DNA from: the human T2T-CHM13v2.0 reference genome, Homo sapiens
Length of the DNA: 64,000 nucleotides
Reading direction: 5' to 3' (one strand)
Assembly: GCF_009914755.1 (NCBI RefSeq)
Contig: NC_060939.1
Part shown: in pieces, positions 1 through 64,000 of the stretch
Position numbering within the stretch: position 1 is the first letter of the stretch
How the letters are laid out: each line of letters opens with the position of its first letter
Notes under the pieces: generated by a model
The model's database searches: none
Told to the model about the DNA's origin: nothing
The model's input: the letters and a program-made list of their open reading frames with translations, nothing else
Made by a program: the position numbers and the translations under genes

Positions 1-300
1 AGTGAACATATGCATGCATGTGTCTTTATAATAGAATGATTTATATTCCTTTGAGTATATACCCAGTAATGGGATTGCTGGGTCAAATGCTATTTCTGTC
101 TTTAGGTTTTTGAAGAATTGCCACACTGTCTTCCACAATGGATGAACTAATTTACACTCCCACCAACAGTGTATAAGCATTCCTTTTTCTTCACAACTTT
201 GCCAGCATCTGTTATTTTTTTGACTTTTTAGTAATAGCCATTCTGCCTGGTGTAAGATTGCATCTCATTGTGGTCTTGATTTGTATTTCTCTAATTATCA
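1..300 (-). mobile_element. L1 (older L1PA/L1PB) 3'-region fragment, cut by the window edge
   Basis: Antisense match to the L1 ORF2 C-terminal region (ATACCCAGTAATGGGATTGCTGGGTCAAATG...CTCCCACCAACAGTGTA); homologous to about 4020-4310 of this window. Confidence 0.9.
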
Positions 301-2639
301 TGAATAGACAGTTTTGAAAATTTTACAATCTTATGAAGACAAATTAATACAGAATTTTCTGAGCTAGGGTGTAAACGGCTTTTCTGGGGCAAGATTATAG
401 AGATTAAGAAAATGAGGTAGGGAGAAATTGAGCTACATTATTGTCAAGTTTAGCTTGCTGGGAGTTAAAACAAAACAAAAAAACAAAACTGAAGTCTTGG
501 ACTTATTAATAACTATTCCTGGCTTCCTTCCCTCTGCTAAACATGGATTGTCAGATTTCTCTCTGTGAGTTGTCCTCATCCACTACTAGAGTCAGTCCCT
601 GCACTGTATTCCCTGGCAATGATTTTGCAATGAGTTTCATTCAGGTTCTTAACACTTTAGGATAATGTGAACGTTCTCCTTTAGCTTCTCTCTGCTTCCA
701 ATGTCTTCCATTTCTATCTTCCCTGCACACAGAACAGTTTATTTATCTTTCTTAAATACGGCAACTACTCTCAATTGTCTAGAGGATAAAGCACAACACT
801 TTTAAACTTTACCCAACTAGCCTAGAAAAAAATTTCTCATATTTGTTATCTCACAGATACTAGAATATATTGATTTATACCTACTTCTTTTTCCCACACA
901 AATTAGCCCACTATGAATAACCTCCACAGTCTCTTTTTTGTTGTTGTTGTTATCTATCTGAATTCTGCCCATTTAAGGTAAACTGATGTCTACAATTACT
1001 CCTGCTCAAGTACTTCTAGAGCCTTCTAACATCTGGTATCCAATTCCGTCTTTAAAGTACCTACCTACTACCATGGTTTCAGTTTTCTTGACTGTATCCT
1101 AACAGAAAAAGTAGTACAAAGGGATCACAAATGCAGAATAAAAGCTAGAAACATAGAATGATTAATACTCACAAATTTTAGAGGAATGGATGGATAGTTT
1201 CATTGTAATTGAAAGTGCGGAGGATTTCTAAGAATTAGTAGACTTTAAAGCATTATTTCAGTGAATCCGTGGCTGAGCACCTACTCTAATCTGCCATCAG
1301 CCATAACGAGAAAAGGAGAATAAACCACGGATTACAAGGCCTTCCCTTCAAGGCTGGTCTTGTTTATTTCTGAATGTCTTCACAGAGAACTCAGTTCTAA
1401 TTTTGCAGAGTTTTATGTTACATGCATAGGACAGAAAATAGTGACTAGGGAAGCTCTGAGATTTCTAGCATGCCTGTTGAATAAATAATACTATTTTTTC
1501 AACTTTCTTACTGCTTTCATCTTAGGATCTACAGCACTCTAAAATACTAGTCAAACTTCAGAATACTCCTGTACTAAGCTTATGGGTGATCTTTTTCTGA
1601 GATTTACTAAGGGGAAAATTTGATGGATCGCAGGCTGCCAAGCAAGTTCCCTGGAAGATGCAGATCAGACCAAGGAGCAGCCTTTTTGCCACAACAGGTA
1701 GTCATGTTACTGCTTCAGGACTGCAAGATGGAATAGATGAAAATGTGTTCATGTAGGTGGCCTTAAGAATGTCACACAGAATTTGAAAAGTGAGAGCTTA
1801 TCCTTAGAAAAAGAAAAAGGCTAAAGGCTGGTAGACATAAGAGATAGGACTGGAGACTTGGAGAACAGGCTGATATCTTCTTAAATGCTGGGCAGACTTT
1901 AAAAAAAATTCTGTGGTCTGTTTTTGCTAACTAGACCCTATATACTCTTCTTAGTAACATCCTTACATGGAAATAACCATCTTTGTGCCATTAGTTCAGT
2001 CTCAGATGGAAAGAATGAGAAATCATCTAAATAGAGATGCAGAAAAGATTTAGCAGGATGAAAAGAACTGAACAGCACCGAGAGATGGGTGATATATAGT
2101 TCTGGAATCATACATTCAAAACACAAGCTGGTGAGACATTTAGAGAAAACACTTTGCATGCACTTGTCTTCAGCCCTCTAGCCCACGAATCAAAGCAGTG
2201 TTTCAGGACAACCAAGGGTTCTTTGAATCATCTCTCGTATTCCTGTGGGACTTCCCTAGTCTTTGGATCCCTCACATTGCTCACTGCTCTGTGTCTCAAG
2301 CCTCGTCTCCTTGACATCCATATGGATTAGCTTTCTGGCTGCCAGTTTAGCACCATTTCCTTGATTCTGAGAACTTTACACATAGGTATCCTGCCATTTA
2401 CATTCCACATGGCTCCTCACACATGCGTACAACATCCATCAATTCATTTCTTTATAAATCTGAAATTCAGTGAGTTCCAACCATATGCTAAGGACTGTGC
2501 TAGGTGCTGGAAATCAGTAGTGAGCAACACACTGATTTTTAGGAGTTTATGTGTTAAGAGGAGAGGGACTAAAATATTAAAAATTATTTAAACAAAAAGT
2601 ATTTGTATAAACGTCATGTAGAAAAACATAGAATGTTTG

Positions 2640-3030
2640 ATGGCAAATAAAACTCCTTATCTAGGGCTTCAGGTGCATTGTCCCAGAGGTGTCACCTCTA
2701 GACTAAGACCTATGGCTATTGAATTTGAAGGGACATGGGGCGGAATAGAGTGGCGAGGACTCCTGGGTAGGTGCCTTTTGTGAAATTCTGAGTTAGGAAG
2801 GATCTGTTCTCTTTGAGGAATGAGTGTAGGCTAATGCCACTGGAGCAGATTAAGCATGAGGGAGGAAGGCTTCGTCTTGCTCTCCAAGAGGACAAATGCC
2901 TGGGTAGCAGAAAGGAAAATGAAGGAAAGGAAATGGATTCAACTGCTGATTTGGACCTGGGGACAATTCAGTTGAGGGTGTGAGGAAAGTGAGGTGGCCA
3001 GTATGGCTCCATGTTTCTAGATGAAGAAAG
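2640..3030 (-). mobile_element. L2 fragment (approximate bounds)
   Basis: Degenerate purine-rich L2-like sequence; boundaries are not sharp. Confidence 0.4.
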
Positions 3031-3164
3031 GACATCTGGGCAGCATCTGCCTGATGTTGGCCAAGCCTATGATATACAGCAAACAGGTGCCCAGTTTCAT
3101 CTGTCAAGAATAATATAAAATGTAGCAATACTTGTTCCCCTATTCACATATTTCTGAAAATAAG

Positions 3165-3190
3165 AGTGTGTGTGTGTGCCTGTGTGTGTA
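3165..3190. repeat. (GT)n microsatellite, interrupted
   Basis: gtgtgtgtgtgtgcctgtgtgtgt. Confidence 0.85.
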
Positions 3191-3782
3191 AGGTGTGGAA
3201 GTCAAGAAAAGGCTGCTGTCATGATCTCTGGGTAGTTTTTGAGAAAGGAGGAAAGGCCCAGGAAATAAAATGTAAATGAGATGCATAGTAATGGTGAAAT
3301 TAAAAAATGGAGTCGGAAGTAACCATGAATTAGATCATTAAGGCAGAATGTTCTGGAAGAACATGGAGAGGATAAACAGCTTAGCTGAGTTCTTGATTAC
3401 ATACAGAAGTGAAACCCTTGCATATGCACAAAATTATATTAATATAAGAAGTCTTTGATGTGATTAAAGTCAAGACATTAAACTTACTGAGCATATATGA
3501 GTCATTATTTGAAATTTTTGTATATTCAAATTAAGTTGTATTATTTTTCTGGATACAATTTTTTTATATATATATTTTTATTATACTTTAACTTTAGGGT
3601 ACATGTGCACAATGTGCAGGTTTCTTACATAAGTATACATGTGCCATGTTGGTGTGCTGCACCCATTAACTCGTCATTTACATTAGGTGTATCTCCTAAT
3701 GCTATCCCTCCCCCCTCCCCCCACCCCACAACAGGCCCCGGTGTGTGATGTTCCCCTTCCTGTGTCCAAGTGTTCTCATTGT

Positions 3783-7608
<3,826 letters not shown>

Positions 7609-7671
7609 TATGATGTTAGCTGGTTATTTTGCTTGTTAGTTGATGCAGTTTCTTCCTAGCATCGATGGCCT

Positions 7672-8687
7672 TTACAATTTGGCATGATTTTGTAGTGGCT
7701 GGTACCGATTGTTCCTTTCCATGTTTAGTGCTTCCTTCAGGTGCTCTTTTAGGGCAGGCCTGGTGGTGACAAAATCTCTCAGCATTTGCTTGTCTGTATA
7801 GTATTTTATTTCTCCTTCACTTATGAAGCTTAATTTGGCTGGATATGAAATTCTGGGTTGAAAATTCTTTTCTTTAAGAATGTTGAATATTGGTCCCCAC
7901 TCTCTTCTGGCTTGTAGAGTTTCTGCTGAGAGAGCTGCTGTTCGTCTGATGGGCTTTCCTTTGTGGGTAACCTGACCTTTCTCTCTGGCTGCCCTTAACA
8001 TTTTTTCCTTCATTTCAACTTTGGTGAATCTGACAATTATGTGTCTTGGAGTTGCTCTTCTCGAAGAGCATCTTTGTGGCATTCTCTGTGTTTCCTAATT
8101 TGAATGTTGGCCTGCCTTGCTAGGTTGGGGAAGTTCTCCTGGATAATATCCTGCAGAGTGTTTTCCAACTTGGTTCCATTCTCCCCGTCACTTTCAGGTA
8201 CACCAATCAGACGTAGATTTGGTCTTTTCACATAGTCCCATATTTCTTGGAGGCTTTCTTCGTTTCTTTTTATTCTTTTTTTTCTACACTTCTCTTCTTG
8301 CTTCATTTCATTCATTTGATCTTCAATCACTGATACCCTTTCTTCCAGCTGATCGAATTGGCTACTGAAGCTTGTGCATTCGTCACATATTTCTCGTGCC
8401 ATGGTTTTCAGCTCCATCGGGTCCTTTAAGGACTTCTTTGCATTGGTCATTCTAGTTAGCCATTTGTCTAATCTTTTCTCAAGGTTTTTAACTTCTTTGT
8501 GATGGGTTCGAACTTCCTCCTTTAGCTCAGAGAAGTTTGATCATCTGAAGCCTTCTTCTCTCAACTCATCAAAGTCATTATCCGTCCAGCTTTGTTCCAT
8601 TGCTGGTGAGGAGCTGCGTTCCTTTGGAGGAGGAGAGGCACTCTGATTTTTAGAATTTTCAATTTTTCTGTTCTGTTTTTTCCCCAT
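7672..8687 (-). pseudogene. ORF1: L1 ORF1 (RNA-binding chaperone), disrupted
   Basis: ATG at 8685-8687; motifs WDYVKRPNLRLIGVPE and ARREWGPIF...YPAKLSF. Premature TGA at 8541-8543 and a 1-nt frameshift near 8096. Confidence 0.95.
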
Positions 8688-9170
8688 CTTTGTGGTTTTA
8701 TCTTCCTTTGGTCTTTGATGATGGTGACGTACAGATGGGGTTTTGGTGTGGATGTCCTTTCTGTTTGTTAGTTTTCCTTCTAACTGTCAGGACCCTCAGC
8801 TGCAGGTCTGTTGGATTGTGCTGGAGGTCCACTCCAGACCCTGTTTGCCTGGGTATCAGCAGCGGAGTCTGCAGAACAGCGAATATTGCTGAACAGCAAA
8901 TGTTGCTGTCTGATCGTTCCTCTGGAGGTTTCAAATCAGAGGGGTACCTGCCTATGTGAGGTGTCAGTCTGCCCCTACTGGGGGGTGCCTCCCAGTTAGG
9001 CTACTCGGGGGTCAGGGACCCACTTGAGGAGACAGTCTGTCCATTCTCAGATCTCAAAATCCATGCTGGGAGAACCACTACCCTCTTCAAAGCTCAGTTG
9101 GAAATGCAAAAATCACCTGTCTTCTGCATCGTTCACACTGGGAGCTGTAGACTGGAGCTGTTCCTATTCA

Positions 9171-9179
9171 GCCATCTTG
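9171..9179 (-). promoter_or_regulatory. L1 5'UTR YY1 binding site (CAAGATGGC)
   Basis: gccatcttg located about 12-20 nt from the L1 5' end. Confidence 0.85.
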
Positions 9180-11019
9180 GAACCGCGCCTCTGGATACAA
9201 GTTTATTAAAATGAAGACAAACTTACATGGGAATATTGCCTGGAAAGTAGAATCAAATATGCAATAAATTTCTAGAAATTAACAAATGGTTTCATTTACA
9301 TTATAAGCAATTATTGATTTATAACCATTAATCTTTTCATTTGTTTTCTGATCTTATAAACACTTCAAATAACATTTATTTAAAAACTTTTTAATTGATT
9401 AAAAATTAATCTCAATAATTATAATAATTTTTGGATAAAGTTTACGTAATCATCATTATTATTAAAAATGTAAAAAGTCCAACTATATAAAGTTAAACCT
9501 GTACAGAAGACCACAAACTTATTCAAGCATATTTTTGCTTTGTCAAAAATCTTTTTCCCTTAACGTCAAACAAAAGATTATAGAGCTAAGTAGTACGTTT
9601 CTATGAAAAGAAAAATAACAATGACAACAATGAAAATAAAAGTCAGGACTTAAGCTAAGAAAGAATAGAAAACCTTAAGGAATATAATAGTGACAGGCAA
9701 TTTTAGCATTAATTATATAATCTCTTATTTAAAGTTAAACATCGCTATGAAAAAACTGAAACAGTCTCTTGCTGAATGTGATATGCCAGCTGAATAATGA
9801 GGTTTGGCTTCTAAGTAGCTTAAACTTAGCCTGGAAATGCAGATTGTTGGTATTTTCTCTGCCCTCCAAAATTGTGATAATGAAATCTTTTAGTCTTTCC
9901 ATTTCTGTTATACATAAATATGATAAAACAAGAACAAGAAAATATGTTTTCATTGCCTTAGGATGATGCATTTCAACTCAGAGTCTTCATATAATTAACA
10001 TACTATCAGAACTTCTACAATGGCAGTAGTCAATACTGAGAGCAAAAGGAATCCCAAAATTCTTCCATAACGAAATGTATTATTAGCAAAGATTTATTTA
10101 ACAATTTCAAAGTATTTTATAGTCTAAAAATCACATACATTCACACCTTTGTATATTTGAATAAATGCCTAAGAAAATGAAACCAATGTTTAAAGAAAAC
10201 ACATTTTTAAATTTTAAAGCAAAGATAATTTATAGCTCTAATTAAAATGTTAAATACCTCTTAAGTGTGTCTACGATTCATGGGCAAAGCAGTCAGTACT
10301 CTTGACGGATTTTATTTCTTGACAATTTTTGCTCACTTGAAATCCATAGAAAATATGCCCACAAGGTTAACAACAATTTTAGAATAACTTATGAATTGGC
10401 TTTTAGGTAAAGTTTCTGAATATTCCTTCTTGAGCTACATCCTGCTTCACACATAAATTATGATATAAATTGTTCTAAATGTAATATATATTATCGTTAC
10501 ATGTGATCAAGTGTCAAACATGTCCCCAAATACCTGTTCACCTCATCTGCATGACTGAATGGTAGAAGTTTTAGAGTTATTACCCCAAGCAACAATGTCA
10601 GCCATCTCTAATCTTCCCTACACTTCCCACAGTTCTCTCATAGATGACAATATGCCCTTCACCAAGATCCATCCTTTCTTAATTATATGGAAAACCTCAA
10701 TTTCATAACCCATGAACAGAAAGGAGAAAAATCTCTCATTCTTTTACTCTCTACAGTGCCAAATATACTGTTTGATTTTTCTCTTTCTGCCTCTCTGACT
10801 CTGTTTTCCTGTGTCTTTTTCTTTATCTTCTCTCTTTTTTAGTGATCAGGTAATTGCTTCTGGTCCATACTGTGGCCTCTTTTCCATAGTTTTATTTTCC
10901 AAGCGCGCTCTGCATTATCGATTCCTCTCCCTCTCTAGATTATACCAGTTCTCTATTTTTTAGTAGCTTCATTTTGGAAACACCAGCAGTGACATTTTTA
11001 TGAACACACTACATTTCCG

Positions 11020-11050
11020 TACACACACACGCACACACATACATACACAC
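11020..11050. repeat. (CA)n microsatellite, interrupted
   Basis: acacacacacgcacacacatacatacacac. Confidence 0.85.
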
Positions 11051-12143
11051 CTCTGTTTAAGACCTTGAAACCCAGAAAATTCTAAAAAAGTAGATCAGAG
11101 ATGTACTTCCTTTCAACAAATTCAACCAAATTTTGGCCAAAAATATCTTTTTGTGAATACTTTGTAAATGTATACCCTCATCTATTGAAAATTATGCATA
11201 ATGTTTCCAGTTCTGTTGATATGCTTCGGTATAGGGTGGCATTTTTTCCTATTTTCAGTTAAGAACTGAATAGAACCCAATGTTGAGAAGGATTGACAAA
11301 TGAGATCCCTTCCTGAAGCAACTATGAGGGGAATATAAGGTCCACAATGTAGCTCCTTTTTGAAATATTTGTGATTAACCACTGAATTACACTAATCTCT
11401 TTGTAAAATCCTGCATTATCATGTAGCATATGCAGTATTGGAAATTTAAAAAATATATGTAATTCTTCTATACACTTCGAATTTTTAGTCCAAATGTCAA
11501 ATGATAAATTATAAATGCTGAGCACTAATGTTCTCCCTCCAAATTGCATTAAAAGTGCTCTGCAGCATAGGAAATGGAAATTTTAATTCACTAGTCTACT
11601 TACAACCTCAAATTAATCTTCTTACAACATTTTCTGTCTTACAAGTATATTTACATATCAATTTACTCAACTGAAATTAGAACATTTGTAAGAATTGATA
11701 TATGCATAAAAATGTTGATTCTGTATAATTAGCATTTTTATTATTGATAGCATTTTTTAAATTAGAAGAAAAAACAAGGTTTATTATGTTATGAAAAGCC
11801 AGCAGAAACATGCAATTGCGAGATTATATCCTTAAATATTCACGGATGTCCTGTTTCCGTTTTATTTACCCCAGCTTCTTGACTTAGTAATCTTGAATTC
11901 AGCAAATATTTATATATGTTGGCTAGGTATCCTTTACAATACGTAGTAAAAATCACTGATAACTTGAATGAAGCATTGCAGGAAGTATCCTAAACAACAC
12001 TAGGAAAAAAATCTATTGTTAATATATTGAAAATTACAAAAGTAAATCCATCCCTCTTATGCTAAAATAATGAAATTTGTTCTTTGTAATTTCCTAGAAG
12101 TAGATGGATAATTTACAAATTTTTGATTAGTATATTATTTAAC

Positions 12144-12450
<307 letters not shown>

Positions 12451-13049
12451 TAACATATAGAAAAGGGAAGCACGTAATATTCTTTTCACTCACATGCTAG
12501 TGATGCCTTCTCATTTTCAGTAGAGCACTGCTTGGAATTTTATATGATTGGGCATTTGCACTTTATAGCAACAAACTGATCAGTTGGTGGGGTGCTGAGA
12601 TAATATGTGCTAATATTTCATTTATACCGTAATTAGGAGGAAAATTATTGGAGACATGTCAGCTTATGTGTGAAATACATTCAGGGTCAGAATACAAAAA
12701 TCACAAGTACACATAAGGCATTTGGCAGAAGCTTCCTGACCAAGCTTCGAAGTGTTACAACATAGATTATTTGCCTCCAATTCAAAATGTCTCTTCCCTT
12801 AAATTAGGGACATAAATGGAACCATATTTTTCAGTGCTTGAGAAAGCATCCTTTTAGAGCAATGGTATTGAATTAAGAAATTCTGGTTCAGAATACAGTG
12901 GAACTTTAGTGTCCCATGGACAACCCTTCAATATTTCTTATTTATTTATGAACTCATAATCAATCCTGTATATTCAGAGAAGACAGAAATAATGGCTGAG
13001 ATCTTTTCCACCTCAGTTGGCTTGATTTTCTAGGCATAGATATACTGTT

Positions 13050-13190
13050 GCTTAGGATCATAGAAAGAGCACTGGGGCAAGGGTCAGGAGAGCTGAATCC
13101 TAGTCCTTGGTTTGACACTTATAGGATGTGGGATTAGCCTCTATTCTCCTGTCTGTAAGTACCTTTCCTTTCTTAGAGTTGTGACTATAA
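13050..13190. mobile_element. MIR fragment
   Basis: MIR core-like sequence (agagcactgg...gagctgaatcctagtcc...cctgtctgtaa). Confidence 0.55.
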
Positions 13191-13329
13191 GGATTTTATT
13201 TTTATTTTAAGTTTTAATTTCTCATCTCCTCCTTCCACAAACATATAAAAACTCGACACCGTCCCTCAATTATCTTGTTAATGCCTCTTTCTTTTCACTA
13301 ATTTTATGGCCAAATTACTGTTGTTCCTG

Positions 13330-13950
13330 GGGAAAAAAATAAATGACAAGAGCAAATCTCTATCATTTTCAAGCCCCAGTGGTAAATAATGTTAGCAGTT
13401 TTGGGTGGATCCTTTCAGAAATTTTCAGTGTATATATATTCTCATTATATGGTGATGAAATTATTCTCTACAAACTCAATTTCTACTCTTCTTTTTGTAA
13501 TGCAATACTTATTGACCACATTTATATTAACATATCCTTTATAACATCTGCATAATATTCCATGGAACGGTCACTTTGTAGTGTAGCTAATAAGTTTATA
13601 TTAATGGATTTTTTTACTATTATAAATAATACTGTAATAAGCATCTTCATATATATTCATCTAGATTGATTCTTAGTGTAAATTATTAGTGGTGCCATTG
13701 CTGGATGAAAGGAAGTGAGTGTTTTAATTTGCCAGATATTTGTAATGGCTCTTCGAAAATTTGGAACTATTACAGTCTCGCAGGTAGTGCATTAGCATGT
13801 TTCTTTCCTTTATCTTTGCCAAAATTGAATGTTTTACAGCTAAAATTTTTGTTAATCTGATATTCTTATTGTTTCAATTGACATTTTTTAAAAAGTTATG
13901 ATTGAGGTTGGACTTTTTTCATATGTATATTAATTATCAACATGCTTTTT
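13330..13950 (-). mobile_element. Ancient L1 (L1ME-like) 3' fragment
   Basis: Degenerate antisense L1 3' motifs (gcataatattccat, attgctggat, ttttttcatatg). Confidence 0.55.
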
Positions 13951-14904
13951 CTGATTAACTCAATAATTTTTAGTAAGTTGTTTATATGCTATGATTTCAT
14001 TTTTACCACCTACCCCACTTTACAAATAAAAGAATAATGTATTGTCAATATGGATAATTTGGAAAATGTACAAAAGTTAGCAAAACAATCGAACAGGAAG
14101 CTGAAGAAGGAAGGAAAATGCTGCTATCTTGATAAAGTAAGTAAAAAAAAAAAAAATCTATTGGATTTGATGACTGGCAGGGTGATCCAAAGCCTAGAAT
14201 CTTACCACAGACCCAATCAATCACCAACTACCACCAATTTCTTCTTCTCGTATCTCACATTATCTCTCTTCTCAGCCCTTTGTGTTCACCATGGTATTTG
14301 ATTTCTGATTATTCTTTCTCCAGACTAGCCCTGCTTGCAACTTCCACGTGCAGTCCTCCGCAATGCTGCCAGAGCGGCAGCTACAACTCTATGATTGAAG
14401 GCATCGCCCTCCTGGTTCTCCATATTGTTTGCCATCTTGGACAGATAAACTAGATGAGCTCTTTTTTCAACACTCAGAGAATGTTTTGAATTCACATTTC
14501 TGCCATCTTACTCACCTATTCGAATCAGTTCCCTCCCCCTCCCTTGTATCAAATATTGTCTCTGATAATAATACATTGAGTTATTTGTAGTTCCTGAAGA
14601 ATTTCATGTTCTTATAACATGAAATTTTTTCCCACACTATTTGTTATAACTAGTTTACCTATTTCTGCCTAAATAAAATCTTCTCCAAATTTCAGATCAG
14701 ACATTACTTTAGGTGAAGACTTTCCAGTCTGACTTCCCTTACCCGAGGTAGGTATTTATTCTTTCCTCATTTCACAGGACTTTGCAAATCCCACTATTAT
14801 GGTAGATAGAATATTAAAATCTAAATTGCTGGCTTGCGTGTCTATTTTTTCTACTCAGGATGAGTTCATTCTCAGTAGTGATCATGTCTTTGGTTTTCAA
14901 CAAA

Positions 14905-15275
14905 AGTGGTTTTCTTTGGATTTTCCAGAAACAGAACCTAAGAGAAGAATTCATGTGAAAATAATTTATTAAGGAAGAGCTCCAGGGTAGATAAATAAGG
15001 CAACTAGTGAAGTAGGGCAAGAAAGAGAAGGAAGTCAGGCAAGTGTGTGATCGCCATGCAAAGCCCAAGAACAGCCTTTAGCCTGATTCCACAGGGAAAC
15101 TTTGGAGCGTAAACTAAGCTTCAGGGCTATTCCAGACTATGGATCTGGGTCTTTCGTCAGTATCTTTCAGTCACTGGTTAGTGGAAACCTTACGGGGATT
15201 TAAACTCCCAGGCCCTTCACGCCCTTTGTAAGCAAGGCCCAGGTAGCTGCAGTAGCTGAATGGCATTTCTCCAAA
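14905..15275 (-). mobile_element. LTR16-family ERVL solo LTR fragment
   Basis: Reverse complement gives cttccttaataaattattttcacatgaattc...aggttctgtttctggaaaatcc, resembling the LTR16 3' end. Confidence 0.65.
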
Positions 15276-16084
15276 GGAAAAAAAACCATGTAGGCACTCA
15301 GTAAATTTTGAATGGCTGGCTGGCGGGACGAATGGATAAATGACGAATTATGCAACTTGGGGTGGCTTGAAAGACAACAGGGGGACATTGAAGACTTTTC
15401 ACGAAGACAGTGGTACCCTCAAAATGATAACTTGAGTAGATAAGTTTAGAAGCATTGAGTAGAATAGATTAATGGAAGGAAAGCTAAATGCAGGAACAGT
15501 GTTTAACAGAAAATTGCCATGGCGATAAAGTCCTGTTCTAGCATGGAAGCAGCGGTATGCAAGATAAGACATGCCTTGGATTCATATTGGAAATGAAAAT
15601 TTAATCATTCTTGATGACTGTCGGCATTTGTGAGATAAAGGAAAAGAGACAGAGTGGGGGTTTTGTGTTCAAGTGACAGTGGGATTGCTTACAGAAAAGG
15701 AAAATCTGAACACATTGGGAGTTGAGTTATTAGGATAGGCTGGGGGCAGAGATAATGTTAAAAATTCAGCTCTAGATGTGATGAGAGTCAGTAGGGACAA
15801 GCACACACATATATAGCAGACATATTGGAAAAGTGGGACTTGATCTTGGAAGACATGACAGATTGGAAATATGGATGTGAGATTTAGTGTTTAAGACAGG
15901 AGAGCTGAATATGGAATAGGGAGAGGGAACCTTTAAAACAGAGGTTATGGAATAAAGTTATTGAAGAAGAACAGGACTATGACAAATGTCATATGGTGAT
16001 ACAGAAAAAGAGGAGATAGGAAAAGGTAGAGGAGAAACAGGACTTAAATTCACACTGCATTCTTATCTTACTCTAATGACAACT

Positions 16085-16450
16085 TAAGCTGGTATAACTT
16101 TTCTGAACAACAGTTTGACAATAAATACCAAAAATGTTTTAATATTTGGATATTTTATTCCAGCAATCCTACTTTAATCTCAATAAGCCTAAGAAATCAG
16201 CTAGAGATAATCATGTTAGCAACAGTATCAAAATAGTAGTCTAAATGTTGAGCAATAAGAGAATATTATTATAGAACCAAAGGGTGAAATTTTACATAAT
16301 CATTACAGTCGATGATTTTAGACACTATTTAATGCCATAAAATTCTTTTATAAATATTGTTTGAAAAAATAGGCTATAAAATATATAAACCAAAATTACT
16401 AAAATTTATTTTGTTTATATTATGTGCATGTGTGTAGATATGGATAGGTA
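16085..16450 (+). mobile_element. Ancient L1 (L1ME-like) 3' fragment
   Basis: Degenerate L1 3' motifs (ggtataacttttctg, attccagcaatcctactt). Confidence 0.5.
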
Positions 16451-16463
16451 TGTACACAATCTC

Positions 16464-16492
16464 ATTTAGTGTATATAATTTATACACTAAAT
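16464..16492. repeat. Perfect inverted repeat, 12-bp arms with 5-nt loop
   Basis: ATTTAGTGTATA-taatt-TATACACTAAAT. Confidence 0.95.
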
Positions 16493-16558
16493 ATGAATGT
16501 TGACAATTGAGTCTTGATTGATTGTCTATTTTTTTTTCAAATTTTTCCGATTGAGCAT

Positions 16559-16878
16559 GTTTTTTTTTTGTGTGTGTTTTTTGAGAGAGGGTCTCGTTCT
16601 GTTGCCCAGGTCAGAGTGCATTGGCATGATATGGTTCACTGCAGCCTTTACCTCTCCGGCTCAAGTGATCCTCCCATCTCAGCCTCCCTAGTAGCTGGGA
16701 GCATAGGCGTATGCCAATACTCCAAGCTAATTATTATTATTATTTTAGTTATTATTATTATTAGAGATGGGGTTTTTCTTTGTTGCCCAGGCTGGTCTCA
16801 AACTCCTGAATCAAGCAACCCTCCTGCCTCGGCCTCCCAAAGTGCTGTGATTACAGGCATGAGCCACCATGCCTGCCC
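16559..16878 (-). mobile_element. AluJ with central linker expanded to (ATT)n
   Basis: J-type diagnostics (ggctcaagtgatcctcccatctcagcc); (TTA)n at about 16730-16762. Confidence 0.92.
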
Positions 16879-16954
16879 TGAGCGAGTTAGGTTTTGTTTT
16901 TTTTTTTTCCTTTTAAGTGTAAGTGGATGGTGAAAATGGAATCATAGGAGAACT

Positions 16955-17150
16955 TCTGTCTAATATAAAAGTTGCTAGAAATGTTAACTTTAAAATAATT
17001 ATAAATAAATATATAAAAATAAAAGTTCAATTCTTTAATTAGCCATGTTTCAAGAGCTGAATAGCTACGTGTGGTTGGTTAATACTTTATTGTGCAGTAC
17101 TGATTTATAGAATATTTCCATCATAATAGAAAATTGTGTTAGATTGTGTT
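16955..17150 (-). mobile_element. MER3/MER33-type hAT-Charlie MITE
   Basis: tagccatgtttcaagagctgaatagctacgtgtggttgg...tatagaatatttccatcat...agaaa resembles antisense MER3. Confidence 0.7.
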
Positions 17151-17879
17151 TATATAGACTAAGAGATCTGTCAGGCAGATTTTTCAGAAAAGAAAGTAAT
17201 AGAAATTCTATAACTAAAACAATGTAATATGTGAAATAGCCTAAATTAAGAATTCAATGGATAAGATGCAGAGAGATCATTAAATGGAAGAGAGGGAAGA
17301 AGAAACCATCAATAATGATGAAAAGAGAGACACAAACAGAAAATATGTGAAAGGAGATAGAAAAGTACATAATTTTATATTAGTATTATGCATGAACTTG
17401 TGTTTGCATATGTTCACATTCATATATATATATATATATTTCTTGCTGTTTATTCTAGAGAAATGACGTGCATATGTGTGTCTGGATGTTTAATCATATA
17501 TGATTTGTGATCACTAGAAATACAGAAACATCAAAAATGTTCATCATCAAAGCATTAGGTTCATGAATTATTGTATATTCATACAAAGAATCCTATCGAG
17601 CATCCAAAATGAATGAAATATGTGACTCAAGAACATAAAAAAATTGGAAAAACAAAATGTACTGTAGGTAAAATCATACACGAAGACTATATGCTTTATG
17701 GTTCCATTTATATACACTTAAAAGGAAATTCTTAAGAGTGGTAATTAATATAATAAGGAATTATTGCCATAAATATTTGAACAGTGTAGTTACTATTCCT
17801 TTAGTGGAAGAAAAGGGGCTGTGACTGGAGGAGCAGACAGAAGGCTTCTAGAGGGTTAACAATGATGGTTTCATATACA

Positions 17880-18265
17880 AGCAGTGGCTCCTTGGCTTTC
17901 TTTCCACACAGGTTTCTTTCAGTTTCTGTGATGCCTCCCACTCTGCCTTGCCACAGGGGTTTTGCACATGCTCGTTCCCATTCTGATAGCCTTCCTTCCT
18001 TTCCTTTTCACCCTCATATCCCAGATCAGCTATCACTTCCTCAGGGAACATCAGCCCCACCAGATGTGGGAAAGCTTGCTGCTTACATACCCTCTGAGAA
18101 GGACATTCATTCCTTCCATCAGAGTATGCTTCAGTTTGTAATTTTGTAATGTTTGACATTATTGAAGTAATTGTACCAAAAATTCAATTGGTATGACTTT
18201 CACCATTGAACCTCCAATGTCTTATACATTGGCTAATAATGGCTTGTTAAATTAATGGATGAATA
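17880..18265 (+). mobile_element. L2 3' fragment
   Basis: gccttgccacagggg...tttgcacatgct...ttccc L2 motif with a degenerate tgaat tail. Confidence 0.55.
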
Positions 18266-18447
18266 TGGTTAGACAAATTGAATTTAGTGTCTATAGAACA
18301 TGCACATCTAGTAAGCAGCGAGATATAGGGACTAGTTGTTCCTCAGAGTTTTCTGTCTAGAGGTAGGGAGTCATGAATAAGTAAGGGCTAGCATGGCTAA
18401 TAGTGTATTTAATTGTTCTGGAAGAGGCAAAAAAAAAAAAAAAAGCC

Positions 18448-19568
18448 AAATGAAAAGACAACCCAGGGAGTGAAATAAAATATTTGCAAACCAGATGTCT
18501 GTTAAGGGGTTAATATCCAAATTATATATGAAACTACAACTCAATAGCAAAAAAAAAAAAAAAAACCTGATTAAAGATGAGCAAAGGACTGGAATGACAT
18601 TTTTCTAAAGAAAACATAAAAATGGCCAATAGGTACATGAAAAAATGCTTAATATCACAAACCATCATGGAAATTCAAATGAAAACCATAATGAGATATC
18701 ATTTCACACACGTTAGGATGCCTATTATTTAAAAAGAGACAAGAGATAGCAAGCATTGGCAAGGGCATGGAGAAAGAGGAATCTTTGTACACTATTGGTG
18801 AGAATTTAATTGGGTATGGTCATCATGGAAAACCATATGGAGGTTCCTTAAAAACAAATAAGTAAATAAAAAGTGAACTACCGTATGATCCAGCAATCTC
18901 ACTTCTTGGTATATAGGCAGAGGAAAATATATCAGTATCTTGAAGAGACATCTGCACGCCCATGTTCACAGCAGTGTTATTCATAATAGCCAAGATATGG
19001 AAACAGACTAAAGTATCTGCTAACAGATGAACGGGTGACGAAAATGTGGTATACATACAGTACAATATTGGCTATGAAAAAGATGAAATCTTGCCACTTG
19101 TGACAACATGGATAAACCTGGAGAATATTATGCTAGGTGAAATAAGGTAGACACAGAAAGACAAATACTATTTGGTCTCACTTACATGTGGAAGCTAAAG
19201 AGGTCGAATTCACAGAGGCAGAGAGTAGAATGGTGTTTGCCAGGGGCTAGGAAGTTGGGAAAATGGGGAGAAATCGGCCAAAGGATATAAACTTCCAGTT
19301 ATAAGATTAATAGGTTGGAGTGATGTAATGTACAGTCTGGTGACTATAGTTAGTGACACTGTGTTGTATAGTTGAAATTGGCCAAGAATAGATCTCAAGT
19401 GTTCTCACCACACACAAAAATCCAGTAACTATGTGAGGTGATGGGTGTTTTAATTAGCTTGATTGTGGTAATCGCTTCACAACACATAAACATATTAACT
19501 CATTATGTTGTATACCTTAAACATATACAACTTTTATTTGTCAATTTTGTCTCAATAAAGCCGGAAAA
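18448..19568 (+). mobile_element. L1MA (L1MA8/9-like) 3' part
   Basis: ORF2 C-terminal homology followed by an L1MA 3'UTR ending ctcaataaagccggaaaaa. Confidence 0.9.
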
Positions 19569-21399
19569 ATAATAGGAGCAAAACATATATCTCCTATAAT
19601 TCAACCCTGATGCCTTGCTCCAGCTGTAATGCACTTGACCCCTTTTCAAGATCTACACTCCCAGCTCTCTGGGTTACATGTCTTTTCTGAAGTGTTTCTT
19701 TTCTTTTCTTTTTTTTCCTCATTCTATTTTCTTACGCTTTATGTCATTTTCCTGAAATGCCTATCTCTTCCTTCTTTGGATCGCTGTTTGTCTGACAATG
19801 TGTTCCACAGTTTAAAATTCTGAAAGAACAGCAACAACAATAAAACCGGAATACCAGCTCTTAAAGCTAGAAGATTTTAAAATATTGCATTATGCAACAA
19901 AACTTGACACAGCTTGAACTCATTTGGTTGCAAAACCTGATCTGGAAACACGGGAGGCAAAACGTGGTGCTGTCCAGTGCTGGAACAGGTGTGAGTTTAA
20001 AACGGGGTACACGTCACATTATCATTCTCAAATCCAAATAAATAGAATTCTCAATGTTGCAACATAGATGTCCCCAAATGCTCTGTATAAGATAGAATAT
20101 ACACTTTGTGTTGTGTCTTGCACTTCATAATGATTGATAAATATCGCCATGTAGAATGCCAAACCAGTGAGTGATTATATGGTTTTATAAAGCTCTGTCA
20201 GTTTCAAACAACAGATAAAATACCTATCTCATGTATGATGCTGGAAGCTAGCTGATATAATTAGGAATATTGGGATTTTTTTTACCCCAAGAAGTTTCTA
20301 GTCTAGTGACTAATGCCCACATAGATGATAAGAAAGACAGTGAAAATCTGATGAGGGCTGTATGTAGAATAAAAGTAATAGAATTGGGGTAAATGTATAA
20401 TAAACACAGAGTAAAGTTCTGTGATATTATAAATTAGAGTAGGTAGTTTTAGAGTTTTCAAAATAAGAAAAGTAATACAGTAAGGAACATATTTGCTTAC
20501 AGAAGTATGATTCATACCAGTGTGCAAAGAAATAGAAAAATAGAAAAGCAATTCAGATGATCTCAAATTTATTAGTTTTCTAGGAAACACTCAGAATGTG
20601 GCACAGACTGTAGTAACAGTCTGAAAAGTTAAAAGAATGTAACCTTAGAAATAAAAAATTGCAGAGTGAAGAATCCATTTCCTGTTTTCTGCAGACTTAT
20701 CTTGGAAAATTTGAAGTATTCATTGTGCAGAGCGTGTGGTTACATTGAGGTTACTATTGCCCCACTGCTTCATGGAACACACCTGTCCATACTTCAATTT
20801 TTGAACTAAAAAAAAATACCTTCTAGAAAACTAGTAGTTCTGACTCACACTCTTCCGTGCCAGTTGTTTCTCTAATTTAGTCATAGCTATTGGTATTTTC
20901 CCTTTTGATTATATGCAATTTGCACCCTGGGATCTGGATTTGGAGTAAAACACACAGGGATCCAGTGTTAGAACAAACACTTAGAACGAAAAGACTTTAG
21001 AATTGAGAGCCAAGCTGAGGCCTTGAGTGAGATCATTAAAGGGTTGCAGTTTTATTTCTGGAACAATGTTTGTACTTTTTATTTACTTAGTATTTCCATG
21101 AAAAATATGACTTTTTTCTTTTCATTTAAATAAATTTATCGCACTTAACTTTAATATATCTTAAAATAATAAATTGAGTTACTACTTCAAGTCATCATGT
21201 TCATTATTAACATGTGTCTCTGCCATCACCAGCAAAGTTCAGTTAAATATGAACCATCTAATGAGAGCAAGGACTGTTCATGTAGATTTTCAAAATTTAC
21301 TTAAAATTATGTCTTTTACAATTACCTCAAATTATTTCTTTTCTTTTTTTAATTATGTTTTGAAAATATCTAGCTGTGTAATATCAAAAAAATTTTGCC

Positions 21400-21671
21400 T
21401 TTTTTTTTTTTTTTTTTTTGAGACAGGGTCTCTCTTTGTCACCCAGGCTGGAATGCAGTGGTGAGAGCATAGCTCACTGCAGCCTTGAACACCTGGGCTC
21501 AAGCCATCCTCTGTCCTCAGCCTCTTAAGAGTAGCTGGGATTACAGATGCATGCCACCACACATGGATACTTATTGTTGTTGTTGTTTTGTTTTTGTAGA
21601 AAAAGGGATCTCACTATATTGCCTAGGCTGGTCTCAAACTCCTGGCCTCAAGTGATTCTCCCACTTTGGCC
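21400..21671 (-). mobile_element. AluJ, 5'-truncated
   Basis: Poly-T followed by gagacagggtct...gggctcaagccatcc (J diagnostics). Confidence 0.93.
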
Positions 21672-21829
21672 TGTTTTTGCTGTTTTTGAAAGTTGACTGA
21701 ACTTAGTTTAGCTAAATAATGAGCTAAATCAACCAAATGCTATTCATAAATAGAAGTAGGCTAATTCATTTGAAAGAATAAAAAAGCGTGTTTGTGAGTG
21801 GGTGGGTATATACATAATTTGAATGTAAA

Positions 21830-22470
21830 TAACAGAAAATCTGTTGTCTTGAATGTAGCCCATTGTTCCTACCTCTCCATTGTGTACCTGGGCCCTGCCC
21901 TTCATCTCGGGTGTCCGGCCTGGAGAAAACTGCACCGTGACGCCACTAACTTCCACTAACTGGAATCTGCCTTTCCCTCCCCGCTGTCTTTCCTTCCCAT
22001 CTCTACCGCCAATTAAATCCCCAAACTTTGCTGATTAACCATTGAAACAATCCTTTTAATCCGTCCATTTTTTCACTTTGATTTTTTCATTGCTAACTCT
22101 CTATGTGAAGCCACCTCACCTTTTTCTCAGAATGTCAGCTATAATGGCCTAGCTGATCTCCCAGTCATTCCAGGCTTGCATCTGCCCAAACTACCCTCCA
22201 CTCTACCCCGTGCTGTTTTCTAAATGACAAATTTTATCCTGTTGCTTCCCAACTTCAAACTCCTCAATGACTTGCAAATGCCTTCAAGCATATAGCTGAA
22301 CATGATATGCCTCATTTTATTTCTGTAGCCTCATGTTTCCCTTTTCACTGTATATTTCATTGTATATTACAGTCATACTTCGAACTCCTTGAAGTCCGGG
22401 AAATTGTCTTACTCAATGTTGTATTCCCAAACACAGTGTTTGCTATGTAGCAGGTTTTCAAGATAATTTT
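21830..22470 (+). mobile_element. L2 fragment(s)
   Basis: Pyrimidine-rich L2 ORF2/3' similarity ending acagtgtttgctatgtagcagg. Confidence 0.55.
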
Positions 22471-22604
22471 TATTTTAAATTTCAGTTTGATGAGTTTAAA
22501 TCAGAAAAATATATGACTTTTTGGCATCCTGAGTCTATTTCTATTCTTTCATTTTAGAGTTTAAGTAAGCTTGGGCTATGATGAGAGTTACTTGAAAACT
22601 GTTA

Positions 22605-23057
<453 letters not shown>

Positions 23058-23136
23058 ATCAACTCTTCATTTCCAGAATTAATATTCCAAAAAATTTTTC
23101 CTGGTGGATGAGAACGGATCTGGTACTGTGTTTTAT

Positions 23137-23578
23137 TCTGTATATATTTACTTGGACTACTGTAACAAACATTGTGACTTCAAACAACAGATATTTATTC
23201 TTTCGTGGTTCTGGAGTCTGAACATTTGAAATGAAGGTGTGGATAGGATTGGTTCCTTCTGAGGGCTCTGAGGGAAAGTCTAACTCATGCTTCTTCCCTA
23301 GATTTTGGTGGTTGCCAGCAATCTTTGGTACTCTTGCCAGTGGCAACCTAACTCCAACCTCTGTCTCCATCTATACACGCATCTCTTCTGTGTGCCTGTG
23401 TCTGTCTCCAAATTTCCCTCTTCTTATAAGAACATCTGTCATATTGGATTTCAGATCTTTAGCAATCCAGTGTAAATTCATCTTAACTTTATTATATTTG
23501 AAAATGTTCTGTTTTCAAATAAAGTCACATTCACAGAGCCCAGGTAAAAAAGAATTTTGGGGAGATACATTCACTTCT
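23137..23578 (-). mobile_element. MLT1 (B/C-like) MaLR solo LTR
   Basis: ctgtaacaaa...aaacaacagatatttattct...ggttccttctgagggctctgaggg...gtcacattcacag. Confidence 0.85.
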
Positions 23579-24371
23579 ATTTTTTTTTTGATGAATATAA
23601 GGTAAAAAAAAGTTGAGTATAAAAAATAAAATTAGAAAACTATTTTTAACATGGGATGAGAATATTATTTTCAATGAATCATGTTTGTTAAACTATTTCA
23701 ATAAAAAAAGACAAAATCCAAAATTGTAATAAATGTTTAACAGCTAATTAAATACAGGATCCTGAATCACTGACTGACAGAAATATTCTCCCAAGTTAGA
23801 AATATAGAAATGATAAAGTGTAATTTAATATATTTTTTTCTGATATATGGTCATCCAATATCAGCACCAGCCAATCTCCTACATATGCCTTTTGTTAACA
23901 GTAATGGTAAATACTAATAAAATATGCCTTATCAAATGGAATTATTTTGTGTTCATGGAAGCCAAACAATTTTCAAAGCAGGACTTTAGCGACTTAGGAA
24001 AACCATTTTTATTGCTTCATTTAGAAGAGGAAATGGAAATACTGAGTTACAAGAGAAGATGGCATTTTTTTTAAAACCAATCTTTACATCATGATTATTA
24101 GAAGCCGTGACACTCCCCTATGATGAAGCTCTTCAACATTTTAAGGGCATTCATTCACAATATTGAGATATCAGTTTGCACTTTTCGGAAGGCAAAAGTT
24201 AAACGAAGTGCAATCCTGGAATACTTTACAATGAATAGCACAAGTGTTGTGAACGGACTGAAACATTCAACAAATATCTATTTAGTACTATGTGTTACTA
24301 TGTGAGGCACTGTTCTATTTGTGGGGGATAGTGCAGGAAACAGAGGGACAAAAGTCAGGCTTTCATGCAAG

Positions 24372-24833
24372 TTGCGTTGCCCTAGTCATGCTGAATATTC
24401 TCCACCTGCTCCTCTGGCTCTGCTTCTCACCCTTCAGTGAGCTTTGCGCTCTGGCCACTGACTCCTAAGTCCTGCTTCACTTTCTATACTCTGGCTTTGT
24501 GTTGCTTTGACCAATAAAAGACAAAGACAGCAGATCAGAGGTTGGAGGAGAGATCAATCTGAGTGTGATTTCTCGGATCCTTCCCTGCCGAGGCATAGCT
24601 CAGCAGTGCCTGATTTCTGCTACTTAAGGCCACATCTAAAAGTTCAAGTGTCTGTTCCTTATCCTTGCTTCTTTAGGCAACAGAAATAGCTTTAGTCCAT
24701 CTAGCTTTCTTGTAACTTGTGAAATTCTTCTTGAAAACTGCTTACATATTAATAAATAGCCATTTTGTTAAATTCTCTTTAATTATCCCCTTTGAATATG
24801 CCTTCTGTTTCCTAAAGAACCTTAAATGATGCA
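24372..24833 (+). mobile_element. LTR33-like ERVL solo LTR
   Basis: cagcagatcagagg...ggagaga; 3' end taaattctct...tttgaatatgccttctgtttcct...tgatgca. Confidence 0.7.
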
Positions 24834-24886
24834 TAGGGTTAGAAAGGAAATACAAATACATGAGATATTTGAAAAAAAGACATTTT

Positions 24887-25395
24887 TGCAGATGCTGTCA
24901 GCAACCCATCCATATTTCCTTGGCTTTCACCATTCTTGGGTATGCTCCCTATTAACAACTCTTCAACTGAGCGCTCTCTTTGGCTGCTACAGTTTGCCAG
25001 GCTTAAAGATAAAGTAAATTGGGCATGCTAGAAACTAATGCATTCCTTCCATTTCCTTCCCCAAAGCAGCCATCAACCAATAACTGGCAGATGGTGTGGA
25101 CCAAATTTTCAGCTTCTTGGAACCTTGGTTGGAATGACTCTGGGTCATATTCACCCTATCCTTCTGAGTTTCCTACTGAGCCTAGGCACCTGGTGCCCAC
25201 AGCAGTACACTGCTTGATAACAAACCTTTTATTGGCTTGCTTTCTTCCCTGCCATATTTTTCCACTCCAGTGTTGGCGATTCCTAGGATTACCTCCACAA
25301 ATACACATTCCCTCTCACACACACATATACACATGCCCATACAAACGCTACACAAACTCACATTCTTGTGCAATAGTAAGCTCTGGAAGGTTCTG
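24887..25395 (+). mobile_element. LTR16C-like ERVL solo LTR
   Basis: gcagatgctg start; gcagccatcaaccaataactg; tgcttgataacaaaccttttattggctt...attacctccacaaata. Confidence 0.7.
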
Positions 25396-25669
25396 AGGAG
25401 AGGAGACATGCACACTTTTTAGGCTTCAATGGGCCCACTCTGGATATTGTGTTGACAGAGACTTGAAGGGTTGTGAGGGCAGACACACTGAGACTCTTTA
25501 GGGAGGTTAGTTCATCTGTAACACTAATAGACCACTGCCAGAATCTAGAGAAAAGATGATGAGGGATTACATCTTTGCCATGATGCTATGATGAGGTTGC
25601 TTTTTAGATCATCTGATCAATATTTATTAAAATATATTATGTATCAGTTTCTATACTAGAAGTTAGCAA

Positions 25670-25790
25670 GAAGGATACTGTCCTCATTTTAGATGTAAAG
25701 AAATTGAGATTAGGAAAGTAAAGTAAAATATGCAAGTTCTCAGACACAGAGCCCAAATCTGCCCAGAGCTTTACCCTCTCCACCACACTG
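25670..25790. mobile_element. MIR fragment
   Basis: cctcattttagatgtaaagaaattgagattaggaaagt MIR core. Confidence 0.6.
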
Positions 25791-27091
25791 TCAGGAAGGT
25801 TGCCATACACTAGACTGAGTAGAGAGGTAAAGGCGGAAGACAGCCTGCAGTGAACTGACAGAGAAAACTACATAGGGAAGTAGAAATAATGATGATAGAC
25901 AACACCTTCAGGAAATTTGGCAGAAAAAAAATACGGGGTAAGCTTTTATCGTTTTGTTTTGTTTTCTTATTTTCCTCTTTAACCTGGGAGAAATTTATTC
26001 TTGTTTACATGCCTAGCAAAAAGAAGCATTGGAGAAGACACTCGATGTTACATTAATGAAACAGAATAATGGATTAAGTCAGGCTTGGTAGCAAAAAGAA
26101 GTTAAAATACATCTAAGAAAAGTATTTTATATCATAAGTAACTTATAAGTATCTGCAAATACATGTTTATTGTAAAATATTCAAATAAGAGAAATGTATA
26201 GAAAAAAGGTCTATGCCCACATTCACCCCATTTTCTACAACCCTCAATGTTATCGCTATCTTTAACCAGACTTTAGTGTGTACCTCTTCAAATATTTGGG
26301 TGTATGCATATGTGTTCACATTTTTGCATAAAGTGAGTCACAACAATGCAATGTTTTTGCAATTTGCTTTTTTTTTTACATAATGTATCCTTGACTTGCT
26401 TCCATATCAGTACATGTGAATCTAGTTATATTCTTATTAGTTTAATTATAGCATCAGCTGCATAATTATACTACTGTAATTATCAATTACATTTTAAATT
26501 TATTTTTAATAAGCTTTTAATTTTTAAAGTTTTAGATTTACCAAAAAATTACTAAGATAGTACAGAGACTTCTATACAGCCCACATCAAATTTCTCCTAT
26601 TAACATTTTTCATTAATATGGTACGTTTTTTACAATTAATGAGTCAATATTGATCTATTATTAATTAAAGCCCACACTTTATTCAGATTTCCTTAGTTTT
26701 TCTCTAGTATCCTCTTTCTGTTCCAGGATCCCAACCACAATAATATATTACATTTGGTTGTCATGTCTCTATAGGCTCCTCTTGGCTGTGACAGTTTTGC
26801 TGGTCTTCGTGTTATTGATGACCGTGATAGTTCTGAGAAGTACTTGTTAGGTATTTTGTAGAATGACCCTCAGTTGGGATTTGACTGATGTTTCTCTCAT
26901 GATTAGACTGAGGTTATGTGTTCTGGAAAAGACCACAGTGGAAAAGGACCATTTTCATCACACCATTTTAATGACATATTATCAACAAGGCATATCGCTG
27001 TTGATTTTCACTTTGATTACTTGGCTGGGGTAGTGTTTGTCAAATTTCTCCACTGCAAAGTTACTCTATTTTTTTTTCAATTTTCATATGG

Positions 27092-27534
27092 TGTATTGGT
27101 CAGTGTTCTCTTAGAGGGACACAACTAATAGGATAGATAAACATATATATAAAGGGGAGTTTATTAAGTATTAGATTACACGATCACAAGGTCCCACAAT
27201 AGGCTGTCTGTGCCGAGCTGAGGAACAAGGAGAGCCAGTCCGAGTCCCCAAACTGAAGAACTTGGAGTCCAGTGTTCGAGGCCAGGAAGCATCCAGCATG
27301 GGAGAAAGATGTAGGCTGGGATGCTAGGCCCGTCTCTCCTTTCATGTTTCTCTGCCTGCTTTATATTCGCTGGCAGTTGATTAGATGTTGCCCCCCAGAT
27401 TAAGGGTGGGTCTACCTTCCCCAGCCCACTGACTCAAATGCTAATCTCCTTTGGTAATACCCCACAGACACACAGGAATCAACACCCTGCATCCTTCAAT
27501 TCAATCAAGTTGACACTCAGTATTAAGGATCACA
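27092..27534 (-). mobile_element. MLT2A (HERV-L) solo LTR
   Basis: TG...CA termini with perfect 5-bp TSD TATGG at 27087-27091 and 27535-27539; tcaagttgacactcagtattaa end motif. Confidence 0.93.
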
Positions 27535-28252
27535 TATGGCAGTCTTTGGAAAGAGGTCCCTATGCACAGCCCATACTTAAAAAACAAGGAGTTGTGCCCC
27601 ATCTCACTGAGGGCAGAGTATCCACATAAGCTATTTGGACTTCTTCTGACCAGAATACTTATCTATTTTTCCCATTTATTTATTTACACATCATTTATTG
27701 TTAGTATGAATTCATAGTTATTTATACTTTGAGTTATAATACTACTGTATTTTTTTCTGTTGCTCAAATTTCTATAGCTTTTGTTGAGAACTCCTTCAGT
27801 TGGTTTCTTTGTCCCCGACATATCCCCATCACTGAGGGTTTTAGGATATTTTGAGGTTTAGGTTTGTTTTGTTTTGCTTTGCTTTAGCACTTCCTTACTT
27901 CAGTGCTCCCATCCTCCCCACCCTCGGAGAGCTTGTAATATAGTTAGATCCTTTTGTCAAATTCTGCATTCTATCCAGGTATGCCTTTGACCTTTAAATA
28001 ATTGATTTTTTTCAAATTTGCATATACCAAGGAACAATTTTTATGTTTAATAGTTCAATTGGTTTTGACAAATACATAGTATTATGTATCAAAAATTACA
28101 GTATCATATAGAAGATTTTCTGTACGCTAAACAATGTCCTGTGCTTTACCACTCTCACCCTATGTTGAAACTCTGGACACCACTGATCCATTAACTAGCT
28201 CTATAATTTTGCCTTTTTCAAAATGTCATGTAAACTAAATAATGCGGTATGA

Positions 28253-28575
<323 letters not shown>

Positions 28576-30989
28576 CAGCCTGGTTTATTTCACTTAACAA
28601 TATGTACTTTAAGACTTAGCTATGTGCTTATGTGGTTTGATAATTCCTTACTTTTTATTGTTGAATAATATTCCGTTGCATCGAAATATAATAGTGTGTT
28701 TATTTGCCTAATGAAGAACATTTTAATTGATTCCAAATTTGGCTATTATGAATATAGCCACTTATAAACATTTACCTGTAGGTTTTTGTGTGGTCATGTG
28801 TTTAAAAAACATTCAGTAAATACCCAGAAGCATGACTGCTGGGTCAAATGATAATACTATGTTTACCTTTGTTAGAAACTGCCAAGCTGGGTCTTCCAAA
28901 GTGACTGTATCATTTTACATTACTATCAGCAATGAATGAGATTTCCTGTTGTTCCATATCATCAGCAATTTGTATTTTTGGTTTTTTGGATATTAGCCGT
29001 TCTAATAAGTGCATAACTGGTTGTTGTTTTAATTTGCACTTCCTTAATGACAAATTATTAGAGTGTATTTTCATGTGCTTATTTGTCATCTGTATATCAT
29101 GTTGGGTAAGAGGTCTATTCAGATCTTTTGCCCACTTTTAAATTAGGATGTTTGTTTTTTTAGTGTTGACTTTTAAGAAGTATTTGTATATCCTGAATAC
29201 CAGTCCTTTATCAGATTTTTGCTATGCAAACATGTTTTCCTGGTTTGTGGCTTGTGTTTCCATTTTCTTAACTTGTCTTTTGCAGAACAGGCACTTTAGT
29301 TTTAATAAAGCCCAACATCAAACTTTTCTTCCACAAATTGTGCTTTTGGTATTAAAGCTAAAAGCATAACCAAACTCATGTTCACGTAGATTTTTCTCAG
29401 GTATTTTATTCTAGAATGTTTATAGCTTTATATTTTACAGTTAGATCTGTGATCTGTTCTGAGTTGATTATTGGGACATGTATAAGGTTTGTTGTTAGGT
29501 TGTTTTTTGCATACAGATGTATAACTGCTTCAGCATCATTTGTTAAAAATATAATTCTTTCTCCATTGAATTGTCTTTTCCCCCTTTTTAAAGATAGCTG
29601 ACTGTGTGTGCTACTTTTAGACTCTCTCTTCTCTTCTGCTGATCTATGTATCTTATTTTAACCAATACCATGCTGTCTTGATTATGGTAGCTTTATACTA
29701 AATATTAAAACCAGGTAGCATGAGTCTTCAAACTTTTTTTCTCTTCAGTATTATCTTGCCTATTTTAGGTCTTTTTCTTTTCAACATAGACTTTAGAATC
29801 AATTTGCTAAGAGCTATTAAATACAATTTTTATTTTTATTGCTTTTATTTTGAATCTATATATTCAGTTGACATCAAACAATATTGAATCTTCCAATCCA
29901 TGAATATGGAATATTTCTCCATTTATTTAGATCTTCTTTTAGTCTTTTATCATGTTTTGTAGATTTCTACATATAGACTGTATATATTTATACATAAGTA
30001 ATTCATTTTTTGGTGCTAATGAAAAAGTTTTTGGTGCTATTGTGACTGTGTCATTCTTTTTTAAAATTCTGAAATGTTTGTTTATGGAATATAGGAAAGA
30101 AATTTATTTCATATATTAACCTTGTATCATATTGACCTTATTGATCTTGGTGGTATTTTTATTTTTTAACATTTCTTTGGAATTTTCTCCATAGCCAACC
30201 ATGTCATCTACAAATGAAGACATTTGATTTCCTTCCTTTCCAATCTATAAACGTTTTCCTTCTTTTTCACATATTACATCAGCTATTTCTTCCAGTAAAA
30301 TGTTGAATAGGAGTTGTAAGAGAGGGCATCCTGGCCTTGTTTCTAAACCTAGCAAAAACACTTCCAGTTCCTCACCATTAAGTACAATGGAGGATTTTTT
30401 TGTAGATGTTGTTTATCAAATCAGTTACTTTTTAAGAAGACATAACGCCTAAGAAGCTATGAATTCAGGTGAGGGATATTATTTATAGACATTAATTCCA
30501 GTTAATTTTTCCGAAATCATTCCTGTTATCATTTACCTCAATTTAGAAGTTATGGTTTTAGTAAAAATAGATCTTGATTTACTTATATGTGGAAATATTA
30601 GCAAAAACAAACAAAACAACCAGGGAACTGGAGGTTGAAAAAAATAAAAGTAAAACTGGCAACAAACTAGTGGTATCAACTTTGGAAAAGAAGGATCGGG
30701 AAAAGTGAAGGAGGCTGAGATGAGATAACCCTTAGCTAGCTGATGAATGTTGATGGGAAGAGATTGGAATTACTCTAATTTGCTATCACAGTTGAGCTAG
30801 AGGGAGTCAATATCAGTAAATCCTAAAATTAGAGATGGTCTAAGTATCGAAAGAAATATTACATGCATACAAAAATATCTCTAAACATATATATTATTCT
30901 CAGTAAAGCAAGATATCAACAAAACAATCAGGGAAGTAATCTTGGAAAGTTTCTGGAAATTAAAGGAAGGTAAATAAAAATTCACTGTA

Positions 30990-31785
30990 AGACAATTCTC
31001 AAAAGAAGATTTTTACACAGCCAACAAACACATGATAAAAAGCTCAACATCACTGATCATTAGAGAAATGCAAATCAAAACCACAGTGAGATACTATCTC
31101 ACACCAGTCAGAATTGCAATTATTAAAAAGTCAAGAAGCAATAGATGCTGGCGAGGTTGTGGAGAAATAGGAATGCTGTTACACTGTTGGTGGGGAATGT
31201 AAATTAGTTTAACCATTGTGGATGACAGTATGGTGACTCCTCAAGGATCTAGAACCAGAAATACCGTTTGACCTAGCAATCCCATTACTGGGTATATACC
31301 CAAAGGAATATAAATCATTCTACTATAAAGACACATGCACACGTATGTTTATTGTAGCACTATTTACAATAGCAAAGTCATGGAACCAACCCAAATGCCC
31401 ATTGATGATAGACTGGATAAAGAAAATGTGGTACATTTACACCATGGAATACTATGAAGCCATAAAAAGGAATGAGATCATGTCCTTTGCAGGGACATGG
31501 ATGAAGCTGGAAGCCATCATCCTCAGCAAACTAACACAGGGACAGAAAACCAGACATCGCATGTTCTCACTCATAAGTGGGAGTTGAACAATAATAACAC
31601 ATGAACACAGGGAGGGGAACAACATACACCAAGGCGAGGGGAGGAAACTTAGAGGATGGGTTAACAGAAGCAGCAGACCACCATGGCACACGTATACCTA
31701 TGTAACAAACCTCCACGTTCTGCACATGTATCCCAAAACTTAAAGTAAAATTTAAAAAAAAAATTAAAAAAGGAAACCCTAAAAG
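30990..31785 (+). mobile_element. 5'-truncated L1PA (about L1PA10-13)
   Basis: ORF2 end ...MFSLISGS*, 3'UTR and A tail; TSD aaaaatt(t)cactgta at 30976-30989 and 31786-31800. Confidence 0.93.
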
Positions 31786-34700
31786 AAAAATTTCACTGTA
31801 CACCACCAAATATTATTATTACAAGAAGTATGCTGTCTTTTTTTAAAGCCCATTAATGGGCAAAACCTCCATAGGGACTTTCATAAATGTATGCGAATTT
31901 TAATTTATCAGATTTATTTTTCCCAGAAGATCTTAAACTATTCAAGCATGAGCTCTACTATTTTGTCATTTTTCAAGAATATCTGGCCTGTATATGCACC
32001 GTATTTTCAGCATAGAACCTAATACTGATTTATAATTGATGCTTTAGTACTAGTATTCATAACACAATTATTAAAATATTGAATTTGAACTAAAATTGGT
32101 AACATGTCTAAAACATTTGGAAGCATGTTTGTATTAAGTGAGATTTTCATTTGCAGGCCATTTGCTCTGAAAATCACTGGAAACAGAGACATTTCTGACA
32201 GCAGAATCCTATAGTGGGTGAAGGGAATTTCCTTATATAATTATATTTGTAAGATATCAAATGGAAAATGAGTCCTTTTGCGTTTCATTTGTTATCCTGA
32301 AAGCCAACAGCATTGACTTCAAAATTCTATAGGCTTTGAAAACTTCCAAACCCTAAATGATCAGCATTCCTACCTGACATATAAACAATAATAACACTGA
32401 AGAATCAGATATATTGTATACTCAGTGAAAAATGAAAAATAAAAGCTGTAAGTAAAATCAATGATACTATGCCACATTGAAAGTAAAATCTTACAGGTGA
32501 ACTTAATGAGAAACAGCGACAAAAAACCCTCAAATCAACATTGCATTTTTATACTTAAAGCTCTGCATGTTTTTCTAAATAAGACTAATCCGTCAATGGT
32601 GAATTTTTTGAGGCATAAAATGAGTACAATGGCCATGCCTAGCCTAGCATTTTTAAATTATTCAAAGTATTGCCAATAATTAAAGACAATAATCATAAAC
32701 TAAAGTCATAGTTTCAAAGTTTAAGGAAATTAGGTTTTAAAAGTAATAAACTATTTACTGATAGGGAGAATAATTAATTCAATTACTTCTGTCTTACTTT
32801 ACTGACAAGGAGAGAGATGTCAATGAAGCCAAGTTTCTTTTACAAAATTACAGGCAGGTGGTTGCTTGGCCAGGAGGATAATCTAAATTTCTTGATTCAT
32901 ATCAAGGATTGTTTGCTTTTTCCTCTACTACAAAGTTTATTTCAAAGACATTTTGTTATCCCTTGTAATTCTACTTGGAACTGAGTCCATTTAGAAGAAA
33001 AGTGAATTATACTTATCATGGCTTTAAAATAAACACTGAGTGTCATACCACTGGCAGTTTATACAGTATGATTTGAAACTCAATGCCAATTTTAAAACAC
33101 AATTTATTAGACAATCAAAAATTACCAAGGATTTCAGTGGAGATATACAAATAGGGTTTTGTGTTAAATAAACGTAAGGCAATGTGAATAACAAAAGTCT
33201 CACTTACCATGATGGACAGATTTATTATTGGCAAGAATCAGATTATTGAAGGGAGCTTATAAGGGAAGCCTATAGCTATCTGAATTTCCTATAAAACTCC
33301 ACAGCAACTAAACAAAAGCTGATGGAAGAATTTAAGTTGAACTTGGATTAAATTTTTACATGTATCCTAATGTCAGCAACAGGATTATGGAAATAAATGT
33401 TTGTGGTGTTCAGTTTTCTTAGTAATTTAGAAATATGCCATTTTCTCCTTTGGATTAGTGAGGAAATAGAGTGCATTTTCTGGATATTGTTGTAATATAT
33501 CAACAACATTCAGCAAAAGCTCCAGCTTTAAAGACCACTATTACACACAAAGGCAGAAGGAAGCCTCTTGCATACTGAAGGTTCTAGCTGGTGATTATAC
33601 ACACTTCAATCCTCTTGACATGAATAACCACCCTCCATGAGAAGGCACTCCTACTGGAAGCTCACATGTGATGGTGTCAGAGGAAAGTTACGCCTAATGA
33701 GCAATTCAGAGCCACTCAGTTAACTCTTTTGTCAAAAAATGACATGCCCTAGTTTGATCCTCCCTTCATCCAACAAAACTTAGTACTAAATAGCATGATT
33801 TTAACAGGGATTAATGTTTTAATCTATATATATAGAATAATTAGCAAAACAACTTGAGTTTTGTTCTATTAAATATATTAAAGACTGAATATAACTTTCT
33901 TAATGTCTGAAATAAATCTGGAAACAACAACAAATCTAGACATCTGCTTAGTTTGTAACTTAAGTAAAAAGTTTAATTAGAAATTAAATAGTTGGACAAA
34001 TCAAAATAGGGTAAAAACATGGAAATAACTATAATTAATTTGGAAATATTTGATAGCAGAGGTGAATGGTGGTTACTCAAATAAATCTGCACTAGGAGGA
34101 GGCTTTACTTTGATGGATAAAATAGGAGCAAAAAATATGCCTAATATTGAATATCAGCAATTAAATTTCAAATATTTTTATAAAATGATTAGTATGGTGC
34201 TATCAATATAAACTGAAGCATGTATCTTTAAATAACTCCAGAAGAATGGATACATTTTAAAGCCTGAACATGGCATTATTTGACAAAACAGATAATGTAT
34301 AGAAATGGACTTATTTCATTTGTAGCAACTCAGCATAATTCTATCTAATAAGAGGTGTATAGAGGATAAATAAATGCAGAAATATCACAAAGCAAAGTAA
34401 CTTCCTAGAACAAAGCCAGTTTTTTGTATTCTTATTGAAAATAATAACGAAATGAAGATATATATATAATCATTTGTGTATATATTTTACATTATTAGTG
34501 ATTACTTAGGAAAGGTCTCACAAACGTTTTAGGATCTAAAAGTACTTTATATCCTAAGAGAGGCTATCATGTTATGGTCAATCAATATGCACTCAAATAA
34601 GATGAACACATTTGCCTGCAGTACCATGCAAATAATAATAATCATCTCCCCTTGGAACAAGACATGGTTTTTCATGTTTTCCTTTCATCATATCAGAGCC

Positions 34701-35254
34701 TGAAAAATGCTTGGACCCCTAACAGACACATTCAATAAATATTTGTTGAATGAATGAAAACAATATATACTCTATCATACATTCTCCTTAAATTTCAATA
34801 CAGTAAGAAGAGTTTAGAAGGGTTAACTTCCATTATTCTCAATTAAAGATACCATGTGGCCTGTATGGCAGAAATGTCTCTTCAGAATATTTAGCCTTTG
34901 ATTCCATAATGAACTCAAAAACAACTTTTATGTTAATGTCTGAAATCAGGAACTCTATTATTATAATTGTATTTCAGATTAGAGTTCAAAATCTACTTGA
35001 GGTGTGATTATCTGCTTAGTATCCAGAATCAGAGCAGAACCAAGATTCCTTGTCATGTCTCTGACTGGAGAGGAGGAATTTTCTAGTCCCCGTCAACTGA
35101 GAGTACAGCATTTATTCCTGGGCCTATGTAGGCAGCTTAGATTCAGCTTTTTGCTTGAAAACACATACAGTAAAACACAACAATAAAATCGTATTGCCTG
35201 GCCCTGCAACAGGAGCACTGACATCCAAGCACCTGGAGGATCTCAATACATGCA

Positions 35255-37235
35255 GAAATGCACTTGATAAAACTCAACATTTGTTAGTTATAGTTATAAA
35301 GATCTTAGCAAATCAGAAAGATAAGGAACACTTTCAAGCTGACAAAACCTACCATGAATATAATACTAAATTGTGAAAGACTGATGAATACACCTTAAGG
35401 TTGAGAACAAGGTAAGCATGTCTGTTCTCACCATTTCTATTCAACATTAGGCTGAGGTCTTAGTGAAAATAATAAGCGAAGAAAAAGAGATAGAGGCATG
35501 CAGACTGGGAAAAACAAAACTGTCTTTATTAACAAACGTTATAATTAGCTATTTAGAAAATCTCAGAAAGGCTACAAAAATACTAAACTGATTTAAACGT
35601 GAAATTTACAAGGTCATAGAATGCCAGGTTAACATATATATTATAAATGTCTATGTATATATATAATATATGTTTATATTTATATAATCATACCCTTGTA
35701 TATGAGCTAAAAATAGCTGAAAATTGAAATTAAAAAACATAATACCATTTGCAGTATATCAAAAACATGAAATTATTCAGAATAGATCTAGTAAAATATA
35801 TGCAAGGTTTGTGTGCTGGAAATTAAAAATCATTGATAAAAAATCAACATAAAAATAAAGCAATCGAGAGATACACTGTGTTTATGCAATAAAAGACTAA
35901 ATATTATTTAAATCTCAATTCTACCCAAAATTGATTTATAAATTCATTTCAATCCCTATCAAAATCCCATCAGGTATTTTTGTTGAATTGACAAGTTGAT
36001 TCTAAAACACTTGAAAATGCAAACCTTGAGAATAACTAAAACAATATTTTAAAAGAACAAATGTGGAGGATTCTTACGGTTTGATTTAAAGTCACACTAT
36101 AAAGCTATAGTAATATAAGGTTGCATTGAGGTAAAGTATACAAATTTACAAAATAATTTGGAACAGAATGTAGTGTCTAAACATAGTTCCACACATATAT
36201 AGCCAGCTAGTATTCTACAATGGTTGATTTTCAATGGTGAAAGAACAGACTTTTTACAAATGATGCTTGATTAACTTGGTGATCAAATGAAAAAAGATGA
36301 GTCTTGATCTTCACCTTTCTTGTTATAGAAAATATTAAGTTGAAATAGATCAGAGGCCTGAATGTAACATGTAAAACTCTAGAACTTCTAGAAGAAAATA
36401 TTTGAGAAAATCTTTATGAACATGGTTAGGAAAAGATTTCTTAGATAAGGTGAGAAAATGGGATAAATAATAAAAATAAAAATAGAAAAATTGGACTTTA
36501 TAAAAATTAAGAACGCCTGCTCTTAAAAAATCGCCATTAAGAAAATTAAAAGATAATCCACAGAATGGGAGAAAATATTTGCAAATCATAGATCAGATAA
36601 GGAATTTGTATCCAGAATATACAAAGAATTCTTACAACTCAATATTAAGAAGCCAAACAATTTGGTTAAAAAAATTAGGTAAAATATTTGAAAAGACACT
36701 TCACCAAAAAACAATGATAGCGATGACAAGTAAAAAGATGATCAACATTATTAATCATTAGGGGAATGCAAATTTAAACCATAAGAAAATATCACTATTT
36801 ATTGGAACATTTAAAATAAAGATAAGGTAACAAAACCATGTTGTGGTAAGGATGAACAACCAAACACTCATATGTTTTTGATGAGAATGTAAATTACTAT
36901 AGCCACTTTGGAAAACAGATTAGCACTTTCTGTTATAAATTCATACATGCACTTATTGTATGACTGAGCAATTCCATTTCCAGGTTTTTACCAAGGAAAA
37001 TGAAAATATGTCTGCACAGTATCTGTACATGAATATTTATAGCAATTTTATATGGGACAACCCCAAACTGAAAACAACTATAGTGTCCATTAATTGGTAA
37101 ATAAATAAACTCATTGGGGCATATCCATACAATGAAATGCTACTTAACCAAAAAAAAAAAAGAAAAAAAAAGGAATGAAGTACTAGCACATATAAAGACA
37201 AGACTTACTTGAAAATGCATTATGCTAGGTAAAAA
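35255..37235 (+). mobile_element. Old L1M ORF2/3' relic
   Basis: Degenerate ORF2 homology (ttctcaccatttctattcaacatt; caatccctatcaaaatccca; cagaatgggagaaaatatttgcaaatcat). Confidence 0.85.
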
Positions 37236-37549
37236 CATTAGTACTTTTCTCCTTGTAATGAACAGCAGTCTGTGAAGAGACACTTTGAGAACATGCAAGC
37301 AGCCTGCTTCTCATCCAGCTCTTCCCAACGATAAATATTCTCCTGATATTTCTTGCTTGAATTATTCTTTACCACCATGGTTGCAAATGGTATTCCCCAC
37401 CCCACCTCCCTCCACACCGCCACTCCATGACTCTTCCTTTCACATGTATCAGCTGGCACACTAATTTAAAGAAATGTTCTCTTTTCTCCTCTGCCTATTT
37501 ATCCATTTATGTATGCATGTATCTGTTTGTTTGCTTATGATAATAGATG

Positions 37550-37900
37550 AATAATTTTCTACTTTAATCATCCTGTTTTATTTAATCGTTACAATCTATT
37601 GCAGTCCTCAGTTATTTTGATACTCAAATTGTTCCTAGATTTGGTCAGCAGGAACCCCTTCAAGCTATTGCCTGTTTCTTTTTGACATGTCCCCATTGTT
37701 TTCTTGATCACTTCCTTTCTTTCTGGCACAAAAAGGTGTTCCAGTTTCATCATGTACCTTCTTTGTCCCAGCCCTGGAACCAGACATTTCTCCAAGAGGC
37801 TCTTGTTCCTTTCAGTAGGGACAGGTATTAAAAACCATCTGTGCACAAAATTTGCTTATGGCTCTTAAGGTATTAGTGCTTCTTTTGTGGGTAGAATTAG
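37550..37900 (-). mobile_element. L1MC4/5-like 3'UTR fragment
   Basis: ctcaaattgttcctagatttggtcagcaggaaccccttcaagct...ccagccctggaaccagacatttctccaag. Confidence 0.7.
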
Positions 37901-38047
37901 GAGAAAAATAATACATATATATGTGTATATATACATACACGTAAATATATATGTGTATTGTGCATACATATATCTCTGTCTCATACTGAGACTCTAGTCT
38001 GTTTGCTTAGCTACATTTGACTTAGTTGCCAATTTCAGCCAGAATTA

Positions 38048-38101
38048 GGAGAGGGAAGAGATGAGGGAGGAGGGAGAGTGAGAGACAGAGATAGAGAAAG
38101 A
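38048..38101. repeat. GA-rich low-complexity tract
   Basis: ggagagggaagagatgagggagagggagagtgagagacagagatagagaaag. Confidence 0.8.
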
Positions 38102-40455
38102 ATTCCTCAGGATCACTTATAAAGCAATTTCTAGAAGAAGTGAGTAGGAGTGGTTGCATTTTACTTCTGGATTCTGAGCATTAACTTTTCCCATTCGTGT
38201 CTATGAAGATGTTTTCTGTTCAAATGTTAACCTTCAACTGGGCTTCGATGTGGGGAGGGAAGAGTTTTCAATTCATCTGCACCCATTTGCTTTTCAGTTT
38301 CTCCTGCATTTTACTATATCCTAGAAAACCACTACCCAGGTACAGGTACCTGGTGTGTGCTCACTTAGCTTTAGAAATAAAAATTATAGGGTAGAATTGA
38401 AAAGATAATGTTTGAATAAATGGCTTAAGAATGCCCAGACCACCTAAGAGAAAAATGAACACTGTATAGATGATGTTGTCACGCCCACAGATCACTGTGA
38501 TAGACAAGACTCCATGAACAAACCTTGAATAGTGTGCACCGTTCTGTGGCCAATTCATTTGCCATTTCAAGTTATCCGCCACTTAAAGGATTTAAATCAG
38601 GAAGGATTTCACAGGATCTATGATACAGTCTTTTTTAAAACCACTTTAGATAGTCATTTTATTTTTTCATTTTATTTTTAGCAAGCACAGAACAGGTGGG
38701 AAACACAGCTTAGTTGGAATGGAACAAAGGCAGATTTGATACTTTTTTAGGAGCTTTTACAATATAATCTATTCTTTAATGGATAGCGTTATGAGAGAAA
38801 ATAAGATTATAATGGAATAAAAAGTGGTCTAATGTTCATTATTCAATTTAGTGGATATGTTACAAGATTATTTCTAAAATCTTTTGTAGATTAAACTAGA
38901 TGCCTTTCTTGATTCTGTGACTGGTATTACTCTATCATGATTTCTGAGACCTTTACTAAGAATGTTTTTCTGAACATACTAAAGCATATTATGTAAAAGA
39001 TAGTGAGCTGTGGTGCAAGATCCTATGCAGCATGGCCCCTGGTATTATGACTACCTCTCCACCGATTTATACATAGAATTTACGTGGTATACACAGGTTG
39101 GCAAATACTGTAATTATTATAAAATGATTTTTCAAAATCTGTATTTGTATCTAACAAAATACTAAAAAAGAACTGTGTCAAAATAAAATGTTAGAATTTC
39201 ATAAGTCTTTTGTTCCTAGAAATTGCTGAGATGTAAACCTTTTTTCATGAATGCTTTCTCTACTGACTCCTCCTCCCCCTAAGTTGACGAGTACTCTGCC
39301 CCTTGCTCTTTGTACTAAACACAGACAGGAGTGAGTGGTGGTGGTTATGATTAAAGCAGAAGATATTTTCACTGCAATGAGATGGAAAAGTATTAGCAGA
39401 GCCCTGGGTCGTGAGAATCCTTGATCTGGTTCCTATGACTGTCACAGGCTCCTGAAAAAGTTACATAGTGAGGACACAGTGAACAAGGAGACACTTTTTA
39501 TAATTAAGGCTTTGACACATGTGACCGCCTCACCCTGGCATACTTGGTGACATCACCTTTGAGTCTCAAGGTTACCTCTGTCCCTTGGACCAAAAGCTTA
39601 GATACTGTGTCCTATGCCTACACTTAATTTTGACTTTTGGGTGTTAACCACTCTAGGATGAAAAAAGGCAAGTAGAAATTACTTCAAGGAAAAGACTGCT
39701 GAAGGAAGTAGAGTTTTCTTATTAAAGCTGGGAGCAGCTGAATTATGTTCACTAAGAATATCCTCCCAAATCTTGTAAGGTCTTGGTTAGTTGAATAGGG
39801 GGAAGTTGGCAGAAGGCTCAGCATTAAATTGCACCAGGATAAATTTACTTGTTCTTTTCCACTGAACTCCACATTGATAGCCCAAAGTTTCTATCTTTGA
39901 CTTGTATCATCTTTCTTCTCTTGATTTCACACTATACATTAAAATGTACAACTTATTTTTATAGCTATTTCCTAAAAGTATTTCATCATTAATCAGTTTT
40001 CAACTCAGATGTTATATCGTCAATAACAATTTCCTGGTGGTCCTCTGCAACATTTTTTTAAATGACCAAAATAGTCATATGTCCCAACGGAGGTACAATT
40101 TACAGCATTGTGCGTTCTATTTCTGGACATATAACTATATAATCTGAGTTATGAAAATCAAAGAAACTAATTTAATATGTGAATTTCTATCACTGAACAT
40201 TTTAAATACTTGTATTCAAGATAATATCACAGATTATATATGCAAATTAATGTAAATTCGCAGTGGACAATATTATATTGTCAAAATCACACTGACACAG
40301 ACTCTCAGAAGTAGAAGCTTCCTATCAGAAGGTTAATATTTTCTGGATATAACACAGCAATAATAAAAAGCAAGCTCTGGATTAGATAGAAATCCAGGGA
40401 TTTAGATCCTGGGGATTGTGAATCTAAATTTATGTTAAATGTAAGTACATGCTAT

Positions 40456-40912
40456 TGTGAGACAGTTATTCATGTGTTCCTTGCAATTCTGCACATCTTA
40501 CAAGTAGGGACACTGACTGCCCTTTGAACTACCTCATCATGGATATGTGCACAGTAAGCCCTGGAAAGCGGAGTGTATTTCTCCAGAACAAAGACCAAGT
40601 TGGCTTGGAGCCTTAGAGATTGTGATAGTGTCTCCCTGCCGAGAAGAAGCAGGTGTGCCTCCTGTTATAAAAGCTGTGGGTTCCCTAAACTCAGGGTTTC
40701 TTTCCTGTAATCAAACTCATTGTGTCAGCATGTGCCATCTGACCATCTTCATACTGACTTGTGTAAAGTGGGCTTGGAGAACCAATGCAAAACGTGCTGG
40801 TATTCTGGCTACTGTTATTGTTGTGAGAGAACTGTATCATCTTCTGCCATCATTCCTAAATCTGTGGTTGGATAACTTGCAAGAAAGGTAAAAAAATCTC
40901 AGAATATTCACA
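40456..40912 (+). mobile_element. Old ERV solo LTR (MER76-like, family uncertain)
   Basis: TGTGAGACAG...TTCACA termini; cactgactgccctttg, gatagtgtctccct and aaaatctcaga motifs; no TSD retained. Confidence 0.65.
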
Positions 40913-41037
40913 TTTTATATGTGCATCATACTGAAAAATGTGTGAATGGACATGGCAGAAATAAACATTTGGAAAAGTTTCCATTAAAGGGTTTGCCTAG
41001 ATTCAAGGACCTTTTTCACTAGATTTAAATTTGAACA

Positions 41038-41326
41038 GGCTGGGCACGGTGGCTCACGCCTGTAATCCCAGCACTTTGGGAGGCCAAGGCAGGTGGATCG
41101 CCTGAGGTCAGGAGTTTGAGACCAGTGTGGCCAACATGGCGAAACCCCGTCTCTACTAAAAATACAAAAATTAGCTGGTCATGGTGGCGCGTGCCTGTAA
41201 TCCCAGCTATTAAGGGGACTGAGGCAGGAGGATCACTTGAACCTGGGGGGCAGAGGTTGCAATGAGCCAAGATCGCGCCACTGCACTCCACCTTGGGCAA
41301 CAGAGTGAGACTCCGTCTAAAAAAAA
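41038..41326 (+). mobile_element. AluSx-like, full length
   Basis: Complete dimer with a short A tail. Confidence 0.96.
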
Positions 41327-41332
41327 CAATTT

Positions 41333-41644
<312 letters not shown>

Positions 41645-41657
41645 TCATTTTTTTTAA

Positions 41658-42029
<372 letters not shown>

Positions 42030-42145
42030 TAGGCCATCATCTACTTTCAGGTTAGATAAGACTATAATTTATCATTAAATTTGGTAAGACTCTGATGAGG
42101 ATTTTTTAAAAGAGAGTAGTTGGCATATTAATATGGATTAGTAAG

Positions 42146-42316
42146 GGCCAGACATGGTGGCTCATTCCTGTAATCCCAGCTACTTGGAAGACTAAGGAAG
42201 GAGGATTGCTTGAGCCCAGGCGTTCGAGACTATAGTGGAGCCAGGATCGCACCACTGCACTCCAGCCTGAGTGACAGAGCGAGAACCTGTCTCAAAAAAA
42301 AATAAAAATAAAAAAT
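42146..42316 (+). mobile_element. Free Alu monomer (FRAM-like)
   Basis: Single arm with gaggattgcttgagcccagg and an A tail. Confidence 0.88.
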
Positions 42317-42387
42317 CAATCAATGGAATAGTACAAAATGTTAGAGAGCAGCATGGAGAGAGTAGGGTGCCTCGTCTCGTTAATCCA

Positions 42388-42860
42388 AGCACAGCAGTGG
42401 AGGCCCTAGTAGGGAACAGATAACACACTGAGTTTTCATTTAAAATGTTAATAGAGGAACGATTTATAAAGTTGTGGAGAAGATGTGGGAAAACAAAAAT
42501 GGAGCGTGCAGCATCTGGTGTGAGCAACAGAGCAACTGCAACCATCCCTGAACCTCAAGAGGGAAACAGAAATGGAGGTTTCGGAACCCAGACCTGTGGC
42601 GACACAGCTGAGGACAGGCCTCCAGGAGGAGCTGGGTCTTTCAGACAGGAACAGTGCCACTGCCAACCCAGAGCCTGGCGGGGACAGGGTCAGAACCACC
42701 AGTGCCTCAGCTCCTATTTCCTCCACACTTTCTTCTCCCGGTGGTGCTAGACAGAACCAGAGCCAGAGGACTGGACGCCGTGACAAACCATCCCAGGAGC
42801 AAACAGGAAGGGTTGGAGCCAGATAGAGAATGGCGGTGGAGGGGAAAAGAGAAGGTACTG
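42388..42860 (-). mobile_element. LTR33-like ERVL solo LTR
   Basis: gtagggaacagataacacactg...gagcaacag...accatccctgaacct...agccagagg, resembling antisense LTR33. Confidence 0.65.
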
Positions 42861-43039
42861 GAAGCATCAGCCGAGGGGAGCTTTCAGGAAGATACTCAGA
42901 GAGCTTGGTGTATGTTCTACTATTATTATTGTTGTTGTTGACATTGTTGTTGGGTAATATGTAGGGACTTGGACCTGAGTCATGCTTTAAAAGCCTAAAG
43001 GCCAGAGACTGGCTTGAGCTGGAGAGTGCAGAAATATTT

Positions 43040-43353
43040 TATTTATTTATTTATTTGTTTATTTATTTATTTAGAGACAGAGTCTTGCTCTGCCACCCAG
43101 GCTGGAGTGTAGTGGTGCCATCTCTGCTCACTGCAACCTCGGCATCCTGGGTTCAAGCAATTCCCGTGCCTCAGCCCCCATGTAGCTGGGATTACAGGCG
43201 CCTGCCACCACACCCAGCTAATTTTGGAATTTTATTAGAGACAGGGCTTCCATCATGTTGGCCAGGCTGGTCTTGAACTCCTAACCTCAGGTGACCCCCA
43301 ACCTTGGCCTCCCAAAGTGCTGGGATTACAGGTGTGAGCCACCATGCCTGGCC
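43040..43353 (-). mobile_element. AluSx-like
   Basis: Full dimer with (TTTA)n tail; TSD AGAAATATTT at 43030-43039 and 43355-43364. Confidence 0.96.
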
Positions 43354-46300
43354 AAGAAATATTTCCTTAGGAGTGAAATGCTTCAGTATCTCCAGAAGTC
43401 TGGGCAGAAGTTCAGTCACGTTTTCTGTGGGCTAGATGTTGGCCTCACAGAAGAAATATGGTTGAATTTATCTTTACTAAAAGGAATTTTACCCAAGGAG
43501 GTGATTGGAGATAACTGTAACAGAGGGACGACCTCTGGCAGCTAAGGCTTGAGGCCAATTCATAAACATCTTGCCAGATATGGGGGCTGAGGGTGGGAGT
43601 GGAGGCTTTGGTGGGTACCATCAGGGGTGGGTTTCCCAGGACCTCACATGGCCAATGGCAGAGTTGGTTTTGGACAGTTGCCTCAGCCAGAGGATCACAT
43701 TGTCTGATGACAACTCTGCTTACATAAAACATTATCTTTTCTCATTCTTACAACTTCATTCCCTGGGCCCAAGCAGTAGCCAGTGAGTGTGACATAAGAA
43801 GAGGCAAGAGAAAGAGATGTTGACCGCACCCCAGCTTCCCACTATAGGTTTCCCAGACTCTATAAAGATAAAATGGTGAAATGATAATTTTACATTGACT
43901 GTGTTTTGATTTACAAGACTGGATTGGAATATTTAGTCTTTCAGAATGACACTATAAATTCATGCCTGAGCACAACAAAGACAGCTATACTATCTACCTG
44001 AGATTTCATCTAGAATTGGTATAGAATAAGTCCACAGACCTCTTTTAAAGATAGTGATATGGGAAGAGAAAGCCATCTTGTAACTTCCTCTCTAACAAGT
44101 CCCATTCCTTCAATAAAGTGTAACATTTACACGAATATATTGTAAATTTGCATTCTGCCTTCCCTGACTTCCCACTCTGCCTACAATCATGCTTAAGTTT
44201 CGCACATTCTAAAAATCTTCCCAGCTGTTGACACTGGTAATGCATTTAGCCATCAGTTTCAGCTTCTTTTCTTTGTCAAATACTTGAAATAGTAGCTTTC
44301 GGTAGTATTTCTAGTTTTATCTTTTGAAACTATTTTGATTTAATTGTTTTAATATTTTAATCTTTAAGTCACTTTTAGAATTACTTCTATATGAGCATCA
44401 CCAGTGACTTTATATTGCAAAATGTAAAACAAAAAACAAAAAACCTGGTGGAACTCCTGAAGATCTCCTTCCTGGAGAACCTTGATGTGTGTTATCTAAG
44501 ATGGTTTTTTTAGGCCAGCTGCATTACTTAGTTGATAATCGTGGAACTCCCCTTACCAAATGATGAACAACCTGGATTGATCCTCTAAATATTTTGTTTT
44601 TTGCCTCTTTAATTTTCTTTATTCTTATCTTTGTATTAGATATTTTTTCTGAAAGTTTTTTCTTAAGTTTCTAGTTCTGTAATCCTTTTCTTTCTTCCAC
44701 TTATTTCTTCAGTTATTCTCTTAGTTGTGTAAAATTTTAATAAAATTATACATGCATTTTAAAAATAAAATCAACTGGTATGAAAGATTAACAATAAAAA
44801 GTGATCATTGTTCATCCTCAAACCATTATGCTCCCAGGGCTAATAATACTAACTCTGATAGCTATTTTTCTGGTATTTATTGCCATCTGTCTAAATAAAA
44901 TTGATTGTTGTGATATCTTGACTTATTTATTTTAGCATTATATACTGTCCTCTGATTGTGGATTAGTGATAAGGTTAAACAATATTCAAGTGATTCAATA
45001 AATCAATTTTAGCATAATCTTGACTAGCAAATATTATTTGTTTCAGTTAGTATATTATTTCCTTTTCACTTTGGTACAACTTTTGCTTTTCCTAGAAATA
45101 AAAAAAATTCTACTTTTTGTTTCTCATTGTTTTAAACATAGTTTTCTAATTACCAACCAACCCTTGTCATACTTCAAATGATTGATCTATCAGCTATTTG
45201 TCTAGGATCTTCCCTACATCTCATCTGGATGTCACACAATCATTTTTATCATTAATAGCAATCATTTTATCCTTTGTTTTAGAATTTTGTATATATGGTT
45301 AATTTATACTATCAAACTGAAATTATTTAAGAGAAGAATCTTATCATCATCATCTTTGACCTCTTCAGTGTTTAGAAAATGCATGTTACTTGAATTTAAA
45401 TGAATTTGATTAAGTATATGCTATATTTGCAAAGAATGTGTTAACCTAAAAAAAATTGGTGAATTATTTCATAAAATTGCTTATACAACAAATGTTATTT
45501 TAAAATTTGCGGTTCTATTTTAAATAATAAATACATTTTAGTGTATGCAATATGAAGCCATTCATAATAAAAATGCAGTTATCGAGGCTATGAAGAAATA
45601 AAATATGACATAAAAATTAAATATTCCACTTCAAAAATAAATAAAACACATTAGTAGTGATTATTAATTTGTTAGAAGTAATCTTGACTCCTAGTTCTCA
45701 GAAAATTATCTCTGTGCATAAACAATAATGTGTTTATTGATATGCTAAAACATTGCTTGACAGGAAGCCCCTTAAGTATTTTATTATTTTAAATACAAAG
45801 TGAGTGATTTAGTTTTGAGAAAATTAATGATCATTATTCTGCAGTTACTTTTGCATTTGTTATTATAAAGTGACAGTTGTGACTTAGAAAACTACTTTTT
45901 AATGTAGATGTGACTAAATTTATTTTTGGTTACTAAATATGTGAGTCAATATAGAAAGTTAAATTTAATAAAGTATTCATTTGTTTTACTTCAATATCTT
46001 AATACCATTACTAGATAGTGAGACTTGTATTATTGTGATAAAAGGTTGTTAATATTTTGTAGGGACATACACATTGCCTAACATCACCCATCTTTATTTC
46101 ACATGATCCTCTATGGTTATGTCGTGTTAGTGGTCAATCTAATCATTAGAGCCTGAATACTAAACTTCATTCAGTCACAGTGTTTTGTTTTTACTCTTTT
46201 TAAACATTTTCTTACAACATAATTTGGAGTTATTCAACTTGTCAGCGACATCTTTATTAATATGTAAGTTTAAATCAGCAAACATTTCTTGCGAAAATCT

Positions 46301-47569
46301 TTAGAATAAAAGCGAGGAAAGAATTAAAATGCCCTGTTTGTAATCACTGGTATAGATGTCCGCACCGATGTCATCCGAAGTGTATCTTAGTGCGTTTTTA
46401 ATCACTGGTGTATCTACTTACCTTTTCCCCATCATTAGTATTAAGAGCACTTAGCTATTTACTTTTTAATTTTCTGTAGTTTCTCAGATCATCAAGAGTG
46501 ACTAAAGTTAAGTATTTGGGGAGCAGAAGTCAAATTAACCTAAATAATTTTTTTCTACTTTTCCTTGTAATAATATATCAGATTGTCAGTGACCAGATTA
46601 TTTATGACAATCAATTGTAAGAGAAGAATACCATGTTAGTTTGGCTTGAAAGATATATGTCAAAAAATCTTACAGAGTCATTTGTGCAAATAACTATGTA
46701 ATTAAGATATCCAAGAAAATTTGCCTTAATTTTTAGAGGTTACTTAGTAAAAATCAAGAGGGAAAAAAAGGATGCAAAGTCTAGCTGCTGTTCTTAATTT
46801 CACTGGTGCACCATTTGCATAAGTTTTATTAATTTCACAATGGCAATTACCATGGGAAGAGTACTTAAGAGCTGCACATAAATGAAGCATTAGATGTTAT
46901 TTCCTTTTAGCTATTGTTCAAAATGAGGGTGGTGCCTTTGTCAGTTTAAATTCCTGTAAGTATGTAACTCCTAGACTATGAGTATACATTTTGTAAATCC
47001 TTGAAAAGTATAGTAATTATATTCATTGTTATGTTACTACCAGTCATTGCAATTTATAAAAATGCCCTGAAATAATACATAAAGTAAAATTTTTACATTA
47101 TCAATTTTAGTGCAGTAGTGAATAACATATGTCTGATGCCTAGAAAGAGAAAAAAATCATAAATACATATCAAGTTAGGTGAATCTTTGGTGAGAATTAC
47201 ACAAGGTGGGAAATACAGTGGCAGTCAAGAGACTCGGGTGAGAAATTTAGTTACAAATGGAACTAGGAGCTTCTCGGTGGAAAAAGAAGTAAGCAAATGT
47301 AAGGAATACAAACCCTGGAGAATAGCAGAAGGGAGAAAGATTAAACTGATATCTATTAGAGCAGAAATCTATAGTAAAATGTGGGTGTTCTGATGAATAA
47401 AAGGAGATTTAGAATGGAAAGAAGAGCTAAAGGAACTGAATGCTGGATTGTTGATTGCTGTTTATTATGATACCACCGGCTTCTATGCGGAGCATGATTT
47501 CTAGGTGGCAATACTTGATGTGAGGGGATCAGGTAGAAGAAGTTACAGCAGATGACCTCTGATCGAATC

Positions 47570-47690
47570 TTTGAGGAAGGAGTAACTTGGTTCTGAGGCT
47601 GCTTCAGAGATGTTCCAAAGTCCTTCAGGATAAAGTACTCAGCAAGCCAAATCACCATGCACTGGGTATCATTTTCTAAGCCCAAGAGCA
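47570..47690 (-). mobile_element. ERV1-class LTR 5' fragment (MER34/MER39-like)
   Basis: Reverse complement reads ttgggcttagaaaatgataccc...gctgagtacttt...gaagcagcctcagaa, typical of the 5' end of this LTR group. Confidence 0.6.
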
Positions 47691-49925
47691 TTACATGTCT
47701 TCTTTTTCTAGTTTCAAATTTATTGTCTGATTTATTTAAATATCCCATAACATTTGAAATAAGGGTCTCTTTTTAATATAATGAAACATTTCAGTGTATA
47801 TGTTTATGTGTATGTATTATATTCAATATTTTATTGACATTTTCCTTATCTGTTTGAATATTTTGTGTATTTCATCTTTCATGGCCTTAGAGAGGGAAGA
47901 AAGTCTTTAGCATCACTTTGGGTCTGTCTTTTCCTGTTTGTCATTTCTACAGTTAATGCAGTTCTTGCTTTATGCATGTTGAAGCTGTGTTATTTCATAC
48001 ATGAAGTTTCACAAGAGATAATCCTATGTTATAGCGTTTTCCTTTTATACCATGTTTCCCATAAAATGCCCGTCTTTAAAGTTGGACATCTGAGCAATAA
48101 GTATTGTAATCCTTTGTATAAACATGTCCAATATTATCAGCAATTGGATGTATCCAGATTGTGGTAGTGTAAAAATACGGTTCCTAAAATATATTATAGT
48201 AAAATAGGAAGAACAAAGTTATATAATACTTCCTTGCTAATTTTATTCAATATTTGGGTACCAGAAGTATTTTGTAGTGTCATAAATCACCGCACAATCT
48301 GTTTCACATTTACCAGTTATGTCCCCCATAACTTCTCTACACATCCAGACTTTTCTACACATTATTACATACTTCCAAGGTATGCTATAGTCTTATTAAC
48401 TAAGCATATTTGATTTCAAGATGCCACTTCTGATCACTATACATTGGCAAAAGATTAAAATATTGAAAACTCTCTATGTATTTCTATAGTGGAAGCACAA
48501 ACATAAATTTTTATATTAAAATGCCCTGTAGGTATCAAGTTATTAAATCTTCTTTAGAAAACTTAAATTTTATCTCACTGTCCCTCTAGATTATTCTATT
48601 TTACTGGGGAAAAACATAAATCCTTATTTTTATCAGCCTTTTCATTTGCTTTACATACTTTTTGGGTGTAGGTGTTGTTGGTAGGGGAAGTTTTATTGGT
48701 CAAAAAAGTTTGGGAAATGTTGCATTGCTCATAGCCTTTATACCCCTTCTTGGAGACTTAAACTTAACATTAGCATATTTAAGACCATAAGAAGTCTATT
48801 TTACTGCCTTTGCAATAGTTTTTGACATCTAAGGAACACAATTTGGTAATTTTACTGTAGATACATTTATTTTAAAAGCAGGTTCAGGAAGGCTATATAA
48901 CTTCTTAATGCCAATGAAAGATCAACTTTTGTTGTAAATTCACATAAACAGGAATATTCCAAGGGCAAGCTCCTTCTGTGGTCACTGTGTGTGTTCCTTC
49001 CCAGGGATCCTGTTAAACCACATGTTCTATGGAAATGGGGGCACATTGACAGGTTTGCATTTTCCACCTTATACTTCACACACTGCTGGAAATGCAAGCT
49101 TCTCTTTTTGTGGTTCAAGTGATTAACACATTTGATTTTATGCCTATTGTCTTTCTAGCTCTATCTGAAATAAAATATTCCTATGCTTATGAAACTGTCT
49201 ATAATGCTAAGCCTTAACTGTCATCATAAGAACAACTGTTGTGGTAAAGTAAGCAGTGGACTTCCCATTAGACAACAGAGGTTTAGCGTCTGGCCTCACC
49301 ACTGCTGAAATATGTGATGTGTGAAAAGTTATTTCAATTACGTGACTCTGCTTCCTTAAATGTGAAATTGAGGTAATCATATGCATAAGACTATTCTTAC
49401 AGATTTAATTGTATGACCCTTTTAAGGAGAAAAGCATTACTGTTTTGTCATTTTGCTTTCTATATTTAACAAAATATCTCCTGTTAAATGTTTGGAGGTT
49501 ATACAAAAGTTTTAGCTGCTCACATCAATATGTTGCCCTTCTGGAGAGTTAACACTATTTTGTAAAAGATATTTCTAGAGAAATCTCGCTCTGCAATTAG
49601 AACTTGCTTTTTGAATAGGTCAAGATTAGTGTCATAGAATGAAGATGTAAGAATTTGAAAAGGTATTTGAAATAACCTTGCTTTTCAGTGTCTCTCCTCC
49701 TACCCATTCCATTGCTGAGAAAATGGATGACTAGAGAAGCTAAAAGAAGCTAAATTACTTGCAACAAGTGAGTGACAGACCTGGACATTGAATCCAGAGG
49801 CCCCTAATGTGCTACTCTCCCAACTTTCTTGTAACCAACCATTTGAATTATTCACAGGAGTAAGAAAATGGCTTCTCTGCCGAAAAGCAACTCACGATTC
49901 TGCCAAGTGACCTGAAATGCCAATG

Positions 49926-50163
49926 CAGATGATCTCTGACTTACCCTGGTTTGAATTAGGATTTTTTTACTTTTATGTTGGATTTATCAGGACATAATTC
50001 CATCCTCAGTGGAGGAACATCTGGACTTAAAATGGTTCAACTTACAACTTTTCAGTTTTACAATGGGTTTTTCAGGGTATTAAATGCATTTTCAACTTAG
50101 GATATTTTTGATTTCCAGTGGATTTATTGGGACATAGCCACATCATAAGTCTAGAAACATCTG
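49926..50163. mobile_element. MER47/Tigger5-type Tc1-mariner MITE
   Basis: Terminal inverted repeats CAGATG..tc..gactta / taagtc..gaaaCATCTG; internal duplicated unit. Confidence 0.75.
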
Positions 50164-50566
50164 TCTTAGAAACTTGAAGGCTTTGTAATCTTCAAATATA
50201 TCTTAATGAAATTTAAGTACCTTTGAAAAAATAATACTTTAGTGAATATTCATCTACATCCAATTATTTTTCATGGTATTAGACAAGGAGAGCCATAGCA
50301 AAAAAAAAAAGGGATAATAATAAATTATATTTTGTGAGAGTTGATAGGGTGGAGATTCATTCTTTTGCTGAATATCTTAAAAATTCCTGTATAAAATCAA
50401 GCTTCTTAGCAGAGCACACAGAACCATTCATAGGCTGATAATTCTCTGGCTTCATTCCTTTCCTTCCCATTCAGTCTTAAATTCTAGGCAAATTGAATAC
50501 TGACTTGGTACTTTCCAAATCTGGCATATATTCTCACATCTGTGTGACTTTTTCACCTTTTGTTCC

Positions 50567-50735
50567 TTTTTTTTTTTATTTTAAAAGAATTTTTTAGAGA
50601 CAGGCTCTCACTCTTTTACCCAGGTGGGAGTGTAGTGGCACCATCCTAGCTCACTGCCGCCTTGACCTCCTGGGCTCGAGTGATCCTCCTGTCTCAGCCT
50701 TCTGAGTAGCTGGTTCTATAGGCATGCACCACCAT
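50567..50735 (-). mobile_element. Alu right arm (AluJ/FRAM) followed by an (AT)n tract to about 50787
   Basis: tagagacaggctctcactc...cctgggctcgagtgatcctcc. Confidence 0.88.
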
Positions 50736-50999
50736 ATGTACATTTATATATGTAAATATATATTTATATATATAATATATATATTTAATGTGGATATGAT
50801 ATCTTGCTATTTTTTCCATACTTCGTATATTGTGAACACAGTTCGTGTTTGATTATTTTTTCTTTGTCGTTGCAAACCTAATCATTTTGGAAGTTTAATT
50901 CAGGCTTATCGCTTCTATAAAGCCTCTCTTAATCAATGTCTGAATCATTTAGGTCAAGTTAGATGTCCTCTTCCTTGGCAATAATCCATTTGCACTTAA

Positions 51000-51115
51000 T
51001 TGCTTTGCATCGTAGTTTCCTCATTTATAAAATGGGGGTATCGACAGTGCCTACTAGGAGTGTTGTAAGGATTAATACATGTAAAGTGTTTCAAAGGGTT
51101 CCTGAAAAATAAATG
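51000..51115. mobile_element. MIR fragment
   Basis: agtttcctcatttataaaatggggg...gttgtaaggattaa. Confidence 0.75.
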
Positions 51116-52072
51116 TTATTTTGTATGTTATTTTTATTGTAGTATGCATTAATTACCTGTCCATCTTTTCCATTAGACTATGAACTATTATAGGGCAAAG
51201 AATGTTTACAAACATCTTATTTAAGTGATTATCCCTGTTCCTATCATAATGTCTGGCACAGAACAGGCAATATTGTTTTTTCACTGATTAGAAAGGTGAA
51301 TTCTGTTGGGAGAATGAATGCACCTTTTGTCTATCAGGGTCTCTGTAGTGCAATGTGAGCACTATGAGAACAACATAAGGGTCCTGAAATTCCAAAGGAA
51401 GTTGTGTTTGTTTGTCTTTGATGCAAAAGTTGCCAAGAAACAACACTAACTGTGGAAATGTGATGGTATCAAAAACAAGTTTCGTGACTTTATAGTTTTT
51501 CTCAGAAATAGCCCTCTCCATAAAATACGTTTTACTGGCCTCATTGAATAACTTATTCCTTTATTTGTATCATATGTATAAAGAATATAATAGAGACAAA
51601 AGAAGATAGTGTAAGATTTGAATCATTTTCCATATGGATTCAAGTCTCCAAGAAGTTAACAATAAATTATACTAATAATAATGACTGAAACTCAATATTT
51701 ATGGAAAACTTATACAAATGTAGATAACAGCACAATTCATGATGTGCTTTGATTGGTCTGAAATGGCAGTTTTCAATAAATATTGAAATTAGGTGATAAT
51801 CACTAGCATTATGTATTGTTTATCAGCATTCAGATTTCCATGAATAGGGATGCCCTTTTACACATTAACCTCCCTTCAAAGAACTTGGAGAAAAGACCTA
51901 ATTCCAAATGCAGTAATATTTTTCATGCTTTTTCATTCTTCGTTATTTATTGTAGAAATGTATGCATACTCTTGGGATAGTAAGAGAGTTCATTTTTACC
52001 CAGTCATGTCTAAAATAACTCTGAGCTAAAAATATTCTCCCTGATACATAATGCAAATAAGCCTACCATGCA

Positions 52073-53301
52073 ATTCGGTTTGCCAGTATTTTATTGAGGA
52101 TTTTTGCATCGATGTTCATCACATTAATTCAAGATGGATTAAAGACTTAAATGTTAGACCTAAAACCATAAAAACCCTAGAAGAAAACCTAGGCAATACC
52201 ATTCAGGACATAGGCATGGGCAAGGACTTCCTGTCTAAAACACCAAAAGCAATGGCAACAAAAGCCAAAATTAACAAATGGGATCTAATTAAACTAAATA
52301 ACTTCTGCACAGCAAAAGAAACTACCATCAGAGTGAACAGGCAACCTACAGAATGGGAGAAAATTGTTGTAATCTACTCATCTGACAAAGGGCTAATATC
52401 CAGAATCTACAATGATCTCAAACAAATTTACAAGAAAAAAACAAACAACCCCATCAAAAAGTGGGCGAAGGATATGAGCAGACACTTCTCAAAAGAAGAC
52501 ATTTATGCAGCCAAAAGACACATGAAAAAATGCTCATCATCACTGGCCATCAGAGAAATGCAAATCAAAACCACAATGAGATACCATCTCACACCAATTA
52601 GAATGGCAATCATTAAAAAGTCAGGAAACAACAGGTGCTGGAGAGGATGTGGAGAAATAGGAACACTTTTACACTGTTGGTGGGACTGTAAACTAGTTCA
52701 ACCATTGTGGAAGACAGTGTGGCGATTCCTCAGGGATCTAGAACTAGAAATAACATTTGACCCAGCCATCCCATTACTGGGTATATACCCAAAGGATTAC
52801 AAATCATGCTGCTATAAAGACACAAGCACATGAATGCTTGTTTATTGTGGCACTATTCACAATAGCAAAGACTTGGAACCAACCCAGATGTCCAACAATG
52901 ATAGACTGGATCAAGAAAATGTGGCACATAGACACCATGGAATACTATGCAGCCATAAAAAATGATGAGTTCATGTCCTTTGTAGGGACATGGATGAAGC
53001 TGGAAACCATCATTCTCAGCAAACTTTCACAAAGACAAAAAACCAAACACCGCATGTTCTCACTCATAGGTGGCAATTGAACAATGAGATCACATGGACA
53101 CAGGAAGGGGAACATCACACACCGGGGCCTGTTGTGGGGTTGGGGTCGGGGGAGGGATAGCATTAGGAGATATACCTAATGTTAAATGACGAGTTAATGG
53201 GTGCAGCACACCAACATGGCACATGTATACCTATGTAACAAACCTGCACGTTGTGCACATGTACCCTAAAACTTAAAGTATAATAATGAAAAAAAGAAAA
53301 A
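52073..53301 (+). mobile_element. L1PA3/4, 5'-truncated, with a 49-nt 5' inversion
   Basis: 52073-52121 is antisense L1 (homologous to about 5956-6004); 52123-53301 is the sense ORF2 3' part, 3'UTR and A tail. Confidence 0.95.
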
Positions 53302-53484
53302 CCCATGGATTTGAAATGTTGACAGTGACAGCGCAGAAAGTTCAAGGAAATATTAAATAAAAAAATTGAAAGCCATGATAGCAACAGTAATAACAAGTGC
53401 CTTTGACATCATTTTTTACTGCTTCTGCCACTCGATCTCCTGTAAGTCACCAAGTCCTGTGTTAAATGTCTCTTAAATGTTTCT

Positions 53485-53641
53485 TGTTTGGGATGATTAA
53501 AATCTTTTGGAAATAGTGGCGATTATTGTACATTATAAATGTAATCAATGCCACTGAATTGTACCCTTAATAAGGCAAAATGGCAAACTTTCTGTTGTAT
53601 ATATTTTACCAGAATAAATTTTTTTACAAGAAAAAAAAAAA
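53485..53641 (+). mobile_element. L1MB-like 3' terminal fragment inserted in an L2
   Basis: aatgccactgaattgtaccctt...tatatattttacca.aataaa followed by an A tail. Confidence 0.75.
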
Positions 53642-53644
53642 GTC

Positions 53645-54330
53645 TTAATTTAACCCTCTCTCTTAATCCAGGAAAATTCTCCATTAGTGAATGCTCCTTC
53701 CATGGATAACTTATTACTTCCTAACTGGTCTTCTTGCTCTCCCTGTTTTGTCCTTCAACCCCTTATCAGCAAGGAAGCCAGAGTCAACCTTATGCCATTA
53801 CCCTAAGGGCCCCCGACCATCAGTAGTTCTACTCTGTCAGCAGGTTAAACTCCAAACCAATTAATACGGCTTCATCATCAGCCCGTTCATTTTCCACACC
53901 CTGCACATCTTTGCACACTCATCCTTTAATGTATCCTGCTTGACATCTTGCCTTGAACTGTGTTCAGCTCTGCAAACACATGCTTTCTTTAAAATCAAGG
54001 CCTTTTTCAGGCTCATCCTTCTATTTAGAACACCCTTTACCTTCCCCATCTTCCATCTTCAAGCCAACCTCTCCCATTTCTCTTGCTAATCCTTTCCAAG
54101 TCTTCAAATTTTAGCATAGGTATCCCTTCCTGCAGAAGCCTTTTCTGGTTCCCTAAATATAGTTCAGGTGCATATCTACCTAATAATTGCACTCACTGCA
54201 CAGTATTAAAATCATCTGCCTGTAAGTCTGTATATCTCATTATATTATAAGCAGTAAGGTCAAGAAATATGTCTGTGGTATCAAACATTTAACATCTGGG
54301 TTTACAACTATGTTAAATAATTGTCGAGTT
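53645..54330 (+). mobile_element. L2 fragment
   Basis: cctaactggtcttcttgct...gcagaagccttttctg; degenerate L2 3' region. Confidence 0.55.
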
Positions 54331-54470
54331 ACAATGAAAATGTTATTTATTGTTTTGTAAACAATACAAGAAAATCTCTTGGATGATAATAATAATTGTG
54401 TCTATTACTAGATAGTACTAAATAGATACAGTGTCACAACTATGGAATAGTCTACAATTGAGGTTAAAGG

Positions 54471-54769
<299 letters not shown>

Positions 54770-55135
54770 TAAAGTCCTTCCTGGTATTGATCAATAGGTA
54801 GAAAGATGATAAATTCTAAATTGTTTCCCCTTAACATGACAGTTTGTTCGGTGTACATTTATTTTGAAATGCTATCGAAAATTTTCTTTAAACTCGTTCT
54901 ACATGAGATGTTAGTTAAAAACAAACACTAAATTCATGTTAAACCTGCCTTTGTTTTTTTTATTTCATAGTTATCTAACATAGAATAAAAAGGATTAAAT
55001 AAGAGGGGATCAGAGCAACAAAAATCTTCATAATCTAGAAGCTAAATTTCCCATGAAAAGCTGAAAAGCTTTTAAGGAGAGAAAAGCAACACCGAAGGAT
55101 ACCAGAGTCAGAGACAACGTTAAAAAAAAAATTGG

Positions 55136-55488
<353 letters not shown>

Positions 55489-57161
55489 TTAAAAATTAAT
55501 GCAACAAAACACATTCTGCTACAGTCCAACCTCCCTAGCAACAATTTGCACCATATGCATTTTATATTCCATACCTTGACTGTGAAATTTAATTAAAAAT
55601 AATTATAAATACAGCTCCTTGAGGCTACTGAGGATTTCACAGTTTGAATTTTATTTTCATAAAATATCATGCATCACTAATGGTCTTGTCAGAATTTGTC
55701 TTCAGAAGAAATGACAACTCATCCAGTTCAAATATATCCAAGTAAGCTAAATTTAGATGGAATGACCTGGGAACCTTGACTCAGGGTTCAGTCAATATAT
55801 AAAGTGAATAAACTGAAAACTGTCCCTGTAGTTCCAAATTTGGCCTTGATGTTCATTCATTTCAGATGGAAGCTCTCAAGGGAACACAGAAATAGAGCTA
55901 TCTTCAGCACTACTGAAGTGTTAATTCTGCAAGAAAATAACTGGATAAACAACAACAGTAAAATGAATGAATGAATGAATGAATGCTGGATGCAATAGTA
56001 AAAAGTATTTTAGGGATAGAGAAGGGTTAACATAAAGATAGATTCATTTATCCTATTAAGTTTTGGTTCCTATTTTTTCTCTTTTCTCTGTCTTCTTTTG
56101 ACCCCAAAGTAAGCTTGCATGCAAAAATGTCAGTGAATGAAGTGGATGCCTACACTAAAAATGAGATCTAGTTTGTTTCCTCGGCATTATTTGGAAAAAT
56201 TGCAGTCCATAGTTTTTATTCGACATTATCTTAGATTTTCTATGAAAAGGGGGAAAAGCCTCATTCTGATTCCTCCACTCACCACCCAGAAGCACTCAGT
56301 AATTTTGTGAAAATGTAATTGATTTATTTTTGTTTACTTGATAAACTCAGTGCTTTAGCTGGGAGGATGTCAGACTTAAATGCAATTTTACAGTCTCTTC
56401 GAAGGATACAGTTAGTCAAACATCAGGCAGCTAAAGTATCTGTCTGGCTCCTGAATGTCTTCAGGTCATGGAAGTAAGTGCCCTGGTTACAGGTTTCTCC
56501 AAATGAACGTTAGGAATATTTCCTTTTCTCTACGTCCATGTTGAAAGTTTTTTCTGTTTTGTTTTGTTTTGTTTTTACTTTTTCCTGGCATTATATACTG
56601 AACTCCAGAAGATGAGGATGTGGATGGTTGAGATATGCTTTTGGAACTTGGAATTAATAAAGGCAGATGCTAAATTGCTGAAAGCATTAAAACCTGACAC
56701 TGCGTGTTAAATCATTGTAAGCAAGGTCCTAACAGAGCGTTTGTGATTCGTAAAATAAAAATTAAAAAAAAAATAGTGTTCTGGGCTCCCTGGATATTTT
56801 ACATCAAAGAGGCGGAAATGAACAACAAACAGCTGAAGCATTTGTCTCTCCATATTGTAGCTGCTGGTAATCTTCAGCGCTGCAGATCATGCCAAATAAG
56901 GTGGAAAATCTGTGTACTTTCTGAGTACTCTTTAAATTATTAAATATTATTTTAATGTTGTCACCAAACATGTATACAAAGAATTCATAAAGAGGCTGTT
57001 TTAGAATTAAATTGTTTTATCAGTTTTATGACTTTAGAGTTATACTGAATATATCTACATGCATATATATATGTATATGTATATATATATAAACCTTGTG
57101 TAAAAGTATATTTAGGAGAAAATCTTCACTTTAGATTTTTCTAATATCTTAGTTGGGTCAT

Positions 57162-57643
57162 TGTTGGGAGCAAGCTCCCCAAAATCTGTCCATAAACTGG
57201 CCCCAAAACTGGCCATAAACAAAATGTCTGCAGCACTGTGATATGTCCACAATGGCCCTAACGCCCAAGCTGGAAGGTTGTGGGTTTACGGGAATGAGGG
57301 CAGGGACCACCTGGCCTGCCCAGGGTAGAAAACTGCTTAAAGGCATTCTTAAGCCACAAACAAAAGATGAGCGATCTGTGTCTTAAGGGCGTGTTCATTC
57401 GGCCTATCCCTTCGTTTCCCATAAGGGATACTTTTAGTTAATTTAATATCTATAGAAACAATGCTAATGACTGGTTTGCTGTTAATAAATATGTGGGTAA
57501 ATCTCTGTTTGGGGGTCTCAGCTCTGAAGGCTGTGAGACCCTTGATTTCCCACTTCACACGTCTATATTTCTGTGTGTGTGTGTGTCTTTAATTCCTCTA
57601 GCGCCCCTGGGTTAGGGTATCCCTGACCAAGCTGGTCTCAGCA
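57162..57643 (+). mobile_element. MER9 solo LTR (HERV-K9/HML-3)
   Basis: TGTTGGGA...ccataaactggccccaaaactggccataaac...ctggtctcagCA; AATAAA at about 57484; 6-bp TSD GGTCAT/GGGCAT at 57156-57161 and 57644-57649. Confidence 0.9.
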
Positions 57644-57671
57644 GGGCATATTATATGCCATCTGAATATTT

Positions 57672-58076
57672 ATTTATTTTAATTATTATTGTACTTTAAG
57701 TTCTAGGGTACATGTGCACAACGTGCAGGTTTGTTACATATGTATACATGTGCCATGATGGTGTGCTGTACCTGTTAACTCATCATTTACATTAGGTATA
57801 TCTCTTAATGCTATCCCTCCCCACTCCCCCAACCCCACGACAGGCCCCAGTGTGTGATGTTCCCCTTCCTGTGTCCAAGTGTTCTCATTGTTCAGTTCCC
57901 ACCTATGAGTGAGAATATTCGGTGTTTGGTTTTCTGTCCTTGCGATAGTTTGCTGAGAATGATGGTTTCCAGCTTCATCCATGTCCCTACAAAGGACATG
58001 AACTCATCCTTTTTTATGGCTGCATAGTATTCCATGGTGTATATGTGCCACATTTTCTTAATCCAGTCTATCATTG
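57672..58076 (-). mobile_element. Short 5'-truncated L1PA4-like element
   Basis: Perfect 15-bp TSD GCCATCTGAATATTT at 57657-57671 and 58077-58091, followed by AA (endonuclease site). Confidence 0.97.
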
Positions 58077-58204
58077 GCCATCTGAATATTTAAACACGGT
58101 GTTTTATTTTTCATTTATGTCTCACTTTATTTTGTGTTTACATCTTAGCAACGTTTCTTTCAATACTTCCCAAAGTAGGTGATATTTTCTGAGAAATGAA
58201 TATG

Positions 58205-58370
58205 GATGTAAGTGAAAAGACTAGAGGCCTGGAGTTTTAGTTTGGGGACTGCCACCAGTTATAGGTGTGGCCTTGGTTTGTCACTTAAATTTTCTGGGTG
58301 AACAACGTTTCTTCATCTGAAAAATTAAGAGTGTTAATTAAATTAAGTGATTCAAGGTCCTCACAACATC
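58205..58370. mobile_element. MIR fragment
   Basis: ctgccacc...tgtggccttgg...tcacttaa...gtttcttcatctgaaaaat. Confidence 0.65.
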
Positions 58371-60199
58371 TCTATCTGAATGACAATGGATGTGTATACT
58401 TAGAGACAAGTATGAAAGTTTCATGTAAGAATAGCAAATAAGAGCAGTGACAAATAAGTGAACTAGATGAAATAAACTGACAAAAGTAACAATATATTTT
58501 CACATTGTCACCTTTGATTTTATGATGATTTTGAGAGAGCTCAGGAGCAGGATTCTATTTTACAGTAAGCAAGAATAAGGTTCACTAAAAATATATGACT
58601 TTCTCAAAATTACCGAAAAGATTATTCCATAAAACAAAGTGAATACTATCTTTTGACTTCCAGACAAGGTCTATGCACAACTCATAATTGTAGGTCTACA
58701 TATGGTAGGTGATTCTTACTACAACCATTGTTTATGACAGTATAATAATAAGCTAATATAATTGTGCATAAATGCGTGAGAGAATGATTTAGATTATCAT
58801 TGACAGAACACTGGCTAATTTTATCGATGTCTACATTGGCCTGGAGCGAATAGGTATTTGGTCTGCTTTGTTTTTAGATCCCCATTTAAACTTTGAAAAG
58901 GGGGCATAAAGCTTTCTCTGGTTAATTATGAAAGTCTTCTATGACAGTTTACTTACAAAGAATAGTTAAGACGTGAATTTAATAATGAGGTGCAGAAAAT
59001 ATGGTAAAGCATCTGGATCTCTGCCTCCTTGAATCTAGATAATGATTTGGAAAACTGAGATTTTAAAAAAATTATGCCATCAAATATCATTAAACACCTA
59101 GAGGCATGTGTTATTGAACCAGGTCTTATATCCACTACACTGGACCATATGTTTTCACATAAATACCTGCTTAGCTACATTACGATAATATTTGCACACA
59201 TTTTAATCACATCCAAATTACATAAAAACACAATAAGATGCACCGGGTGAAGTAAAGCAGCGACGATTACAAATGTTTGCATGTTAATGGCCTCTTGTGT
59301 TTGACATAATATTCAATTTAAGGTTGGAAGTAGATGGGAATGGGGACATTTCATTTCAAGCGATTTTTTTTTCTCCTTTTTTTGTAAACATGACAGAGTC
59401 CTTTAGCTAAATTTGAAGGAGGGCTTTTCCAAATACAGGAAGCAGCCTGAGACATGTTTCACCATTGGTTGCAGAAAAAATTGGATGATGTCAATGATGA
59501 GAGGGTTATCAAAGATGCAGAAGAGGAAACGGGTTATTGCTATAGGATCACAACCCTCAAAACTGAAGGTGAACTTTTTAGAATGCTTTACAGTGGAAGG
59601 GCGCTGATGCAGGCCTGGCAGCCATCTTTGTGAAGGTAAAGCAGAGAAACAGACAAGGAAGCAGGGTAAGGAGTGTCTTACCCTTCATTCAAGAATTTTA
59701 CTTAAAATCTCCCCATGTCAGTAAGGCACTGCACATTTGCTCTCACCTGTGTCTGCCATCCCCATGTTCAGAGCCTTTTAACCCCTTGTCAAACCTTTCC
59801 AGAGAGTAATACTCCCATGCCTGCTTGCACCGAGCTGGGAAGTAAAGTGTGGTATCTGGTAGCTACTTAAAAGATCTTCAATCAACCCTGTTTTTAGCTC
59901 CATTTCACACTCCTCCCATCTAAGGAAGCTGGTTCTCCACTTTCTGAGCCTTCTTGGGGTTTAGCAGTAAATAGAACTATATCTTTCTGGCAACCTGAAT
60001 ATAGGGTTACATTTCCCCTTCTCTGGCCTACTGAGTCAGTTACTACCATACCAGATTATAAAATTTTGTCGATGTGGGTTTTCTGCCTGTTGTTTCCTTT
60101 TCTACACTCTTTGTCCTTGTAGTTTATGCCAAAAAAAATTCCATTACATACATTTTATTGGTGTTTTGGGAGGATGGGGAGATAAATGTATTTAAGTGG

Positions 60200-61430
60200 A
60201 AGTTCTCCCCACTCTCTCTTTAATCCTCTCCAATCAGACCTTCATCCCTACAAATCCACTGAAATACCTTTGTCAAGGTTACGTACGTCTTACTTGCCAT
60301 TTCAGGGCATTTGATGCTGTTGGTTATCTCTTTCTTGAAATACTTTCTTTCTTTGACTTCTTAGACACACACACTGTACAGGTGTTCATCTGATTAGTTG
60401 CGTCTTCTTGGTCTCCTTCACCGTGTCCTTCTTCTCAAGAAAGTCTGGGTACTTATGGGCTCAATTCTAGAACATCTTCTCTTCCAATTCTAAACATATT
60501 TCCTGGTTGAAAAAATCCAGTCCTCTAATGCCGAGTGCCATCTCTGCTGATGATTGCCATATTTATTCGTCTAGTTCTGACATCTATCCTGAGCTCCTGA
60601 TTGTTTTATCTAACTGCGTACTTAACATGATTCTCCAGATGTCTAATAAACATTCAGAAAAGAACTCTTGAACCCCCATACTTCAACCTACAATCTTCCT
60701 TATCTCAGTACATAGCATCGACACTCACTCAACATTTACACATTCATCTCATCAGCAGTCTCCTTTCTCCCTGCCTTCAATATATAACCCAGATGCAATC
60801 ACATTTCCACCATGGAACCAGCCACTGTCATGCACTCCTGCAAATATTGTCATCTTTTCTTCTTATTTCTCCCTTTTTTTCTCTACCGTTAGTTCTCAAC
60901 AGACAGAGATGGTTTAAAAACTTATATTAGTCTCTGTATCCATTCATACTTAAATCACCCCAGTAGTGCTGAATCTCTCTGATCTGCTCTCTCTTGGCTT
61001 CTCAGTTCATCCCCATCCCTCAACCTCACTTACTGCACTCTAGTCACACAGGCCATCTTGCTTTCCCTCCATTGAGCCACGCTTGTTCCAATATTGGGAC
61101 TTTTTGTAATCACTGTTTATCTCCGACCAGAAGATACTCTCTGCTGCTTATGAACCACTTACTCCCTCATAACATGTAGACATTTTCTCTCAATTGACAC
61201 TTCTTCAAGGAGCTTTCCTATGATCAAATCTACCTCGTTTACAGTCCTTTCATTTTTCTCCATGCCGCTTATCATCTCCTGATGTTCAACATATTTACTT
61301 GTTTATTTTCTATTTCTATTTCTTGAATGTAAGCTCCATGAAGGGCGAAGAATTTTTCTGTGGTCCTTACCATTCCATCCCCAGTACTTAGAACACATGC
61401 CTGGCAGGGAGTAGACATTTGTTGAATATA
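60200..61430 (+). mobile_element. L2 (ORF2 3' part and 3' end)
   Basis: gcatttgatgctgttggtta; gaatgtaagctccatgaagggc...cccagtacttagaacacatgcctggca...tttgttgaat. Confidence 0.8.
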
Positions 61431-61865
61431 AGGGTGAGAGAAGAAAAAATGGAAGAGAGGAAAGCAGGAGGAAGACCTGTATGCTCCAATCCACTCTCTC
61501 TAACCTTCATCTAGGAGGGGATGTGGATGACTGAAATATAAGTAAAGGTTACATGGGTTGACCGGAGCAATGGTGGGATATGATCTTTATAAACTTGGTG
61601 TACTCTTTCATAAATTGATATAGAAGAGAATTCCACTGATGTGTGGTTTTCATAGCCTGTCTTCAGTTCTTGCTTGACATAGATATATCAGCAGGCCTAG
61701 CATAGTGCCAGCCACTTCAGGGAAATGTGAACCTTAGCCGGAATTAAGGGTGGACTCCCTGGTCAATGGCTTGGGTGAAGGACTTAGCAGGTGCTCACAT
61801 TTATTAACGAAGAGAGCTTCTTGGAGCTTGAGCCAGTTCTCTGCACTATCACTGACTAAGACAAA

Positions 61866-62060
61866 GATCTCACTCATAGGTAGAATCTGAAAAAGTTGAT
61901 CTCATAGAATTAGAGAGTAGGATGGTGGTTACCAATGACTAGGGTGGTTGGGGGGTGGGGGAGTTGAGGAAATGTTGGTAAAAGGATATATAATTACAGT
62001 TAGGGGAAATGAATTCAAGAGCTCTATTCTACATCATGGTGACTATAATGAATAACACAG
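61866..62060 (+). mobile_element. L1MA 3'UTR fragment
   Basis: tctcactcatagg...aaagttgatctcatagaa...agagagtaggatggtggttacca. Confidence 0.8.
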
Positions 62061-62908
62061 TGGCATGATCGTAAAATCTCATGAATTATTCTTCTACTCA
62101 CTAACAATTTTATGATGTTTAGGAAGAAAAAAAGTTTTTTATGATTTTAAAATAAAAGAAATCAAGATCTGATCAGAAATGTTGGGCAAAACGAGGCAGG
62201 ATCCAATTCTGTAGAATAAAGCTGGTGAATAAAATGGACCTTTGTGAATTAGAGAATATTGTCTGTAGCCTCAGGGATGAAAAACAACAGTAGAAAATTG
62301 CAGCACTATGTGTAAATGCATGATGATTCCTTGCTGCACTGAGCTCATGATTCTCAAGATTTCAACTAAGTCTTCTCATTTGAAAGTACAAGAGAAAAGG
62401 AATATTTTCTAGGCCTCTTCCAAGTTTTGGTACAGCCGGTAGGTGGAAATCTTTCTAGTGTTCCTCAAGGTTGCAAACAGCTTCACAGGAAGAGAACATC
62501 GTTAGTGCTAACTAATCAGGACCTACGATGAATGCATTTGGTAACCAAAGTCAAGAAAGGTTTACTCAACTGACTTGAAGAATGGGTCCTCTAGTAGAGA
62601 TACAAAGAAACTGCCACATCTTTTTCTTCTCTTGAGATATAACTCTGGAAAGCACCCCTGTCACCTTTACTTGAAGCCTCTCATTACTTGCACATTTTCT
62701 CCCAATGTTAGTGAGAGAGAGATTTCCATGCACCTTGGTTAGGATGACACTTCTACATAGAATAACAATAATTAGAAATCTGAGCAACAATTTCTTTAGA
62801 GATCAAAGCAATTTCTTTAATTGCTTTATGACCCAGGATGCCAACTGAATGGAGCTAATGCCTCTTCTATCAGGAACCAGGACAATTTCCAGATAATTAT
62901 ATAAAATG

Positions 62909-63430
62909 TGCTATTGTAAATAGTGCTGCAATAAACATACATGTGCATGTGTCTTTATAGTAGAATGATTTATAGTCCTTTGGGTATCCCATCAATGATA
63001 GACTGGATAAAGAAAATGTGATACATTTACACCACAGAATACTATGCAGCCATAAAAAAGGATGAGTTCATGTCCTTTGCAGGGACATGAATGAAGCTGG
63101 AAACCATCATCCTCAGCAAACTAACACAGGAACAGAAAACCAAACACCGCATGTTCTCACTCATAAGTGGGAGTTGAACAATGAGAACACATGGACACAG
63201 GGAGGGAATACCACACACCAGGGCCTGTCAGGAGGTCGGGGGAAAGAGGAGGGAGAGTATTAGGACAAATACCTAATGCATGTGGGGCTTAAAACCTAGA
63301 TGACAGGTTGATGGGTGCAGCAAACCACCATGACACATGTATACCTATGTAACAAACCTGCACGTTCAGCACATGTATCCCAGAACTTAAAGTAACAAAA
63401 GAATAGGCCTTTCAAAAAACAAACAAACAA
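62909..63430 (+). mobile_element. L1PA7/8-like, 5'-truncated, with a twin-priming inversion
   Basis: 62909-62987 is antisense L1, 62988-63400 is the sense 3' end; imperfect TSD a(a/g)aatgtg at about 62903-62910 and 63431-63438. Confidence 0.93.
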
Positions 63431-63814
63431 AGAATGTGATCTACACCTGGTAATTCCAACCAGCATATTAACCCTAACCACAGAGAATATCCAACACGAC
63501 TCCAGAGGGTGGAGACCTGGGTAGAGAGCATGGCTGCCTCCAGGAGTGAATGCCCAGGAAGCTGGGCATTTAAGGAGATCAGAATTAGTGGCTGGAATGG
63601 TGATGGAAAGACTGTATCTATATATTTTTCTTTTTTTTTAGCAAATAATAGGCTCAATAATTTTAAACATTAAATTTTTATTGAGACTAGACAATATGTT
63701 CTCTTCCTTACATAAGCCATTCTCTCAAATATTCTTCTGCAGGAGTACCGTAAATAATGTACAATAAGATTTTTCTCTTTTTCTTTTTAATTTTGTTTTA
63801 ACAAAATACTGCCT

Positions 63815-64000
63815 ATTAGACAATGGGGTGGTATAATAAAAACCATCCTCACTTTGGAGACAGAAGATGAAGGTTCAAGTCCTGGCTATGACATTTACTT
63901 GTAAACCTTGAGAGAGTCACATAATTCCATGAATTTTCATTGCTTAGTAAAATAAAAGAATACTTATTCCCATGTACCTCTAGAGCTTTGTAAGGATAAA
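63815..64000. mobile_element. MIR fragment
   Basis: ctttggagacaga...ggttcaagtcctggct...atttactt...gtcacataa...ttgtaaggat. Confidence 0.7.

What the first reader, a model, noticed from the sequence alone, without database searches (positions are those of the whole stretch)
9080..9190. Long L1 carries a precisely spliced 5'UTR (SpIRE97/622-type element)
Seen: the 5'UTR (9190 down to the ORF1 ATG at 8687) is only about 500 nt, against about 1 kb expected for this L1PA age. In L1 sense the sequence reads ...GCATTTCCAACTGAG|CTTTGAAGAGG..., with the junction between 9093 and 9092, 97-98 nt from the 5' end. Established: in intact L1PA, CTGAG is followed by the donor GTACCGG (about nt 98) and CTTTGAAG is preceded by the acceptor TCTGACAG (about nt 621). 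Elements lacking exactly this intron are the described SpIRE97/622 class. Inference: this copy was reverse-transcribed from spliced L1 mRNA. It kept the YY1 site but lost most of the internal promoter, the antisense promoter and ORF0, so it was probably transcriptionally crippled on arrival. The class is known; I cannot tell whether this locus is catalogued.
Basis: partly seen in the sequence, partly recalled or inferred. Interest (0 to 1): 0.8.

Follow-up and report, generated by a model that had tools for sequence, protein, structure and literature searches.

The report
Uncatalogued spliced LINE-1 copy (SpIRE97/622)
This is an old, dead LINE-1 retrotransposon copy that was made from a spliced LINE-1 RNA, a class described in 2018; this particular copy is not in the published list but is otherwise ordinary.

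Summary
Window 3559-9190 (minus strand) is a 5.63-kb L1. Its 5'UTR is 503 nt, and ...CCAACTGAG joins directly to CTTTGAAGAG... between 9093 and 9092, 97-98 nt from the L1 5' end.

Twenty-seven unspliced relatives from the same genome carry an extra 498-530 nt (median 524) at exactly this point. It starts with GT in 24 of 27 and ends with AG in 25 of 27. The same junction 24-mer (up to 2 mismatches) occurs at 181 places genome-wide, against 0 for a reversed control.

The copy has a 14-15 bp target-site duplication, a degenerate poly(A) and a TTTT/A nick site. Two paralogous copies of the flanks are empty sites and confirm these.

The element is L1PA5-like, with both ORFs broken. No especially close spliced relative was found.

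It meets the defining structure of SpIRE97/622 (Larson et al. 2018). It is absent from that paper's S1 Table and S1 Data. The likely reason is that its junction region matches L1Hs-type probe proxies at only 85-88 of 100 positions.

About half of the exact-junction copies of this older type seem equally uncatalogued.

Verdict: a new member of a known kind, of low interest. The orthologue test in apes could not be run.

The parts
9191..9204 (-). 5' target-site duplication. The perfect core TTGTATCCAG is 9200-9191. The extended 14-bp copy reads AAACTTGTATCCAG, with one mismatch to the 3' copy. The A at 9190 may be a 15th TSD base.
   Evidence: The empty paralogous sites read ...TTTTAAT|AAAA(T/C)TGTATCCAGAAAAATAATA...
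9093..9190 (-). L1 5'UTR 'exon 1': the canonical 5' terminus through ...CCAACTGAG. It holds the YY1-box region CAAGATGGCTG, about 9179-9169.
   Evidence: It aligns at 93-98% to the first 98 nt of 39 other L1 5' ends.
9092..9093 (-). Splice junction (97/622 type): ...CTGAG|CTTTGAAG...
8688..9092 (-). L1 5'UTR 'exon 2' (405 nt), from CTTTGAAGAG to the base before the ORF1 ATG.
8813..8940 (-). About 128 nt corresponding to the '129-bp' ZNF93-target segment, which older L1PA copies keep and L1PA1/PA2 copies lack. It contains the alternative acceptor ...ttctgcag| at 8871/8870 that the 97/853 class uses.
   Evidence: One search compared with catalogued PA1/PA2 and PA3 sequences shown. One search gives the paper's description. 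L019's join maps to element position 321. The boundaries are approximate.
7672..8687 (-). ORF1 remnant. It has a stop at codon 49, a frame change near 8040-8080 and many later stops.
   Evidence: One search finds Tnp_22_trimer, Transposase_22 and Tnp_22_dsRBD.
3783..7412 (-). ORF2 remnant in at least 4 open pieces. The endonuclease piece is 6924-7412, the RT piece 5350-5826 and the C-terminal pieces 3783-5353.
   Evidence: One search finds Exo_endo_phos and RVT_1. Colinearity with siblings is shown.
3559..3782 (-). 3'UTR and a short degenerate poly(A) (...AATAAAAATATATATATAAAAAAA, about 3582-3559).
3549..3562 (-). 3' target-site duplication AAAATTGTATCCAG (perfect core 3558-3549). The first four A's cannot be told apart from the poly(A).

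Best explanation
An L1PA5-type LINE-1 RNA was transcribed from the canonical +1 of a full-length source element. It was spliced inside its 5'UTR, from the donor G98U99 to the acceptor A620G621. L1 endonuclease and reverse transcriptase then inserted a copy of it by target-primed reverse transcription at a TTTT/A site on distal chr15, roughly 20 million years ago.

The new copy arrived with both ORFs but without nt 98-621 of the 5'UTR. That segment holds most of the sense-promoter transcription-factor sites, the primary antisense promoter and the ORF0-type antisense ORF. The RUNX3 site that overlaps the donor was also destroyed.

The copy was therefore transcriptionally crippled on arrival. It has since decayed into an immobile fossil.

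Shown here: the structure, the GT...AG bounds in relatives, the TPRT hallmarks and the empty paralogous sites.

Inferred: that the segment was removed in the RNA rather than in the DNA, the age, and the promoter defect. The promoter defect is taken from published assays on L1.3-based constructs.
For: 1. The join is at 9093|9092, 97-98 nt from the L1 5' end.

2. Of 29 L1 5' ends fetched with the first 98 nt, 27 carry an extra segment exactly at the join.
- It is 498-530 nt long, median 524.
- It begins GT in 24 of 27 and ends AG in 25 of 27.
- The two alignment blocks overlap only by the 'AG' shared by the two exon ends.
- The paper defines the class by a 524-nt loss, nt 98-621 of L1.3.

3. The same junction recurs widely.
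- There are 181 places with up to 2 mismatches, 49 of them exact, against 0 for the reversed control.
- All 40 of 40 scored hits of a 151-nt junction-spanning query cover the junction.
- None of these shares the window's flank. The 5' flank has only two other copies in the genome, and both lack the L1.

4. TPRT hallmarks are present.
- There is a perfect 10-bp direct repeat, extendable to 14-15 bp, plus a poly(A) remnant.
- The nick site is TTTT/A, read from two empty paralogous sites.
- This matches the class description.

5. The element is colinear end to end with 15 of 20 fetched siblings. Its length of 5,632 bp falls within the 5,577-5,644 bp of most catalogued full-length PA4/PA5 entries.

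6. Other internal deletions seen in relatives (L033, L035, L049) have breakpoints away from the splice sites.

7. The published functional data on L1.3-based constructs show a severe promoter defect.
- The SpIRE97/622 5'UTR gives about 7-fold luciferase activity over background, against about 267-fold for wild type.
- It gives about 7% of wild-type retrotransposition from its own promoter.
Against: - No orthologous primate allele could be examined, so a deletion after insertion is excluded only by probability, not by observation.
- The 2-nt 'AG' microhomology means the deleted block could formally be placed in three registers, and only one of them is GT...AG.
- In the paper's own RT-PCR, the 97/622 splice was not detected from a wild-type L1.3 5'UTR in HeLa cells (section 11 passage). 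The splicing event is therefore inferred from genomic copies, not observed.
Confidence: 0.86

Rival explanations
1. Second-generation SpIRE. The template RNA was an unspliced transcript of a parent element that already had the 97/622 structure. Splicing would then have happened one or more generations earlier, and this copy would show that SpIREs of that age could still propagate.
For: - A SpIRE97/622 5'UTR keeps weak promoter activity and about 7% of wild-type retrotransposition.
- A 2025 preprint reports one catalogued SpIRE (in RAP1GDS1) that co-opted a host promoter and produced offspring.
- With about 2% of full-length copies being SpIREs, a rough prior is that several per cent of SpIREs are second generation. 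This prior is my inference.
Against: - No especially close spliced relative was found. Non-CpG identity to 15 full-length siblings is 93.9-95.3%, the usual distance within this age class.
- Over the shared 960 nt the nearest copy is an unspliced one (L031, 95.6%).
- No cluster of rare variants is shared with any spliced copy.
- Spliced and unspliced copies are interspersed in the tree.
- There is no 5' transduction, because the TSD abuts the canonical L1 terminus.
- Only 24 of about 180 junction-bearing copies were compared, so a parent could have been missed.
Confidence: 0.07
2. Change at the DNA level after insertion. A full-length L1 inserted, and later either lost nt 98-621 by a genomic deletion or acquired the spliced 5'UTR by gene conversion from another SpIRE.
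For: - Internal deletions do occur in L1 copies (L033, L035 and L049).
- The 'AG' microhomology at the two ends could in principle support a microhomology-mediated deletion.
- About 180 potential gene-conversion donors exist.
Against: - A random deletion in a 5'UTR of about 1,030 nt has on the order of 5x10^5 possible start and end pairs. Hitting this pair, with its 3 equivalent registers, has a probability of order 10^-5 (my estimate). By contrast about 2% of full-length L1PA1-6 copies carry exactly this join.
- The three other deletions seen have unrelated breakpoints.
- The window's 5'UTR is no closer to any one spliced copy than to unspliced ones. A recent conversion tract would be expected to show such closeness.
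Confidence: 0.04
3. Not an independent insertion. The copy arrived by segmental duplication of another SpIRE locus.
For: The flanks do belong to a duplicated segment, with paralogues on chr13 (91.87 Mb) and chr15 (32.29 Mb).
Against: Both paralogues lack the L1 and show the uninterrupted target site. No other junction-bearing place shares the flank.
Confidence: 0.01

Closest known systems
SpIRE97/622 (Larson et al. 2018, PLoS Biol 16:e2003067; PMC5860796)
   Same: - Same donor and acceptor pair, and the same loss of about 524 nt of 5'UTR.
- Full-length otherwise, with a TSD, a poly(A) and a TTTT/A nick site.
- Its subfamily lies within the reported PA1-PA6 range, and its length is like the catalogued PA4/PA5 entries.
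   Different: - It is not among the 116 catalogued loci.
- Its junction region matches L1Hs-type probe proxies at only 85-88 of 100 positions, under the paper's stated >95% filter.
- Real empty paralogous sites are available here, instead of a reconstructed empty site.
SpIRE97/853, SpIRE97/790 and SpIRE97/976 (same paper; 97/790 and 97/976 first found by Belancio and colleagues, as cited there)
   Same: They use the same donor G98U99 and the same route: spliced L1 RNA followed by TPRT. The 97/853 acceptor is present in this element's retained 129-bp-type segment, at window 8871/8870.
   Different: They use other acceptors. This copy used A620G621, so it keeps 405 nt of downstream 5'UTR and an untouched ORF1 start.
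Processed pseudogenes (L1-mediated retrocopies of spliced cellular mRNAs)
   Same: Intron removed precisely at GT...AG, with a poly(A), a TSD and an L1 endonuclease target site.
   Different: Here the retrocopied spliced RNA is L1's own bicistronic RNA, acting in cis.
L1 copies with ordinary internal deletions
   Same: An L1 that has lost an internal block.
   Different: Their breakpoints are idiosyncratic and not at the splice sites.

Membership tests
SpIRE97/622 | An L1PA1-PA6 element that starts at or near the canonical L1 5' terminus | tested here: met
   the 5' end aligns with the full-length termini of relatives, (A)GGCGCGGTTCCAAGATGG against (A)GGGGCGGTTCC...; 14 of 16 diagnostic sites are PA5-type. 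PA6 is not formally excluded, because no PA6-labelled copy was in hand.
SpIRE97/622 | 5'UTR nt 97 joined directly to nt 622 (loss of nt 98-621 of L1.3, 524 nt) | tested here: met
   the join is 97-98 nt from the 5' end; relatives carry a median of 524 extra nt at that point. L1.3 itself was not in hand, so the numbering is carried over by position and by the paper's description.
SpIRE97/622 | The missing block is bounded by the splice donor GU and the acceptor AG in unspliced elements | tested here: met
   GT in 24 of 27 and AG in 25 of 27 relatives. The exceptions are single-base decays (GC, AT, TT; AC, AT).
SpIRE97/622 | Hallmarks of endonuclease-dependent TPRT: a TSD of about 6-25 bp, a 3' poly(A), and a TTTT/A-like nick site | tested here: met
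   a 10-bp perfect, 14-15 bp extended TSD, a degenerate poly(A), and TTTT/A read from two empty paralogous sites.
SpIRE97/622 | Operational catalogue filter: more than 95% identity to the 100-nt L1.3 junction probe | tested here: not met
   88, 85 and 87 of 100 against three L1Hs SpIRE junctions used as proxies for the probe. This is a search threshold, not a biological criterion. Catalogued siblings scored 90-95 by the same measure, so the published filter was evidently applied to BLAT-aligned parts.
SpIRE97/622 | Reduced sense-promoter activity and reduced further retrotransposition | not testable with these tools
   Published only for L1.3-based constructs. Here it is inferred from the loss of the same segment.
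SpIRE97/622 | The gap was present at the time of insertion, so the same junction appears in all orthologous filled alleles | not testable with these tools
   No primate genome other than the window's own assembly is held. The two paralogues are empty sites, so they say nothing about the 5'UTR state.

The most novel reading that the evidence does not exclude
This copy is the offspring of an already spliced parent, not of a fresh splicing event. Together with the roughly two dozen equally uncatalogued PA5-type copies, that would mean SpIRE97/622 elements formed a low-level self-propagating lineage in the L1PA5 era rather than being uniform dead ends.
Probability: 0.07. Interest if true: 0.4.

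Novelty: new member of a known kind. Interest (0 to 1): 0.15.

Why it matters
For this locus alone, very little. It is an intergenic, coding-dead fossil of a described class.

Two side results are modestly useful:

- The published hg38 list of 116 SpIRE97/622 copies appears to miss many older, more decayed copies. The T2T assembly has 181 junction matches. About 23 of 48 other exact old-type junction places have no catalogue entry nearby. The share of L1PA4-PA6 insertions that came from spliced RNA may therefore be higher than the reported figure of about 2%.

- This locus has two natural empty-site paralogues. These fix its target site and nick site to the base, without reconstruction.

Tried and rejected
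- **Full-length spliced versus unspliced tree:** I tried to fetch 28 more siblings and 27 full-length unspliced relatives. The comparison was therefore limited to the 960 nt already held.
- **Pairing with L002:** the tree paired the window with the spliced copy L002. I rejected this as noise, because the two share no rare variants and an unspliced copy is closer.
- **Position 73:** this site is strongly associated with spliced status (p = 2e-6). I rejected it as ascertainment bias, because the unspliced set was selected by similarity to the window's own first 98 nt.
- **L033:** I suspected another splice class. It is an unspliced copy with an unrelated internal deletion.
- **Speek 2001 (PMC86790):** not held. 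Promoter positions were taken from Criscione et al. 2016 instead.
- **Segmental-duplication origin:** rejected.

Full report
**1. Observation**

Read on the minus strand, the window shows ...gatttttgcatttccaactgag|ctttgaagagggtagtgg.... The join lies between 9093 and 9092 (checked on the + strand).

- Upstream, the L1 begins at 9190/9189 with (A)GGCGCGGTTCCAAGATGGCTG.
- Downstream, the ORF1 ATG is at 8687.
- The 5'UTR is therefore 503 nt.

**2. The whole element**

The L1 runs from 9190 down to about 3559, which is 5,632 bp.

- It ends in ...AAAGTATAATAAAAATATATATATAAAAAAA.
- A perfect 10-bp direct repeat, TTGTATCCAG, flanks it at 9200-9191 and 3558-3549.
- It is colinear from end to end with 15 of 20 fetched sibling copies, at 91.0-93.5% identity. 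The spliced 5'UTR is therefore its only large structural peculiarity.

Both reading frames are broken.

- ORF1 has a stop at codon 49 and many more stops downstream. Its pieces carry the L1 trimerisation, RBD-like and dsRBD-like domains in two different frames.
- ORF2 survives as at least four open pieces, with endonuclease and RVT_1 matches.

**3. Natural empty sites**

The 510 bp next to the L1 5' end has exactly two other copies in the assembly: chr13 at 91.87 Mb (94%) and chr15 at 32.29 Mb (92%).

In both, the 5' flank runs straight into the 3' flank with no L1. They read ...CATTTTAATAAAATTGTCCCCAGAAAAATAATAC... and ...CATTTCAATAAAACTGTATCCAGAAAATTAATAA....

Compared with the filled site, this gives:

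- a TSD of 14-15 bp, AAAATTGTATCCAG(A), with one mismatch in the 5' copy;
- a bottom-strand nick site TTTT/A, the L1 endonuclease consensus that the class description names.

If the A at 9190 belongs to the TSD, the L1 starts at 9189 and the join is exactly 97 nt in.

The paralogues also show that this copy is an independent insertion made after the duplication. It is not a duplicated SpIRE.

**4. What is missing**

A search of the same genome with the first 98 nt returned 29 other L1 5' ends that I examined.

- In 27 of them the window's 5'UTR aligns as two blocks. The blocks are separated by extra sequence and overlap only by 'AG'.
- One (L019) has a different join, into the 129-bp-type segment, which is the 97/853 pattern.
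- One (L033) is unspliced but has an unrelated internal deletion.

In the 27, the extra block:

- is 498-530 nt long (median 524);
- begins GT in 24 of 27 (the exceptions are GC, AT and TT);
- ends AG in 25 of 27 (the exceptions are AC and AT);
- sits in the context TTTCCAACTGAG|GTACCGGGTT...CCTGTCTGACAG|CTTTGAAGAGAG.

It matches the published definition: SD G98U99, SA A620G621, loss of 524 nt, nt 98-621 of L1.3.

**5. Recurrence**

- A 151-nt query spanning the join gave 40 scored hits, all covering the join at 89-93% identity.
- The junction 24-mer occurs 181 times with up to 2 mismatches (49 exact, including this locus). A reversed control occurs 0 times.
- Other internal deletions met in passing (L033, L035, L049) have unrelated breakpoints.

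A random deletion reproducing this pair of breakpoints has a probability of order 10^-5 (my estimate). Removal of the segment as an intron in the RNA is by far the best explanation.

**6. Subfamily and age**

Ten of the 20 fetched siblings can be matched, by chromosome and a locally consistent offset, to S1 Table entries with subfamily labels. This matching is my inference.

- At the 16 sites fixed-different between three PA4-labelled and four PA5-labelled copies, the window carries the PA5 state at 14.
- Its non-CpG identity to full-length siblings is 93.9-95.3%. This is like PA5-labelled copies among themselves and lower than PA4 among themselves (96.4-96.5%).
- It keeps the roughly 128-nt segment (about 8940-8813) that catalogued PA1/PA2 copies lack.

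I therefore call it L1PA5-like. PA6 is not formally excluded. An age of roughly 20 million years is recalled from the L1 literature, not computed here.

**7. Fresh splice or SpIRE offspring?**

- Over the 960 nt shared by 25 spliced and 26 unspliced copies, the two kinds are interspersed in the tree.
- The window's nearest copy is unspliced (L031, 95.6% at non-CpG sites). Next comes a spliced copy (L044, 95.3%).
- The window shares no cluster of rare variants with any spliced copy.
- The one strong site association, at position 73, is an ascertainment artefact of how the unspliced set was chosen.

The published data leave room for rare second-generation copies:

- the SpIRE's own promoter gives about 7% of wild-type retrotransposition;
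- one documented SpIRE gained offspring by co-opting a host promoter.

I give that rival about 7%.

**8. Functional reading**

Retained:

- The YY1-box region, CAAGATGGCTG. It is identical in 14 of 50 relatives, and 24 of 50 have the CpG-intact CAAGATGGCCG. The known YY1 site is at about 20 bp.

Lost:

- The RUNX3 site that overlaps the donor.
- Five known transcription-factor sites.
- The primary antisense promoter at about 400 bp, and the second YY1 site at 448-453.
- An antisense ORF that starts at L1 position 439-454 with a conserved N-terminus in 12 of 27 unspliced relatives. I identify this ORF with ORF0 from recall of Denli et al. 2015, which I did not read here.

The published constructs with this deletion show about 7-fold luciferase activity against about 267-fold for wild type. 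'Crippled on arrival' is thus a sound inference, but it was not tested on this sequence.

**9. Catalogue status**

S1 Table of Larson et al. lists four chr15 SpIRE97/622 loci, at hg38 51.17, 70.73, 71.79 and 77.26 Mb.

S1 Data has six chr15 entries of all classes, none beyond 84.1 Mb. It does not contain this locus's TSD or flank strings. Long sequence runs are cut in the stored text, so the coordinates are the firmer evidence.

The window lies at T2T chr15 97.59 Mb, near the distal end, so the locus is not catalogued.

A likely reason is the paper's filter of more than 95% identity to a 100-nt L1.3 probe.

- The window's 100-nt junction region matches three L1Hs SpIRE junctions at 88, 85 and 87 of 100 positions.
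- Ten catalogued siblings score 90-95.
- Ten uncatalogued siblings score 84-91.

Of the 48 other exact old-type junction places, about 25 match a catalogue entry and about 23 do not (the matching by offsets is my inference).

A full-text search listed no paper holding both 'SpIREs' and 'T2T' among the 15 shown of 267. Two citing papers add no census. bioRxiv supplements were not examined.

**10. Verdict**

The element is a new, uncatalogued member of a known class. Its interest is low.

The one decisive test still open is the orthologous allele in other primates.

Noticed in passing
window 2000-3566 and 9190-10882; L041 (chr13:91,871,000-) and L042 (chr15:32,286,500-): The DNA on both sides of the L1 belongs to an old duplicated segment, with paralogues on chr13 and proximal chr15 (about 91-93% identity over at least 3.2 kb). 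Both paralogues lack the L1. The extent and origin of the duplication were not mapped.
   Followed up: partly
genome-wide; for example G000 C15:90517490, C2:228489446, C12:13954678: The 97/622 junction 24-mer has 181 matches in this T2T assembly, against 116 catalogued SpIRE97/622 in hg38. About 23 of 48 other exact old-type junction places have no catalogue entry nearby. The published list seems to undercount older, decayed copies.
   Followed up: partly
L019 (G000 C3:51,285,095-51,288,186): An L1 5' end where ...CTGAG joins directly to a point inside the 129-bp-type segment (element position 321). This is the 97/853 splice pattern. It probably corresponds to the catalogued SpIRE(97/853)-1 in DOCK3.
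   Followed up: partly
L049 (G000 C2:185,823,532-185,829,655); L033, L035: L049 carries the 97/622 junction, but after about 120 nt it jumps to the last roughly 560 nt of the L1. It is a spliced copy with a huge internal deletion. L033 and L035 are unspliced copies with other internal deletions.
   Followed up: no
window 8930-9190: According to the hub's repeat-mask list, masking of this L1 stops at 8929. The 5'-most 260 nt or so of the element, including the splice junction, are not soft-masked in NCBI's file although they are clearly L1.
   Followed up: no
L042 3987-6920: The chr15 32.29-Mb paralogue carries a different L1 3' portion (93% identical to window 3559-6469) about 2.3 kb from the empty site. 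It is unrelated to the insertion studied here.
   Followed up: no
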